Source: a virus (lineage: Duplodnaviria > Caudoviricetes). From it: DNA of 64,000 bases. Below the pieces are notes generated by a model. The model had not been told where the DNA came from. It was given only the letters and a program-made list of their open reading frames with translations, and ran no database searches. Where the stretch lies: IMG/VR virus record IMGVR_UViG_3300031994_000004; one strand, 5' to 3'. A program made the position numbers and the translations under genes. Shown in pieces: positions 1-64,000 of this stretch. Each line of letters starts with the position of its first letter. Within the stretch, counting starts at the first letter, position 1.

Positions 1-2111
1 ATGGCGCGTGGAGGTATTGTGTAAACAACTTAAAAATAGACGATGTAAAGACGTTTATTGCCATAAGAAATAATGCTATTTCTAGTATAATGGATGACTT
101 GTTTACTGGAAGAAAGCCTGCACCGATTGCGTATTCCGGTGGCATTACTGTCATTACAGCGGACTCTAGTGCTGACAAGGAAAAAGTATATTATGATAAC
201 GTAAACCCACCGTATCGTTTAATGTATTGGGATGAACAACTTGGCGTGTGGTCATACGTTGGAAACTATAACAAGAACCATTCATTAAGTCTTGCTGGTA
301 TTGTCGGTGCTGAACCTTACTATGGTGGGCTCACATCGCTGAATGCAGATGCAGACGCGGATAAGTCTAAAATCTACCTGTTGAGTGTAAACTACAAGTT
401 CGCCGTATATGACTCGGATAGTTCTTCGTGGGTGTACTACGATGCCATCTTCACACTTGAAAAGATGGTAAAATCGCTTTCAAAAATTTTCGGATTTGAG
501 GTGTTCAATGGTAGTGATGCCGAACTTGCAAATGCGTCTTATAACGGCGACAAGAGCAAGATTTATCTTTCTTTGAAAGACAGCAACCCGTACGAGTTGT
601 GGAAGTATGGAAGGTTTGTATTTTGGTCGCCTTACTTTAATTCGTGGCAGGTGTCCGATGTTGGTATAAGCGATGTAATCGCTAATTACTACAAGATAAC
701 TGGAGCAGAGCCGTACTATAAGGGCGGTTTGACCGTCTTGAAGGCTGACCCGGATGCAGATACGTCAAAGACCTACTTTGTTATAACTCCTGGCGGAAAC
801 TACCTGAAGAAAATGGTGTACGACTCCGTCAATTCAACGTGGGTATATACCGACAAGATAAACCTTGATGTGAACGGCTCGTTGCTTTCCATCATTTCTG
901 GAATCGTAGGAGCGAAGGCTTACTTTGGCTCGTTACTTACACTTTCTTCGGATACTACCGCAGATACAACGAAGGTGTATTTCTGCGCCCTCGCCTCGTC
1001 TGCCGACTACCTCAAGATATTCGTATATGATGCTGCCACATCTTCCTGGACTTATGGCGGGAGTATTTCGGATTTTATAAACAAGAGCGACGAATCGTTC
1101 AACATTGAAAATGAAAAGGTGCGTGCATACCTTGATAATACTGCGTATGACAACACCGACTACACGTACACCGAGGTGCTGAAGTACGCCGCCAACAACT
1201 ATGACAAGCCGAACGGATTTTCTGTAAATTGGGAATTTGCTGGGACTTGCGACTCGTTCAACGTGAAGGTTTCGCTGACTGGCGACTTTGCCGATGGAAA
1301 GACGTACACATACAATGTTGTGAATACTGCTAGAAGTTTTGTTGTTAAAAATCTTGACCCGTCAAAGGTGGCTGGTGTAAAGGTTTCTTCCGTCACTGGC
1401 GGTGTAGAATCGGTTGTAACTTCAAAGGCTATTCCCTGCGAAGGACGAGTGCGAATGCTCGATGTAGATGGCATCCGTAATGTGCGAGATATTGGTGGAT
1501 GGGACTGCGGGAACGGAAAGCGAATCAAGTACGGCAAGTTTTTCCGTGGTAGTGCGATTGACGAGAGTGGCAGCACAATTACATCTGCGGGAAAGGCCGT
1601 ACTTTACAATTTGAACGGAGTGCGTGCAGAGATTGACTTGCGCTCCACCGCTTCGCCCACCACCTCCGACATTGGTGCATCTTGTGTAAAGTATTCTATC
1701 ACTGGCTATTCTTACATCAATGGTTTCAACAATACGAGCGATGCGTACAACGTATTTAGCCGAGTGTTTACCGAAATCGCAAGCGGACATCCTATCTATA
1801 TGCACTGCTCCGGCGGATGTGACCGCACGGCTTTTTATGTGTGTATGCTTGAAGGATTACTCGGTGTTTCGGAAAATGACATTACTAAAGACTTTGAACT
1901 ATCAAGTTTTATGGATAAGGCTTATTCCAACAACTACCGCAGATACCGCAGTATGGGTGTTGAATACTCTAATAGAGACTGGCTTGGCCTTATCACACTC
2001 ATCAAGGGCTTAACAGGTGGCACTTGGGTCGAAAAGTTTGATACATATTTTACTAGCCTCGGATTTACGCAGTCCGATATTGATGCGGTGCGTAATGCCA
2101 TGTTGGAGTAA
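1..2111 (+). CDS. Repeat-containing protein with C-terminal tyrosine/dual-specificity phosphatase domain (5'-partial)
   Basis: Frame is open from nt 3 (GAWRYCVNN...), so it starts left of the window. NVRDIGG, FRGS, IDLR and HCSGGCDRT (CX5R P-loop) motifs of the Y_phosphatase3/IphP type. About five ~65-aa N-terminal repeats. GC visibly higher than the rest of the window. Confidence 0.8.
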   Translation, partial: GAWRYCVNNLKIDDVKTFIAIRNNAISSIMDDLFTGRKPAPIAYSGGITVITADSSADKEKVYYDNVNPPYRLMYWDEQLGVWSYVGNYNKNHSLSLAGIVGAEPYYGGLTSLNADADADKSKIYLLSVNYKFAVYDSDSSSWVYYDAIFTLEKMVKSLSKIFGFEVFNGSDAELANASYNGDKSKIYLSLKDSNPYELWKYGRFVFWSPYFNSWQVSDVGISDVIANYYKITGAEPYYKGGLTVLKADPDADTSKTYFVITPGGNYLKKMVYDSVNSTWVYTDKINLDVNGSLLSIISGIVGAKAYFGSLLTLSSDTTADTTKVYFCALASSADYLKIFVYDAATSSWTYGGSISDFINKSDESFNIENEKVRAYLDNTAYDNTDYTYTEVLKYAANNYDKPNGFSVNWEFAGTCDSFNVKVSLTGDFADGKTYTYNVVNTARSFVVKNLDPSKVAGVKVSSVTGGVESVVTSKAIPCEGRVRMLDVDGIRNVRDIGGWDCGNGKRIKYGKFFRGSAIDESGSTITSAGKAVLYNLNGVRAEIDLRSTASPTTSDIGASCVKYSITGYSYINGFNNTSDAYNVFSRVFTEIASGHPIYMHCSGGCDRTAFYVCMLEGLLGVSENDITKDFELSSFMDKAYSNNYRRYRSMGVEYSNRDWLGLITLIKGLTGGTWVEKFDTYFTSLGFTQSDIDAVRNAMLE

Positions 2112-2481
2112 TGGACTAATCGTTGCCACCCGCTGCCGTAGCCTGCAAAATGGGCTTAAAAGCCCAGCAGCTGACTAATAACCAAGTTTACTGAACAAGG
2201 AGGACTCCCCTATGCCTTACAATAGACAAATACCTGATGCACCCATGCAGGGTCTATGTTGCCTATGTTCATTGGTTTAGGGAGTCTCCCCCAACTAGAA
2301 TGGAATGCTTTTAACTAAATCACTTTTTATTTAAGGAGAACTTTACAATGTCTTTCAAAATCAAAACACATACTAGCGAGTCCGCAGATTCCGTGTTTGC
2401 CGACCGAAAAAAGGAAGTGCTTGCATGAAATAGTGGGCAAGTTTCAACAGCAACTGACTTTTAATAGTTGTAAAATAAATT

Positions 2482-2512
2482 AAAGCCATCTATACAATTA
2501 GATGGCTTTTCT
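2482..2512 (+). terminator. Rho-independent terminator-like hairpin
   Basis: aaagccatcta-tacaat-tagatggcttt followed by T-rich tract. Confidence 0.6.
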
Positions 2513-2538
2513 ATTATATTGTCAATTATAATAAAGTT

Positions 2539-2546
2539 CATAAATA
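2539..2546 (+). promoter_or_regulatory. T4-type late promoter (CATAAATA)
   Basis: Near-match to the gp55 consensus TATAAATA, upstream of the tail-like operon. Confidence 0.55.
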
Positions 2547-2577
2547 TATTGTGAATAATATATTAAGAGGTTTATAA

Positions 2578-4110
2578 ATGGCAATACAAAAGCACAATAC
2601 TTATTATGACACAACAAAGCCTAATTCAGGAATATATTGTTATGATGAAAATGGTAATCATAAAGAAGTATTAACCAAAAACGATTTAAATGCCATTTCT
2701 AGTATTAGTTCTATTAATGATAAAGTAACCGCTCTATCAGGTAAAACTGTAAGTGAAATTAAATCTACTGATACAGTTACTGCTACACCACATACTGCAC
2801 CAGATGGCACAATTTATTATGAATTATCAGTAGATGAAGTAGCTGTACCTGATATTTCTGGTTACAATGGAATTAGTGCTAGATACAATGAAGAAACTAA
2901 CCAATATGAAGTTGGTTTCAAAGAAAACGATTATGCTTACTTGTTTGGTCATTATGGAAACAATAGTACATTAACAGATGGTACAATTCTTAAATTGGAT
3001 AGTAACAACTATTACAAGATTACCATAGATGAAGATGGTTATATAACATTACCACAAACTACAAATAAATTTACATTTTGTATTAACGAATATATTGATG
3101 ATAACACTAACCAGAACCACGAATTTCTATTAAACAAATTAGTGTTGTCCGCTAAAAACAGTGACTCTATTGTTGCTTCACAGAATTACTATCCATCAGA
3201 AGTTGGTAGTAGTAATGTTACATTAGCCTTGACTATTGACAATAGTATTTCACCAAAAGAATATTGTATTGTTTATAAAGGTAGTGATGTTCCAACGAAC
3301 AAACTACACATTGAAGCTAGTATTCTTGAAGAAGTAAGAAGTTTAGATAGTTCTCGCGGTGAAGTAGATGGTTATACTGGTAGAGAACCAATTAGAGTAA
3401 TTCAAAATTCAAGAATTGTTGAATTACTTTATGATGAAGATGTATTTACACTTAAAGAAGATGCTTCATTAGGTGCTAAAAAATTGACTATTGAATCACA
3501 GGGTGGTGAAGTTGTTAATAAGGAAACCTTTGATAAATTGTTGAACACTATTAACGGTCGTATTACTGAAACTATCCCATTCGGTGCTTTAAACCAAGTT
3601 GGTTCAATGGCTGGTGCGAAACAATATGCTTATTTGTTTAGACCAACTATTGAATATGATATGACACAAGATACTGTAGCATATATGTTCGGTGGTAATT
3701 ATGACGATTCACAAAGAGTAGCGGTTGCAGTATATGATTCTTCAAAAACATCTGATAACTTAATTTGGCGTTCAGATTATCCATTACTTAATGTAGGTAG
3801 TGGTGGTGAACATACAATGCAAGCACATCCAAGCAGTCCATCTGGAACAATTTATCCTGATCACTTATATTATATTGCTGTTAGAATAGACAAAAATGGT
3901 GGTGGTGGTAGCTGGAACAATGTTCTTGGTGTACCTATTACAAACAATACTGATGTTGGTAATTTGCGTGTATGGCTTGGTTATGGTTTCACCGGTGGAG
4001 ATAATCTTGATTTCCCAAATTCAATAAACTTTAATACACAAGGTTCACTTGGTAATTTTGGTGGTTTGAAACCTTATGTTGGTTTTAGAACAAACATACC
4101 TAATGATTAA
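2578..4110 (+). CDS. Putative virion structural / tail-fibre-associated protein
   Basis: 510 aa, Gly/Ser/Thr/Asn-rich, SD gagg, late promoter upstream. Confidence 0.5.
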   Translation: MAIQKHNTYYDTTKPNSGIYCYDENGNHKEVLTKNDLNAISSISSINDKVTALSGKTVSEIKSTDTVTATPHTAPDGTIYYELSVDEVAVPDISGYNGISARYNEETNQYEVGFKENDYAYLFGHYGNNSTLTDGTILKLDSNNYYKITIDEDGYITLPQTTNKFTFCINEYIDDNTNQNHEFLLNKLVLSAKNSDSIVASQNYYPSEVGSSNVTLALTIDNSISPKEYCIVYKGSDVPTNKLHIEASILEEVRSLDSSRGEVDGYTGREPIRVIQNSRIVELLYDEDVFTLKEDASLGAKKLTIESQGGEVVNKETFDKLLNTINGRITETIPFGALNQVGSMAGAKQYAYLFRPTIEYDMTQDTVAYMFGGNYDDSQRVAVAVYDSSKTSDNLIWRSDYPLLNVGSGGEHTMQAHPSSPSGTIYPDHLYYIAVRIDKNGGGGSWNNVLGVPITNNTDVGNLRVWLGYGFTGGDNLDFPNSINFNTQGSLGNFGGLKPYVGFRTNIPND

Positions 4111-4118
4111 GAGGATAT

Positions 4119-4475
4119 ATGTTAATTAGTTATAACAAAGAAAAAATAGGACAAAATTATAATGATGCTTTTTTCGCAAAGCATTATGAGTTATATAATG
4201 CAGCTAATCATATATCTGGTCTAGACTGGAATTATTTAATCGCACCTTATTTGGATAGAGATTTACACGAAAAACTTTTAGCTGTAACATTAACAGATAT
4301 GCAGCCAATTATTACAGAAATTACCAGTATTCTTTCACTTATTCGTAGTGGTTATTTTTACACAGCATCTTTGATACTATCACAGTTAGATGTTTCATAT
4401 AGTACAACATTGAGCGAAATAAAAGTATGGTTATTGAAATCACTAAAAGAAGCAGACGATACGGAGGATAATTAA
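4119..4475 (+). CDS. Hypothetical protein (possible fibre chaperone), paralog of 7336..7977
   Basis: SILSLIRSGYFYTA resembles TVISLVQTGSFREA of 7336..7977; both follow fibre-like genes. Confidence 0.5.
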   Translation: MLISYNKEKIGQNYNDAFFAKHYELYNAANHISGLDWNYLIAPYLDRDLHEKLLAVTLTDMQPIITEITSILSLIRSGYFYTASLILSQLDVSYSTTLSEIKVWLLKSLKEADDTEDN

Positions 4476-5926
4476 TGTCAGTTGAAAATATAAAGAACCC
4501 TAGTGTTACAGAAGACGCATTAGCCTTAGGTCTGGATTCTTCAGGTTATATAGTTTCAATTAGTGGGCATTACCTAGCTGGTGGTAGTGGAGGTGGCAGC
4601 ATTTCTTATAGTGGTAGAAATGGTGTTAGTATAAATGGTTCATATATTGAACTTGAAACTACTGCAAAGAATGCTGTAGATGCTATTGCTGGAATTACTA
4701 CTGATGTCGGAACATTAAAAACTGCTAGTGCCGGTTGGGATAAAGTAAGTGCTAAATTAGACACTTCTGCTTTTAGTACAGTTAGTAGTAATTTCGTAAA
4801 TAAGAATGATTTGAATAGTTATGCTACAAAGAGTGACTTAGAAACTACAAGTGGAGAATTATTGACTACAGCACAATATAAATCTGATATGGAAGACTAC
4901 TTAACAAAGAGTGAAGCTAGTACAACATATCAACCAACAGGTAACTATCTTGTTGCTAATGATATAACTGGTAAATTGGATAAATCCATTTATTCAAATG
5001 CAAGTGGTAATTGGGAAGCATCTTATAATGTTTTGACTGCATATAGTGCAGCAGGAACTTGGTTGACTGCTCACCAATCTTTAACAAACTATTATACAAA
5101 AGATGAAACAAGTGGTGCAGGTGAGTTATCTACTGAATTTGCTAAGTATCTTACAACAGCACAATATAATACAGATAGTGCTACATTCGCATTAAAATCC
5201 GATTTGAATGGATTAGTTAATAGTGCTAGTGTAACTACAAATGATAATTATGTAATGACTAACTCCGGTTGGAAAGTATTAACTCTTCCAGGTGGTGGAA
5301 TGACACAAGTTTATCACGATACCACATTAACAGGTGATGGTAATACTAATGATAATCAACTTGGTGTAAAATGGGAAACATTAAGTAGTAATACTATTGC
5401 TTATTCAAATTCTGCATTTAATTTAACTAATGGAACTTCTGTTTCTAGTTTTGACCAAATTTCTGCTGCTATTGATAGTAGATATTCAAAAACTGCAAGT
5501 GATAATAGATATTTACAAAAATCATTAGATGATACACTTACTGGTGATGGAAAAGATTCTTCACATAAATTAGGTGTTGCTTGGTCTGCATTAAGTGGTA
5601 ATACTATTGCTTCGGCCGAAAAAGCTGGTGAAGCACAAGGTTTTAGATGGGGAGATAATACATATCAAGATACATCTGCTGCACTTACTAATTTGTGGAA
5701 TGCAAAAAATCATGTTACTTTACAGACTGCTAATAATATACTAACAGTAGATAATAATGATAATACAAGTGCAACATTGAGTGCTATGAGTTATGTTAAT
5801 AATACATTGAATAACAGAGCATTCTTGCCACAAAAGGCTTGTGTATGTTTGGAAAGTGAAATAACAACTATGGCAACTTTAGCAAGCGGACAAGGTATGT
5901 TATTCTTTGTAGTTTCTGCACATTAG
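4475..5926 (+). CDS. Tail-fibre-like protein
   Basis: Ser/Thr/Ala-rich; internal repeats DTTLTGDG..LGVKW..LS.NTIA / DDTLTGDG..LGVAW..LS.NTIA and LTTAQY.D. Confidence 0.6.
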   Translation: MSVENIKNPSVTEDALALGLDSSGYIVSISGHYLAGGSGGGSISYSGRNGVSINGSYIELETTAKNAVDAIAGITTDVGTLKTASAGWDKVSAKLDTSAFSTVSSNFVNKNDLNSYATKSDLETTSGELLTTAQYKSDMEDYLTKSEASTTYQPTGNYLVANDITGKLDKSIYSNASGNWEASYNVLTAYSAAGTWLTAHQSLTNYYTKDETSGAGELSTEFAKYLTTAQYNTDSATFALKSDLNGLVNSASVTTNDNYVMTNSGWKVLTLPGGGMTQVYHDTTLTGDGNTNDNQLGVKWETLSSNTIAYSNSAFNLTNGTSVSSFDQISAAIDSRYSKTASDNRYLQKSLDDTLTGDGKDSSHKLGVAWSALSGNTIASAEKAGEAQGFRWGDNTYQDTSAALTNLWNAKNHVTLQTANNILTVDNNDNTSATLSAMSYVNNTLNNRAFLPQKACVCLESEITTMATLASGQGMLFFVVSAH

Positions 5927-5935
5927 GAATAATTT

Positions 5936-7333
5936 ATGGCTTGGAAAACAGAAGGTAAAATTGGTTATCTTATAGGTACTGGTGGACAAGGCGCAGCTCA
6001 TTGGGATGCTGAGCGTGTGCTTTATCAAGCACCTAATGTAAATACACAAGAAGAAATTGAAAAAGTATTTTACTTGCCTCCTGGAGGAAATCCAAATACA
6101 GATTTACTGCTTGTTTGGAGAAGATACTGGGAAGAAGTTAAACAACTTGTTGCTGGTAATCAAAATGTTGCCATTGAGTATATACCAACACAAGATATAT
6201 CAGTAACTGATATAGGCATTTTTACAAATGAAAATAGTACAGGTAGAAAACCTCGTATTAAGATTTTTCATGAATGTGGCTTATGTGTTGCATTTGCCAA
6301 TGGTGATGTACAAACTACAAACCAAGTAGTATATGAATTAAGTGGCTCTAACCACGATGCAGTAATTCAAGCAACTACCCTTAAAGCTGGACAAAAATAC
6401 TATATCGTTTATTCACACGGTTATGGTAGTGGTAATGATTTCTTCCCTGCATATTTTCAAAACACGAATGGAAATTATAAGGTTTATGAAAATGAACAAG
6501 ATAATATACAAGTATTTGATATAAGCGAAAATGCTCAATACTTGAAACCTTCAAAATACAAAGGTGTTTTGTCAAATTCTATGGGAATCTTTGCTTTCGC
6601 TACTGATGACTGGTTCGTATGGATGGGTTCCACAGAAACAGGTATGACACAAGGACAAGTATATAGAAGAACTGATGTTGGTGAAGGTTGGACTTTTGAA
6701 GGTATAATTGGTGACCCTACAAATTATCATACAATTACCAGTAATGATTTGTCTAATTTACTTTCTAAGGACAATGGTGCTGACTTTATTTGGTATGTGG
6801 ATGCAGTTCCTGGTATGAATCGTGGTGAAATATGGGGAAAGCCTGAAGGATTTAACCCACATTTAGTTGATTTAAGCACATATAGTAATTCGGGTGAAAA
6901 AGAGGCTTTTGTTGCGTATAACTTAACACAATATGATGATGTGATGATTTCAAATGGTCAAATTTGGTATAGCAGTGATATAGGTTATACACTTTCTTTG
7001 AAAGCAGGATATAAAAGTACAGTCACATCTATGACGCCATTGACTGCAAAGCCAACAAATCCAGTAGACAAAACTCTATATTATCTTATTAGTTCTGAAG
7101 CAGGTTATCACATGAATATAGTCTGTGTTTATGAAAATGGCAATTACACGGTCATTGATGATAGAAACATAACCAATTATTTCAATTATGAGTCTTTATC
7201 AACGAAATTGGAAAAAATTGGAACTAACCAACAATTACTTGAGGCATTATATAATGGAGATACTACATTCTTAAATGCTACAGTAAATACGGATAAGAAA
7301 TTTTATCTTAAATTAAATGGAAACGAGGTTTAA
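5936..7333 (+). CDS. Putative virion / receptor-binding-associated protein
   Basis: 465-aa ORF in the late tail operon. Confidence 0.45.
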   Translation: MAWKTEGKIGYLIGTGGQGAAHWDAERVLYQAPNVNTQEEIEKVFYLPPGGNPNTDLLLVWRRYWEEVKQLVAGNQNVAIEYIPTQDISVTDIGIFTNENSTGRKPRIKIFHECGLCVAFANGDVQTTNQVVYELSGSNHDAVIQATTLKAGQKYYIVYSHGYGSGNDFFPAYFQNTNGNYKVYENEQDNIQVFDISENAQYLKPSKYKGVLSNSMGIFAFATDDWFVWMGSTETGMTQGQVYRRTDVGEGWTFEGIIGDPTNYHTITSNDLSNLLSKDNGADFIWYVDAVPGMNRGEIWGKPEGFNPHLVDLSTYSNSGEKEAFVAYNLTQYDDVMISNGQIWYSSDIGYTLSLKAGYKSTVTSMTPLTAKPTNPVDKTLYYLISSEAGYHMNIVCVYENGNYTVIDDRNITNYFNYESLSTKLEKIGTNQQLLEALYNGDTTFLNATVNTDKKFYLKLNGNEV

Positions 7334-7335
7334 AG

Positions 7336-7977
7336 ATGCATTATGCAGTTAATAAAGAAACAAATTTGGTAAAGTATTCTGCTGATAATCTTTACCTATT
7401 ACAACATATATTTGATTTAAACAAAGATGATATACACAATTATAAAATTTTGGAGGATAGCGGCATGAAAGTTGTTAGCCGAATAGTTTATGTAGATGGT
7501 GAATGTATCTACAATTCAAAGTCATTCTGGCTCTCAGACACGCCAGCACAAATACTTGAAAATTATAGTGAACACGAAGTAATAGATTTCTTGGGTAAAT
7601 CAGTTGATGAACTTCGTTTCAAAATTGAGAAAGACAATAACCAATCAAGATTAGCGACCATTGAAGATAGAGCAGGTGAAGTTTGCTACAACATTGAAGT
7701 CGGTAATGAATTTATCGCATTATTCCGTGAAGAATGTATCTTTACAGATTTTGAAACGGTTACGCCATTGGAAATAGCCCAAAAGTTATTAACAGTTATT
7801 TCACTTGTTCAAACAGGTTCATTTAGAGAAGCTAAACTTGTTCTAAAGACAATAGAAAATGACGCTTTCTTGACACCTGAAAGAATACAAAAATATGAAG
7901 ATATGTTAGACTCAGCAGATGCCATTACTTATGCGACACCTGAAGAATTTTTCTACACAGCACAAGAAAATACATAA
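7336..7977 (+). CDS. Hypothetical protein, paralog of 4119..4475
   Basis: Shared C-terminal SL(I/V)x(S/T)GxFxxA motif. Confidence 0.5.
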   Translation: MHYAVNKETNLVKYSADNLYLLQHIFDLNKDDIHNYKILEDSGMKVVSRIVYVDGECIYNSKSFWLSDTPAQILENYSEHEVIDFLGKSVDELRFKIEKDNNQSRLATIEDRAGEVCYNIEVGNEFIALFREECIFTDFETVTPLEIAQKLLTVISLVQTGSFREAKLVLKTIENDAFLTPERIQKYEDMLDSADAITYATPEEFFYTAQENT

Positions 7978-8056
7978 CAAAACTCATAAATATAGTGTAA
8001 ACTAAATTTGTGATTTTGATGATATGATGTTTATCTTTACTTTAAGGAGAAAAATC

Positions 8057-8506
8057 ATGTCAGTTAGTGTAAAAGGCGAAACAGCCGAAAAATTCAACTG
8101 GACTACCAAAGGGGATTTACATACTTTAAAGAACGATGCATCAATAATCTTAATGCTTGATTACCGTGGTGAAAGAAAATATGTAAAATTTTCATTCGCT
8201 AAAGGTTTTAAATGTGATGGTCTTTCGGTTCCAAGAATTTTCAGATGGTTTTTGAAATCCTGGGACAATAAAAATGACTTGTATAATCTTGCTGGTGTAG
8301 TTCACGATGCGTTATATGGTAATAAGGGCTTTGGTCTATTTACCCGTGACGAATCTGATGCTATTTTCCGTGGATTGTTGAGAGATGCTGGTTGTAATCG
8401 TTTCCACGCTTCTACCGCAGACTTCGCTCTTGGAATTGCTGCTAAATGCCATTGGGGAGATGACAACTTAGAGACTGCTAAATATGCCACTTGCGAAGAA
8501 ATCTAA
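8057..8506 (+). CDS. DUF1353-family protein
   Basis: GFKCDGLSVPR, AGVVHDALY and R.ESDAIF motifs; SD aggag; CATAAATA at 7985. Confidence 0.7.
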   Translation: MSVSVKGETAEKFNWTTKGDLHTLKNDASIILMLDYRGERKYVKFSFAKGFKCDGLSVPRIFRWFLKSWDNKNDLYNLAGVVHDALYGNKGFGLFTRDESDAIFRGLLRDAGCNRFHASTADFALGIAAKCHWGDDNLETAKYATCEEI

Positions 8507-8529
8507 ACAAACTAACCACATTTTTTCTT

Positions 8530-8563
8530 AAAGGGACCCAAAAGGTCCCTTTTGTTATAAATA
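8530..8563 (+). promoter_or_regulatory. Terminator hairpin fused to late promoter TATAAATA
   Basis: aagggacc-caaaa-ggtccctt, T tract, then TATAAATA at 8556-8563. Confidence 0.7.
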
Positions 8564-8596
8564 CTATAAAACAAATTAAATTATGGAGATTTTAAA

Positions 8597-9124
8597 ATGG
8601 ATTTAAGAGAAGCCAAACAAATTTTGAATAAAAATGGTTATGAACTATTAGACGAAGGCATTTTTCAAGGTATTAAAGACCGATTTGCTGATAGAAAACT
8701 AAACAAAGTAAATAAGAAAGTAAATAAAGCAATAAATCGTCTTTCAAAAGAAGGCCAAACTGATATTGGTGGTAGCACTGTTGATGAAAATAAAGAATTT
8801 TACAAGGTAGCAACTAAGGATATTCCAAAAGCCCTTCGTGGACTTCGTTGGGGCATTGATGACGAGAAAGCCGAAGAAATTTTAGAGAAATATGGTGATA
8901 AATACAAGTTCAACTTCCAATACTATGTAAATAATTGTACTGGAAATGAAACAAAAGAAGCAAACGAAGAAAATGGTTTGGCTTTTGATATAGATGGTTA
9001 TAAGAAAGGAACATATTACTCTGATATTTACAGAAAGAATTTCTTTGAAGAACTTGAAAAATTAAAAGAAGATGAAGGTATTGATGACTTAGAAGAATTG
9101 TTCTATAAATTGAATAAAAAGTAA
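8597..9124 (+). CDS. Leader-family protein (putative internal head protein)
   Basis: N-terminus MDLREAKQILNKNGYELLDE; late promoter. Confidence 0.6.
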   Translation: MDLREAKQILNKNGYELLDEGIFQGIKDRFADRKLNKVNKKVNKAINRLSKEGQTDIGGSTVDENKEFYKVATKDIPKALRGLRWGIDDEKAEEILEKYGDKYKFNFQYYVNNCTGNETKEANEENGLAFDIDGYKKGTYYSDIYRKNFFEELEKLKEDEGIDDLEELFYKLNKK

Positions 9125-9157
9125 TTTTTTAGTACAAAATAGCATAAAATTGGAAAT

Positions 9158-9189
9158 AGGGACCCAAAAGGTCCCTTTTATTATAAATA
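9158..9189 (+). promoter_or_regulatory. Terminator hairpin fused to late promoter TATAAATA
   Basis: Same agggacccaaaaggtcccttt hairpin as at 8532; TATAAATA at 9182-9189. Confidence 0.7.
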
Positions 9190-9206
9190 ACATAAAGAGG
9201 TTTATA

Positions 9207-9746
9207 ATGATTAAAGAAGAATTTTACAGTATCGTAGATAATTTGGCTATGCTTAACGAAGAAGCAGAAACTGAAGTAAAATCTGCTGAAGATATGGAAA
9301 AAGAAGTTGAGAAAACTAACAAAGAAGTAGCAGATAAAGATGCTACTAGCAAAGAAAGTGGTGAAGATGGAAAGAACCCTCGTGAATTGGTACACGAACT
9401 AATCAAACCTCAGGTTGAAATTGCGACTTCTACCATAAATTCCATTAAGGACGCATACGCCGACAACTGTAACAACACTAAGGAACTAAGTTCTATGATT
9501 GACCAGATTAAGAACTGGGAAGGAACCATTCGTGGTGCTTGTAGAACGATTGCTGCTACAGTTGAAAATAAGAAAATGATTAAGAGAAACGAAAACGGCA
9601 AATATGTTGCTTGGGATGGCAGAGAATTGAAGAAAGTCTGTTCTGGTAAGGCTTACGGTATGATTATCAACGAAGATTCCCGTGACCGTTCCACATTGGA
9701 CTTGGCAGCTGCCATTATCGTATTCTATAATTCTCTTCAAGGTTAA
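9207..9746 (+). CDS. Hypothetical late protein
   Basis: Start chosen at the ATG after SD gagg and the late promoter. Confidence 0.6.
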   Translation: MIKEEFYSIVDNLAMLNEEAETEVKSAEDMEKEVEKTNKEVADKDATSKESGEDGKNPRELVHELIKPQVEIATSTINSIKDAYADNCNNTKELSSMIDQIKNWEGTIRGACRTIAATVENKKMIKRNENGKYVAWDGRELKKVCSGKAYGMIINEDSRDRSTLDLAAAIIVFYNSLQG

Positions 9747-9764
9747 TTTGTTTGGAGTTTATGT

Positions 9765-12700
9765 ATGGCTGATGAAGTAAAGAATGGTTTAAGTGCCGAT
9801 TCAAGTAGAATAGCAAGTAAATGGAATAGAAATACTGTAGCAGATGGTTCTTGGTTACAGAAATATACATTAAATCCATTAACTGCTAGAGACTACTATT
9901 TAGCAAGTGCTATTGATGCGTTAGGTAGTGCTACTGACGATACAACATCAGCATTGAGTGCGGCTATATCGTCTGTAAGCTCAATACACGATGAATATAT
10001 CAATTATTTGTCTGCTACAATTAGTGGTGATATCAGTGGCTACATTAATTATGTTTCAGGTAGTGTAACTGCTTTAAGTGGTGATTTAAAAACTTCAGCT
10101 GATGAATTATTGCGTTTAATTGATGAAGAACATGGTAGAGCGGATGATGCAGAAACAAAAATCAATAATAGACTTGACAATATGGAAGCCGCAACTGATG
10201 TTATAAACGTATATGGTTCGTGGGATGATTTCACAGATAATTCAGGTGATTTGTTCACATTATCTGGTATTACAGATAATGATATAATTAAAATTTTAAA
10301 TGATAAAAATAGTTATCCAAATGAAATGTTCCCAGGTGTACAACCAGTAGCAAGTGGACATCAAACATATTTCAGATGGATAAACTCAGCAATTCCGAAG
10401 TCTGCTCATATTAAACCATTAGACCCAACATCAGGTTATTGGAATTTTATTGGTTATGTGGACCCTTATTATACTACAACAGAAATTGACGAATACTTAA
10501 ATGAATTATCAGCAACAGTATCCGATAATTATTTGTCAGCAAATGAAAATGCAGTTAGTGCTGGAAAAAATATACAAATTATTTACGATGAAAATAAGCC
10601 AAAAATTACTATTAACACAAAAGATGATGTAGAATTTAATAATGTAAGCTCTAAAAATGTTTCATCAACAAATGTAACGGCATTAACTGCACAAGGTAAC
10701 AGTGCTAATTTCACTACCGGTAATTTTACTAATTTGACTTCTACTAATGCTACAGCTACAAACATACAAGGAACACAAGCAAACTATACTAATTTTAGTG
10801 GTTCATATCTTACTGGAGTAAATGGTAATAATACCGTTACTACTACAATTTCAGGTCTTATAAATTCAGCATCTGAGATTGGAACTAAATTAAATATATC
10901 TGATTTTAATAATTGGTCTGGTTCTACAGCTAGTTTGTTCAGTGGAACTTCTAGAAGTGCTAAATCAGCTAATAGTGCTACAAATGCTTATAGTTCTACA
11001 ACTGCTTATGCAGCTCAAAATGTAGGTAATGTTGCTAGTGCAGATTTAATTGGTTCAGCACAAAGTGGTAAAGCCGCATATAATGTATTATCTGCAGCTA
11101 CATTTACAGCAAATGATACAACGGCTAAACTATCGGCTGGGTTTAAACTTATTGCTGGTCAAGGTGTAGACATTCAACATGCCGCTGGTTCTACTGATAT
11201 AACCATAACAGCAGAAGGAACTACATATTCGGAAGGTGATTATATTTCAACAGCAAATAAAACTATTGCTGTAACTAGGGATTTAATTACATCAGCTAAT
11301 GCAGGTTCAGCCGCTAGTGCTTGGGTAAATTCTCATTCTGCTGGATTGAATATACAAGGCGGATATGGTATATCTACTGGTACAAATGAAAATGGAAATT
11401 TAGTAATTAACATACGAAACAATGGTTGTGATTATGCTGCCTATGGTTTAGCTTTAGGTAAGAATAGTAGTGCTATAGGTGCAGCAAATGGACCTAATGC
11501 TTTTGCATTCGGTGATTATTGTTATGCTCACGGGGCAAATGCTTTTGCTGCTGGATGTCATTCAACTGCTGGTAAATTTGCAGTTGCTATGGGTTGGAAT
11601 AATGTTGCTACTGGTGATTACTCATTAGCATTAGGTTATAATTCAACTGCTGAAAGAGCTTATACAGTCGCTATAGGTCGTGGTTTAAGTGGTACTGCAC
11701 AAACAACATTAGGAAAATTTAACGAATCAGTTAATGGTGCTCAGCTAATTGTTGGTGATGGGCAAGACCAAGGACATGATGTTACTGCAAGAAAAAACAT
11801 TTTAGTAATTAAAGACGATAAAGTAAGTGCTGCTGACTTCAGTGCTGGTAATGTAAGTCTTTCTTCATTAACTAATTTTTCCGCATTTGGTAATGGTATT
11901 ACAAATACAGCAACATTTAATTTGTCTGCAGTAAAATTGAGTGCTGGCCAAGGTATTGGTTTCAAGAATGATACTAATGGTGTATTATCTATTAGTGCTG
12001 AAGGTAGAGCTTATACAGGCGAAAACTATGTAAAAGTTGATAACACAACTAAAAAGATTAGTTTGTCAGGTGATTTAGTAAATTCTGCTCAATCAGGACA
12101 AAGTGCTTATAATTGGATAACAACAAAGAGTGCTACATTATCTGCTGGCCAAGGTATAAAATTTACATCAGCAGCCACAAACACTTTAGGTATTGGACTA
12201 GATACAGATAATTTTTCAGCATCAAACATTAGTGCATTAAATTTCTATATTCCTAGTGCCAATGATGGTGCAAGATCTGTTTCCGAAATATCTTCTAATT
12301 CTACTGGTGTCTCAGCACACATAGTAGAAGAGATGGTTAATAAAGTTGTTACAGCATCTTGGCGTTCAATTATTGATGCCGCAAATGCTGCTAATAAATA
12401 TGTACCATTAACTGCTGAAAAATGTACCATTGGTGATGACAATAATGCTTATGATAATTCTTTGGCACAAGGTTCTAATAATACAGCAGAAAATCAATCA
12501 TTAGCACAAGGTTGTTTAAATGAAGCACATAGTAATTCATTAGCACAAGGTTCTAATAATAGTGCAAATTCATGTTCATTTGCACAAGGTTATTATAATA
12601 GTGCTGCAAGTTATTCTCTTGCATTTGGCACACATTCACAAGCATATCAAGGTGGTTTTGCATTTTCTCCTTATTTATGGGGTACACAAACTAAACCTTC

Positions 12701-13598
12701 ATTAGCCAGTGGTAACTCATTTGCTTTTGGTAATGGTTGTACTGCTGAAATTAATTCTTTTGCTATGGGTTCTAATTGTTCAGCTATTACTGGTGGTTTT
12801 GCTTATGGAACTGATTGTACCGCCGCATCAAATAGTATTGCTATGGGTGTAGGTATGGTATCAAAAGCAAAACAAATTTCTTTAGGTTACTATGGTTTAA
12901 TACAATCAGGAGCAACTAATAATGTAGTTTTCCATGTTGGTTATGGGTTAGGTCCAGAAGACGAAAATAGAAGAGATGTTTTTAGAGTAACAAGTGCAGG
13001 TGCTATTGCTAGTTTTAATGCCGGTTATGCTAATCCACAACCAGCTGAAGTTCTATTAACTAATGAATTTTTCCAAGCACCTAGACAATTTGGTAGAAGA
13101 ATACCAATGCGTTTATCACAAGGTCTTGAAATGGGAAATGGTTTGAATCTTAATATCAAAACTTATCCTGCTGCTTTTACTGCTACACATAATATAATCT
13201 TTGGTGATGATGCCGAAGGATATTGTTTTAATATGTGGATTCCTGATACAACTGCATCACAAGAATTTACATTAACAAAAGCTGCTTCTATACATCGTGG
13301 TGTATATAGATTATCTATCGGTGTTGATAAAAATTATTCTATTATATTTAAAAACTTTGAACCAAATACAGGTAGTCAATCAAACCATACTGTAATTAAA
13401 ACGGGTACAAATGTTACTGGTTCTTGGCCTAATGGTGGTACTAATGCTACTTATGATTATTCATCATTTTTCTTGGATAAAGAACAAGCAACATCAAATA
13501 CATACTTTAATTTTCCAGCTATACCTTGCGATGATGTTATAACATTTATTGTTGATGGTGCAACAAAACAATTTATTATGATTAAAGGGCACAGCTAA
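9765..13598 (+). CDS. Long tail fibre / adhesin with YadA-head-like repeats
   Basis: 1277 aa; 13-14-aa repeats (SLAQGSNNTAENQ, AFAFGDYCYAHGAN, SLALGYNSTAER) typical of trimeric beta-roll heads; LSAGQGI repeats. Confidence 0.7.
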   Translation: MADEVKNGLSADSSRIASKWNRNTVADGSWLQKYTLNPLTARDYYLASAIDALGSATDDTTSALSAAISSVSSIHDEYINYLSATISGDISGYINYVSGSVTALSGDLKTSADELLRLIDEEHGRADDAETKINNRLDNMEAATDVINVYGSWDDFTDNSGDLFTLSGITDNDIIKILNDKNSYPNEMFPGVQPVASGHQTYFRWINSAIPKSAHIKPLDPTSGYWNFIGYVDPYYTTTEIDEYLNELSATVSDNYLSANENAVSAGKNIQIIYDENKPKITINTKDDVEFNNVSSKNVSSTNVTALTAQGNSANFTTGNFTNLTSTNATATNIQGTQANYTNFSGSYLTGVNGNNTVTTTISGLINSASEIGTKLNISDFNNWSGSTASLFSGTSRSAKSANSATNAYSSTTAYAAQNVGNVASADLIGSAQSGKAAYNVLSAATFTANDTTAKLSAGFKLIAGQGVDIQHAAGSTDITITAEGTTYSEGDYISTANKTIAVTRDLITSANAGSAASAWVNSHSAGLNIQGGYGISTGTNENGNLVINIRNNGCDYAAYGLALGKNSSAIGAANGPNAFAFGDYCYAHGANAFAAGCHSTAGKFAVAMGWNNVATGDYSLALGYNSTAERAYTVAIGRGLSGTAQTTLGKFNESVNGAQLIVGDGQDQGHDVTARKNILVIKDDKVSAADFSAGNVSLSSLTNFSAFGNGITNTATFNLSAVKLSAGQGIGFKNDTNGVLSISAEGRAYTGENYVKVDNTTKKISLSGDLVNSAQSGQSAYNWITTKSATLSAGQGIKFTSAATNTLGIGLDTDNFSASNISALNFYIPSANDGARSVSEISSNSTGVSAHIVEEMVNKVVTASWRSIIDAANAANKYVPLTAEKCTIGDDNNAYDNSLAQGSNNTAENQSLAQGCLNEAHSNSLAQGSNNSANSCSFAQGYYNSAASYSLAFGTHSQAYQGGFAFSPYLWGTQTKPSLASGNSFAFGNGCTAEINSFAMGSNCSAITGGFAYGTDCTAASNSIAMGVGMVSKAKQISLGYYGLIQSGATNNVVFHVGYGLGPEDENRRDVFRVTSAGAIASFNAGYANPQPAEVLLTNEFFQAPRQFGRRIPMRLSQGLEMGNGLNLNIKTYPAAFTATHNIIFGDDAEGYCFNMWIPDTTASQEFTLTKAASIHRGVYRLSIGVDKNYSIIFKNFEPNTGSQSNHTVIKTGTNVTGSWPNGGTNATYDYSSFFLDKEQATSNTYFNFPAIPCDDVITFIVDGATKQFIMIKGHS

Positions 13599-14439
13599 TC
13601 AAATTACCACTGCAAGGACTAAAAGTTAATTCACTAAATTTAACTTGTCCGTTAATTGAATACAAATCAACACGAACAAATTTAAAATCCGAAGCCAATT
13701 TCTTAACGATTGGCTTCATTTTTTTATATGTTTCTTTTTCTTTACTTAATAACTTGAATCGCATTGGTTTAATTCCAATGTACATATCAGTATTTTCACA
13801 ACTAGAATCTGTAAAACAAATAAATTCTTCCAAGTTCTTACCTAATTTCCTACTTAATTGAATATATTTGATTTCACCATTCTCACACCAAAATTGCCAA
13901 TCTAACAATTTACCTAAATCTGGTTGTACAATAATTCCACGATTTATATTTTCATACTGCCATTCAAATCCACAAATATAAGCATAATTCAAATTTAACC
14001 ATTCATTCAACTTTGAAATTAGGTAACTTGGGTCATTTCCTTTTTTCTTTTCAAATCGCATATTCCAACCAGACCCGTGATTACATCTAAAAAACCATTT
14101 ACCATCTGGCAAATGATTAAACATATCCAAAGTGAATTCTGTGTTTATGAAAATATAAGCTGGTTGAATAAGTATATTTTTTAGTTCAGTGTTTAATGCG
14201 ATTTGATTATGAGCAGCTATTTTATCTGCCCATATTGCTTTTCTTTCGTCTTTATCGTAAATCTTACACCAGTTTATTCTATCTACAATGTTCTGTGGAT
14301 TTTCCAGATTCACGCTTGGAACATTCTTTTTAGTCCACTCAATCGCATACTGCATTTTATCTTCGGCAAATCTACAGTTGTTATAATCTGTATGATGTAA
14401 TCCTTTGAGCCATTCTTGTCTGTATTCTTCTTCGGTCAT
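13582..14439 (-). CDS. TupA-like ATP-grasp protein
   Basis: ADK, CNHGSGWN and FKFVRVDLY..GQVKFSELTFSPCSG motifs. Confidence 0.8.
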   Translation of the reverse strand: MTEEEYRQEWLKGLHHTDYNNCRFAEDKMQYAIEWTKKNVPSVNLENPQNIVDRINWCKIYDKDERKAIWADKIAAHNQIALNTELKNILIQPAYIFINTEFTLDMFNHLPDGKWFFRCNHGSGWNMRFEKKKGNDPSYLISKLNEWLNLNYAYICGFEWQYENINRGIIVQPDLGKLLDWQFWCENGEIKYIQLSRKLGKNLEEFICFTDSSCENTDMYIGIKPMRFKLLSKEKETYKKMKPIVKKLASDFKFVRVDLYSINGQVKFSELTFSPCSGNLISCAL

Positions 14440-14702
14440 GTAAAATCCTTTTCAGATTTATATAATCTATAATTCAGATTTCTATATTTGAATTCTAAAG
14501 ATAACATGTTAAAAATTTGTCTTAATTTTTTAATACTATTTATAGGTGTACTCATAAAAGGTTGTGTATAAACAATATAATTATTTTTATTTTGTTCAAT
14601 AAATCCAACTATTTCAAATTTGAAATTTTCATACAAAATTTCATTCTTTTTTATTTTAAAATTAAATTCATGACACAAGTTTAACAATTTATCGTATCTC
14701 AT
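14436..14702 (-). CDS. DF-tail family small protein
   Basis: Ends YKSEKDFT; coupled tandem array. Confidence 0.65.
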   Translation of the reverse strand: MRYDKLLNLCHEFNFKIKKNEILYENFKFEIVGFIEQNKNNYIVYTQPFMSTPINSIKKLRQIFNMLSLEFKYRNLNYRLYKSEKDFT

Positions 14703-15019
14703 ACAAAATCCTGAGATATATTATTTAGTATAATCTCTTGGTTATATTCTTTTATACCATGTTCAACAATTTGTTCTAATAATTTGTGAGTATATATTGA
14801 AGAAGAAGTATTTTCAGTTAAAAAGTATAACAAATTAACATCTATATTTTTTCTAATTATTATATCTATTATATGATTAACATTTTCAATAGCAAATCTA
14901 CTGTTTATATCTTTGTTACAGTTACATATTTTATTTACCAAATTTGTTAAAACTATACGATACTTATTAAAAATTATGATTTTATCTTTCCTATAATAAT
15001 CTTTATATTTTTCAAGCAT
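14699..15019 (-). CDS. DF-tail family small protein
   Basis: Ends NNISQDFV. Confidence 0.65.
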   Translation of the reverse strand: MLEKYKDYYRKDKIIIFNKYRIVLTNLVNKICNCNKDINSRFAIENVNHIIDIIIRKNIDVNLLYFLTENTSSSIYTHKLLEQIVEHGIKEYNQEIILNNISQDFV

Positions 15020-15329
15020 CAAAGTCTCCTTCCATCTTTTTAAGTCTATCCAACATTTTTCGGTATTTTATTTTTGGCAAAAAATCAGTATCCATTACTT
15101 CACACGCTTCTTCGTAAGTTTCTATTATTAGAACTTTAGTGAAGAATCTAAGCGAAATCCAAGTTAGTTTAGTTTCAAATACAGTACAATTACAAATAGC
15201 AATGGCTGTATTCAGTGTAGGTTCGTATATTTTTGAAGGAAGATAAAAATAATTGTTGCTGTAATCTATACCCATTTCAACATTTAAATTATACTTTTCC
15301 TTAAATTTCTTAAATTCTTCAGGTGTCAT
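15012..15329 (-). CDS. DF-tail family small protein
   Basis: Ends KKMEGDFDA. Confidence 0.7.
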   Translation of the reverse strand: MTPEEFKKFKEKYNLNVEMGIDYSNNYFYLPSKIYEPTLNTAIAICNCTVFETKLTWISLRFFTKVLIIETYEEACEVMDTDFLPKIKYRKMLDRLKKMEGDFDA

Positions 15330-15610
15330 TAGAAATCTTTATCCAAACTTTTAATTCGTTCTCGTTGTATATTTTCTTTAAGTTGTTTGATTTTGTTTGA
15401 CAAGCGTTCTTGTAAATCTTCTTCTTTAATGTGATTAAGAGTTTCACCTGTAAATGGATATAACCACAAAATACTTCTGTTAATCTTTTTTGTCAATAGG
15501 ATGTTCCCTATTGCTACTTTATTTTTGAAAACTAAAATATATCCATTATTACAAGGTGTGCGACCTAAACCATATTCGCAGACAATTCTATCAAAATCGG
15601 TATATGTCAT
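15329..15610 (-). CDS. DF-tail family small protein
   Basis: Ends KSLDKDF. Confidence 0.7.
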   Translation of the reverse strand: MTYTDFDRIVCEYGLGRTPCNNGYILVFKNKVAIGNILLTKKINRSILWLYPFTGETLNHIKEEDLQERLSNKIKQLKENIQRERIKSLDKDF

Positions 15611-15876
15611 TTAAAATCTTCCTTAATGTCTTCTAGTTTGTTTTCCAGTTGAGTTTTCTTATATCTTTCAATGAAGTGCTCAAGTTTCAAAGTGAAAGCT
15701 ATAACATTATCATAAGCATCACATGCACTGAAAAATACAGTGCAACTTTTCATATCATTATTCATCCAATAATTTGCTACATTATTTTGTCTATAATAGA
15801 TACTTCCGTTGTCACACACAAAGCCATATTCATTACAAATTTCTATCATTTTTTCAATAGTCAAAGACAAATTCAT
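15607..15876 (-). CDS. DF-tail family small protein
   Basis: Ends EDIKEDFK. Confidence 0.7.
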   Translation of the reverse strand: MNLSLTIEKMIEICNEYGFVCDNGSIYYRQNNVANYWMNNDMKSCTVFFSACDAYDNVIAFTLKLEHFIERYKKTQLENKLEDIKEDFK

Positions 15877-16184
15877 TGGAAATCCTTTTCTATGTTGTTG
15901 AGTTTACGCTTCATTTTAAATGCTTTTTCTTTTTGCATAAGTTCATTTACATAGAAATCATAATCTTCTTTTGTGAGATTAAGTGCGATTTGTTTGGGTA
16001 CAACTATTCTGGCGTGAGGAGCATCTTCTTTATCAACAAATTCAGTTTCGCACCAACCAGCACTTATCTGGTTCATAATTTCGTCAATCCACAAAACATA
16101 TTCGTGTGGTGTGTACTTTAGCCAGGAACTAACATTCAAATCTCGCCAAGTCTTTCTTGCCATTTCATAATCATATACTTCCAT
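15873..16184 (-). CDS. DF-tail family small protein
   Basis: Starts MEVYDYE at a TAATG overlap; ends NNIEKDFQ. Confidence 0.7.
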   Translation of the reverse strand: MEVYDYEMARKTWRDLNVSSWLKYTPHEYVLWIDEIMNQISAGWCETEFVDKEDAPHARIVVPKQIALNLTKEDYDFYVNELMQKEKAFKMKRKLNNIEKDFQ

Positions 16185-16429
16185 TAGAAATCCTCGCCCA
16201 TTTTCTGTAATCGTTTTCTTTCTTTGAAATACTTGTTGTATGCTTCGCACCATCTGTCAAACAATGCTCGGCTGGCTAAATCTTCATTTTCGTACATATC
16301 AAGATAATACCCGCCCTGGTGCATCTGGTGGTATAAGTAGTACCTCTCACAAAGTTCTAAAATTGTTTTTCCAGATACAACAGCGTCAATACAATTTCTG
16401 CTATCAGTAAAAATCTTTAGACTATACAT
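16184..16429 (-). CDS. DF-tail family small protein
   Basis: Ends QKMGEDF. Confidence 0.7.
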   Translation of the reverse strand: MYSLKIFTDSRNCIDAVVSGKTILELCERYYLYHQMHQGGYYLDMYENEDLASRALFDRWCEAYNKYFKERKRLQKMGEDF

Positions 16430-16695
16430 TAGAAATCTTCCTTTAATTTTTTGAGTTTATCTTGCTCTTGTTTGTATCTTAAAATTGCTCTGTAATTCCT
16501 ACCATTCTCTCTTAATTCTTCAATCGTAAATTCTTTTGCAGGAATACCAGCCGTAACGGCTTGAAGTTCTCTAGTTCTTAAATCGGAAGTCCAATATGCT
16601 AATGAACCTTCATCATACCAACTGTAGATGGTTTCATCTGAATCCATAGAGTTATTAGTTTCTATCCAAAATTGTTTATATTCCTCAAAAGTCAT
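16429..16695 (-). CDS. DF-tail family small protein
   Basis: Starts MTFEEYKQ; ends KKLKEDF. Confidence 0.7.
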   Translation of the reverse strand: MTFEEYKQFWIETNNSMDSDETIYSWYDEGSLAYWTSDLRTRELQAVTAGIPAKEFTIEELRENGRNYRAILRYKQEQDKLKKLKEDF

Positions 16696-16876
16696 TTTCA
16701 ATGTCCATAAGTTTAAGTTTTTCTTTAATCTCTTTAATTTCTTGCTCAATTTCAATTCGTTCTTCAGTTTTCATAGTTTCTCTAGCCATAGCACCAGTTA
16801 AGAAATCTCTGTATTCCAATCTGAGATTGAGTGTTTCCAATCGTATTTGTAAAAGCTGTGCTAAAAAACTATCCAT
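16685..16876 (-). CDS. DF-tail family small protein
   Basis: Ends MDIENDF. Confidence 0.7.
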   Translation of the reverse strand: MDSFLAQLLQIRLETLNLRLEYRDFLTGAMARETMKTEERIEIEQEIKEIKEKLKLMDIENDF

Positions 16877-17091
16877 TAAAAATCCTGTTCAATACTATGT
16901 CTTTTAAGTTGTTCTTTAATTTGTTTTAATTCTTTCTCAAGTTCTATTTGCTTTTCTGCTGGTAATTTGTTTTTACCTTTTTGTTTAGCCGACTGGGCAA
17001 GTACAAATTCAATATGTCGGATTCTATCTTCATAAAGCCATTTGATAAAATCGTAACTATCCATACTTGGACTTGTATCTACTTCAAACAT
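16876..17091 (-). CDS. DF-tail family small protein
   Basis: Ends HSIEQDF. Confidence 0.7.
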   Translation of the reverse strand: MFEVDTSPSMDSYDFIKWLYEDRIRHIEFVLAQSAKQKGKNKLPAEKQIELEKELKQIKEQLKRHSIEQDF

Positions 17092-17357
17092 TAAAAATCC
17101 TCTTGTAATTTATCCAATCTTCGTTTTTGTTCGTAAAATTTTCTATTTAATGTAGAATTAGAATGTAGCAAATTTCGTGCTTCTTCAGCAGTCATATCTT
17201 TCCAGGCTTTTGTATGCTTAGTCCAAACATATTCTTTAAGTTGTTCATTGTACTTGAAAGTTGAAGGTACTAAATCCATAGATGCTAAAATTTGTTCGTA
17301 TGAATAACCTTCAGTACCATTTGGAAAGAAAATTTTAATATGTTCACTATAAGTCAT
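17091..17357 (-). CDS. DF-tail family small protein
   Basis: Ends DKLQEDF. Confidence 0.7.
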   Translation of the reverse strand: MTYSEHIKIFFPNGTEGYSYEQILASMDLVPSTFKYNEQLKEYVWTKHTKAWKDMTAEEARNLLHSNSTLNRKFYEQKRRLDKLQEDF

Positions 17358-17563
17358 TAGAAATCCTTTTCCATTTTAATCAGTTTCAATTTCATTTCAA
17401 TTTCTTTCTTGCGGAGTTCCATTTCGTGAAAATATGGTTTTGCTCGTTCTGATTGTTTTAAGCAGGACATATTCATATCAAGAAAGAAAAGTTCTTCTTC
17501 AAGTTCATCTTCAAGAGTTTGTGGTTGTTCAACCCAAGTTATTTGTGGTCCTTTGTCTTCCAT
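17357..17563 (-). CDS. DF-tail family small protein
   Basis: Ends IKMEKDF. Confidence 0.7.
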   Translation of the reverse strand: MEDKGPQITWVEQPQTLEDELEEELFFLDMNMSCLKQSERAKPYFHEMELRKKEIEMKLKLIKMEKDF

Positions 17564-17739
17564 TAGAAATCCTGCTCCATTTCGTATTTTCTAAGTTCTT
17601 CTTTTTCTTGCTTAATTTGAAGTTCAATTTTAGATTTTTCTTCTGGAGAAAATGTTAGTGATAACTGTAAATACAATCTTCTAATCTCCAGTTTACAGCA
17701 TCGTATCATAAATTCTCTAATTTCTTCATTAGAAGTCAT
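17563..17739 (-). CDS. DF-tail family small protein (58 aa, not in the ORF track)
   Basis: Manual translation MTSNEEIREFMIRCCKLEIRRLYLQ...KYEMEQDF; fills the gap in the array. Confidence 0.7.
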   Translation of the reverse strand: MTSNEEIREFMIRCCKLEIRRLYLQLSLTFSPEEKSKIELQIKQEKEELRKYEMEQDF

Positions 17740-17926
17740 TATTTATTTTCGTTAGTTTAAGTTGAAGTTTCAAATGTTTAATTTCTGCCTCAATAGTTGC
17801 AACTTCGGCAGTTGTCAATTTTTCATCTTCATATACTGGGTATTTACTGCGGTCTAATTTTAGTCGCAAATCTCTTATTCTATTTTCAAGTAAGCCAATT
17901 AAAAATTCATTATATTCATCTTCCAT
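17729..17926 (-). CDS. DF-tail family small protein
   Basis: Starts MEDEYNE; ends TKINNDF. Confidence 0.7.
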   Translation of the reverse strand: MEDEYNEFLIGLLENRIRDLRLKLDRSKYPVYEDEKLTTAEVATIEAEIKHLKLQLKLTKINNDF

Positions 17927-17994
17927 ATAATAAAAATAAAAAAAGACCACATATTTGACAATATGCGGTCATAATAAAGTGTTTAAGTTAGAAC

Positions 17995-18513
17995 TTAGAA
18001 TTCGCTCTTGAACATATAGAGCATAAAGACACCAGGAATTTCATCTGGAACTTGCTCAATATGTGCCCAAGTATAGATAGTAACTTCGCGGGCCTGGTTC
18101 AAATAATTTCTGTTAAATTCATTCGCACCACTAACGAGCTTCAATGTTTCAGCAAACTGTTCCTGCAACTTCTTCATATCGTTCTGGTATTCAACGATTT
18201 GTTCAGTTATCGTAGGATTCTTATTTGCGTCTAACTTGATTTCGCCTTGTTCATCACGATCTGCGTATTTGACTACCAATTCATTTGCCTTCTGCTTGTA
18301 TTCAGCAAACTTTGGGTCTGTATCTGGGTTATACATTCCAGCAGCAATATCCTGATAGACTTTTTCAAGTGACTTAATGGTCTTCAATGCTGCGTATGTC
18401 AATTCAGCATCAATACCATTCCCACTAATGTACTTATTCAAAATTTCAAAGTACTGCTTGATTTCCAACTGAGTAAGTTGAACCTTCTTTTCTACAATGT
18501 TGTTCTTATGCAT
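17995..18513 (-). CDS. Hypothetical protein
   Basis: 172-aa ORF, helical. Confidence 0.7.
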   Translation of the reverse strand: MHKNNIVEKKVQLTQLEIKQYFEILNKYISGNGIDAELTYAALKTIKSLEKVYQDIAAGMYNPDTDPKFAEYKQKANELVVKYADRDEQGEIKLDANKNPTITEQIVEYQNDMKKLQEQFAETLKLVSGANEFNRNYLNQAREVTIYTWAHIEQVPDEIPGVFMLYMFKSEF

Positions 18514-18514
18514 C

Positions 18515-19411
18515 TTATTTTTCCTTCTTAATATATGTTATATCCAAAATTCCGCTACAAGGAGTAAATGTAGCTTCACCAAAATAAACTTTACCATTCA
18601 TATAGTACATATCGCATCTGACAAACTTAAATTGTTTTGCGATTTTTTCCACATAAGGTATCATTTGTTTTAGAATTTCTTTTTGTTTACTATTTAGATT
18701 AGTTAGGTCGCAATCACCGCCGATAAACCAATCGTTCTGATTACCTTCTTTATCTACAAATGCGATATACTCTTCAAAGTTCTTACCGCATTTTCTAGTT
18801 AAACCAACACCTTCTATCTCGCCATTCTCGCACCAAAAGCTCCAATCCAAAGGCTTGTAAACCATAACTGGCTGAATGATATAACCTGGCTTTATCCACT
18901 TATACTGCATTTCCAAACCTGAAATGTAAGCATAGTTTGTTTGTAACCAGCTATTCATATTATCCATAACCATTTTATGACTGGTTTGGTCTGGGTGATA
19001 CAACAAATTCCAACCACTACCGTGATTACACTTGATTATGTAAGTCCATTCCTTTGGTCTGGTATCAAGTTCAAACAAATAGGATTCATCAAATGTTTCA
19101 CCATAAGTTTTTACTTCGTATGGCAAACAAATCTGATGAAGATACATTTTTTCTAATTCTTCGTAAACACCAACTTTATCACTCCAGCGAGTTTTCAAGT
19201 TAATGTAAGCAATATCTGGGTGTTCTATATCTTCTAGTTTCCAATGACAAATTCTATCTACGATGTTCTGTGGGTTATCTGGGTTAATGTTTGGATGTGC
19301 TTTCTTTATCCACTGACGAGCGAAAGCTCCCTTGTCGGGAGCATATCGGCAATCATCATATTCACTTTTTATTTCGCCACGAAGCCACTTTTCTTTGTAT
19401 TCGTTTATCAT
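18515..19411 (-). CDS. TupA-like ATP-grasp protein (paralog of 13582..14439)
   Basis: NPQNIVDRI, KCNHGSGWN, FKFVRCDMY..GKVYFGEATFTPCSG. Confidence 0.8.
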   Translation of the reverse strand: MINEYKEKWLRGEIKSEYDDCRYAPDKGAFARQWIKKAHPNINPDNPQNIVDRICHWKLEDIEHPDIAYINLKTRWSDKVGVYEELEKMYLHQICLPYEVKTYGETFDESYLFELDTRPKEWTYIIKCNHGSGWNLLYHPDQTSHKMVMDNMNSWLQTNYAYISGLEMQYKWIKPGYIIQPVMVYKPLDWSFWCENGEIEGVGLTRKCGKNFEEYIAFVDKEGNQNDWFIGGDCDLTNLNSKQKEILKQMIPYVEKIAKQFKFVRCDMYYMNGKVYFGEATFTPCSGILDITYIKKEK

Positions 19412-29284: not shown

Positions 29285-29632
29285 ATGATGAAAGGATTCC
29301 CTAGAAGAAGTTATTATGGTAAGAGCCACGTTACCCCAACTAGAGGTGGTAATGGAGGTACTGCTCCTGCTACAAAGAAGCAAATAAATTCTTTTGAAGA
29401 AGAATATCAAAAGTTTATTGCTGATTTGAAGGCAAAGAAAGAAGCAGAAGCAAAGAAGGAAGAAACACCAGTTCTCACAGAAGAACCAAAAGTAGAAGCT
29501 GAAGTTATTCCTGAAACTGTAACAACAGTAGCTGAAGATGCTCCAGTTCTCAATGAAGAAGCTCAGCCAAAGAAAACAAAGAAGAAAAAGTCAGAACCTG
29601 TAGCCGAACCAACTATTGATGGTTTGGACTAA
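29285..29632 (+). CDS. FExEYQxFI-motif protein with acidic/Pro-rich tail
   Basis: FEEEYQKFIADL. Confidence 0.6.
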   Translation: MMKGFPRRSYYGKSHVTPTRGGNGGTAPATKKQINSFEEEYQKFIADLKAKKEAEAKKEETPVLTEEPKVEAEVIPETVTTVAEDAPVLNEEAQPKKTKKKKSEPVAEPTIDGLD

Positions 29633-29715
29633 GTTGTTTTTTAATTTGTTTATCTTTTTACAGTGCTCATTTCGGTGGGCACTGTTTTGTATAAATAAAC
29701 CATTGAGGTGATTTT

Positions 29716-31179
29716 ATGAAGAAATACAGTGTATTGATGTATAATTTCAATGATTACGAAATTATGCGAGAACCAAAAGAAGTTGACCCTGAATGTGAAT
29801 ACATTTATGTGACGGACAATCCAAAATACCAGAACGAAACTAAAGTTTGGAAGGTCATTGTAGATAAAGATTTGGAAGGGCTTTCAGCTTTTGATAAATG
29901 TTATAGTGTCCGTTTTAACCTATTTAAATATGCTACAACTCCTGTCTGTATCTATTTGGATGGGTCAGTACAAATTTATAAGAAACTAACTAAATTATAT
30001 AATGATTTCACTAATAGTGGTTGTGAATTAGGTTTGATAATTCACCCACTTAGATTTAGTATATCAAAAGAATATGACATTTGGGAACAGTGTAGAAATT
30101 ATCCTACTGAACAGAAACAGAAATGTTTAAAAGCCATGACTGCTATGGGATATGATTTCAATTACAAAGGTCTTTATGAAATGACTGTTAGAATTGTAAA
30201 GAATACTGACAGAAATAAAATGATAGACCAGGCCTGTTTTGATTTGCTGAAGAAATTAGGAACATCTGACAAAATAGAACGATTAGACCAAACTGCATAT
30301 TCATTTTTAATGAACCACTTGTATAATGATACAAATGTTTTCCCAATGAGTGAGCAGATTATTCATTCGGAATATATGAAATGGTGTTTACATAAGAAAC
30401 CAAATATAAATCCTATACTTGCTAATACTGATAAGCGTAGTGAAGGGTTCTTATTTGATAAATTGGTAAAATTGTACAAAATCTTTGATACAGATTTTAA
30501 GAAATTACCAGTACCAACAGTCAAAAGAGATGCTATTATTAGTATGACTAGCTGGAAGAAACGCATCCACACAGTTCCATACACAATTTATAGCTTATTG
30601 AAAAACTGCCCAGGTTATAAGATAGTTTTGACATTATGTACTGAAGAATTTCCAAATAAAGAAAAAGATTTACCAAAAGATTTGTTAGATATGGCTAACA
30701 ATGATTATGTTGAAATACTTTGGGTTAAAGATAATACTTATACATTTAAGAAAATGTTACCAACAATGAAGAAATACCCAAATGTTCCAATTATAACTGC
30801 CGATGATGGAGTAAGGTATTACAGAAACTATGCTGAAGAATTATATCAAATTTGGTTAGACAATCCTGAGAAGATTATTTCGTATAATAACTGGAAACGA
30901 ATGGGAATAACATTTGGTGGTGGCGGAAGTGGTATTTTGTTCCCACCTAACTGTTTCAAAGAGTATAATTTGACACCAAAGATTATAGAAACAAAACACG
31001 ATGATTTTTATTATGGTTGTTTAGCAAAGAAGGCAGGAATTGACTGGTACATAATAAATGATGTTCCAAGAGATTCTAATTTTGAAAGTATTGACTCAGT
31101 ATATTCTGTATCAAATAAATTCTATATAAACGAAAATGATTTATGTAAAGTTATTTTAGACGAATTGGGGATGAAATGA
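29716..31179 (+). CDS. Fused double glycosyltransferase-like protein (DUF616-like plus GT-A)
   Basis: N-terminal YVTD, YLDGS, HPLR and RLDQ; C-terminal MTSWKKR, KKMLP, ITADD and HDD; terminator plus TATAAATA at 29690. Confidence 0.65.
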   Translation: MKKYSVLMYNFNDYEIMREPKEVDPECEYIYVTDNPKYQNETKVWKVIVDKDLEGLSAFDKCYSVRFNLFKYATTPVCIYLDGSVQIYKKLTKLYNDFTNSGCELGLIIHPLRFSISKEYDIWEQCRNYPTEQKQKCLKAMTAMGYDFNYKGLYEMTVRIVKNTDRNKMIDQACFDLLKKLGTSDKIERLDQTAYSFLMNHLYNDTNVFPMSEQIIHSEYMKWCLHKKPNINPILANTDKRSEGFLFDKLVKLYKIFDTDFKKLPVPTVKRDAIISMTSWKKRIHTVPYTIYSLLKNCPGYKIVLTLCTEEFPNKEKDLPKDLLDMANNDYVEILWVKDNTYTFKKMLPTMKKYPNVPIITADDGVRYYRNYAEELYQIWLDNPEKIISYNNWKRMGITFGGGGSGILFPPNCFKEYNLTPKIIETKHDDFYYGCLAKKAGIDWYIINDVPRDSNFESIDSVYSVSNKFYINENDLCKVILDELGMK

Positions 31180-31601
31180 TTACAGGCAAAAAAGATATAA
31201 GTATAAATGCTGTTGGAAATGGCCCTATTATATTCACAACACCAATAAGTCAATTACCAGATTTGGTAAAGAACTACTTATGGCAGGGTTATTTCAATGT
31301 AGCTGGACAATCATATCCAGATTTGTCATTGAGATGTAAGTCAATAAGACATAATCAAGGTCAGAATGAATTTACTTTGACATTTGACGAATACCAGGAT
31401 ATGTATGCGACAAATACTTTACAAAGTATTTTCCAACAGAACTTACAATTTGATTTTACTTATAAGTTATATGATAGTGCTGTACAAAATCCAATTTATA
31501 CCAAGACATATTATAATGTAATGATAACTGGTATAGATGAATTTGACCTAGACCAGGAATCTGACGGAAAATTAAAAGTGACTGTTCACTGTAAATACTA
31601 A
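31176..31601 (+). CDS. Tail-tube-fold protein (gp19/gp48/gp54-like)
   Basis: FTLTFDEY...Y.NVMITGIDEFDLDQESDG.LKVTV...Y pattern. Confidence 0.45.
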   Translation: MITGKKDISINAVGNGPIIFTTPISQLPDLVKNYLWQGYFNVAGQSYPDLSLRCKSIRHNQGQNEFTLTFDEYQDMYATNTLQSIFQQNLQFDFTYKLYDSAVQNPIYTKTYYNVMITGIDEFDLDQESDGKLKVTVHCKY

Positions 31602-31671
31602 GTTCTAACACAAACAAAATTTATAAACTCGGCTATTGCGAATAGTCGGGTTTTTTGTTATATTAGATTTT

Positions 31672-31881
31672 ATGAAAAAGAAATCACGAAATTTTAAGAA
31701 ATGGGAAAGGTTCCTTAAGAAAGATAAAGACCTTTCACCAGATGTGGATATAGAATTCTGCGCACAACTATTAGCGAACCAGGAAAAGTTTGAAAAAACT
31801 ATTATGGATGTCGCAAAAGAGAACTTTAAAAGGAGCAAAAATGCTAGACGCACTTCAGGCAAAAGAAATCGCAAAAACTAA
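31672..31881 (+). CDS. Basic hypothetical protein
   Basis: ORF at the start of a coupled operon. Confidence 0.45.
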   Translation: MKKKSRNFKKWERFLKKDKDLSPDVDIEFCAQLLANQEKFEKTIMDVAKENFKRSKNARRTSGKRNRKN

Positions 31882-32191
31882 TTTTTCAGCATTGGAAAAT
31901 GATTTGGAGTTAAACAATGAGTATTTTAAGCGCATATCAAATATGGTTGCTGAGCAAGCTAAAAGAAGCCAAACATCAGTAAACATTCCATATTGTGAAG
32001 ACCCACGATTTAATGACATTATGACTGTTCTCAAGTGGAAGGGTTATAAAATCAAGCATTATAGATGTACGAATTGGTGTACATTGTATTATCAGGACCC
32101 TGAATACCAGGAACTTCAGTATGAACCATGTTCAGGCGGAATTAAAAGTACTGGTTTAACAATGGGTGGTTATTTTTCATTGGAGTGGTAA
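31841..32191 (+). CDS. Hypothetical protein
   Basis: SD aggag. Confidence 0.6.
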   Translation: MLDALQAKEIAKTNFSALENDLELNNEYFKRISNMVAEQAKRSQTSVNIPYCEDPRFNDIMTVLKWKGYKIKHYRCTNWCTLYYQDPEYQELQYEPCSGGIKSTGLTMGGYFSLEW

Positions 32192-32192
32192 T

Positions 32193-32399
32193 ATGACACT
32201 AGACGAAGCAATACAACACTGTGAAGAGAAAGCTCAATGTGGAACTGCTTGTGGAATGGAACACAAGCAACTTGCCGAATGGTTAAAGGAATTGAAAATC
32301 CTTCGTGAAGAATACGAAATTAAGTGCCGTATTTTGGATAATGTTCCAACAGATATTGTTGCTGATATTGAAGAGGAACTTGGCTTACACGATGACTAG
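32193..32399 (+). CDS. Conserved-type small phage protein
   Basis: MTLDEAIQHCEE..EHKQLAEWLKELK motif, common in phages. Confidence 0.6.
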   Translation: MTLDEAIQHCEEKAQCGTACGMEHKQLAEWLKELKILREEYEIKCRILDNVPTDIVADIEEELGLHDD

Positions 32400-34403
32400 A
32401 GAAGAATTTAAGAAATTAGAAGCCGCTGAAATAGAAAAAATTTCTAAAGCTTGTCCTAATTATCAAGATTCAGATTCACCTGATGCTTTAAGTGCGAATT
32501 CAAGACTTGCTTATTTTTATTCTCGTATTGTAGATAAATTATTAAAAGAAAACGAAGAATTAAGACAGACAGTTGAACTTAAAAATAAATTGGATGGACT
32601 ATTTAAATGAAAGTAGCACTAATTAGTTATGAACCAGACAATTATGACCCTGATGAACTTGATGATATGCAAGTTGGAGATTTTGACCCAGCCGATGTTC
32701 ATATTTACGATTTGAACAAAGTAGATGAAAAGATGATTGACTATATTGTTTCAATGGCTTGTTCCTGTACCGAACATGGGTTAGGCGTATTAGTAAGGAA
32801 AGTAGAATAATGAAGTATATACAAACTGAAAATAAGTATTGGAGAGTATGGGATAAAGACCCTGAATGGATGCTAGTAAATAAGGCTGGAAGAGTAGTAA
32901 AAGTTGATGAGTGCTACACTAAAGAAATGCTTGAAAAAGAAATTGAATATAACATTAGAGTCTTTCGTTATCTAGCAAAACATAATGAATCAGCTAAATG
33001 GTTACAAGTTAATTCACCTGAAGAAATCCCAGATGATTTATTCCAAGTAGTTCCTTATGACGAACAGAAATGTATAGAGCAAGGTATTATAGAATTTAAG
33101 ACTGAAGAAGAATATAACAAAATCTTTTATCCAAGTGGGAAGGTGATTTAATGAAGTATTTAGTAGGTCATTATTATAATGGTAGCTTTGGTACTGGAAC
33201 TACTGAAGCATATAAGGTTTATGAGGCAAGAAATAAGCACGATGCTGAACGAATGTACCAATATGAATTTGGTTGTTTGGGTGGTGTAATTTGTTCTGTG
33301 TTTAGAAATAAATGTTTGTTCTTGAATAAAGAAATTAAAATAAATTCAAGAGAATTATGTAATATAATTCTAAGGAGTTTGAACAAACAATGAAAAAATT
33401 TTTAGTCAGTTTAACATTTAGATACATTGAAAGTAATCGTGAAACTTATTGTATTTTAGATGAAGAAAAATATAATGAATACAAGCAATTCTTTTGTGTA
33501 TATTGTAAGCCGTTAATTGAAAGTGGTGAATCTTTTGATGAAGAAGGTGAATATGAAGGTACGCCAGGAATTACGATTGAAGAAATTGCTAGAAGTCTTG
33601 AAAACGCAGTAGAAGTAACACCTGAAATAGAAAAAGCATTAAATTTGCTTCGTTTTATTTTACCTTCACAAACTGATGCTTTAGAAAATATAAAACAAGA
33701 AATTTTGGATGAGAAGTACTTGGAAGAATGAAATTTAAATTAGTAGAATACCCTTACGGCAGAGAGATTGGTTTTAACCAAGATACCGTTTGGTTCATAC
33801 AAGGAACAGACGATAATAAGACTTGGTATAATTATATTTGGAGTTATATGGATGGTTCACCTTCTATCATACTGGAAAAAGAAAGGGTATCAAGGACTTG
33901 TCCTCCAATGTCAGCTTTTTTGACAAATGAAGAAGCAAATGAAGTATTTGATAAAATAACTAATTATTACAGAGAACAAACAAAAGAAAATAAAATTCGT
34001 ACATTAAGAGAAATTGAGATTTAACTAAATGAGATACCACGAATTATTAGGATTGTTAGACGATACATTCGCCAAGTACAGAAAGGAAGAAGCAAGTCCT
34101 GATTCCAAATGGACTCCTTATTGCTATTATAAGAATTTGGAAGATACAAAAAACGATTATTCAGTATATGTTGGTTCTAAAGGACTTAGAGAAGAACTAA
34201 TTGCTATCCTTGAACGCTGTGAAAACGAAGAAAATTTTAAGTTCACAGATAAACAATGGGAAGCATTAGCATTAACACTTGAACCAGCTAACACACAACA
34301 TAACGATGATGGTGCTTGGACAGATATAATGTTCAGAGCAAAATATAATTTCATTGAAAGTGTATTTGCTTTTCTAAACACACAGCATGTTATTTTACAT
34401 TAA
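32392..34403 (+). CDS. Run of seven translationally coupled hypothetical ORFs (32392-32610, 32607-32810, 32810-33151, 33151-33393, 33390-33731, 33728-34024, 34029-34403)
   Basis: ATGA/TAATG overlaps; no recognisable motifs. Confidence 0.6.
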
Positions 34404-34412
34404 AGGAGATAT

Positions 34413-34802
34413 ATGCGAGATAAATTTACACCTGAATTTATTGACGAACTAAAAGAAAACGAAGTATTCGTATTTGGTTCAAATAAGGAAGGAAAACATA
34501 TTGGTGGAGCTGCGGCTTTCGCTATGGATAATTTCGGTGCTGTATGGGGTAAAGGCGAAGGTCTATATGGTCAGAGCTATGCGTTACCAACAATGGATGA
34601 CGAAGACCCAAGTTGCATAAAACCTTATGCAGATCGTTTCATTCAATTTGCAAAGGACCATAGTGAATTGACATTCTATGTAACTCCAGTTGGTTGTGGA
34701 ATTGCTGGATTTACACCAAAAGAAGTAGCACCATATTTTAAGGACGCATTGGATATGGATAATGTTATTCTACCAGAATCATTTGTGGAGATTTTACAAT
34801 GA
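34413..34802 (+). CDS. A1S_2505-like (macro-domain-like) phage protein
   Basis: VFVFGSN..G.H.GGAA..A..FGA.WG.GEG..GQSYALPT and VGCGIAG. Confidence 0.7.
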   Translation: MRDKFTPEFIDELKENEVFVFGSNKEGKHIGGAAAFAMDNFGAVWGKGEGLYGQSYALPTMDDEDPSCIKPYADRFIQFAKDHSELTFYVTPVGCGIAGFTPKEVAPYFKDALDMDNVILPESFVEILQ

Positions 34803-36084
34803 GCAATTACAGAAAGACATTTTGGGTAGCTTGGAGTTATCCTATAAAGGGTTTAGAAAGAACTGCCCACGAAATTGCTGATAAGTATCAAGTTGATTGT
34901 CACATTGACTGTGATACAATTAAGACAGGTTGGTTCAGTAAGAAATATGAATACAACATTGTTTACAGTGGCGATAAAGATGCTGTAGAAAAGGCATACG
35001 ATACCATTTATGAGTGTGCTGAAGATTTTCAAGCAAGACTTAATTCATTATAAGGTAAATTATATGACTAACACTGAATACGAAAAACAGAAAGAAGAAC
35101 TAGAAAAAGAATTTGCTTTGAAAAAAGGTAAATTGGCTGAAGAATACCTTAAAGAACACGGTATATTAGACGAAAATGGAAGACCAAAAATGTATACTTC
35201 ATTTGTAGATTGGCCTTCTGCTGATTTATATAATTTAAGAGAAAAATTATTGACACTTGTAAATGCCATAGAAAAACAAATTGGAATTAAAAATCATAAA
35301 GATTGGTAAACTATCACTAGAGAAGAATTTTTAGATAAAGAATGTGAATAATGTAAAGGAAAAACAAATGAATGAAATTTATGTTTTAATTTATCAACCA
35401 CATACTACTATCTATCAGTTTTATCATACTGAAGAAGAAGCACAGAAAACATTAGAAGCATATAAAAAGAATCAGCCAAATTTATATGCGGTTGTAGAAA
35501 AATGGGATATGGTTAAGTTTGCTAATTGGATAGCCAATGAATTAAGTATTATAGGTCAATCTGGTTTTCATATAGGATAAAATATGAACGAAAAACAAAT
35601 ACTAAAACTTATTAAAGAAAAACTTGATTACTATTATCTAAAAGCTGACTATTCACATCCAACAGTCGGGCATGTGTTCATTACTGAAGGTTTACACATA
35701 ATTGTAAATGACGATAAAGAACAGTGTAAGTGGGTTGAATTTAACTCCTTTGATAAAGGACCAAAAATCCGTAAAGTATGTAAGGACGAAAAGTCATTAA
35801 CAAAAGAACTAGACAAGGCATTGTTAGAATTTTACAAAATCAAGCACGAAAGAATAAATGAAGAAAACAAATCTAAACCTGTTCGCAGTTCATTCATAAA
35901 TAAACAGTTATACCGATTGTATTTGTTCGCATTTGACAGTTGGGGCAAACGATTGAAGAAAGGCAAACGAGCCGGTATTTGGAAAACGATAATGGATGAC
36001 GTTTGGGCTGACATTTATGACAGAACTGACATAGATGAACGCTGGAAGATTTACAAAGAATTAACTCCAAAGAAAGGTAAATAA
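34799..36084 (+). CDS. Run of four hypothetical ORFs (34799-35053, 35064-35309, 35368-35580, 35584-36084)
   Basis: Closely packed ORFs with SD-like sequences. Confidence 0.55.
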
Positions 36085-36142
36085 AATTTTACAAAACTTT
36101 ACTAAAAAACCCATTGACAAGCGCAGTGGGTTTTTCTATATT
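36076..36142 (+). promoter_or_regulatory. Early promoter with upstream palindrome
   Basis: GGTAAA-N6-TTTACA, 20 nt, TTGACA(36114)-17-TATATT. Confidence 0.8.
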
Positions 36143-36183
36143 ATAATCACAAACAAAAACCACCATTAACAAGGAGATACAAA

Positions 36184-36393
36184 ATGAAGAAGTTTAAGAT
36201 TACTGTAACTGCCGTTCGTGAATTCACGGTCCCGGATACTGCAACTGACGAACAGTATGACGAACTCAAGGCAGTCGCCATTATGGGTATGAATGAAGAA
36301 AAGATTACCCCGGACAAGGTCAAGGTTGAACTGATTGATGCTCCGGACGAAATCAAGCAGAAGTATATTATCAACAAGGACTGCCAGGACTAA
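36184..36393 (+). CDS. Small hypothetical protein leading the radical-SAM operon
   Basis: SD aaggag; 69 aa. Confidence 0.7.
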   Translation: MKKFKITVTAVREFTVPDTATDEQYDELKAVAIMGMNEEKITPDKVKVELIDAPDEIKQKYIINKDCQD

Positions 36394-36394
36394 A

Positions 36395-37069
36395 ATGAAG
36401 ACTGGAACACGCTTATACATTAACATTACAAATCGTTGTAATACAACTTGTCCGTTTTGTTGTATGTATTCTGGTGAATCCAAATCAACGGAAATGCCAT
36501 TTGAAACTTACAAGCAAATCATTGACGAGACCGATGGCGAATTTGAATTGCAGCTTGAAGGTGGCGAACCACTACTGAATAGAAACATTTATTTGTTCAT
36601 TGAGTATGCTATTAGCACACAGCGCTGTAAGAAGGTCATTGTTTTGTCTAACGGCATTGTTCTCAAGGACAACATTAAACGATTGGTAGAACTGCATAAG
36701 TGGTATAATGTTCCATTTGAGATTAAGGTTTCTGTAAATTATTGGTTGCTCAAGGTCAATAAGAACCATTTACAGAACATTGCTGACATTGTATTTGCGA
36801 CAAATTACATTCCTGGTTTTAGCATTTATTTGAACACTCGCAAGCGTAAAGACGATGCTTGGATTGACGAAGAAATTGCGAAGTACGGACTGTCCGAAAT
36901 CAACCATTCATTCTTCCTTCAAAGTTATGGAAAGATGACTGGAAACAAGAATTACGATGGTGTAACGATTGTACAGAACATTGAGAATTGGAAGGTTTAT
37001 TCTGTGGATGGCAAATGTTTCGGTACAGATTTAGTCGCAAGGTCGGAACACGAAAAGGGCATTAAGTAA
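36395..37069 (+). CDS. Radical SAM protein 1
   Basis: CNTTCPFC; GGEP; SNG. Confidence 0.85.
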   Translation: MKTGTRLYINITNRCNTTCPFCCMYSGESKSTEMPFETYKQIIDETDGEFELQLEGGEPLLNRNIYLFIEYAISTQRCKKVIVLSNGIVLKDNIKRLVELHKWYNVPFEIKVSVNYWLLKVNKNHLQNIADIVFATNYIPGFSIYLNTRKRKDDAWIDEEIAKYGLSEINHSFFLQSYGKMTGNKNYDGVTIVQNIENWKVYSVDGKCFGTDLVARSEHEKGIK

Positions 37070-38007
37070 TGAACACAATTAAGTTCGCACCATACAATGA
37101 TTTTGTGACTGAGCAGCACGATGTAGAAAATGCGTCTGCTTACGAAGCAAATGTGTTTGGTTTCAATGGGAAGTTTTACAACCCGTGTAATTTAAATGTG
37201 TTCATTCAAAACAAGTGCCAAAACGATTGTGAGTTCTGTATAAACAAACGAAATGACAGGACTGACATTGACAATGAACTGTATTTCAAGAATTTAGAAG
37301 CAATTTTGGAAGGAATGAAAGCAGTTCATTTGGAAGCCACAATTACTGGTGGTGAACCAACATTAAATCCTACCCGAATGGTAGAAACGATTAGAATGCT
37401 GCGTAAGTTTGGTGTGAAAGAACGAACAGTTTCTACAACTGGTATAGGATTGATGAATTTGTATGAAAATAAGCCTGTTCTTCAGCATTTGATTGACAAT
37501 GATTATGTTCATAACATTTCCATCAGTAGAATGGATATAACTGATACAGAAAATGCGAATGTTTTGAAGGGTAAGAACATAACGAATGAAGAACTTGCTA
37601 GAATTGCGTTTTATGCCAAGGTCAATGGTGTTCAGTTGAGAACTTCCACGAACATTATTGAAAATCATATTGACAGTTTAGAAAAGATTTTGAATTTTGT
37701 TGATTTCCAGTACACGAACAACATAGATAGTTGCTTGTTTAGAGAAGTCATCGCAAAGGATTTCATTTCTATTGCTCCTTTCCAGGAACAAATTAGGAAT
37801 GACAAGAATTTTGTTTTTGATAAAGCAATTCACGGTATGTTTTATGACATTATCGTTTACATTTACAAGTCACCAGAAACAAATCAGGAATACATTGTAA
37901 AATGTTACCAAACTAATGTGATTGACAAAACTGTGATTGGAACTTTATCTTATAATCAAGGAAAACTTAGAACAGGATTTAACGGAGAGGTACTATATGG
38001 CAATTAA
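37069..38007 (+). CDS. Radical SAM protein 2
   Basis: CQNDCEFC; TGGEP; TTG; ISR. Confidence 0.85.
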   Translation: MNTIKFAPYNDFVTEQHDVENASAYEANVFGFNGKFYNPCNLNVFIQNKCQNDCEFCINKRNDRTDIDNELYFKNLEAILEGMKAVHLEATITGGEPTLNPTRMVETIRMLRKFGVKERTVSTTGIGLMNLYENKPVLQHLIDNDYVHNISISRMDITDTENANVLKGKNITNEELARIAFYAKVNGVQLRTSTNIIENHIDSLEKILNFVDFQYTNNIDSCLFREVIAKDFISIAPFQEQIRNDKNFVFDKAIHGMFYDIIVYIYKSPETNQEYIVKCYQTNVIDKTVIGTLSYNQGKLRTGFNGEVLYGN

Positions 38008-39055
38008 AGTCGGTGCTGACAGAGAAATCGGGTGGAATCCACAGTTGAGATTGGACCGCCAAAAGAACTATGACATTGGCAATTACGAAAGTACGCCTTT
38101 CACATTTGAGGCGGGTAATTACAATGTTTACAAGAACTTCAATTTCAGTATCTTTATGACTGACTATTGTAATGCGGACTGTAAGTTCTGTGTTGCTCAG
38201 TTGCGATATGCTAATAAGGGTCTGATGTATAAGAAGGACAAGCTTGACGATAAAGAATGGCTCAAGCGTTGCCGAGAAGTTCTTGAATTTATCCGTCCAT
38301 TGAATCCGAGCATTTCTATTACCGGTGGTGAACCAACACTCAGCAAGAACTTAATTCCAGTTCTTGAAATGGTGAAGGATTTGGATTTTAGAAAGCGAAC
38401 AATTACCACAAACGGTTCGCAACTGTTCAATAAGGTCGGAAACAAGATGATTATAGACCATCTGATTGACAATGGGTGGAATCATTTGAATGTTTCCCGT
38501 CCTGCAATTAACAATGAACAGTCCAAACAAATTATGCGTTTCAATAACGAGGAAGGTTTCTGTTCTAACGAAATGATGAAGGAAATCTTCCGAATTACGA
38601 ATGAATCTCCAATGAAGCACAGATTGTCTTGCTTGCTCTTGAAGGAATGTGTCAATTCTGTTCCGAAGATGAAGGAATACCTTGATACCTATTTGGATTT
38701 GGGTTGTAACAATTTCATTTTCCGAGAACTTATGGACTATGACAAGGACGCAATTAACTTTGAAAAGACTCAGTATTGCGTTGAGAACAAAGTAAGACTA
38801 AATGACATTTGGGCAGAGATTGACAAGTATCCTGAGTTTGAAAAGTACTTGAACATTCTCGGATATTACTACTATGTGGAAATCTACAAGTACAAGGGAG
38901 CCACAGTTGCTAGTGAATCTGCCAATATGGTTCAGCAGGGGATTGAAGTAGGCAAACATCAGGACCAGGTTTACGAAATGGTATTTCATCCAAACGGAAA
39001 CTTGTGTGCTTCGTGGGTTGATAGCGAAAGGATTTTGGATAGATATGTAAAGTAG
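37997..39055 (+). CDS. Radical SAM protein 3
   Basis: CNADCKFC; TGGEP; TTNG; NVSR. Confidence 0.85.
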   Translation: MAIKVGADREIGWNPQLRLDRQKNYDIGNYESTPFTFEAGNYNVYKNFNFSIFMTDYCNADCKFCVAQLRYANKGLMYKKDKLDDKEWLKRCREVLEFIRPLNPSISITGGEPTLSKNLIPVLEMVKDLDFRKRTITTNGSQLFNKVGNKMIIDHLIDNGWNHLNVSRPAINNEQSKQIMRFNNEEGFCSNEMMKEIFRITNESPMKHRLSCLLLKECVNSVPKMKEYLDTYLDLGCNNFIFRELMDYDKDAINFEKTQYCVENKVRLNDIWAEIDKYPEFEKYLNILGYYYYVEIYKYKGATVASESANMVQQGIEVGKHQDQVYEMVFHPNGNLCASWVDSERILDRYVK

Positions 39056-39099
39056 TAACTTTCATAAATATAATAATCAACATTACAGGAGATTATTAT

Positions 39100-39411
39100 A
39101 TGAAATTGGAAGAAGCTACAAATTTTTTGAAATCCCAGGGCTTTTCACTCATTGATGAAGGTTCAGGTGTTTCTGTTCAGTCTGTTGTCCGTTATTTAAT
39201 GGATAATTACGATTTACAGGAAGACACTGTAACTGTACAGGGAAACGAAATTGCTGTATTGTCAGGAAATGGTAAAGATGGTTTTTTGAAGGTAGTAACT
39301 GGAGACGATAATCAGGTTTACATTGAATTTCTTGATGATAATGGAATTAACAGTATCAAACCAGGTGCTTTGATTACAGATTTATCAGACATTGATGGTG
39401 CTTTAGCCTAA
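39100..39411 (+). CDS. Leader-family protein
   Basis: MKLEEATNFLKSQGFSLIDE; CATAAATA at 39063. Confidence 0.6.
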   Translation: MKLEEATNFLKSQGFSLIDEGSGVSVQSVVRYLMDNYDLQEDTVTVQGNEIAVLSGNGKDGFLKVVTGDDNQVYIEFLDDNGINSIKPGALITDLSDIDGALA

Positions 39412-39479
39412 TTTAAAACAAATTAAATCATAGGTCGCTCTTAATGGGCGACCTTTTTTGTTTTTTGTATAAATACTAT

Positions 39480-39770
39480 ATGAAAATACAAGAAGCACAA
39501 CAGATTTTACACGATAATGGATTTATACTTGAAAACAGACATTTTGATTTGTGGCAGTATAAGTTACAAGTCAAGAAGTTGTTAAAACCAATACAAATTA
39601 AATACGGATATAAGAACTTTGAAGCTATGCGTTCTTACATACAGTGGGAAAGTTATGTGGATATAGTACTTGATACTATGAAAGACAATTTTGAACAAGG
39701 TAACACTCCTGAACAATGTGTTAAACAAATTGAAGAAATTTTAATAGATTCAAGAAAGCACGGTGGTTAA
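39480..39770 (+). CDS. Leader-family protein (possibly leaderless mRNA)
   Basis: MKIQEAQQILHDNGFILE; ATG 4 nt after TATAAATA (39468-39475). Confidence 0.6.
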   Translation: MKIQEAQQILHDNGFILENRHFDLWQYKLQVKKLLKPIQIKYGYKNFEAMRSYIQWESYVDIVLDTMKDNFEQGNTPEQCVKQIEEILIDSRKHGG

Positions 39771-39771
39771 T

Positions 39772-40224
39772 ATGAGATTAGATGAAGCTAAAGAAGTTTT
39801 AAAAGAGAATGGCTATATTGTTGAAAATATATTACAACCAATACAACAAAATGTAAATTTGAAACAATTAAAGAAAAGTATTGATGAACTACAAATGTTG
39901 TATAATGCTTTTTATAATATATCTAACAATATTATAACTTTATTGAATAAAGAGTTTAATAATAGCAACGGTAGATGTGTTGTTGGTAACTATCGTAATA
40001 TGCCTAATACCTGGTATCTTAAAATAGTTCCAAAAGAAGGTGATTATTTAAAAATAGAAGAAGATGAATTTGGTAAATTTGGTGATGGTGGATTATACTT
40101 ATCTTATGAAATAAATGGTAATAAAAATGGTATTTCATTAAAATATGTTTATGGTGACTATGATGATGTAATTAATGATAAGGATAGTTATTTAAATACA
40201 ATTCGTGAAATACTTGAGCAGTAA
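39772..40224 (+). CDS. Leader-family protein
   Basis: MRLDEAKEVLKENGYIVE. Confidence 0.6.
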   Translation: MRLDEAKEVLKENGYIVENILQPIQQNVNLKQLKKSIDELQMLYNAFYNISNNIITLLNKEFNNSNGRCVVGNYRNMPNTWYLKIVPKEGDYLKIEEDEFGKFGDGGLYLSYEINGNKNGISLKYVYGDYDDVINDKDSYLNTIREILEQ

Positions 40225-40259
40225 TAATAGAAAGAACATAAAATTATAGGTAAAACAAT

Positions 40260-40535
40260 ATGCAGTTAGACGAAGCAAAAGAAATCTTGAAGAATAACGG
40301 ATTTCTAGTAGAATATGATATACCGGTCCGTTCAAATGTTAATATAGGTGATAGATTATCACAAATTAAAAAAAGAGATAAAAAAGTCCCTACTAATAAG
40401 GTTTATATTGTTGTAATGGATGGTGGGGAAAATGATGAAGATTATGCCGTTTTTAGGGATATATTAGAAGCCCATAAATGGGGTGATGAAAATTGTAAAA
40501 ATGATTATACTGTAAAAACAAGTAAAATGCTTTAA
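40260..40535 (+). CDS. Leader-family protein
   Basis: MQLDEAKEILKNNGFLVE. Confidence 0.6.
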   Translation: MQLDEAKEILKNNGFLVEYDIPVRSNVNIGDRLSQIKKRDKKVPTNKVYIVVMDGGENDEDYAVFRDILEAHKWGDENCKNDYTVKTSKML

Positions 40536-40547
40536 AAGTTGGTTAAT

Positions 40548-40862
40548 ATGCGAATAGATGAAGCTAAACAAATCCTAAAGAACAATGGCTACATTGTAGA
40601 ATCTACAAACAAAACTGAGATTGACTGTAGTAATTGGCACTGGGTAAAGTCAATGTCTAGTTATAACAACAATTACTATTACGATACTTTGAGTAATGAT
40701 GAATTTTATCTTGAAGAATGTGATGAAGATTATGGAGATTATCTTTATTACACCTGCGATAAATCAGGAAAGAAGCTAAAATACTTAGGATTTACAAACC
40801 GTGAAGGTAGTGTTGAGAACTGTAATGGTAAACTTGTATTAGATACAAGTATGCCTACATAA
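40548..40862 (+). CDS. Leader-family protein
   Basis: MRIDEAKQILKNNGYIVE. Confidence 0.6.
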   Translation: MRIDEAKQILKNNGYIVESTNKTEIDCSNWHWVKSMSSYNNNYYYDTLSNDEFYLEECDEDYGDYLYYTCDKSGKKLKYLGFTNREGSVENCNGKLVLDTSMPT

Positions 40863-40895
40863 ATAGTGTAATTTTAAGTTTGGTATTGTTGTGAT

Positions 40896-41549
40896 ATGAA
40901 TTTTGTTTCTTCACATCCAGCATTTAACGATACGATAGATTCTTTAAAGAATGAATTTAAAGACGATAAATCTAATAATGTAATCATTTGCGGGGCTCAC
41001 GATTTTTCAAGAACACAGTCTATTGACTTTTATAAGAAAAAGTATGATAAAGTAATCGTGTTTAATCAAGAACCTTTGACAGCAACTCAAAGACAATTTA
41101 TGCACAAAGGTTATTTTGCTTGGTTGAAACAAGCAGATGAAGTCTGGGACTATGATGAACAGAATATAGAAGTTTTAAAGTTGATTAGACCAGATGTTAA
41201 GTTGCATATATTGAAACCATATAAAGACTGGAGTAAATATGCTCCAGTTGCGAAGGATATAGATATATTGTTCTATGGTTCAATGAATGAGCATAGAGCG
41301 AAGATACTGAATGAGTTGAAGAAAAAGTATAAAGTTGTGATACTTACTAATTGTTGGAATACAAATGAATTAGATGATTATATTTTAAGAAGCAAAATAC
41401 TATTAAATATCCATTATTATTATGAGAGTTCAATGCAGGAACAGGCTAGAATGATTAGATGGATAGGTAGTCCTTGTAGAATTATTAGTGAGAAGAGTTA
41501 TAAAAATTATTTAAATGTTGAAGAAATAGAAAATTGGAGTTTAGTATAA
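40896..41549 (+). CDS. GT-B-like glycosyltransferase
   Basis: N.EP, VWDY, KDIDILFYGS..R, SKILLNIH and IISE motifs; CATAAATA at 40858. Confidence 0.6.
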   Translation: MNFVSSHPAFNDTIDSLKNEFKDDKSNNVIICGAHDFSRTQSIDFYKKKYDKVIVFNQEPLTATQRQFMHKGYFAWLKQADEVWDYDEQNIEVLKLIRPDVKLHILKPYKDWSKYAPVAKDIDILFYGSMNEHRAKILNELKKKYKVVILTNCWNTNELDDYILRSKILLNIHYYYESSMQEQARMIRWIGSPCRIISEKSYKNYLNVEEIENWSLV

Positions 41550-42170
41550 ATGCTTAATGATTTAGGAATAAAATATCATACAGATAAAGCATATAATCAT
41601 AAATTTTGTGATTTATATGAGAAAAATTTTAATAAAGAAATATCAAATCTATGGGAGATAGGTATATTAGATGGTGCTTCTTTACGTATGTGGAGTGAGT
41701 ATTTACCAAATGCTAATATAACAGGTTTTGATATAGAAGATAAAAGTTCATTATCTTTTAATAAAAATGTTAATGTTAAATTATTAGACCAGAGTAATAA
41801 AGAACAGTTAGAAAAATTATCAAATGAAAATAAAGATATTGACATTATAATTGATGATGGTTCACATATAATTGAACATCAGATTATGACATTTGAATTG
41901 TTGTTTAATTCTTTAAAATCTGGTGGACAATATATTATAGAAGATTTACATACATCTACAAATTTATGTAATTGTAATACATATAAGTTTTTTAATAATA
42001 AAGGAACTTTGCAGTATCTTAATGATATTCTTATTAATAATATACCTAAAGATTATCCTGGTCAATTAAATACATTAAATATAATAGATAAAATTAAGAA
42101 TATACAAATAATAGGAAATTTTGATACAAATGAAAAAAGAAGTTTAACATCTATTATTACACACATTTGA
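41550..42170 (+). CDS. Class I SAM-dependent (sugar O-)methyltransferase
   Basis: TDK..H, EIG...GASL..W, DQS, IIIDDGSH, GG.YIIED. Confidence 0.8.
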   Translation: MLNDLGIKYHTDKAYNHKFCDLYEKNFNKEISNLWEIGILDGASLRMWSEYLPNANITGFDIEDKSSLSFNKNVNVKLLDQSNKEQLEKLSNENKDIDIIIDDGSHIIEHQIMTFELLFNSLKSGGQYIIEDLHTSTNLCNCNTYKFFNNKGTLQYLNDILINNIPKDYPGQLNTLNIIDKIKNIQIIGNFDTNEKRSLTSIITHI

Positions 42171-42172
42171 TT

Positions 42173-42844
42173 ATGACATATTCTATAATACAAGTTGCTA
42201 CAAATAATTATGATAAAATATATGATTGCGTAGATGAAAATTCTACACATAATTTGTTATTTACAGACACAAAAATTGACGCTAAAAATTGGGAAAAAAT
42301 AAAAATAGAAAGTAATAAAAAATTTCCATTTGACACAGTATTTAATATAAGATGGAACCCATTTGAATTTACTGATACTGATTATGTAGTATGGGTTGAT
42401 GGTAGTATTAGAATAAATGGTACTGTGAAAAAATATATTGAACAAATGATTGCTGGTAATTATGATTTTGCTGTTTTAACACATTTTGCTAGAAATAATG
42501 TTTTTTCCGAATACTGTGAATGGTGTAATATAAGAAATTATAATAAAGAAAAAGCATTTTTATGGTTAAAACATTTTGAAGATAATGGGTTGGATATTAA
42601 AAATTCTGGTCTTTATCAGCCAGGTATAATGATTTTTAAAAATAATGTAATAATGCGAGATTTTTGTAATGATATGATTAAAGAATTACATTATCTTGAT
42701 AAAGACCATTATGAAAGATTAGACCAAACAATAATGACAATGCTGTTAAAAACCAAATATAAAAATATAAATTTACTTACTTTATCACATAAAACATATA
42801 TGACTAAAGAGCTAAGTTTTCACGGCAATCATCCAATGAAATAG
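42173..42844 (+). CDS. DUF616-like glycosyltransferase
   Basis: NYD, FTD, WVDGS, H..R and RLDQ; paralog of the N-half of 29716..31179. Confidence 0.65.
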   Translation: MTYSIIQVATNNYDKIYDCVDENSTHNLLFTDTKIDAKNWEKIKIESNKKFPFDTVFNIRWNPFEFTDTDYVVWVDGSIRINGTVKKYIEQMIAGNYDFAVLTHFARNNVFSEYCEWCNIRNYNKEKAFLWLKHFEDNGLDIKNSGLYQPGIMIFKNNVIMRDFCNDMIKELHYLDKDHYERLDQTIMTMLLKTKYKNINLLTLSHKTYMTKELSFHGNHPMK

Positions 42845-42856
42845 GTAAAAATTAAA

Positions 42857-43627
42857 ATGAAAACAAAATTAACCGAAGTTGTATTATTGACAAAATCTTA
42901 TAATCTACAGGATTTCAAAGATTGGCTACATTGGCATTTAGATGTTATTGGTTTTGATTGTTGCCATATTTTTGATAATGAAAGTTCAGTAGACATTAAG
43001 AGTGTTTGCGATTCTTATGATGATAGAGTCACTTATGAACTTGTGAAAGGGTGGCCGAATCAATATTTGCTTTATAATAGATACATCAATAATGAAAGTC
43101 CTGCGTGGTGGGTATTACCTATTGACGATGACGAATATTTATGGATGAAAAATTTTAATAAAGTAAATGATATGATTTTGTTTTATCAGGATAAATGGAA
43201 AGATATGACAAAACTCAGCATTCGTTGGCAAAATATGTTTCCAAAAGACCCATTAGCTGAAAGAGGTAATAAATCTTTAATGGAATTTAATACTGAAGTA
43301 AATGAGAAGTGGGCTAATTTATTTGATGGCGGAAATAAACCAGTTAAGACATTTGTTTGTACAAAATATAAAGTAAATCATAGTATAGAATTAGGGAATC
43401 AAACACATAATCCAATAACAAATGGTTCTAAATCTTATATGTGTAATGGAGATAGACTTGAAGGAAATTGGTATTATGGTTCTAATGACGATGATATTAA
43501 ATTATTACATTTCCAATTTAAATCAAATAAAGAATGGAATGATAAAATAAATAATAGCATTGAGGCTGGAACAGGTAATTCATATAAAAGATATTTAGCA
43601 AGGAATGTAATTAAAGGAATGGTATAA
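42857..43627 (+). CDS. GT-A glycosyltransferase (GT92/GT2-like)
   Basis: FDNES, PIDDDEY, HFQFKS; paralog of 19408..20316. Confidence 0.7.
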   Translation: MKTKLTEVVLLTKSYNLQDFKDWLHWHLDVIGFDCCHIFDNESSVDIKSVCDSYDDRVTYELVKGWPNQYLLYNRYINNESPAWWVLPIDDDEYLWMKNFNKVNDMILFYQDKWKDMTKLSIRWQNMFPKDPLAERGNKSLMEFNTEVNEKWANLFDGGNKPVKTFVCTKYKVNHSIELGNQTHNPITNGSKSYMCNGDRLEGNWYYGSNDDDIKLLHFQFKSNKEWNDKINNSIEAGTGNSYKRYLARNVIKGMV

Positions 43628-44343
43628 TGAAGTATTTTATTGTGCATTATAATACACCAGAATTAACAACTGCATTATGTTCATCAGTAATTAAAAATGA
43701 TAATGATGCTGAAATTTATATTTTTGAAAATTCAGATAAAAGAAAATTTGAAAATGTTTTTCAAAATGTAAAAGTTTTAGATAATTCTAAACACGAAATT
43801 ATAGAATATGAAAAAATTTATGATGATGCAGCAAAGTATTTTACTCAATGGGAAAAAGATATACATTATGGTAGAAAAACTTGGGGAACATTACAACATA
43901 CAAGAGCTGTTCAATGGTTTATAGATACTTTTAATGAAGAATTTATATTGCTGGATTCTGATGTATTAGTAAAAAAACCATTAAATGATATTATAGATAA
44001 TTCCAAATGTGCTTCTTGTGAATTATATTTTAAAGATGGAAAATTAGTTAGAGCTTTGCCATTTTTAATTTATTTTAACCCTAAAAAATTAAAAGAAATT
44101 GGACTTAATTTCTTTGATATATCAAGAATAAATGCTTGTAAAATTGAACACGATACTGGTGGTTCTTTTGGAATAGATATTCTTAAAAATAATATAGATT
44201 ATAAACATATCAATGTAACAGATTATGTTGTTCATTTTGGAAATGGTAGTTTTAGAGGAAATAATTTAACAGCAAATTTACCAAATACAGAATATGGAAC
44301 ATATAAAGATTTTTTAATGCGATATAAAAATCTATGGAAATAA
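43627..44343 (+). CDS. GT-A glycosyltransferase-like protein
   Basis: HYNT, FENS, LLDSD (DxD), DTGG, HFGNGS. Confidence 0.6.
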   Translation: MKYFIVHYNTPELTTALCSSVIKNDNDAEIYIFENSDKRKFENVFQNVKVLDNSKHEIIEYEKIYDDAAKYFTQWEKDIHYGRKTWGTLQHTRAVQWFIDTFNEEFILLDSDVLVKKPLNDIIDNSKCASCELYFKDGKLVRALPFLIYFNPKKLKEIGLNFFDISRINACKIEHDTGGSFGIDILKNNIDYKHINVTDYVVHFGNGSFRGNNLTANLPNTEYGTYKDFLMRYKNLWK

Positions 44344-44446
44344 AGAAATACCGGTTAATTTCCGGTCTTTTTAGTTATTGTATTTCTTGCCGAAACTAGG
44401 GTAATTTTCTGCTGTATATTCTTCGTGTTCCATATCATTGTATTTA

Positions 44447-44512
44447 TGTAAACAAAATTTTACACAATTTTACGCAGTTCCTATTGACAGAACTGCGTTT
44501 TTTAACTATATT
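44447..44512 (+). promoter_or_regulatory. Early promoter with upstream palindrome
   Basis: TGTAAA-N6-TTTACA, 19 nt, TTGACA(44484)-17-TATATT. Confidence 0.8.
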
Positions 44513-44542
44513 TACTTATGTAAAAGAAAGAGGTTAACAACT

Positions 44543-44800
44543 ATGAAGAAAATTATTTTTGCTATGATTTCCGCAACAATGTTTATTGCTTGTGCTGACA
44601 ATGGTGTGTCTTCTCCTAGCGAAATTTGCTATGACAAGAAACTAACTTACAAAGATGTTATTTCCCCGATGTATAGTCAATATGCCGACGAATGGAAAGA
44701 AGGCGCTTGTGTGGCTAAAATTGGTTCTGATTGTGCTGAGTGGGATGCTAATTACACTATCACGGTTCGTGAATGTGCTGAAAATGTTGAATTTCATTAA
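44543..44800 (+). CDS. Small lipoprotein
   Basis: MKK, hydrophobic core, FIA-C lipobox. Confidence 0.65.
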   Translation: MKKIIFAMISATMFIACADNGVSSPSEICYDKKLTYKDVISPMYSQYADEWKEGACVAKIGSDCAEWDANYTITVRECAENVEFH

Positions 44801-44812
44801 GGAGAACTAACA

Positions 44813-45061
44813 ATGCCTATCATTTTCCCATTTACCCAGACCGGTACTGTAATCACAACGGCAGTATTTTTTGTTCTTCTAATTTTCTGTGGTTTAACTG
44901 GAGTTTATTTGGATAGCGAAAAAGACAAGAAACACCGCGTGTTGAGGTTTTCTGTAATCTTTGCTGCGCTGGTAATGATTTATTGTGAATACTGCGCAGT
45001 AAACATTGGTTTCACTCTCAACCCACCGAAGAACGCAACATTTAAATGTGTGGAAAAGTAA
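44813..45061 (+). CDS. Small two-TM membrane protein
   Basis: Two hydrophobic stretches. Confidence 0.6.
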   Translation: MPIIFPFTQTGTVITTAVFFVLLIFCGLTGVYLDSEKDKKHRVLRFSVIFAALVMIYCEYCAVNIGFTLNPPKNATFKCVEK

Positions 45062-45390
45062 TGGAAAGAACTGAATACAACGCAATTTGCAAATCCCGTG
45101 GATATATGGGTTTAACTGACGAAGATAATACCTATATGAAGGGAGATGCCGTTGTTTGCGAGTACTTTGACGGCACTGCCACGGTTTATCCGCATTGTGT
45201 GATTGGTTCATCTAATAAAACTGGGTCAGAGTACGTCGCTACTATATCCTTAAACGAGATTGTAGCAACCACCACGGAACGATTCATTGAAGCGCTGAAC
45301 AAATTTGATATGAAATACAAAGAAGCTCTTCAGCTCATTCGTGAAAATAAGTTGGAAGAAGATTTTGAAGAAGATGACAATGATATGTAA
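45061..45390 (+). CDS. DF-tail family protein (extended tail)
   Basis: NKLEEDF followed by EEDDNDM. Confidence 0.6.
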   Translation: MERTEYNAICKSRGYMGLTDEDNTYMKGDAVVCEYFDGTATVYPHCVIGSSNKTGSEYVATISLNEIVATTTERFIEALNKFDMKYKEALQLIRENKLEEDFEEDDNDM

Positions 45391-45451
45391 ACATTATTTT
45401 ACATAATTATTTAATTTTTTCATTGACAAACTTCAATTTATTTTCTATATT
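45386..45451 (+). promoter_or_regulatory. Early promoter with upstream palindrome
   Basis: TGTAAA-N6-TTTACA, 19 nt, TTGACA(45423)-17-TATATT. Confidence 0.8.
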
Positions 45452-45479
45452 ATTTTCAAACAACGAAAGAGGTAACAAT

Positions 45480-46989
45480 ATGGCAAACGAAATTGAAAAT
45501 TCAATGAACGAAATTGAAAAAATGAGAGCAATAACGAGAATGAACCAGTACAAGAAGTCTACGATGACTGTCCAGGAATTGTATGACAAGTTGGGCGAAT
45601 TCATTAAGAACGGTGATGGCGATGCTATGATTGACGTTGACGATAACTGTGGTGGCTCTTATGCGATGTCCAAAACAATGAACATTTTTGTTTCTCACAC
45701 TAACGAAGATACGCACGGCAAATGGTGCTTCTTCTCGGAGTACTAATATGACAATTAAAGTTTATTCTATTGTTTCTGTTTTCCAGGGCGAAGGTTCCAT
45801 TACTGAACAGGGAACTGACCGAGCAAAGATTAGAGCCAAGTTCAAAGAACAGGTTGAAGATGGTTATTACTATGAAGATTATTCCGAAAATAAAGATGAA
45901 TACTATGGTGATAACTGCCACATCTCGTTTGTAGAAAAGGAGATTGAGGTATAAAATGACCTTTTCCGAAGCATACAAATACCTGGAAGAAAATGGTTGT
46001 ACATTTGAATTTGATGACCCGAGTTTATTCAAATTTAGTACAGTTCATGTTCTGTGGAAGGATGAAGAAATCGGAACTTTGGATAGTTACAATATGACAT
46101 TCACAGTTGATGGTTGGTGTCATCAGTTTAACTACAAATCTATGTGGTATGCTGGACAGAAATCGTTTACTGATTTTATGGAACAAAACTTTTTCAACAA
46201 GAGGTAATAAAAATGTGGATTCTCATTATGACATTAGCATTTTCTAATATGCAGTCAGTTTATAAGGGTGGTGCTGGTTTTGGTGGCGCTGCCGTTGCTA
46301 CTGCCGAATTTAGTACTGAGGGTAAATGTAAAGCTGCTGGTAATCGTTGGGAACTTAGCATTTCAACTTATAAACACGAAATCAAAGACGCTGCCAAGTG
46401 GGTTTGTGTTAAAAAGTAAGGAGTTAAACAATGGACGAATTTTCCGATAAAGAAGTAAAAATGACCCAGCGTGAACTGACATTCATTAAAGCTGCTCAAT
46501 ATGATAAGGGTTGGCGAATGGGTTTGTTTGTTGGTGGAATGTTGGTAGCAGTTACTAATGTTGCGGCTCTCCTGTTCACAAAGTTGGTATAATATGTGTT
46601 ATATTTTGTTTGTATTGTTTCCTGCCGTTTCTGCTGGCACAATAGCATACCTTGATTACAATGGAATTTTACACTCTTAACTTGGAGATTAAAAAATGAA
46701 AGAAGCATTGAAAATAACAAAGAAACATTTTATTGAATCTTTTGAAGAATTTTTTGAATCTATTAGAAAGATTTTTACAACTCCAAATCTGATTGAAAGA
46801 TTTTGTGTATGGGTTATGGTAATTTTCACTGTTGCTTTTGGTACAGCTGCACTTGTAATTCCAATTTTACTTCATACAAATCATGATGTAAGCGGATTTG
46901 TTTTTCTTTCGTTAATTGTAACAGTTCCTATTGAAGTGGTTCTAATAGGTTCTTCAGCAAATTGGATTGTAAAAGTTTATCAGGAGTAA
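45480..46989 (+). CDS. Run of small early ORFs (45480-45746, 45748-45954, 45956-46207, 46213-46419, 46431-46592, 46696-46989), several hydrophobic
   Basis: SD-preceded ORFs; 46431-46592 translated manually. Confidence 0.6.
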
Positions 46990-46994
46990 AACTT

Positions 46995-47537
46995 ATGATT
47001 AACATTTTAGATGAACTTGTTCGTGTTGGTGCTTTCAAATCAAAGGGCGAAGCACGAATGATGATTAAGAACGGTGGTGTTTCTGTAATTAGAGCATTCC
47101 ACGAAAACGCAGTCCCACCTTGTTTTAAGGACAAGACTGTAGATTCCGATATGGAATTTCTCACAGTTTCAGACGAAGATTTTATGCTTGAAACAAAGCT
47201 CGGAATTTCTCGTAAGGAAGATAAGGCAAAGATTTTCTCGCTCAGCAACATTGGTTTCTATGACGGTTTTTCTATGCTAGCAGATGGTACTTTGTTCCCA
47301 GTTCGCATTTGGGATAATCACGGTTGGGATCCGACACTTGCTCGTTTTCGTGAAAACCTCATTTACGGAACTGGAAAGGGAATCCGATTTGACTGTGGTT
47401 GGATAATGACCTGGGATTTGGAAAAGTTCGGAAAGAACCCGTGGCTCATTAACGAAAAGACAGAATTGGAAACTGAACTGAAGAATGGCGATGTTATCAA
47501 GATTGGTAAGAAGCGCACTATCGTAATAGGTGAATAA
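46995..47537 (+). CDS. Protein with a split S4-like RNA-binding domain (TyrRS C-terminal type)
   Basis: LVRVGAFKSKGEARMMIKNGGV ... LKNGDVIKIGKKR, separated by about 130 aa. Confidence 0.6.
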   Translation: MINILDELVRVGAFKSKGEARMMIKNGGVSVIRAFHENAVPPCFKDKTVDSDMEFLTVSDEDFMLETKLGISRKEDKAKIFSLSNIGFYDGFSMLADGTLFPVRIWDNHGWDPTLARFRENLIYGTGKGIRFDCGWIMTWDLEKFGKNPWLINEKTELETELKNGDVIKIGKKRTIVIGE

Positions 47538-48187
47538 ATGGCATTTATTACTTATCACAAATGGGCTGAACTGAATGGTTATGTTCGTAATGATAACTGG
47601 CTTGACCTACCTGATGCCAAAAAGATGATGCGACGTAGAGATAAACTGATATTCAAAGAGATGGAAAAAGGACTGACACCGGAAGAAGAGAAAGAATGCG
47701 CTTCGTTTGACGATTATTGGATGCATGCTTTTGAATATGGACTAGAAACAGTTGACGAAGTAGTGAAATTTAGAGTAAACTATTTTATGGAAGTCGCTGG
47801 AGATAGTTTAGACTCAAAACATAAACTACAAATGAGAAACAGTTTTGAAGCAGAAGTTCGTATGAAATATGCTGAACTGGATGATTATATAACAAAGAAA
47901 AACTGGAAAGTAAAATAAAGGAGATAAATATGTTAATTCATTTTATAGCATCTGACACAGGCAAAGAATATACAGTTGATTGGTATAACGCAGTAGTTAC
48001 GCCGTATGGTGTAGATAAAGAAATCTTTATGGCAGATTTTGTTCCAAATGTTAAATGTAGATGGGGTACACCTTCTAAAGTTAAATATGATAGAACAACT
48101 AATGAATTAACGGTTGATGAATATACTGAAAAAATACTAGAAAACTTAATGAAAGTTTATATAGAAGAAGGTTATAAACAACTTTAA
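47538..48187 (+). CDS. Two hypothetical ORFs (47538-47918, 47930-48187)
   Basis: Coupled ORFs. Confidence 0.6.
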
Positions 48188-48263
48188 ATTACGGAGATAA
48201 AACTATGGGTGGACTTTTATTAGGCATTTTCATTGGCTATCTAATTTGGGGAAATCACGGTTA

Positions 48264-48329
48264 AGTAAACAATTTTTTACATAAAATTGAGTTAAAGTTC
48301 TTGACAAGGTCAGGAACTTTTTCTATATT
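48264..48329 (+). promoter_or_regulatory. Early promoter with upstream palindrome
   Basis: AGTAAA-N6-TTTACA, 19 nt, TTGACA(48301)-17-TATATT. Confidence 0.8.
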
Positions 48330-48359
48330 ATACTTAGAAATTAAACAAGAGGTAACAAA

Positions 48360-49324
48360 ATGACACTAACAAAATTCAATGAAATTGTAAATGACCTTCG
48401 CAACATCTTGGGTAAGCAGGGCTCTCTCGCTGTTACTCCAGATGGAACAGACGAAATTATTATCCATTTAAATGACGATGAAGATATGTTCGTTTGCCGT
48501 TTTATATTTAAGACTACTCTGCTTATGCGAAATGGAAATGTAGAGTTTATTGTTACATTTATTGAATCTGACTATGAACGGCAGCATTGCGAAGCATCTG
48601 AAAAGAAAATTGCAAAAATGATTGTAAAACAATTTGAACAGGAGAATTAAAAATGACTTCACAATTTTTCTATTTGCCCGCAACACAGAAGGTTGAAGAA
48701 GAAGTGCGAATCAAGTTCACACAGGAACGAATCAAGCTTGTGAAGGATTGGCTCCAGGATAAGGTTGTGAACAAGTTCACTGAAAACGATTTTGATTGCT
48801 GTTCTTATTTGCCTGATTTTGGTGCCCGCCGTAGGGTTGTTAATACCAAAATCGTGACTGACAAGGATTGTAACATTACAAAGCAGTATAAGATTGACAC
48901 AAATTATTTCACTCAGGTAACTGATGAATTTTGTGCGAACAATCGTTGTAAGATTGACAAGATGGATTTCACCTACTTGCTCATGCTCACATTTAGGGAC
49001 AATGGAATTTCTGTTAGTCCTGTGCTTGGAACTCTCGCATTTGAACTGGGGGTATAAATGAAGAAGTGGTGGAAGAATTTTATTGACTCAGACGCAAGCA
49101 CTACTGTGTTTATCGTTTTGGTGTTTGTTGTGACGTTCGCAGTTCTGTATTTCGGTATGAGTTACGGAAACGGAAATACTGAAAATGCGAATGGCGAAAA
49201 GGTCCACTATTCACATCCAATTAAAGACCGCGCTCACGGTGGTTTTGGTTATGGATTTGGCTACAGTCCACGAACTCATCGTTTCGGCTATGGATTTGGA
49301 ACTGGAACAATTAACTTTCATTAA
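48360..49324 (+). CDS. Three early ORFs (48360-48650, 48653-49057, and 49058-49324, a membrane protein with GFGYGFG repeats)
   Basis: SD-preceded, coupled. Confidence 0.6.
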
Positions 49325-49336
49325 GGAGTATAACAA

Positions 49337-49873
49337 ATGAAACCTGTAACTTCTGCTCTCCATAATTGGATGTCTGCTCTCTTTGTTCATCCGTTATTTC
49401 GTGGCGCTTCTTTCTTTCACTGTCCTGATGGTGTTGGCAGTACTCATTACAATATGTACATTATTGGAATGACCAGTGTTCCTGACCATCGTTTCAAAGG
49501 ACAGAAGAATATTCTCAAGATTGGATGTTACAATACAAATTCAAATCACATTGAAGTACGAGTTGAAATTGAACAACCAGATGCGATTTTCCAAACTGGT
49601 GAAGATAATGTAGAGTATTATACAAATTTGAAGCTCAAGGACATCATTGAGTTTGTGAAAATTTATAAGACGAATTTTGAATCCAGTTGGAAACGTATGA
49701 TGAATCCGTTTGTTATCTATTTCGTAAAACCACAGGAAGAAGTAAAAGATTATATATCACGAAACGAGGCCGATTATCTCAATTACAAAAATATGGTAAA
49801 AACTTGTTTTGATTTTTTGAACAAACGAGAACAGTTGAATATCCGAATGAAGTCAAAGGAGAGTGATTTCTAA
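49337..49873 (+). CDS. DF-tail family protein
   Basis: Ends KSKESDF. Confidence 0.6.
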   Translation: MKPVTSALHNWMSALFVHPLFRGASFFHCPDGVGSTHYNMYIIGMTSVPDHRFKGQKNILKIGCYNTNSNHIEVRVEIEQPDAIFQTGEDNVEYYTNLKLKDIIEFVKIYKTNFESSWKRMMNPFVIYFVKPQEEVKDYISRNEADYLNYKNMVKTCFDFLNKREQLNIRMKSKESDF

Positions 49874-51010
49874 TGAGTAAGAAGAAACAAATAACTGAAG
49901 ACGAATTCAAATTTGTTATGACAAAGCATAAGGATTTGATTCTGTACTTCACTAGCGAAGAAGAATTAAAATATGAACAAGATACTTATGGTTTTTCAAT
50001 AAACATCTGGAACGATGATTTGTATGGCGATACTTGGGTATCGCTAAAAGATGGTTTTGCGACAGTTCTAGTTTACGATGGTCATTATAACTATTACATA
50101 CCTAAAGAAGGTTTTGAAACTTGGCAAGAATTGGACAGATGGATGTCTGACGGATTTATCAAGGACCATTTGTATGATATGAATTGTGCGAGTAAAGCAC
50201 TTAAGAAACAGTATCTCGGTGATGAAGATTTTAACTATGACCCGTGGAGTAAGAAATAATGTTTAAGATAATTTTCGTTCTAGTAATCAACGCCTATCAC
50301 GGTGGAATGACAACAATAGATTTTACAACTCTTCAACAGTGCGAAACTGCTAGAGAAAAAGTCCAAGCGGCTGCAGCGAGGGGTGCCCGTATTGGTGCAG
50401 TTTGTATTGAAAAGCAAGTTCCACTGAAGAAAACAAAGTGTAAGATAATTAACGATTTCAGTTACAGAAATACAACTTATGAAACTTTAACCGGTTATCC
50501 GTATCCAGTAGCACTTGAATGTGTGGAGGAATAATGAAGAAACTGTTAAACTTTATTATCTTTGTGTACCTCTGTATGCCAATAAGAATAGTATGTTACT
50601 TTGTTTGTGCTTTTCTTGGTTGGCAAGGTTGGAATGAACCATTCTGGGGAAAACTTATTGAATGGTTAAAAGATGAATTTGAAGTTTTGTTACATCCAAT
50701 TAAAACATATAAAAGTATGAAATAAAAGGAATATAAAATGATTAAAGCAAGTGAACTCAGACAAAAGTATTTTGCCGATGACAGTTTCAATGATTCAACA
50801 TTTGAACAGTTAAAAACATTATGCGAAAAGAGTATAATTGCTGCTGCCGAAAAAGGAGAAGATAGTGTAACAATAAACATACCAACAATGTATAAAAAGC
50901 GAATTGCTGGATGGCTGGAAGATAACGAATACACAGTTTTTGGTGTTAATTCCGAATCAGATGAAATGTACATTTTTTGGTCTGAAGATTTAGTTGAGCA
51001 GATGGTTTAA
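49873..51010 (+). CDS. Four hypothetical ORFs (49873-50259, 50259-50534, 50534-50725, 50738-51010)
   Basis: TAATG coupling; 50259-50534 resembles 46213-46419 (hydrophobic start, F.T..C.A...VC..K). Confidence 0.6.
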
Positions 51011-51109
51011 TGTAAAATAAAAGTTACAAAACATTTGGAAGATGTAAATTTATATTTACATCTTTTTTCGTTTTTTTCTATTGACAAACTGCATAAATTA
51101 TTCTATATT
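51011..51109 (+). promoter_or_regulatory. Early promoter with two upstream palindromes
   Basis: TGTAAA-N6-GTTACA (51011) and TGTAAA-N6-TTTACA (51043), 20 nt, TTGACA(51081)-17-TATATT. Confidence 0.8.
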
Positions 51110-51141
51110 ATTAGTGTAAACAAAACAAGAGGTAACAAACT

Positions 51142-51345
51142 ATGCCAAAGACTGTCCCTGAAATGCTTGACGAACTCCGCAACACTCACACAAAGCTTGA
51201 AACTGAACTACGTGATGCTTTGGTGGATTTCCAAAATTACGGTGTAGCTGAAGCAGCCACTCTCGCCAAAAAGCTCCGTAAGTTGGCAACTGAAATGGAA
51301 AATTTTGACAAGGCATATATTGAATGCTTGGAGGCAAATGGCTAA
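51142..51345 (+). CDS. Small helical hypothetical protein
   Basis: SD gagg. Confidence 0.6.
   Translation: MPKTVPEMLDELRNTHTKLETELRDALVDFQNYGVAEAATLAKKLRKLATEMENFDKAYIECLEANG

Positions 51346-64000: not shown

What the first reader, a model, noticed from the sequence alone, without database searches (positions are those of the whole stretch)
14436..17926. Array of 14 tandem small genes that all end in a helix plus xxDF tail
Seen: otherwise dissimilar 58-107-aa proteins end in a Lys/Glu-rich helix followed, in almost all cases, by [ILM]-x-x-D-F at or within 2 aa of the C-terminus. This includes a 58-aa gene missing from the ORF track (17563-17739). The array sits between two TupA-like paralogs. 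Inference: a shared docking tag for one hub protein with variable N-terminal cargo. T4 gp43, gp55 and gp33 use C-terminal LDF motifs to bind the gp45 clamp, and SSB tails end in acidic-Phe; both are analogies only.
Basis: partly seen in the sequence, partly recalled or inferred. Interest (0 to 1): 0.8.

Follow-up and report, generated by a model that had tools for sequence, protein, structure and literature searches.

The report
Phage small-protein family with DF-ending helix
The 14 small genes are one cluster of an undescribed family of about 120-130 small proteins, a third of this rumen giant phage's genes. All end in the same helix closing with Asp-Phe, which most likely docks them onto one still unknown partner.

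Summary
All 14 minus-strand genes end in DF, followed by 0-2 further residues. 13 of 14 also have Lys at -16 and [ILM] at -5.

Genome-wide, 129 of about 412 ORFs of this 210-kb record end this way, against about 4.5 expected. That is 21.6% of the DNA.

Selection acts on the protein. Synonymous codons at the conserved positions follow the genome background. An HMM built without DF finds 100 tails, and all of them are followed by DF. Tails on genes with no coupled downstream gene still keep it. One nucleotide overlay does exist: the codon before Asp is chosen to give a GGA Shine-Dalgarno core 9 nt before the next ATG.

The heads are not all dissimilar. Five form a helical-hairpin class and four or five an alpha/beta class.

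13 of the 14 genes are missing in one relative, and other relatives carry head/tail chimeras, so the array turns over quickly. The TupA flanks are incidental.

The phage's own PIP-like clamp tails (LDDFF on the polymerase and two methylases) differ from the DF tail.

The partner is unidentified and no publication was found. This scan had already noted the same family on this genome and on at least five others.

The parts
17729..17926 (-). Array gene 1, 65 aa, helical-hairpin class, ends ...KINNDF
   Evidence: The AlphaFold model has helices 2-28 and 39-64, pLDDT 88.9. Orthologues in relatives carry the tail of gene 1, gene 6 or gene 2.
17563..17739 (-).
   Evidence: Orthologue in L014 at 93% identity with pN below pS.
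17357..17563 (-). Array gene 3, 68 aa, hairpin-like, ends ...KMEKDF
   Evidence: Orthologue in L014.
17091..17357 (-). Array gene 4, 88 aa, ends ...KLQEDF
   Evidence: About 30 orthologue clusters in metagenomes, all ending in DF.
16876..17091 (-). Array gene 5, 71 aa, hairpin class, ends ...SIEQDF
16685..16876 (-). Array gene 6, 63 aa, hairpin class, ends ...DIENDF
   Evidence: Its tail type is found on gene-1 orthologues of relatives.
16429..16695 (-). Array gene 7, 88 aa (start at MTFEEYK), ends ...KLKEDF. The only member with Arg, not Lys, at -16.
   Evidence: Head linked by profile to the 29-member alpha/beta class.
16184..16429 (-). Array gene 8, 81 aa, ends ...KMGEDF
   Evidence: Orthologue in L015.
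15873..16187 (-). Array gene 9, 104 aa (start at MEVYDYEM), ends ...IEKDFQ
15607..15876 (-). Array gene 10, 89 aa, alpha/beta class, ends ...IKEDFK
   Evidence: AlphaFold: helix 7-16, four strands, helix 56-87, pLDDT 85.6. No convincing fold match, best Z 5.5.
15329..15610 (-). Array gene 11, 93 aa, alpha/beta class, ends ...LDKDF
   Evidence: Orthologues end at DF or carry 3-4 extra residues.
15012..15329 (-). Array gene 12, 105 aa, alpha/beta class, ends ...MEGDFDA
14699..15013 (-). Array gene 13, 104 aa (start at MLEKYKD), ends ...ISQDFV
   Evidence: A relative's protein, P0126, fuses the head of gene 10 to the C-terminal part of this gene.
14436..14702 (-). Array gene 14, 88 aa, alpha/beta class, ends ...SEKDFT. 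The only array gene also present in relative L002.
   Evidence: 65% identity to L002:11921-12187.
17945..17970 (-). Terminator-like hairpin (11 bp stem plus T-run) between the 172-aa gene and array gene 1
17995..18513 (-). Conserved 172-aa gene upstream of the array (PHROG 1401, function unknown; ends KSEF, not a family member)
18515..19411 (-). TupA-like ATP-grasp paralogue 1 (298 aa)
   Evidence: PF14305, E 5.4e-18. 41% identical to the other copy.
13582..14439 (-). TupA-like ATP-grasp paralogue 2 (285 aa). Its ATG overlaps the stop of gene 14.
   Evidence: PF14305, E 1.4e-11. Junction read.

Best explanation
The 14 genes are a fast-turning-over tandem cluster of a lineage-specific multigene family of small, probably early, phage proteins. 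The family has about 120-130 members in this 210-kb record.

Each protein ends in a long helix with two halves. The proximal half (about -32 to -14) packs on the protein's own variable head. The distal 13-16 residues present one conserved face: Phe-1, [ILM]-5 and Leu-8 form a hydrophobic ridge, flanked by Lys-16, Lys/Arg-9 and Asp-2.

I infer that this face binds one common partner, a host or phage protein not yet identified and not bound in the manner of the phage's own clamp ligands. Many different heads would thereby be brought to the same place.

The DNA of the tail also does a second job. The junction G-GAY-TTY-NN-ATG places a GGA Shine-Dalgarno core 9 nt before the next gene's start. This explains why DF sits 0-2 residues from the stop, and why the genes behave as cassettes that are gained, lost and recombined at or in the tails.

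Shown: the family, the motif, protein-level selection, the RBS overlay, the fold predictions and the turnover. Inferred: exposure of the distal face, binding to one partner and early expression.
For: - Enrichment: 129 of about 412 ORFs end in DF plus 0-2 residues, against 4.5 expected.
- Fixed register: K-16 in 111/129 (Arg in only 2), K/R-9 in 116/129, L-8, [ILM]-5.
- Polar positions carry more information (3.2, 2.8 and 3.8 bits) than the hydrophobic ones (1.7-2.1 bits).
- An HMM built without DF finds 100 significant tails in the six-frame ORF set. 99 are followed directly by DF and one by DF after a 1-residue insertion. None has EF or DY, and none lies more than 4 residues from a stop.
- Codon usage at conserved positions equals the background: Phe TTT 72 / TTC 57, and Leu-8 uses all six codons.
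- Orthologue comparison: dN/dS is 0.34 for heads and 0.20 for tails, and tail pS is not lower than head pS.
- 92 non-family genes with overlapping stop and start never end in DF. About 20 or more members without a coupled downstream gene keep the tail.
- The hydrophobic moments of the distal and proximal halves point about 160 degrees apart.
- AlphaFold predicts one continuous C-terminal helix in both head classes, pLDDT 85.6 and 88.9.
- RBS overlay: the codon at -3 ends in G in 50/60 coupled against 3/11 uncoupled members (p 4e-4). GAG is used 24/30 times against a 9% background.
- An ATG starts exactly 2 nt after the Phe codon in 64/111 members. An SD core precedes 79% of genes that follow a member, against 44-46% of other genes.
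- Turnover: L002 has one DF gene where this genome has 14. L015 has a different gene order. Gene-1 orthologues carry the tails of genes 1, 6 or 2.
- Lineage restriction: only 24 clusters at 50% identity in 1.84 billion proteins match the alpha/beta class. All but one have the DF tail.
- No TATAAATA late promoter lies within 60 nt of any family gene, against 7 non-family genes.
Against: - No partner was identified and no complex could be modelled, because only single-chain prediction was available.
- In the hairpin class the N-terminal helix is as long as the tail helix. There the 'exposed' face may be covered within the same molecule.
- I had no model coordinates, so exposure of the distal half rests on sequence periodicity and on fold-search alignments stopping near residue 74-78 of 89.
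- A family that simply inherited its best-conserved helix by descent would look similar.
- Early expression is inferred only from the lack of late-promoter motifs and from co-orientation with genes 46/47.
- The record is only 56% complete.
Confidence: 0.55

Rival explanations
1. The tail is an oligomerisation helix. Family members pair with themselves or with one another through the distal helix (for example antiparallel, Lys-16 against Asp-2 of the other chain), and no separate hub exists.
For: - Heptad-like spacing of the hydrophobic positions -1, -5, -8 and -12.
- Lys-16, K/R-9 and Asp-2 are each seven residues apart.
- Lys-16 and Asp-2 are of opposite charge and symmetric about -9.
- AlphaFold shows that the tail can pair with another helix in the hairpin class.
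- Invariance across paralogues would also be expected if they form mixed oligomers.
Against: - For pure self-association each paralogue could co-evolve its own interface, so near-invariance across more than 100 paralogues is unexpected.
- In an antiparallel pair centred on -9, the positions facing the hydrophobic residues (-13, -10, -6) are mostly Lys or Glu, and two basic -9 residues would face each other.
- Two heptads are short for a stable coiled coil.
Confidence: 0.18
2. The tail is a signal read by a quality-control or sorting machine, such as a degron for a Clp/Lon/FtsH-type protease or a localisation signal. It would set the lifetime or location of the proteins themselves and would not deliver the heads to a target.
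For: - It is always at the C-terminus (100 of 100).
- Its make-up is basic plus hydrophobic (net +1.35 over the last 16 residues).
- It sits on many probably early proteins that would need clearing later.
- From my own knowledge, some ClpX degrons and adaptor tails are short basic or hydrophobic C-terminal peptides (MuA, the SspB XB tail).
Against: - Known degrons are short and unstructured. Here the element is a confident helix continuous with the fold.
- No ClpP or classic AAA domain was found in this record, although it is only 56% complete.
- The requirement for Lys rather than Arg at -16, far from the chain end, is hard to fit to end recognition.
Confidence: 0.1
3. The tail binds the phage sliding clamp (or the host beta clamp): [ILM]-x-x-D-F read as a degenerate PIP box.
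For: - [ILM] at -5 and Phe at -1 match the h and second aromatic positions of h-x-x-a-a.
- This phage clearly uses C-terminal clamp-type tails: polymerase ...GLDDFFV, two DNA methylases ...GLNDFFE and ...PLTEFFE, and a 130-aa protein ...SILDFLN.
- T4 clamp ligands are C-terminal (PMC2988020).
Against: - T4-family epitopes are short, hydrophobic and acidic, and hang on an unstructured variable linker (PMC2988020). The phage's own four fit that description.
- The DF tail is a basic helix with Asp in place of the first aromatic residue and no second hydrophobic residue after Phe. The extensions after DF are E, K, Q, V, T or ND.
- More than 100 early competitors for the clamp would hinder replication.
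- No clamp gene was found in this partial record.
Confidence: 0.08
4. The motif is a by-product of a nucleotide signal for translational coupling (a Shine-Dalgarno, stop and start junction) and not a protein feature.
For: - The junction is stereotyped: G-GAY-TTY-NN-ATG, with an ATG 2 nt after the Phe codon in 64/111 members.
- The codon at -3 is biased to end in G only when a gene follows.
- A GGA peak lies at -9.
- The short repeat AGGATTTCTAATG recurs at array junctions.
Against: - Phe is TTT or TTC at near-background ratio, and Leu-8, K-16 and K/R-9 use all synonymous codons.
- Conservation extends 16-32 residues upstream with helical periodicity.
- Members without a downstream gene keep DF, and 92 other overlapping junctions lack it.
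- Tail pS is not lower than head pS.
- Tail-coding segments are only 60-71% identical at the DNA level.
Confidence: 0.02
5. The 14 small proteins are substrates of the flanking ATP-grasp enzymes: RiPP-like precursors, or C-terminal ligation targets using the invariant Lys and Asp.
For: - An array of small genes lies between two ATP-grasp genes.
- The tail has an invariant Lys and Asp.
- From my own knowledge, graspetide ligases, RimK and tubulin-tyrosine ligase are ATP-grasp enzymes that act on peptide side chains or C-termini.
Against: - The enzymes are of the TupA type (PF14305) and sit next to a glycosyltransferase-like gene, a context typical of glycan pathways.
- Relatives keep both TupA genes with only one (L002) DF gene between them.
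- More than 100 other family members lie far from any ATP-grasp gene.
Confidence: 0.02

Closest known systems
C-terminal sliding-clamp-binding epitopes of T4-family gp43, gp33 and gp55, and PIP boxes (PMC2988020)
   Same: A short motif at the extreme C-terminus is shared by otherwise different proteins of a T4-like phage. It contains Asp-Phe and a hydrophobic residue a few positions upstream, and it is used to plug several proteins into one hub.
   Different: Clamp epitopes are acidic, unstructured and linked by a flexible spacer, with two adjacent hydrophobic or aromatic residues. This phage has such tails of its own (LDDFF, LNDFF, LTEFF, ILDFL). The DF tail is a basic, 16-32-residue helix with a single Phe, an invariant Lys 15 residues upstream, and more than 100 carriers.
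Viral multigene families with variable target-binding parts and one constant C-terminal adaptor domain, e.g. poxvirus ankyrin/PRANC (F-box-like) proteins (from my own knowledge, not tested here)
   Same: There are dozens of fast-evolving paralogues in tandem arrays. The variable part comes first, and the constant C-terminal element docks onto one cellular machine.
   Different: PRANC is a folded F-box-like domain of a eukaryotic virus with a known partner (Skp1/Cullin-1). Here the element is a single helix, the partner is unknown, and no sequence or fold relation exists.
Acidic C-terminal tails ending in Phe: bacterial SSB (DDDIPF); T7 gp2.5 and gp4 tails (from my own knowledge)
   Same: Asp and Phe at the chain end are used as a docking point for several partners.
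   Different: Those tails are acidic and disordered and need the terminal Phe carboxylate. The DF tail is basic and helical, and 1-4 residues after Phe are tolerated.
Lineage-specific expansions of small proteins in jumbo phages (general kind)
   Same: Tandem arrays, restriction to one phage lineage, rapid gain and loss, and no Pfam or PHROG match.
   Different: The scale (about 31% of ORFs, 21.6% of the DNA) is unusual. So is the fact that the constant part is only a C-terminal helix with three invariant polar or aromatic residues on at least two head folds.

Membership tests
T4-family clamp-binding C-terminal epitope / PIP box | [quoted passage not shown] | tested here: not met
   The last 16 residues carry a mean net charge of +1.35. 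Positions -3, -4, -6, -7 and -9 are mostly Lys, Glu or Gln.
T4-family clamp-binding C-terminal epitope / PIP box | Two adjacent hydrophobic or aromatic residues (h-x-x-a-a; L-D-F-L-F type) | tested here: not met
   The family has D-F, then the stop or E/K/Q/V/T/ND. The phage's polymerase and methylases do have L-x-[DE]-F-F.
T4-family clamp-binding C-terminal epitope / PIP box | Epitope joined to the body by an unstructured, variable linker | tested here: not met
   AlphaFold predicts one continuous helix up to the end (residues 56-87 of 89 and 39-64 of 65). The spacing from K-16 to DF is fixed with no indels.
T4-family clamp-binding C-terminal epitope / PIP box | Physical binding to the sliding clamp | not testable with these tools
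   No multimer prediction was available. No clamp gene was detected in this 56%-complete record, and the Pfam controls did not ring, so that search is uninformative.
SSB-type acidic tail ending in Phe | Disordered acidic tail, with Phe as the very last residue (free carboxylate) | tested here: not met
   The tail is a basic helix. 57 of 129 members have 1-2 residues after Phe, and orthologues have up to 4.
Lineage-specific multigene family of a jumbo phage | Many paralogues in tandem arrays, sharing a register-conserved motif, restricted to one lineage, with rapid gain and loss | tested here: met
   129 ORFs in arrays. Only 24 clusters at 50% identity in 1.84 billion proteins match the alpha/beta class. 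Array content differs between L002, L014, L015 and this genome.
Translational-coupling junction as the sole cause | Nucleotide conservation exceeding amino-acid conservation; motif present only where a gene follows | tested here: not met
   Background codon usage. Tail pS is at least as high as head pS. Uncoupled members keep DF, and 92 other overlapping junctions lack it. A partial overlay (a G-ending codon at -3) is real.
RiPP / graspetide-like precursor array | Precursors specifically linked to a graspetide-type ATP-grasp ligase | tested here: not met
   The ligases match TupA-like PF14305. The TupA pair persists with a single DF gene in L002. Most family members are far from any ATP-grasp gene.
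DksA/TraR-type or any solved helical family | Significant sequence-profile match of the tail to a solved protein | tested here: inconclusive
   Tail profile against PDB sequences: best E 0.85, and a DksA-like chain (2kq9) at E 1.6. Nothing is significant. Fold search of the alpha/beta member: best Z 5.5.

The most novel reading that the evidence does not exclude
The DF helix is a universal handle by which the phage plugs a library of more than 100 different target-binding heads into a single host or phage machine, for instance an unfoldase/protease, RNA polymerase or the replisome. That would be a phage counterpart of the F-box/PRANC adaptor families of eukaryotic viruses. The arrays would evolve as cassettes, because each tail also encodes the ribosome-binding site of the next gene.
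Probability: 0.3. Interest if true: 0.9.

Novelty: new variant of a known kind. Interest (0 to 1): 0.7.

Why it matters
A fifth of this giant phage's DNA is spent on one family whose only constant part is a 16-residue helix face, so whatever that face binds must be central to how the phage takes over its rumen host. Finding the partner would give function to more than a hundred 'hypothetical' genes at once. It could also reveal a modular adaptor strategy not described for phages. The dual use of the tail codons, as protein motif and as ribosome-binding site, is a compact example of overlapping constraints. It also suggests how such arrays expand and shuffle.

Tried and rejected
- Pfam and PHROGs on all 14 array proteins, and Pfam on the 20 longest family members: no significant family.
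- Megablast of the region against 50,697 phage records: no match.
- Foldseek against the PDB and VIA-align wide search with the alpha/beta model: only weak, generic alpha/beta matches of KA1-like arrangement, Z at most 5.5.
- ESM Atlas: only unnamed viral clusters.
- Tail profile against PDB sequences: nothing significant. A DksA-like hit at E 1.6 was judged chance, because it lies in helix 1 and involves no zinc finger.
- Late-promoter scan (TATAAATA): none next to family genes. A search for a shared early promoter was abandoned because few members have real upstream spacers.
- An N-terminal motif shared by the whole family: a loose regex is enriched 32% against 12%, but an HMM recovers only 14 members, so a single common head fold is not shown.
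- Own-genome searches for ClpP, AAA and clamp domains: none found, but the record is 56% complete and the clamp controls did not ring.
- Literature searches found no description of the family.
- Viral-contig scans with gene 4 and with the 172-aa gene added no new loci.

Full report
**What is there**

Between window 14436 and 17926 the minus strand carries 14 tightly packed small ORFs. After correcting four starts (17926, 16695, 16187 and 15013, read from the junctions), they encode 58-105 residues.

- All 14 contain Asp-Phe at the end. Nine stop right after Phe, four have one more residue and one has two.
- 13/14 have I, L or M at -5 (counting Phe as -1).
- 13/14 have Lys at -16, and 13/14 have Lys or Arg at -9.
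- The 58-aa ORF at 17563-17739 is a real gene. Relative L014 has a 54-aa orthologue at 93% identity, with far fewer non-synonymous than synonymous changes.
- The flanking genes are TupA-like ATP-grasp paralogues: PF14305, 41% identical to each other.

**It is not only these 14**

The window lies in a single 210,185-bp virus record that CheckV rates 56% complete. Earlier notes of this scan call it an uncultured T4-like rumen phage. Homologues of the array proteins sit on contigs of 375-409 kb.

- In a simple non-overlapping ORF set of 412 genes, 129 end in DF plus 0-2 residues, against about 4.5 expected from composition.
- The 119 most stringent members cover 45.4 kb, which is 21.6% of the record.
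- Aligned from the C-terminus, the register has no indels. K-16 occurs in 111/129 (Arg in only 2) and K/R-9 in 116/129. L-8, [ILM]-5, D-2 and F-1 follow, and hydrophobic positions recur every 3-4 residues back to about -31.
- An HMM built from positions -34 to -3 only, without DF, finds 100 significant tails in the six-frame ORF set. 99 are followed directly by DF and one by DF after a one-residue insertion. None has EF or DY, and none is internal.

**Protein or nucleotide signal?**

It does not.

- Phe is TTT 72 times and TTC 57 times (background 65:35).
- Asp is GAT 100 times and GAC 29 times.
- Leu-8 uses all six codons.
- K-16 is AAA 68 times and AAG 43 times, which equals the background.
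- K/R-9 uses six different codons.
- Between orthologues, synonymous divergence in the last 16 codons (pS 0.43) is not lower than in the heads (0.34). dN/dS is 0.20 for tails and 0.34 for heads.
- Tail-coding DNA of array members is only 60-71% identical.
- 92 other genes whose stop overlaps the next start never end in DF, and about 20 or more members with no gene close behind keep the tail.

One nucleotide overlay is real, however.

- When a gene follows, the codon before Asp ends in G in 50 of 60 cases. GAG is used 24/30 times against a 9% background. When no gene follows, the figure is 3 of 11 (Fisher p 4e-4).
- This creates (A/G)GGA. An ATG starts exactly 2 nt after the Phe codon in 64 of 111 members.
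- GGA peaks at -9 from those starts. 79% of genes that follow a member have a Shine-Dalgarno core, against 44-46% of other genes.
- The residues after DF are therefore by-products of the overlap. TAATG gives none. NNATGA gives one residue whose codon ends in A, which is why the extensions are E, K, Q, V, T and A.

**Heads**

BLASTP finds few links between heads, but the heads are not all unrelated.

- With the last 34 residues removed, phmmer and profile iteration join 29 of 126 heads into one class. That class includes array genes 7, 10, 12 and 14.
- Genes 10, 11, 12 and 14 align with a shared N-terminal helix and a nearly invariant Tyr.
- AlphaFold on that alignment gives helix, four strands, then a 32-residue C-terminal helix, pLDDT 85.6.
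- Fold searches give only weak generic matches, Z at most 5.5. Their alignments mostly stop near residue 74-78 of 89.
- Array genes 1, 2, 3, 5 and 6 are helical hairpins, 27-41% identical. AlphaFold gives helices 2-28 and 39-64, pLDDT 88.9. Proteins this short are almost confined to this array.
- None of the 20 longest members has a Pfam domain.

**Anatomy of the tail**

- The mean hydrophobic moment of positions -1 to -13 points about 160 degrees away from that of -14 to -32. In 75% of individual members the two differ by 90-270 degrees.
- All conserved distal residues (F-1, [ILM]-5, L-8, position -12, K-16, K/R-9, D-2) fall within a 120-degree arc of a helical wheel (positions, angles).
- The polar residues are more conserved than the hydrophobic ones: 3.2, 2.8 and 3.8 bits against 1.7-2.1 bits.
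- I read this as a two-part helix. The proximal half holds on to the protein's own head. The distal half offers one conserved binding face.
- For a purely structural helix, or for self-association of each paralogue alone, such invariance of polar residues over more than 100 paralogues would not be expected. A single shared partner, or mixed assemblies of family members, explains it.

**Test of the clamp analogy**

- This phage has clear clamp-type C-termini. The 919-aa DNA polymerase ends GLDDFFV. Two DNA methyltransferases (PF01555, phrog_67) end GLNDFFE and PLTEFFE. A 130-aa protein ends SILDFLN.
- These fit the published description of T4-family epitopes: short, hydrophobic and acidic, on a flexible linker (PMC2988020).
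- The DF tail differs in charge, in structure, in register ([ILM]-x-x-D-F against L-x-[DE]-F-[FL]) and in lacking a second hydrophobic residue.
- The clamp is thus not excluded as the partner, but the tail is not a member of that motif class.
- The SSB analogy fails as well. The tail is basic and helical, and 1-4 residues after Phe are tolerated.

**Turnover of this array**

- In relative L002 (TupA 74% identical) the order is: glycosyltransferase-like gene, TupA, one DF gene, the 172-aa gene, one DF gene (the orthologue of gene 14, 65% identical), TupA. The other 13 genes are absent there.
- L014 has genes 1-5 in the same order as here.
- L015 has gene 1 with the tail of gene 2, then 4, a variant of 3, then 6, 7, 8 and 11.
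- Among 26 database orthologues of gene 1, 13 carry the gene-1 tail, 10 a gene-6-type tail and 2 the gene-2 tail.
- Protein P0126 joins the head of gene 10 to the C-terminal part of gene 13.
- So the array grows, shrinks and recombines, often within or at the tails. The stereotyped junction AGGATTTCTAATG recurs at several boundaries.
- The TupA pair is a stable frame into which DF genes were inserted. I see no functional link to it.

**Distribution and expression**

- A full HMM search of 1.84 billion representative proteins with the alpha/beta class found only 24 clusters. All have the DF tail except one that ends in DC.
- All database homologues are unnamed metagenomic proteins.
- No T4-type late promoter (TATAAATA) lies within 60 nt upstream of any family gene, against 7 non-family genes that include large structural ones.
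- The array is co-oriented with the gene 46/47 homologues and follows a strong terminator-like hairpin at 17945-17970. Its own promoter was not identified.

**Verdict**

The interpretation, a shared docking element on varied proteins, is partly supported.

My best explanation, at 0.55, is a lineage-specific, cassette-like multigene family whose distal C-terminal helix face binds one common partner, still unknown. The tail codons also supply the ribosome-binding site of the next gene.

Rivals, in order of likelihood:
1. Mutual oligomerisation through the tail (0.18).
2. A turnover or sorting signal (0.10).
3. Clamp binding (0.08).
4. A pure coupling artefact (0.02).
5. Substrates of the flanking ATP-grasp enzymes (0.02).

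I found no publication describing the family. Earlier notes of this scan had already reported it on this genome and on at least five other genomes, also without a partner.

New here:
- the control against the phage's own clamp-type tails;
- the two-faced helix;
- the Shine-Dalgarno overlay;
- the chimeras and haplotypes of this particular array.

Noticed in passing
G000:C1:35731-38490 (-), 35049-35747 (-), 32934-33671 (-), 29344-29736 (-); outside the window (loci L004): The DNA polymerase (…GLDDFFV), two N6/N4 DNA methyltransferases (…GLNDFFE, …PLTEFFE) and a 130-aa protein (…SILDFLN) all end in PIP-like clamp-type tails. Methylases tethered to the phage clamp would be unusual for a T4-like phage.
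   Followed up: partly
window 17945-17970 (-): A strong terminator-like hairpin (11-bp stem, T-run) sits directly before the first array gene. A weak sigma-70-like site (TTGTCA-17-TATTTT, 17961-17933) overlaps it. The array's promoter is unclear.
   Followed up: partly
window 90-2111 (+): A 673-aa ORF with a C-terminal tyrosine-phosphatase-family domain (PF13350, E 4.9e-24) in a region of higher GC (0.445).
   Followed up: no
L015:3-239 and database proteins P0071, P0090, P0126: Natural chimeras exist in relatives. The gene-1 head carries the tail of gene 2 or gene 6, and the gene-10 head is fused to the C-terminal part of gene 13. This points to unequal recombination within the array.
   Followed up: partly
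whole record G000: CheckV completeness is 56%, and homologues sit on contigs of 375-409 kb. The true genome is probably about 400 kb, and the family correspondingly larger. No clamp, clamp-loader-type AAA or ClpP domain was found in the part held.
   Followed up: partly
L002:10878-11252: Relative L002 has an extra 124-aa DF-tail gene between TupA paralogue 1 and the 172-aa gene. This genome and L001 have none there, which marks another insertion point for family cassettes.
   Followed up: no
window 21691-23370 (-) and neighbours: An SMC/gene-46-like ATPase lies here, with a gene-47 (Mre11-like) neighbour seen in the relatives. Earlier notes of the scan report CGG-N read as Gly (+1 shift) in such genes of this phage. 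This was not examined here.
   Followed up: no
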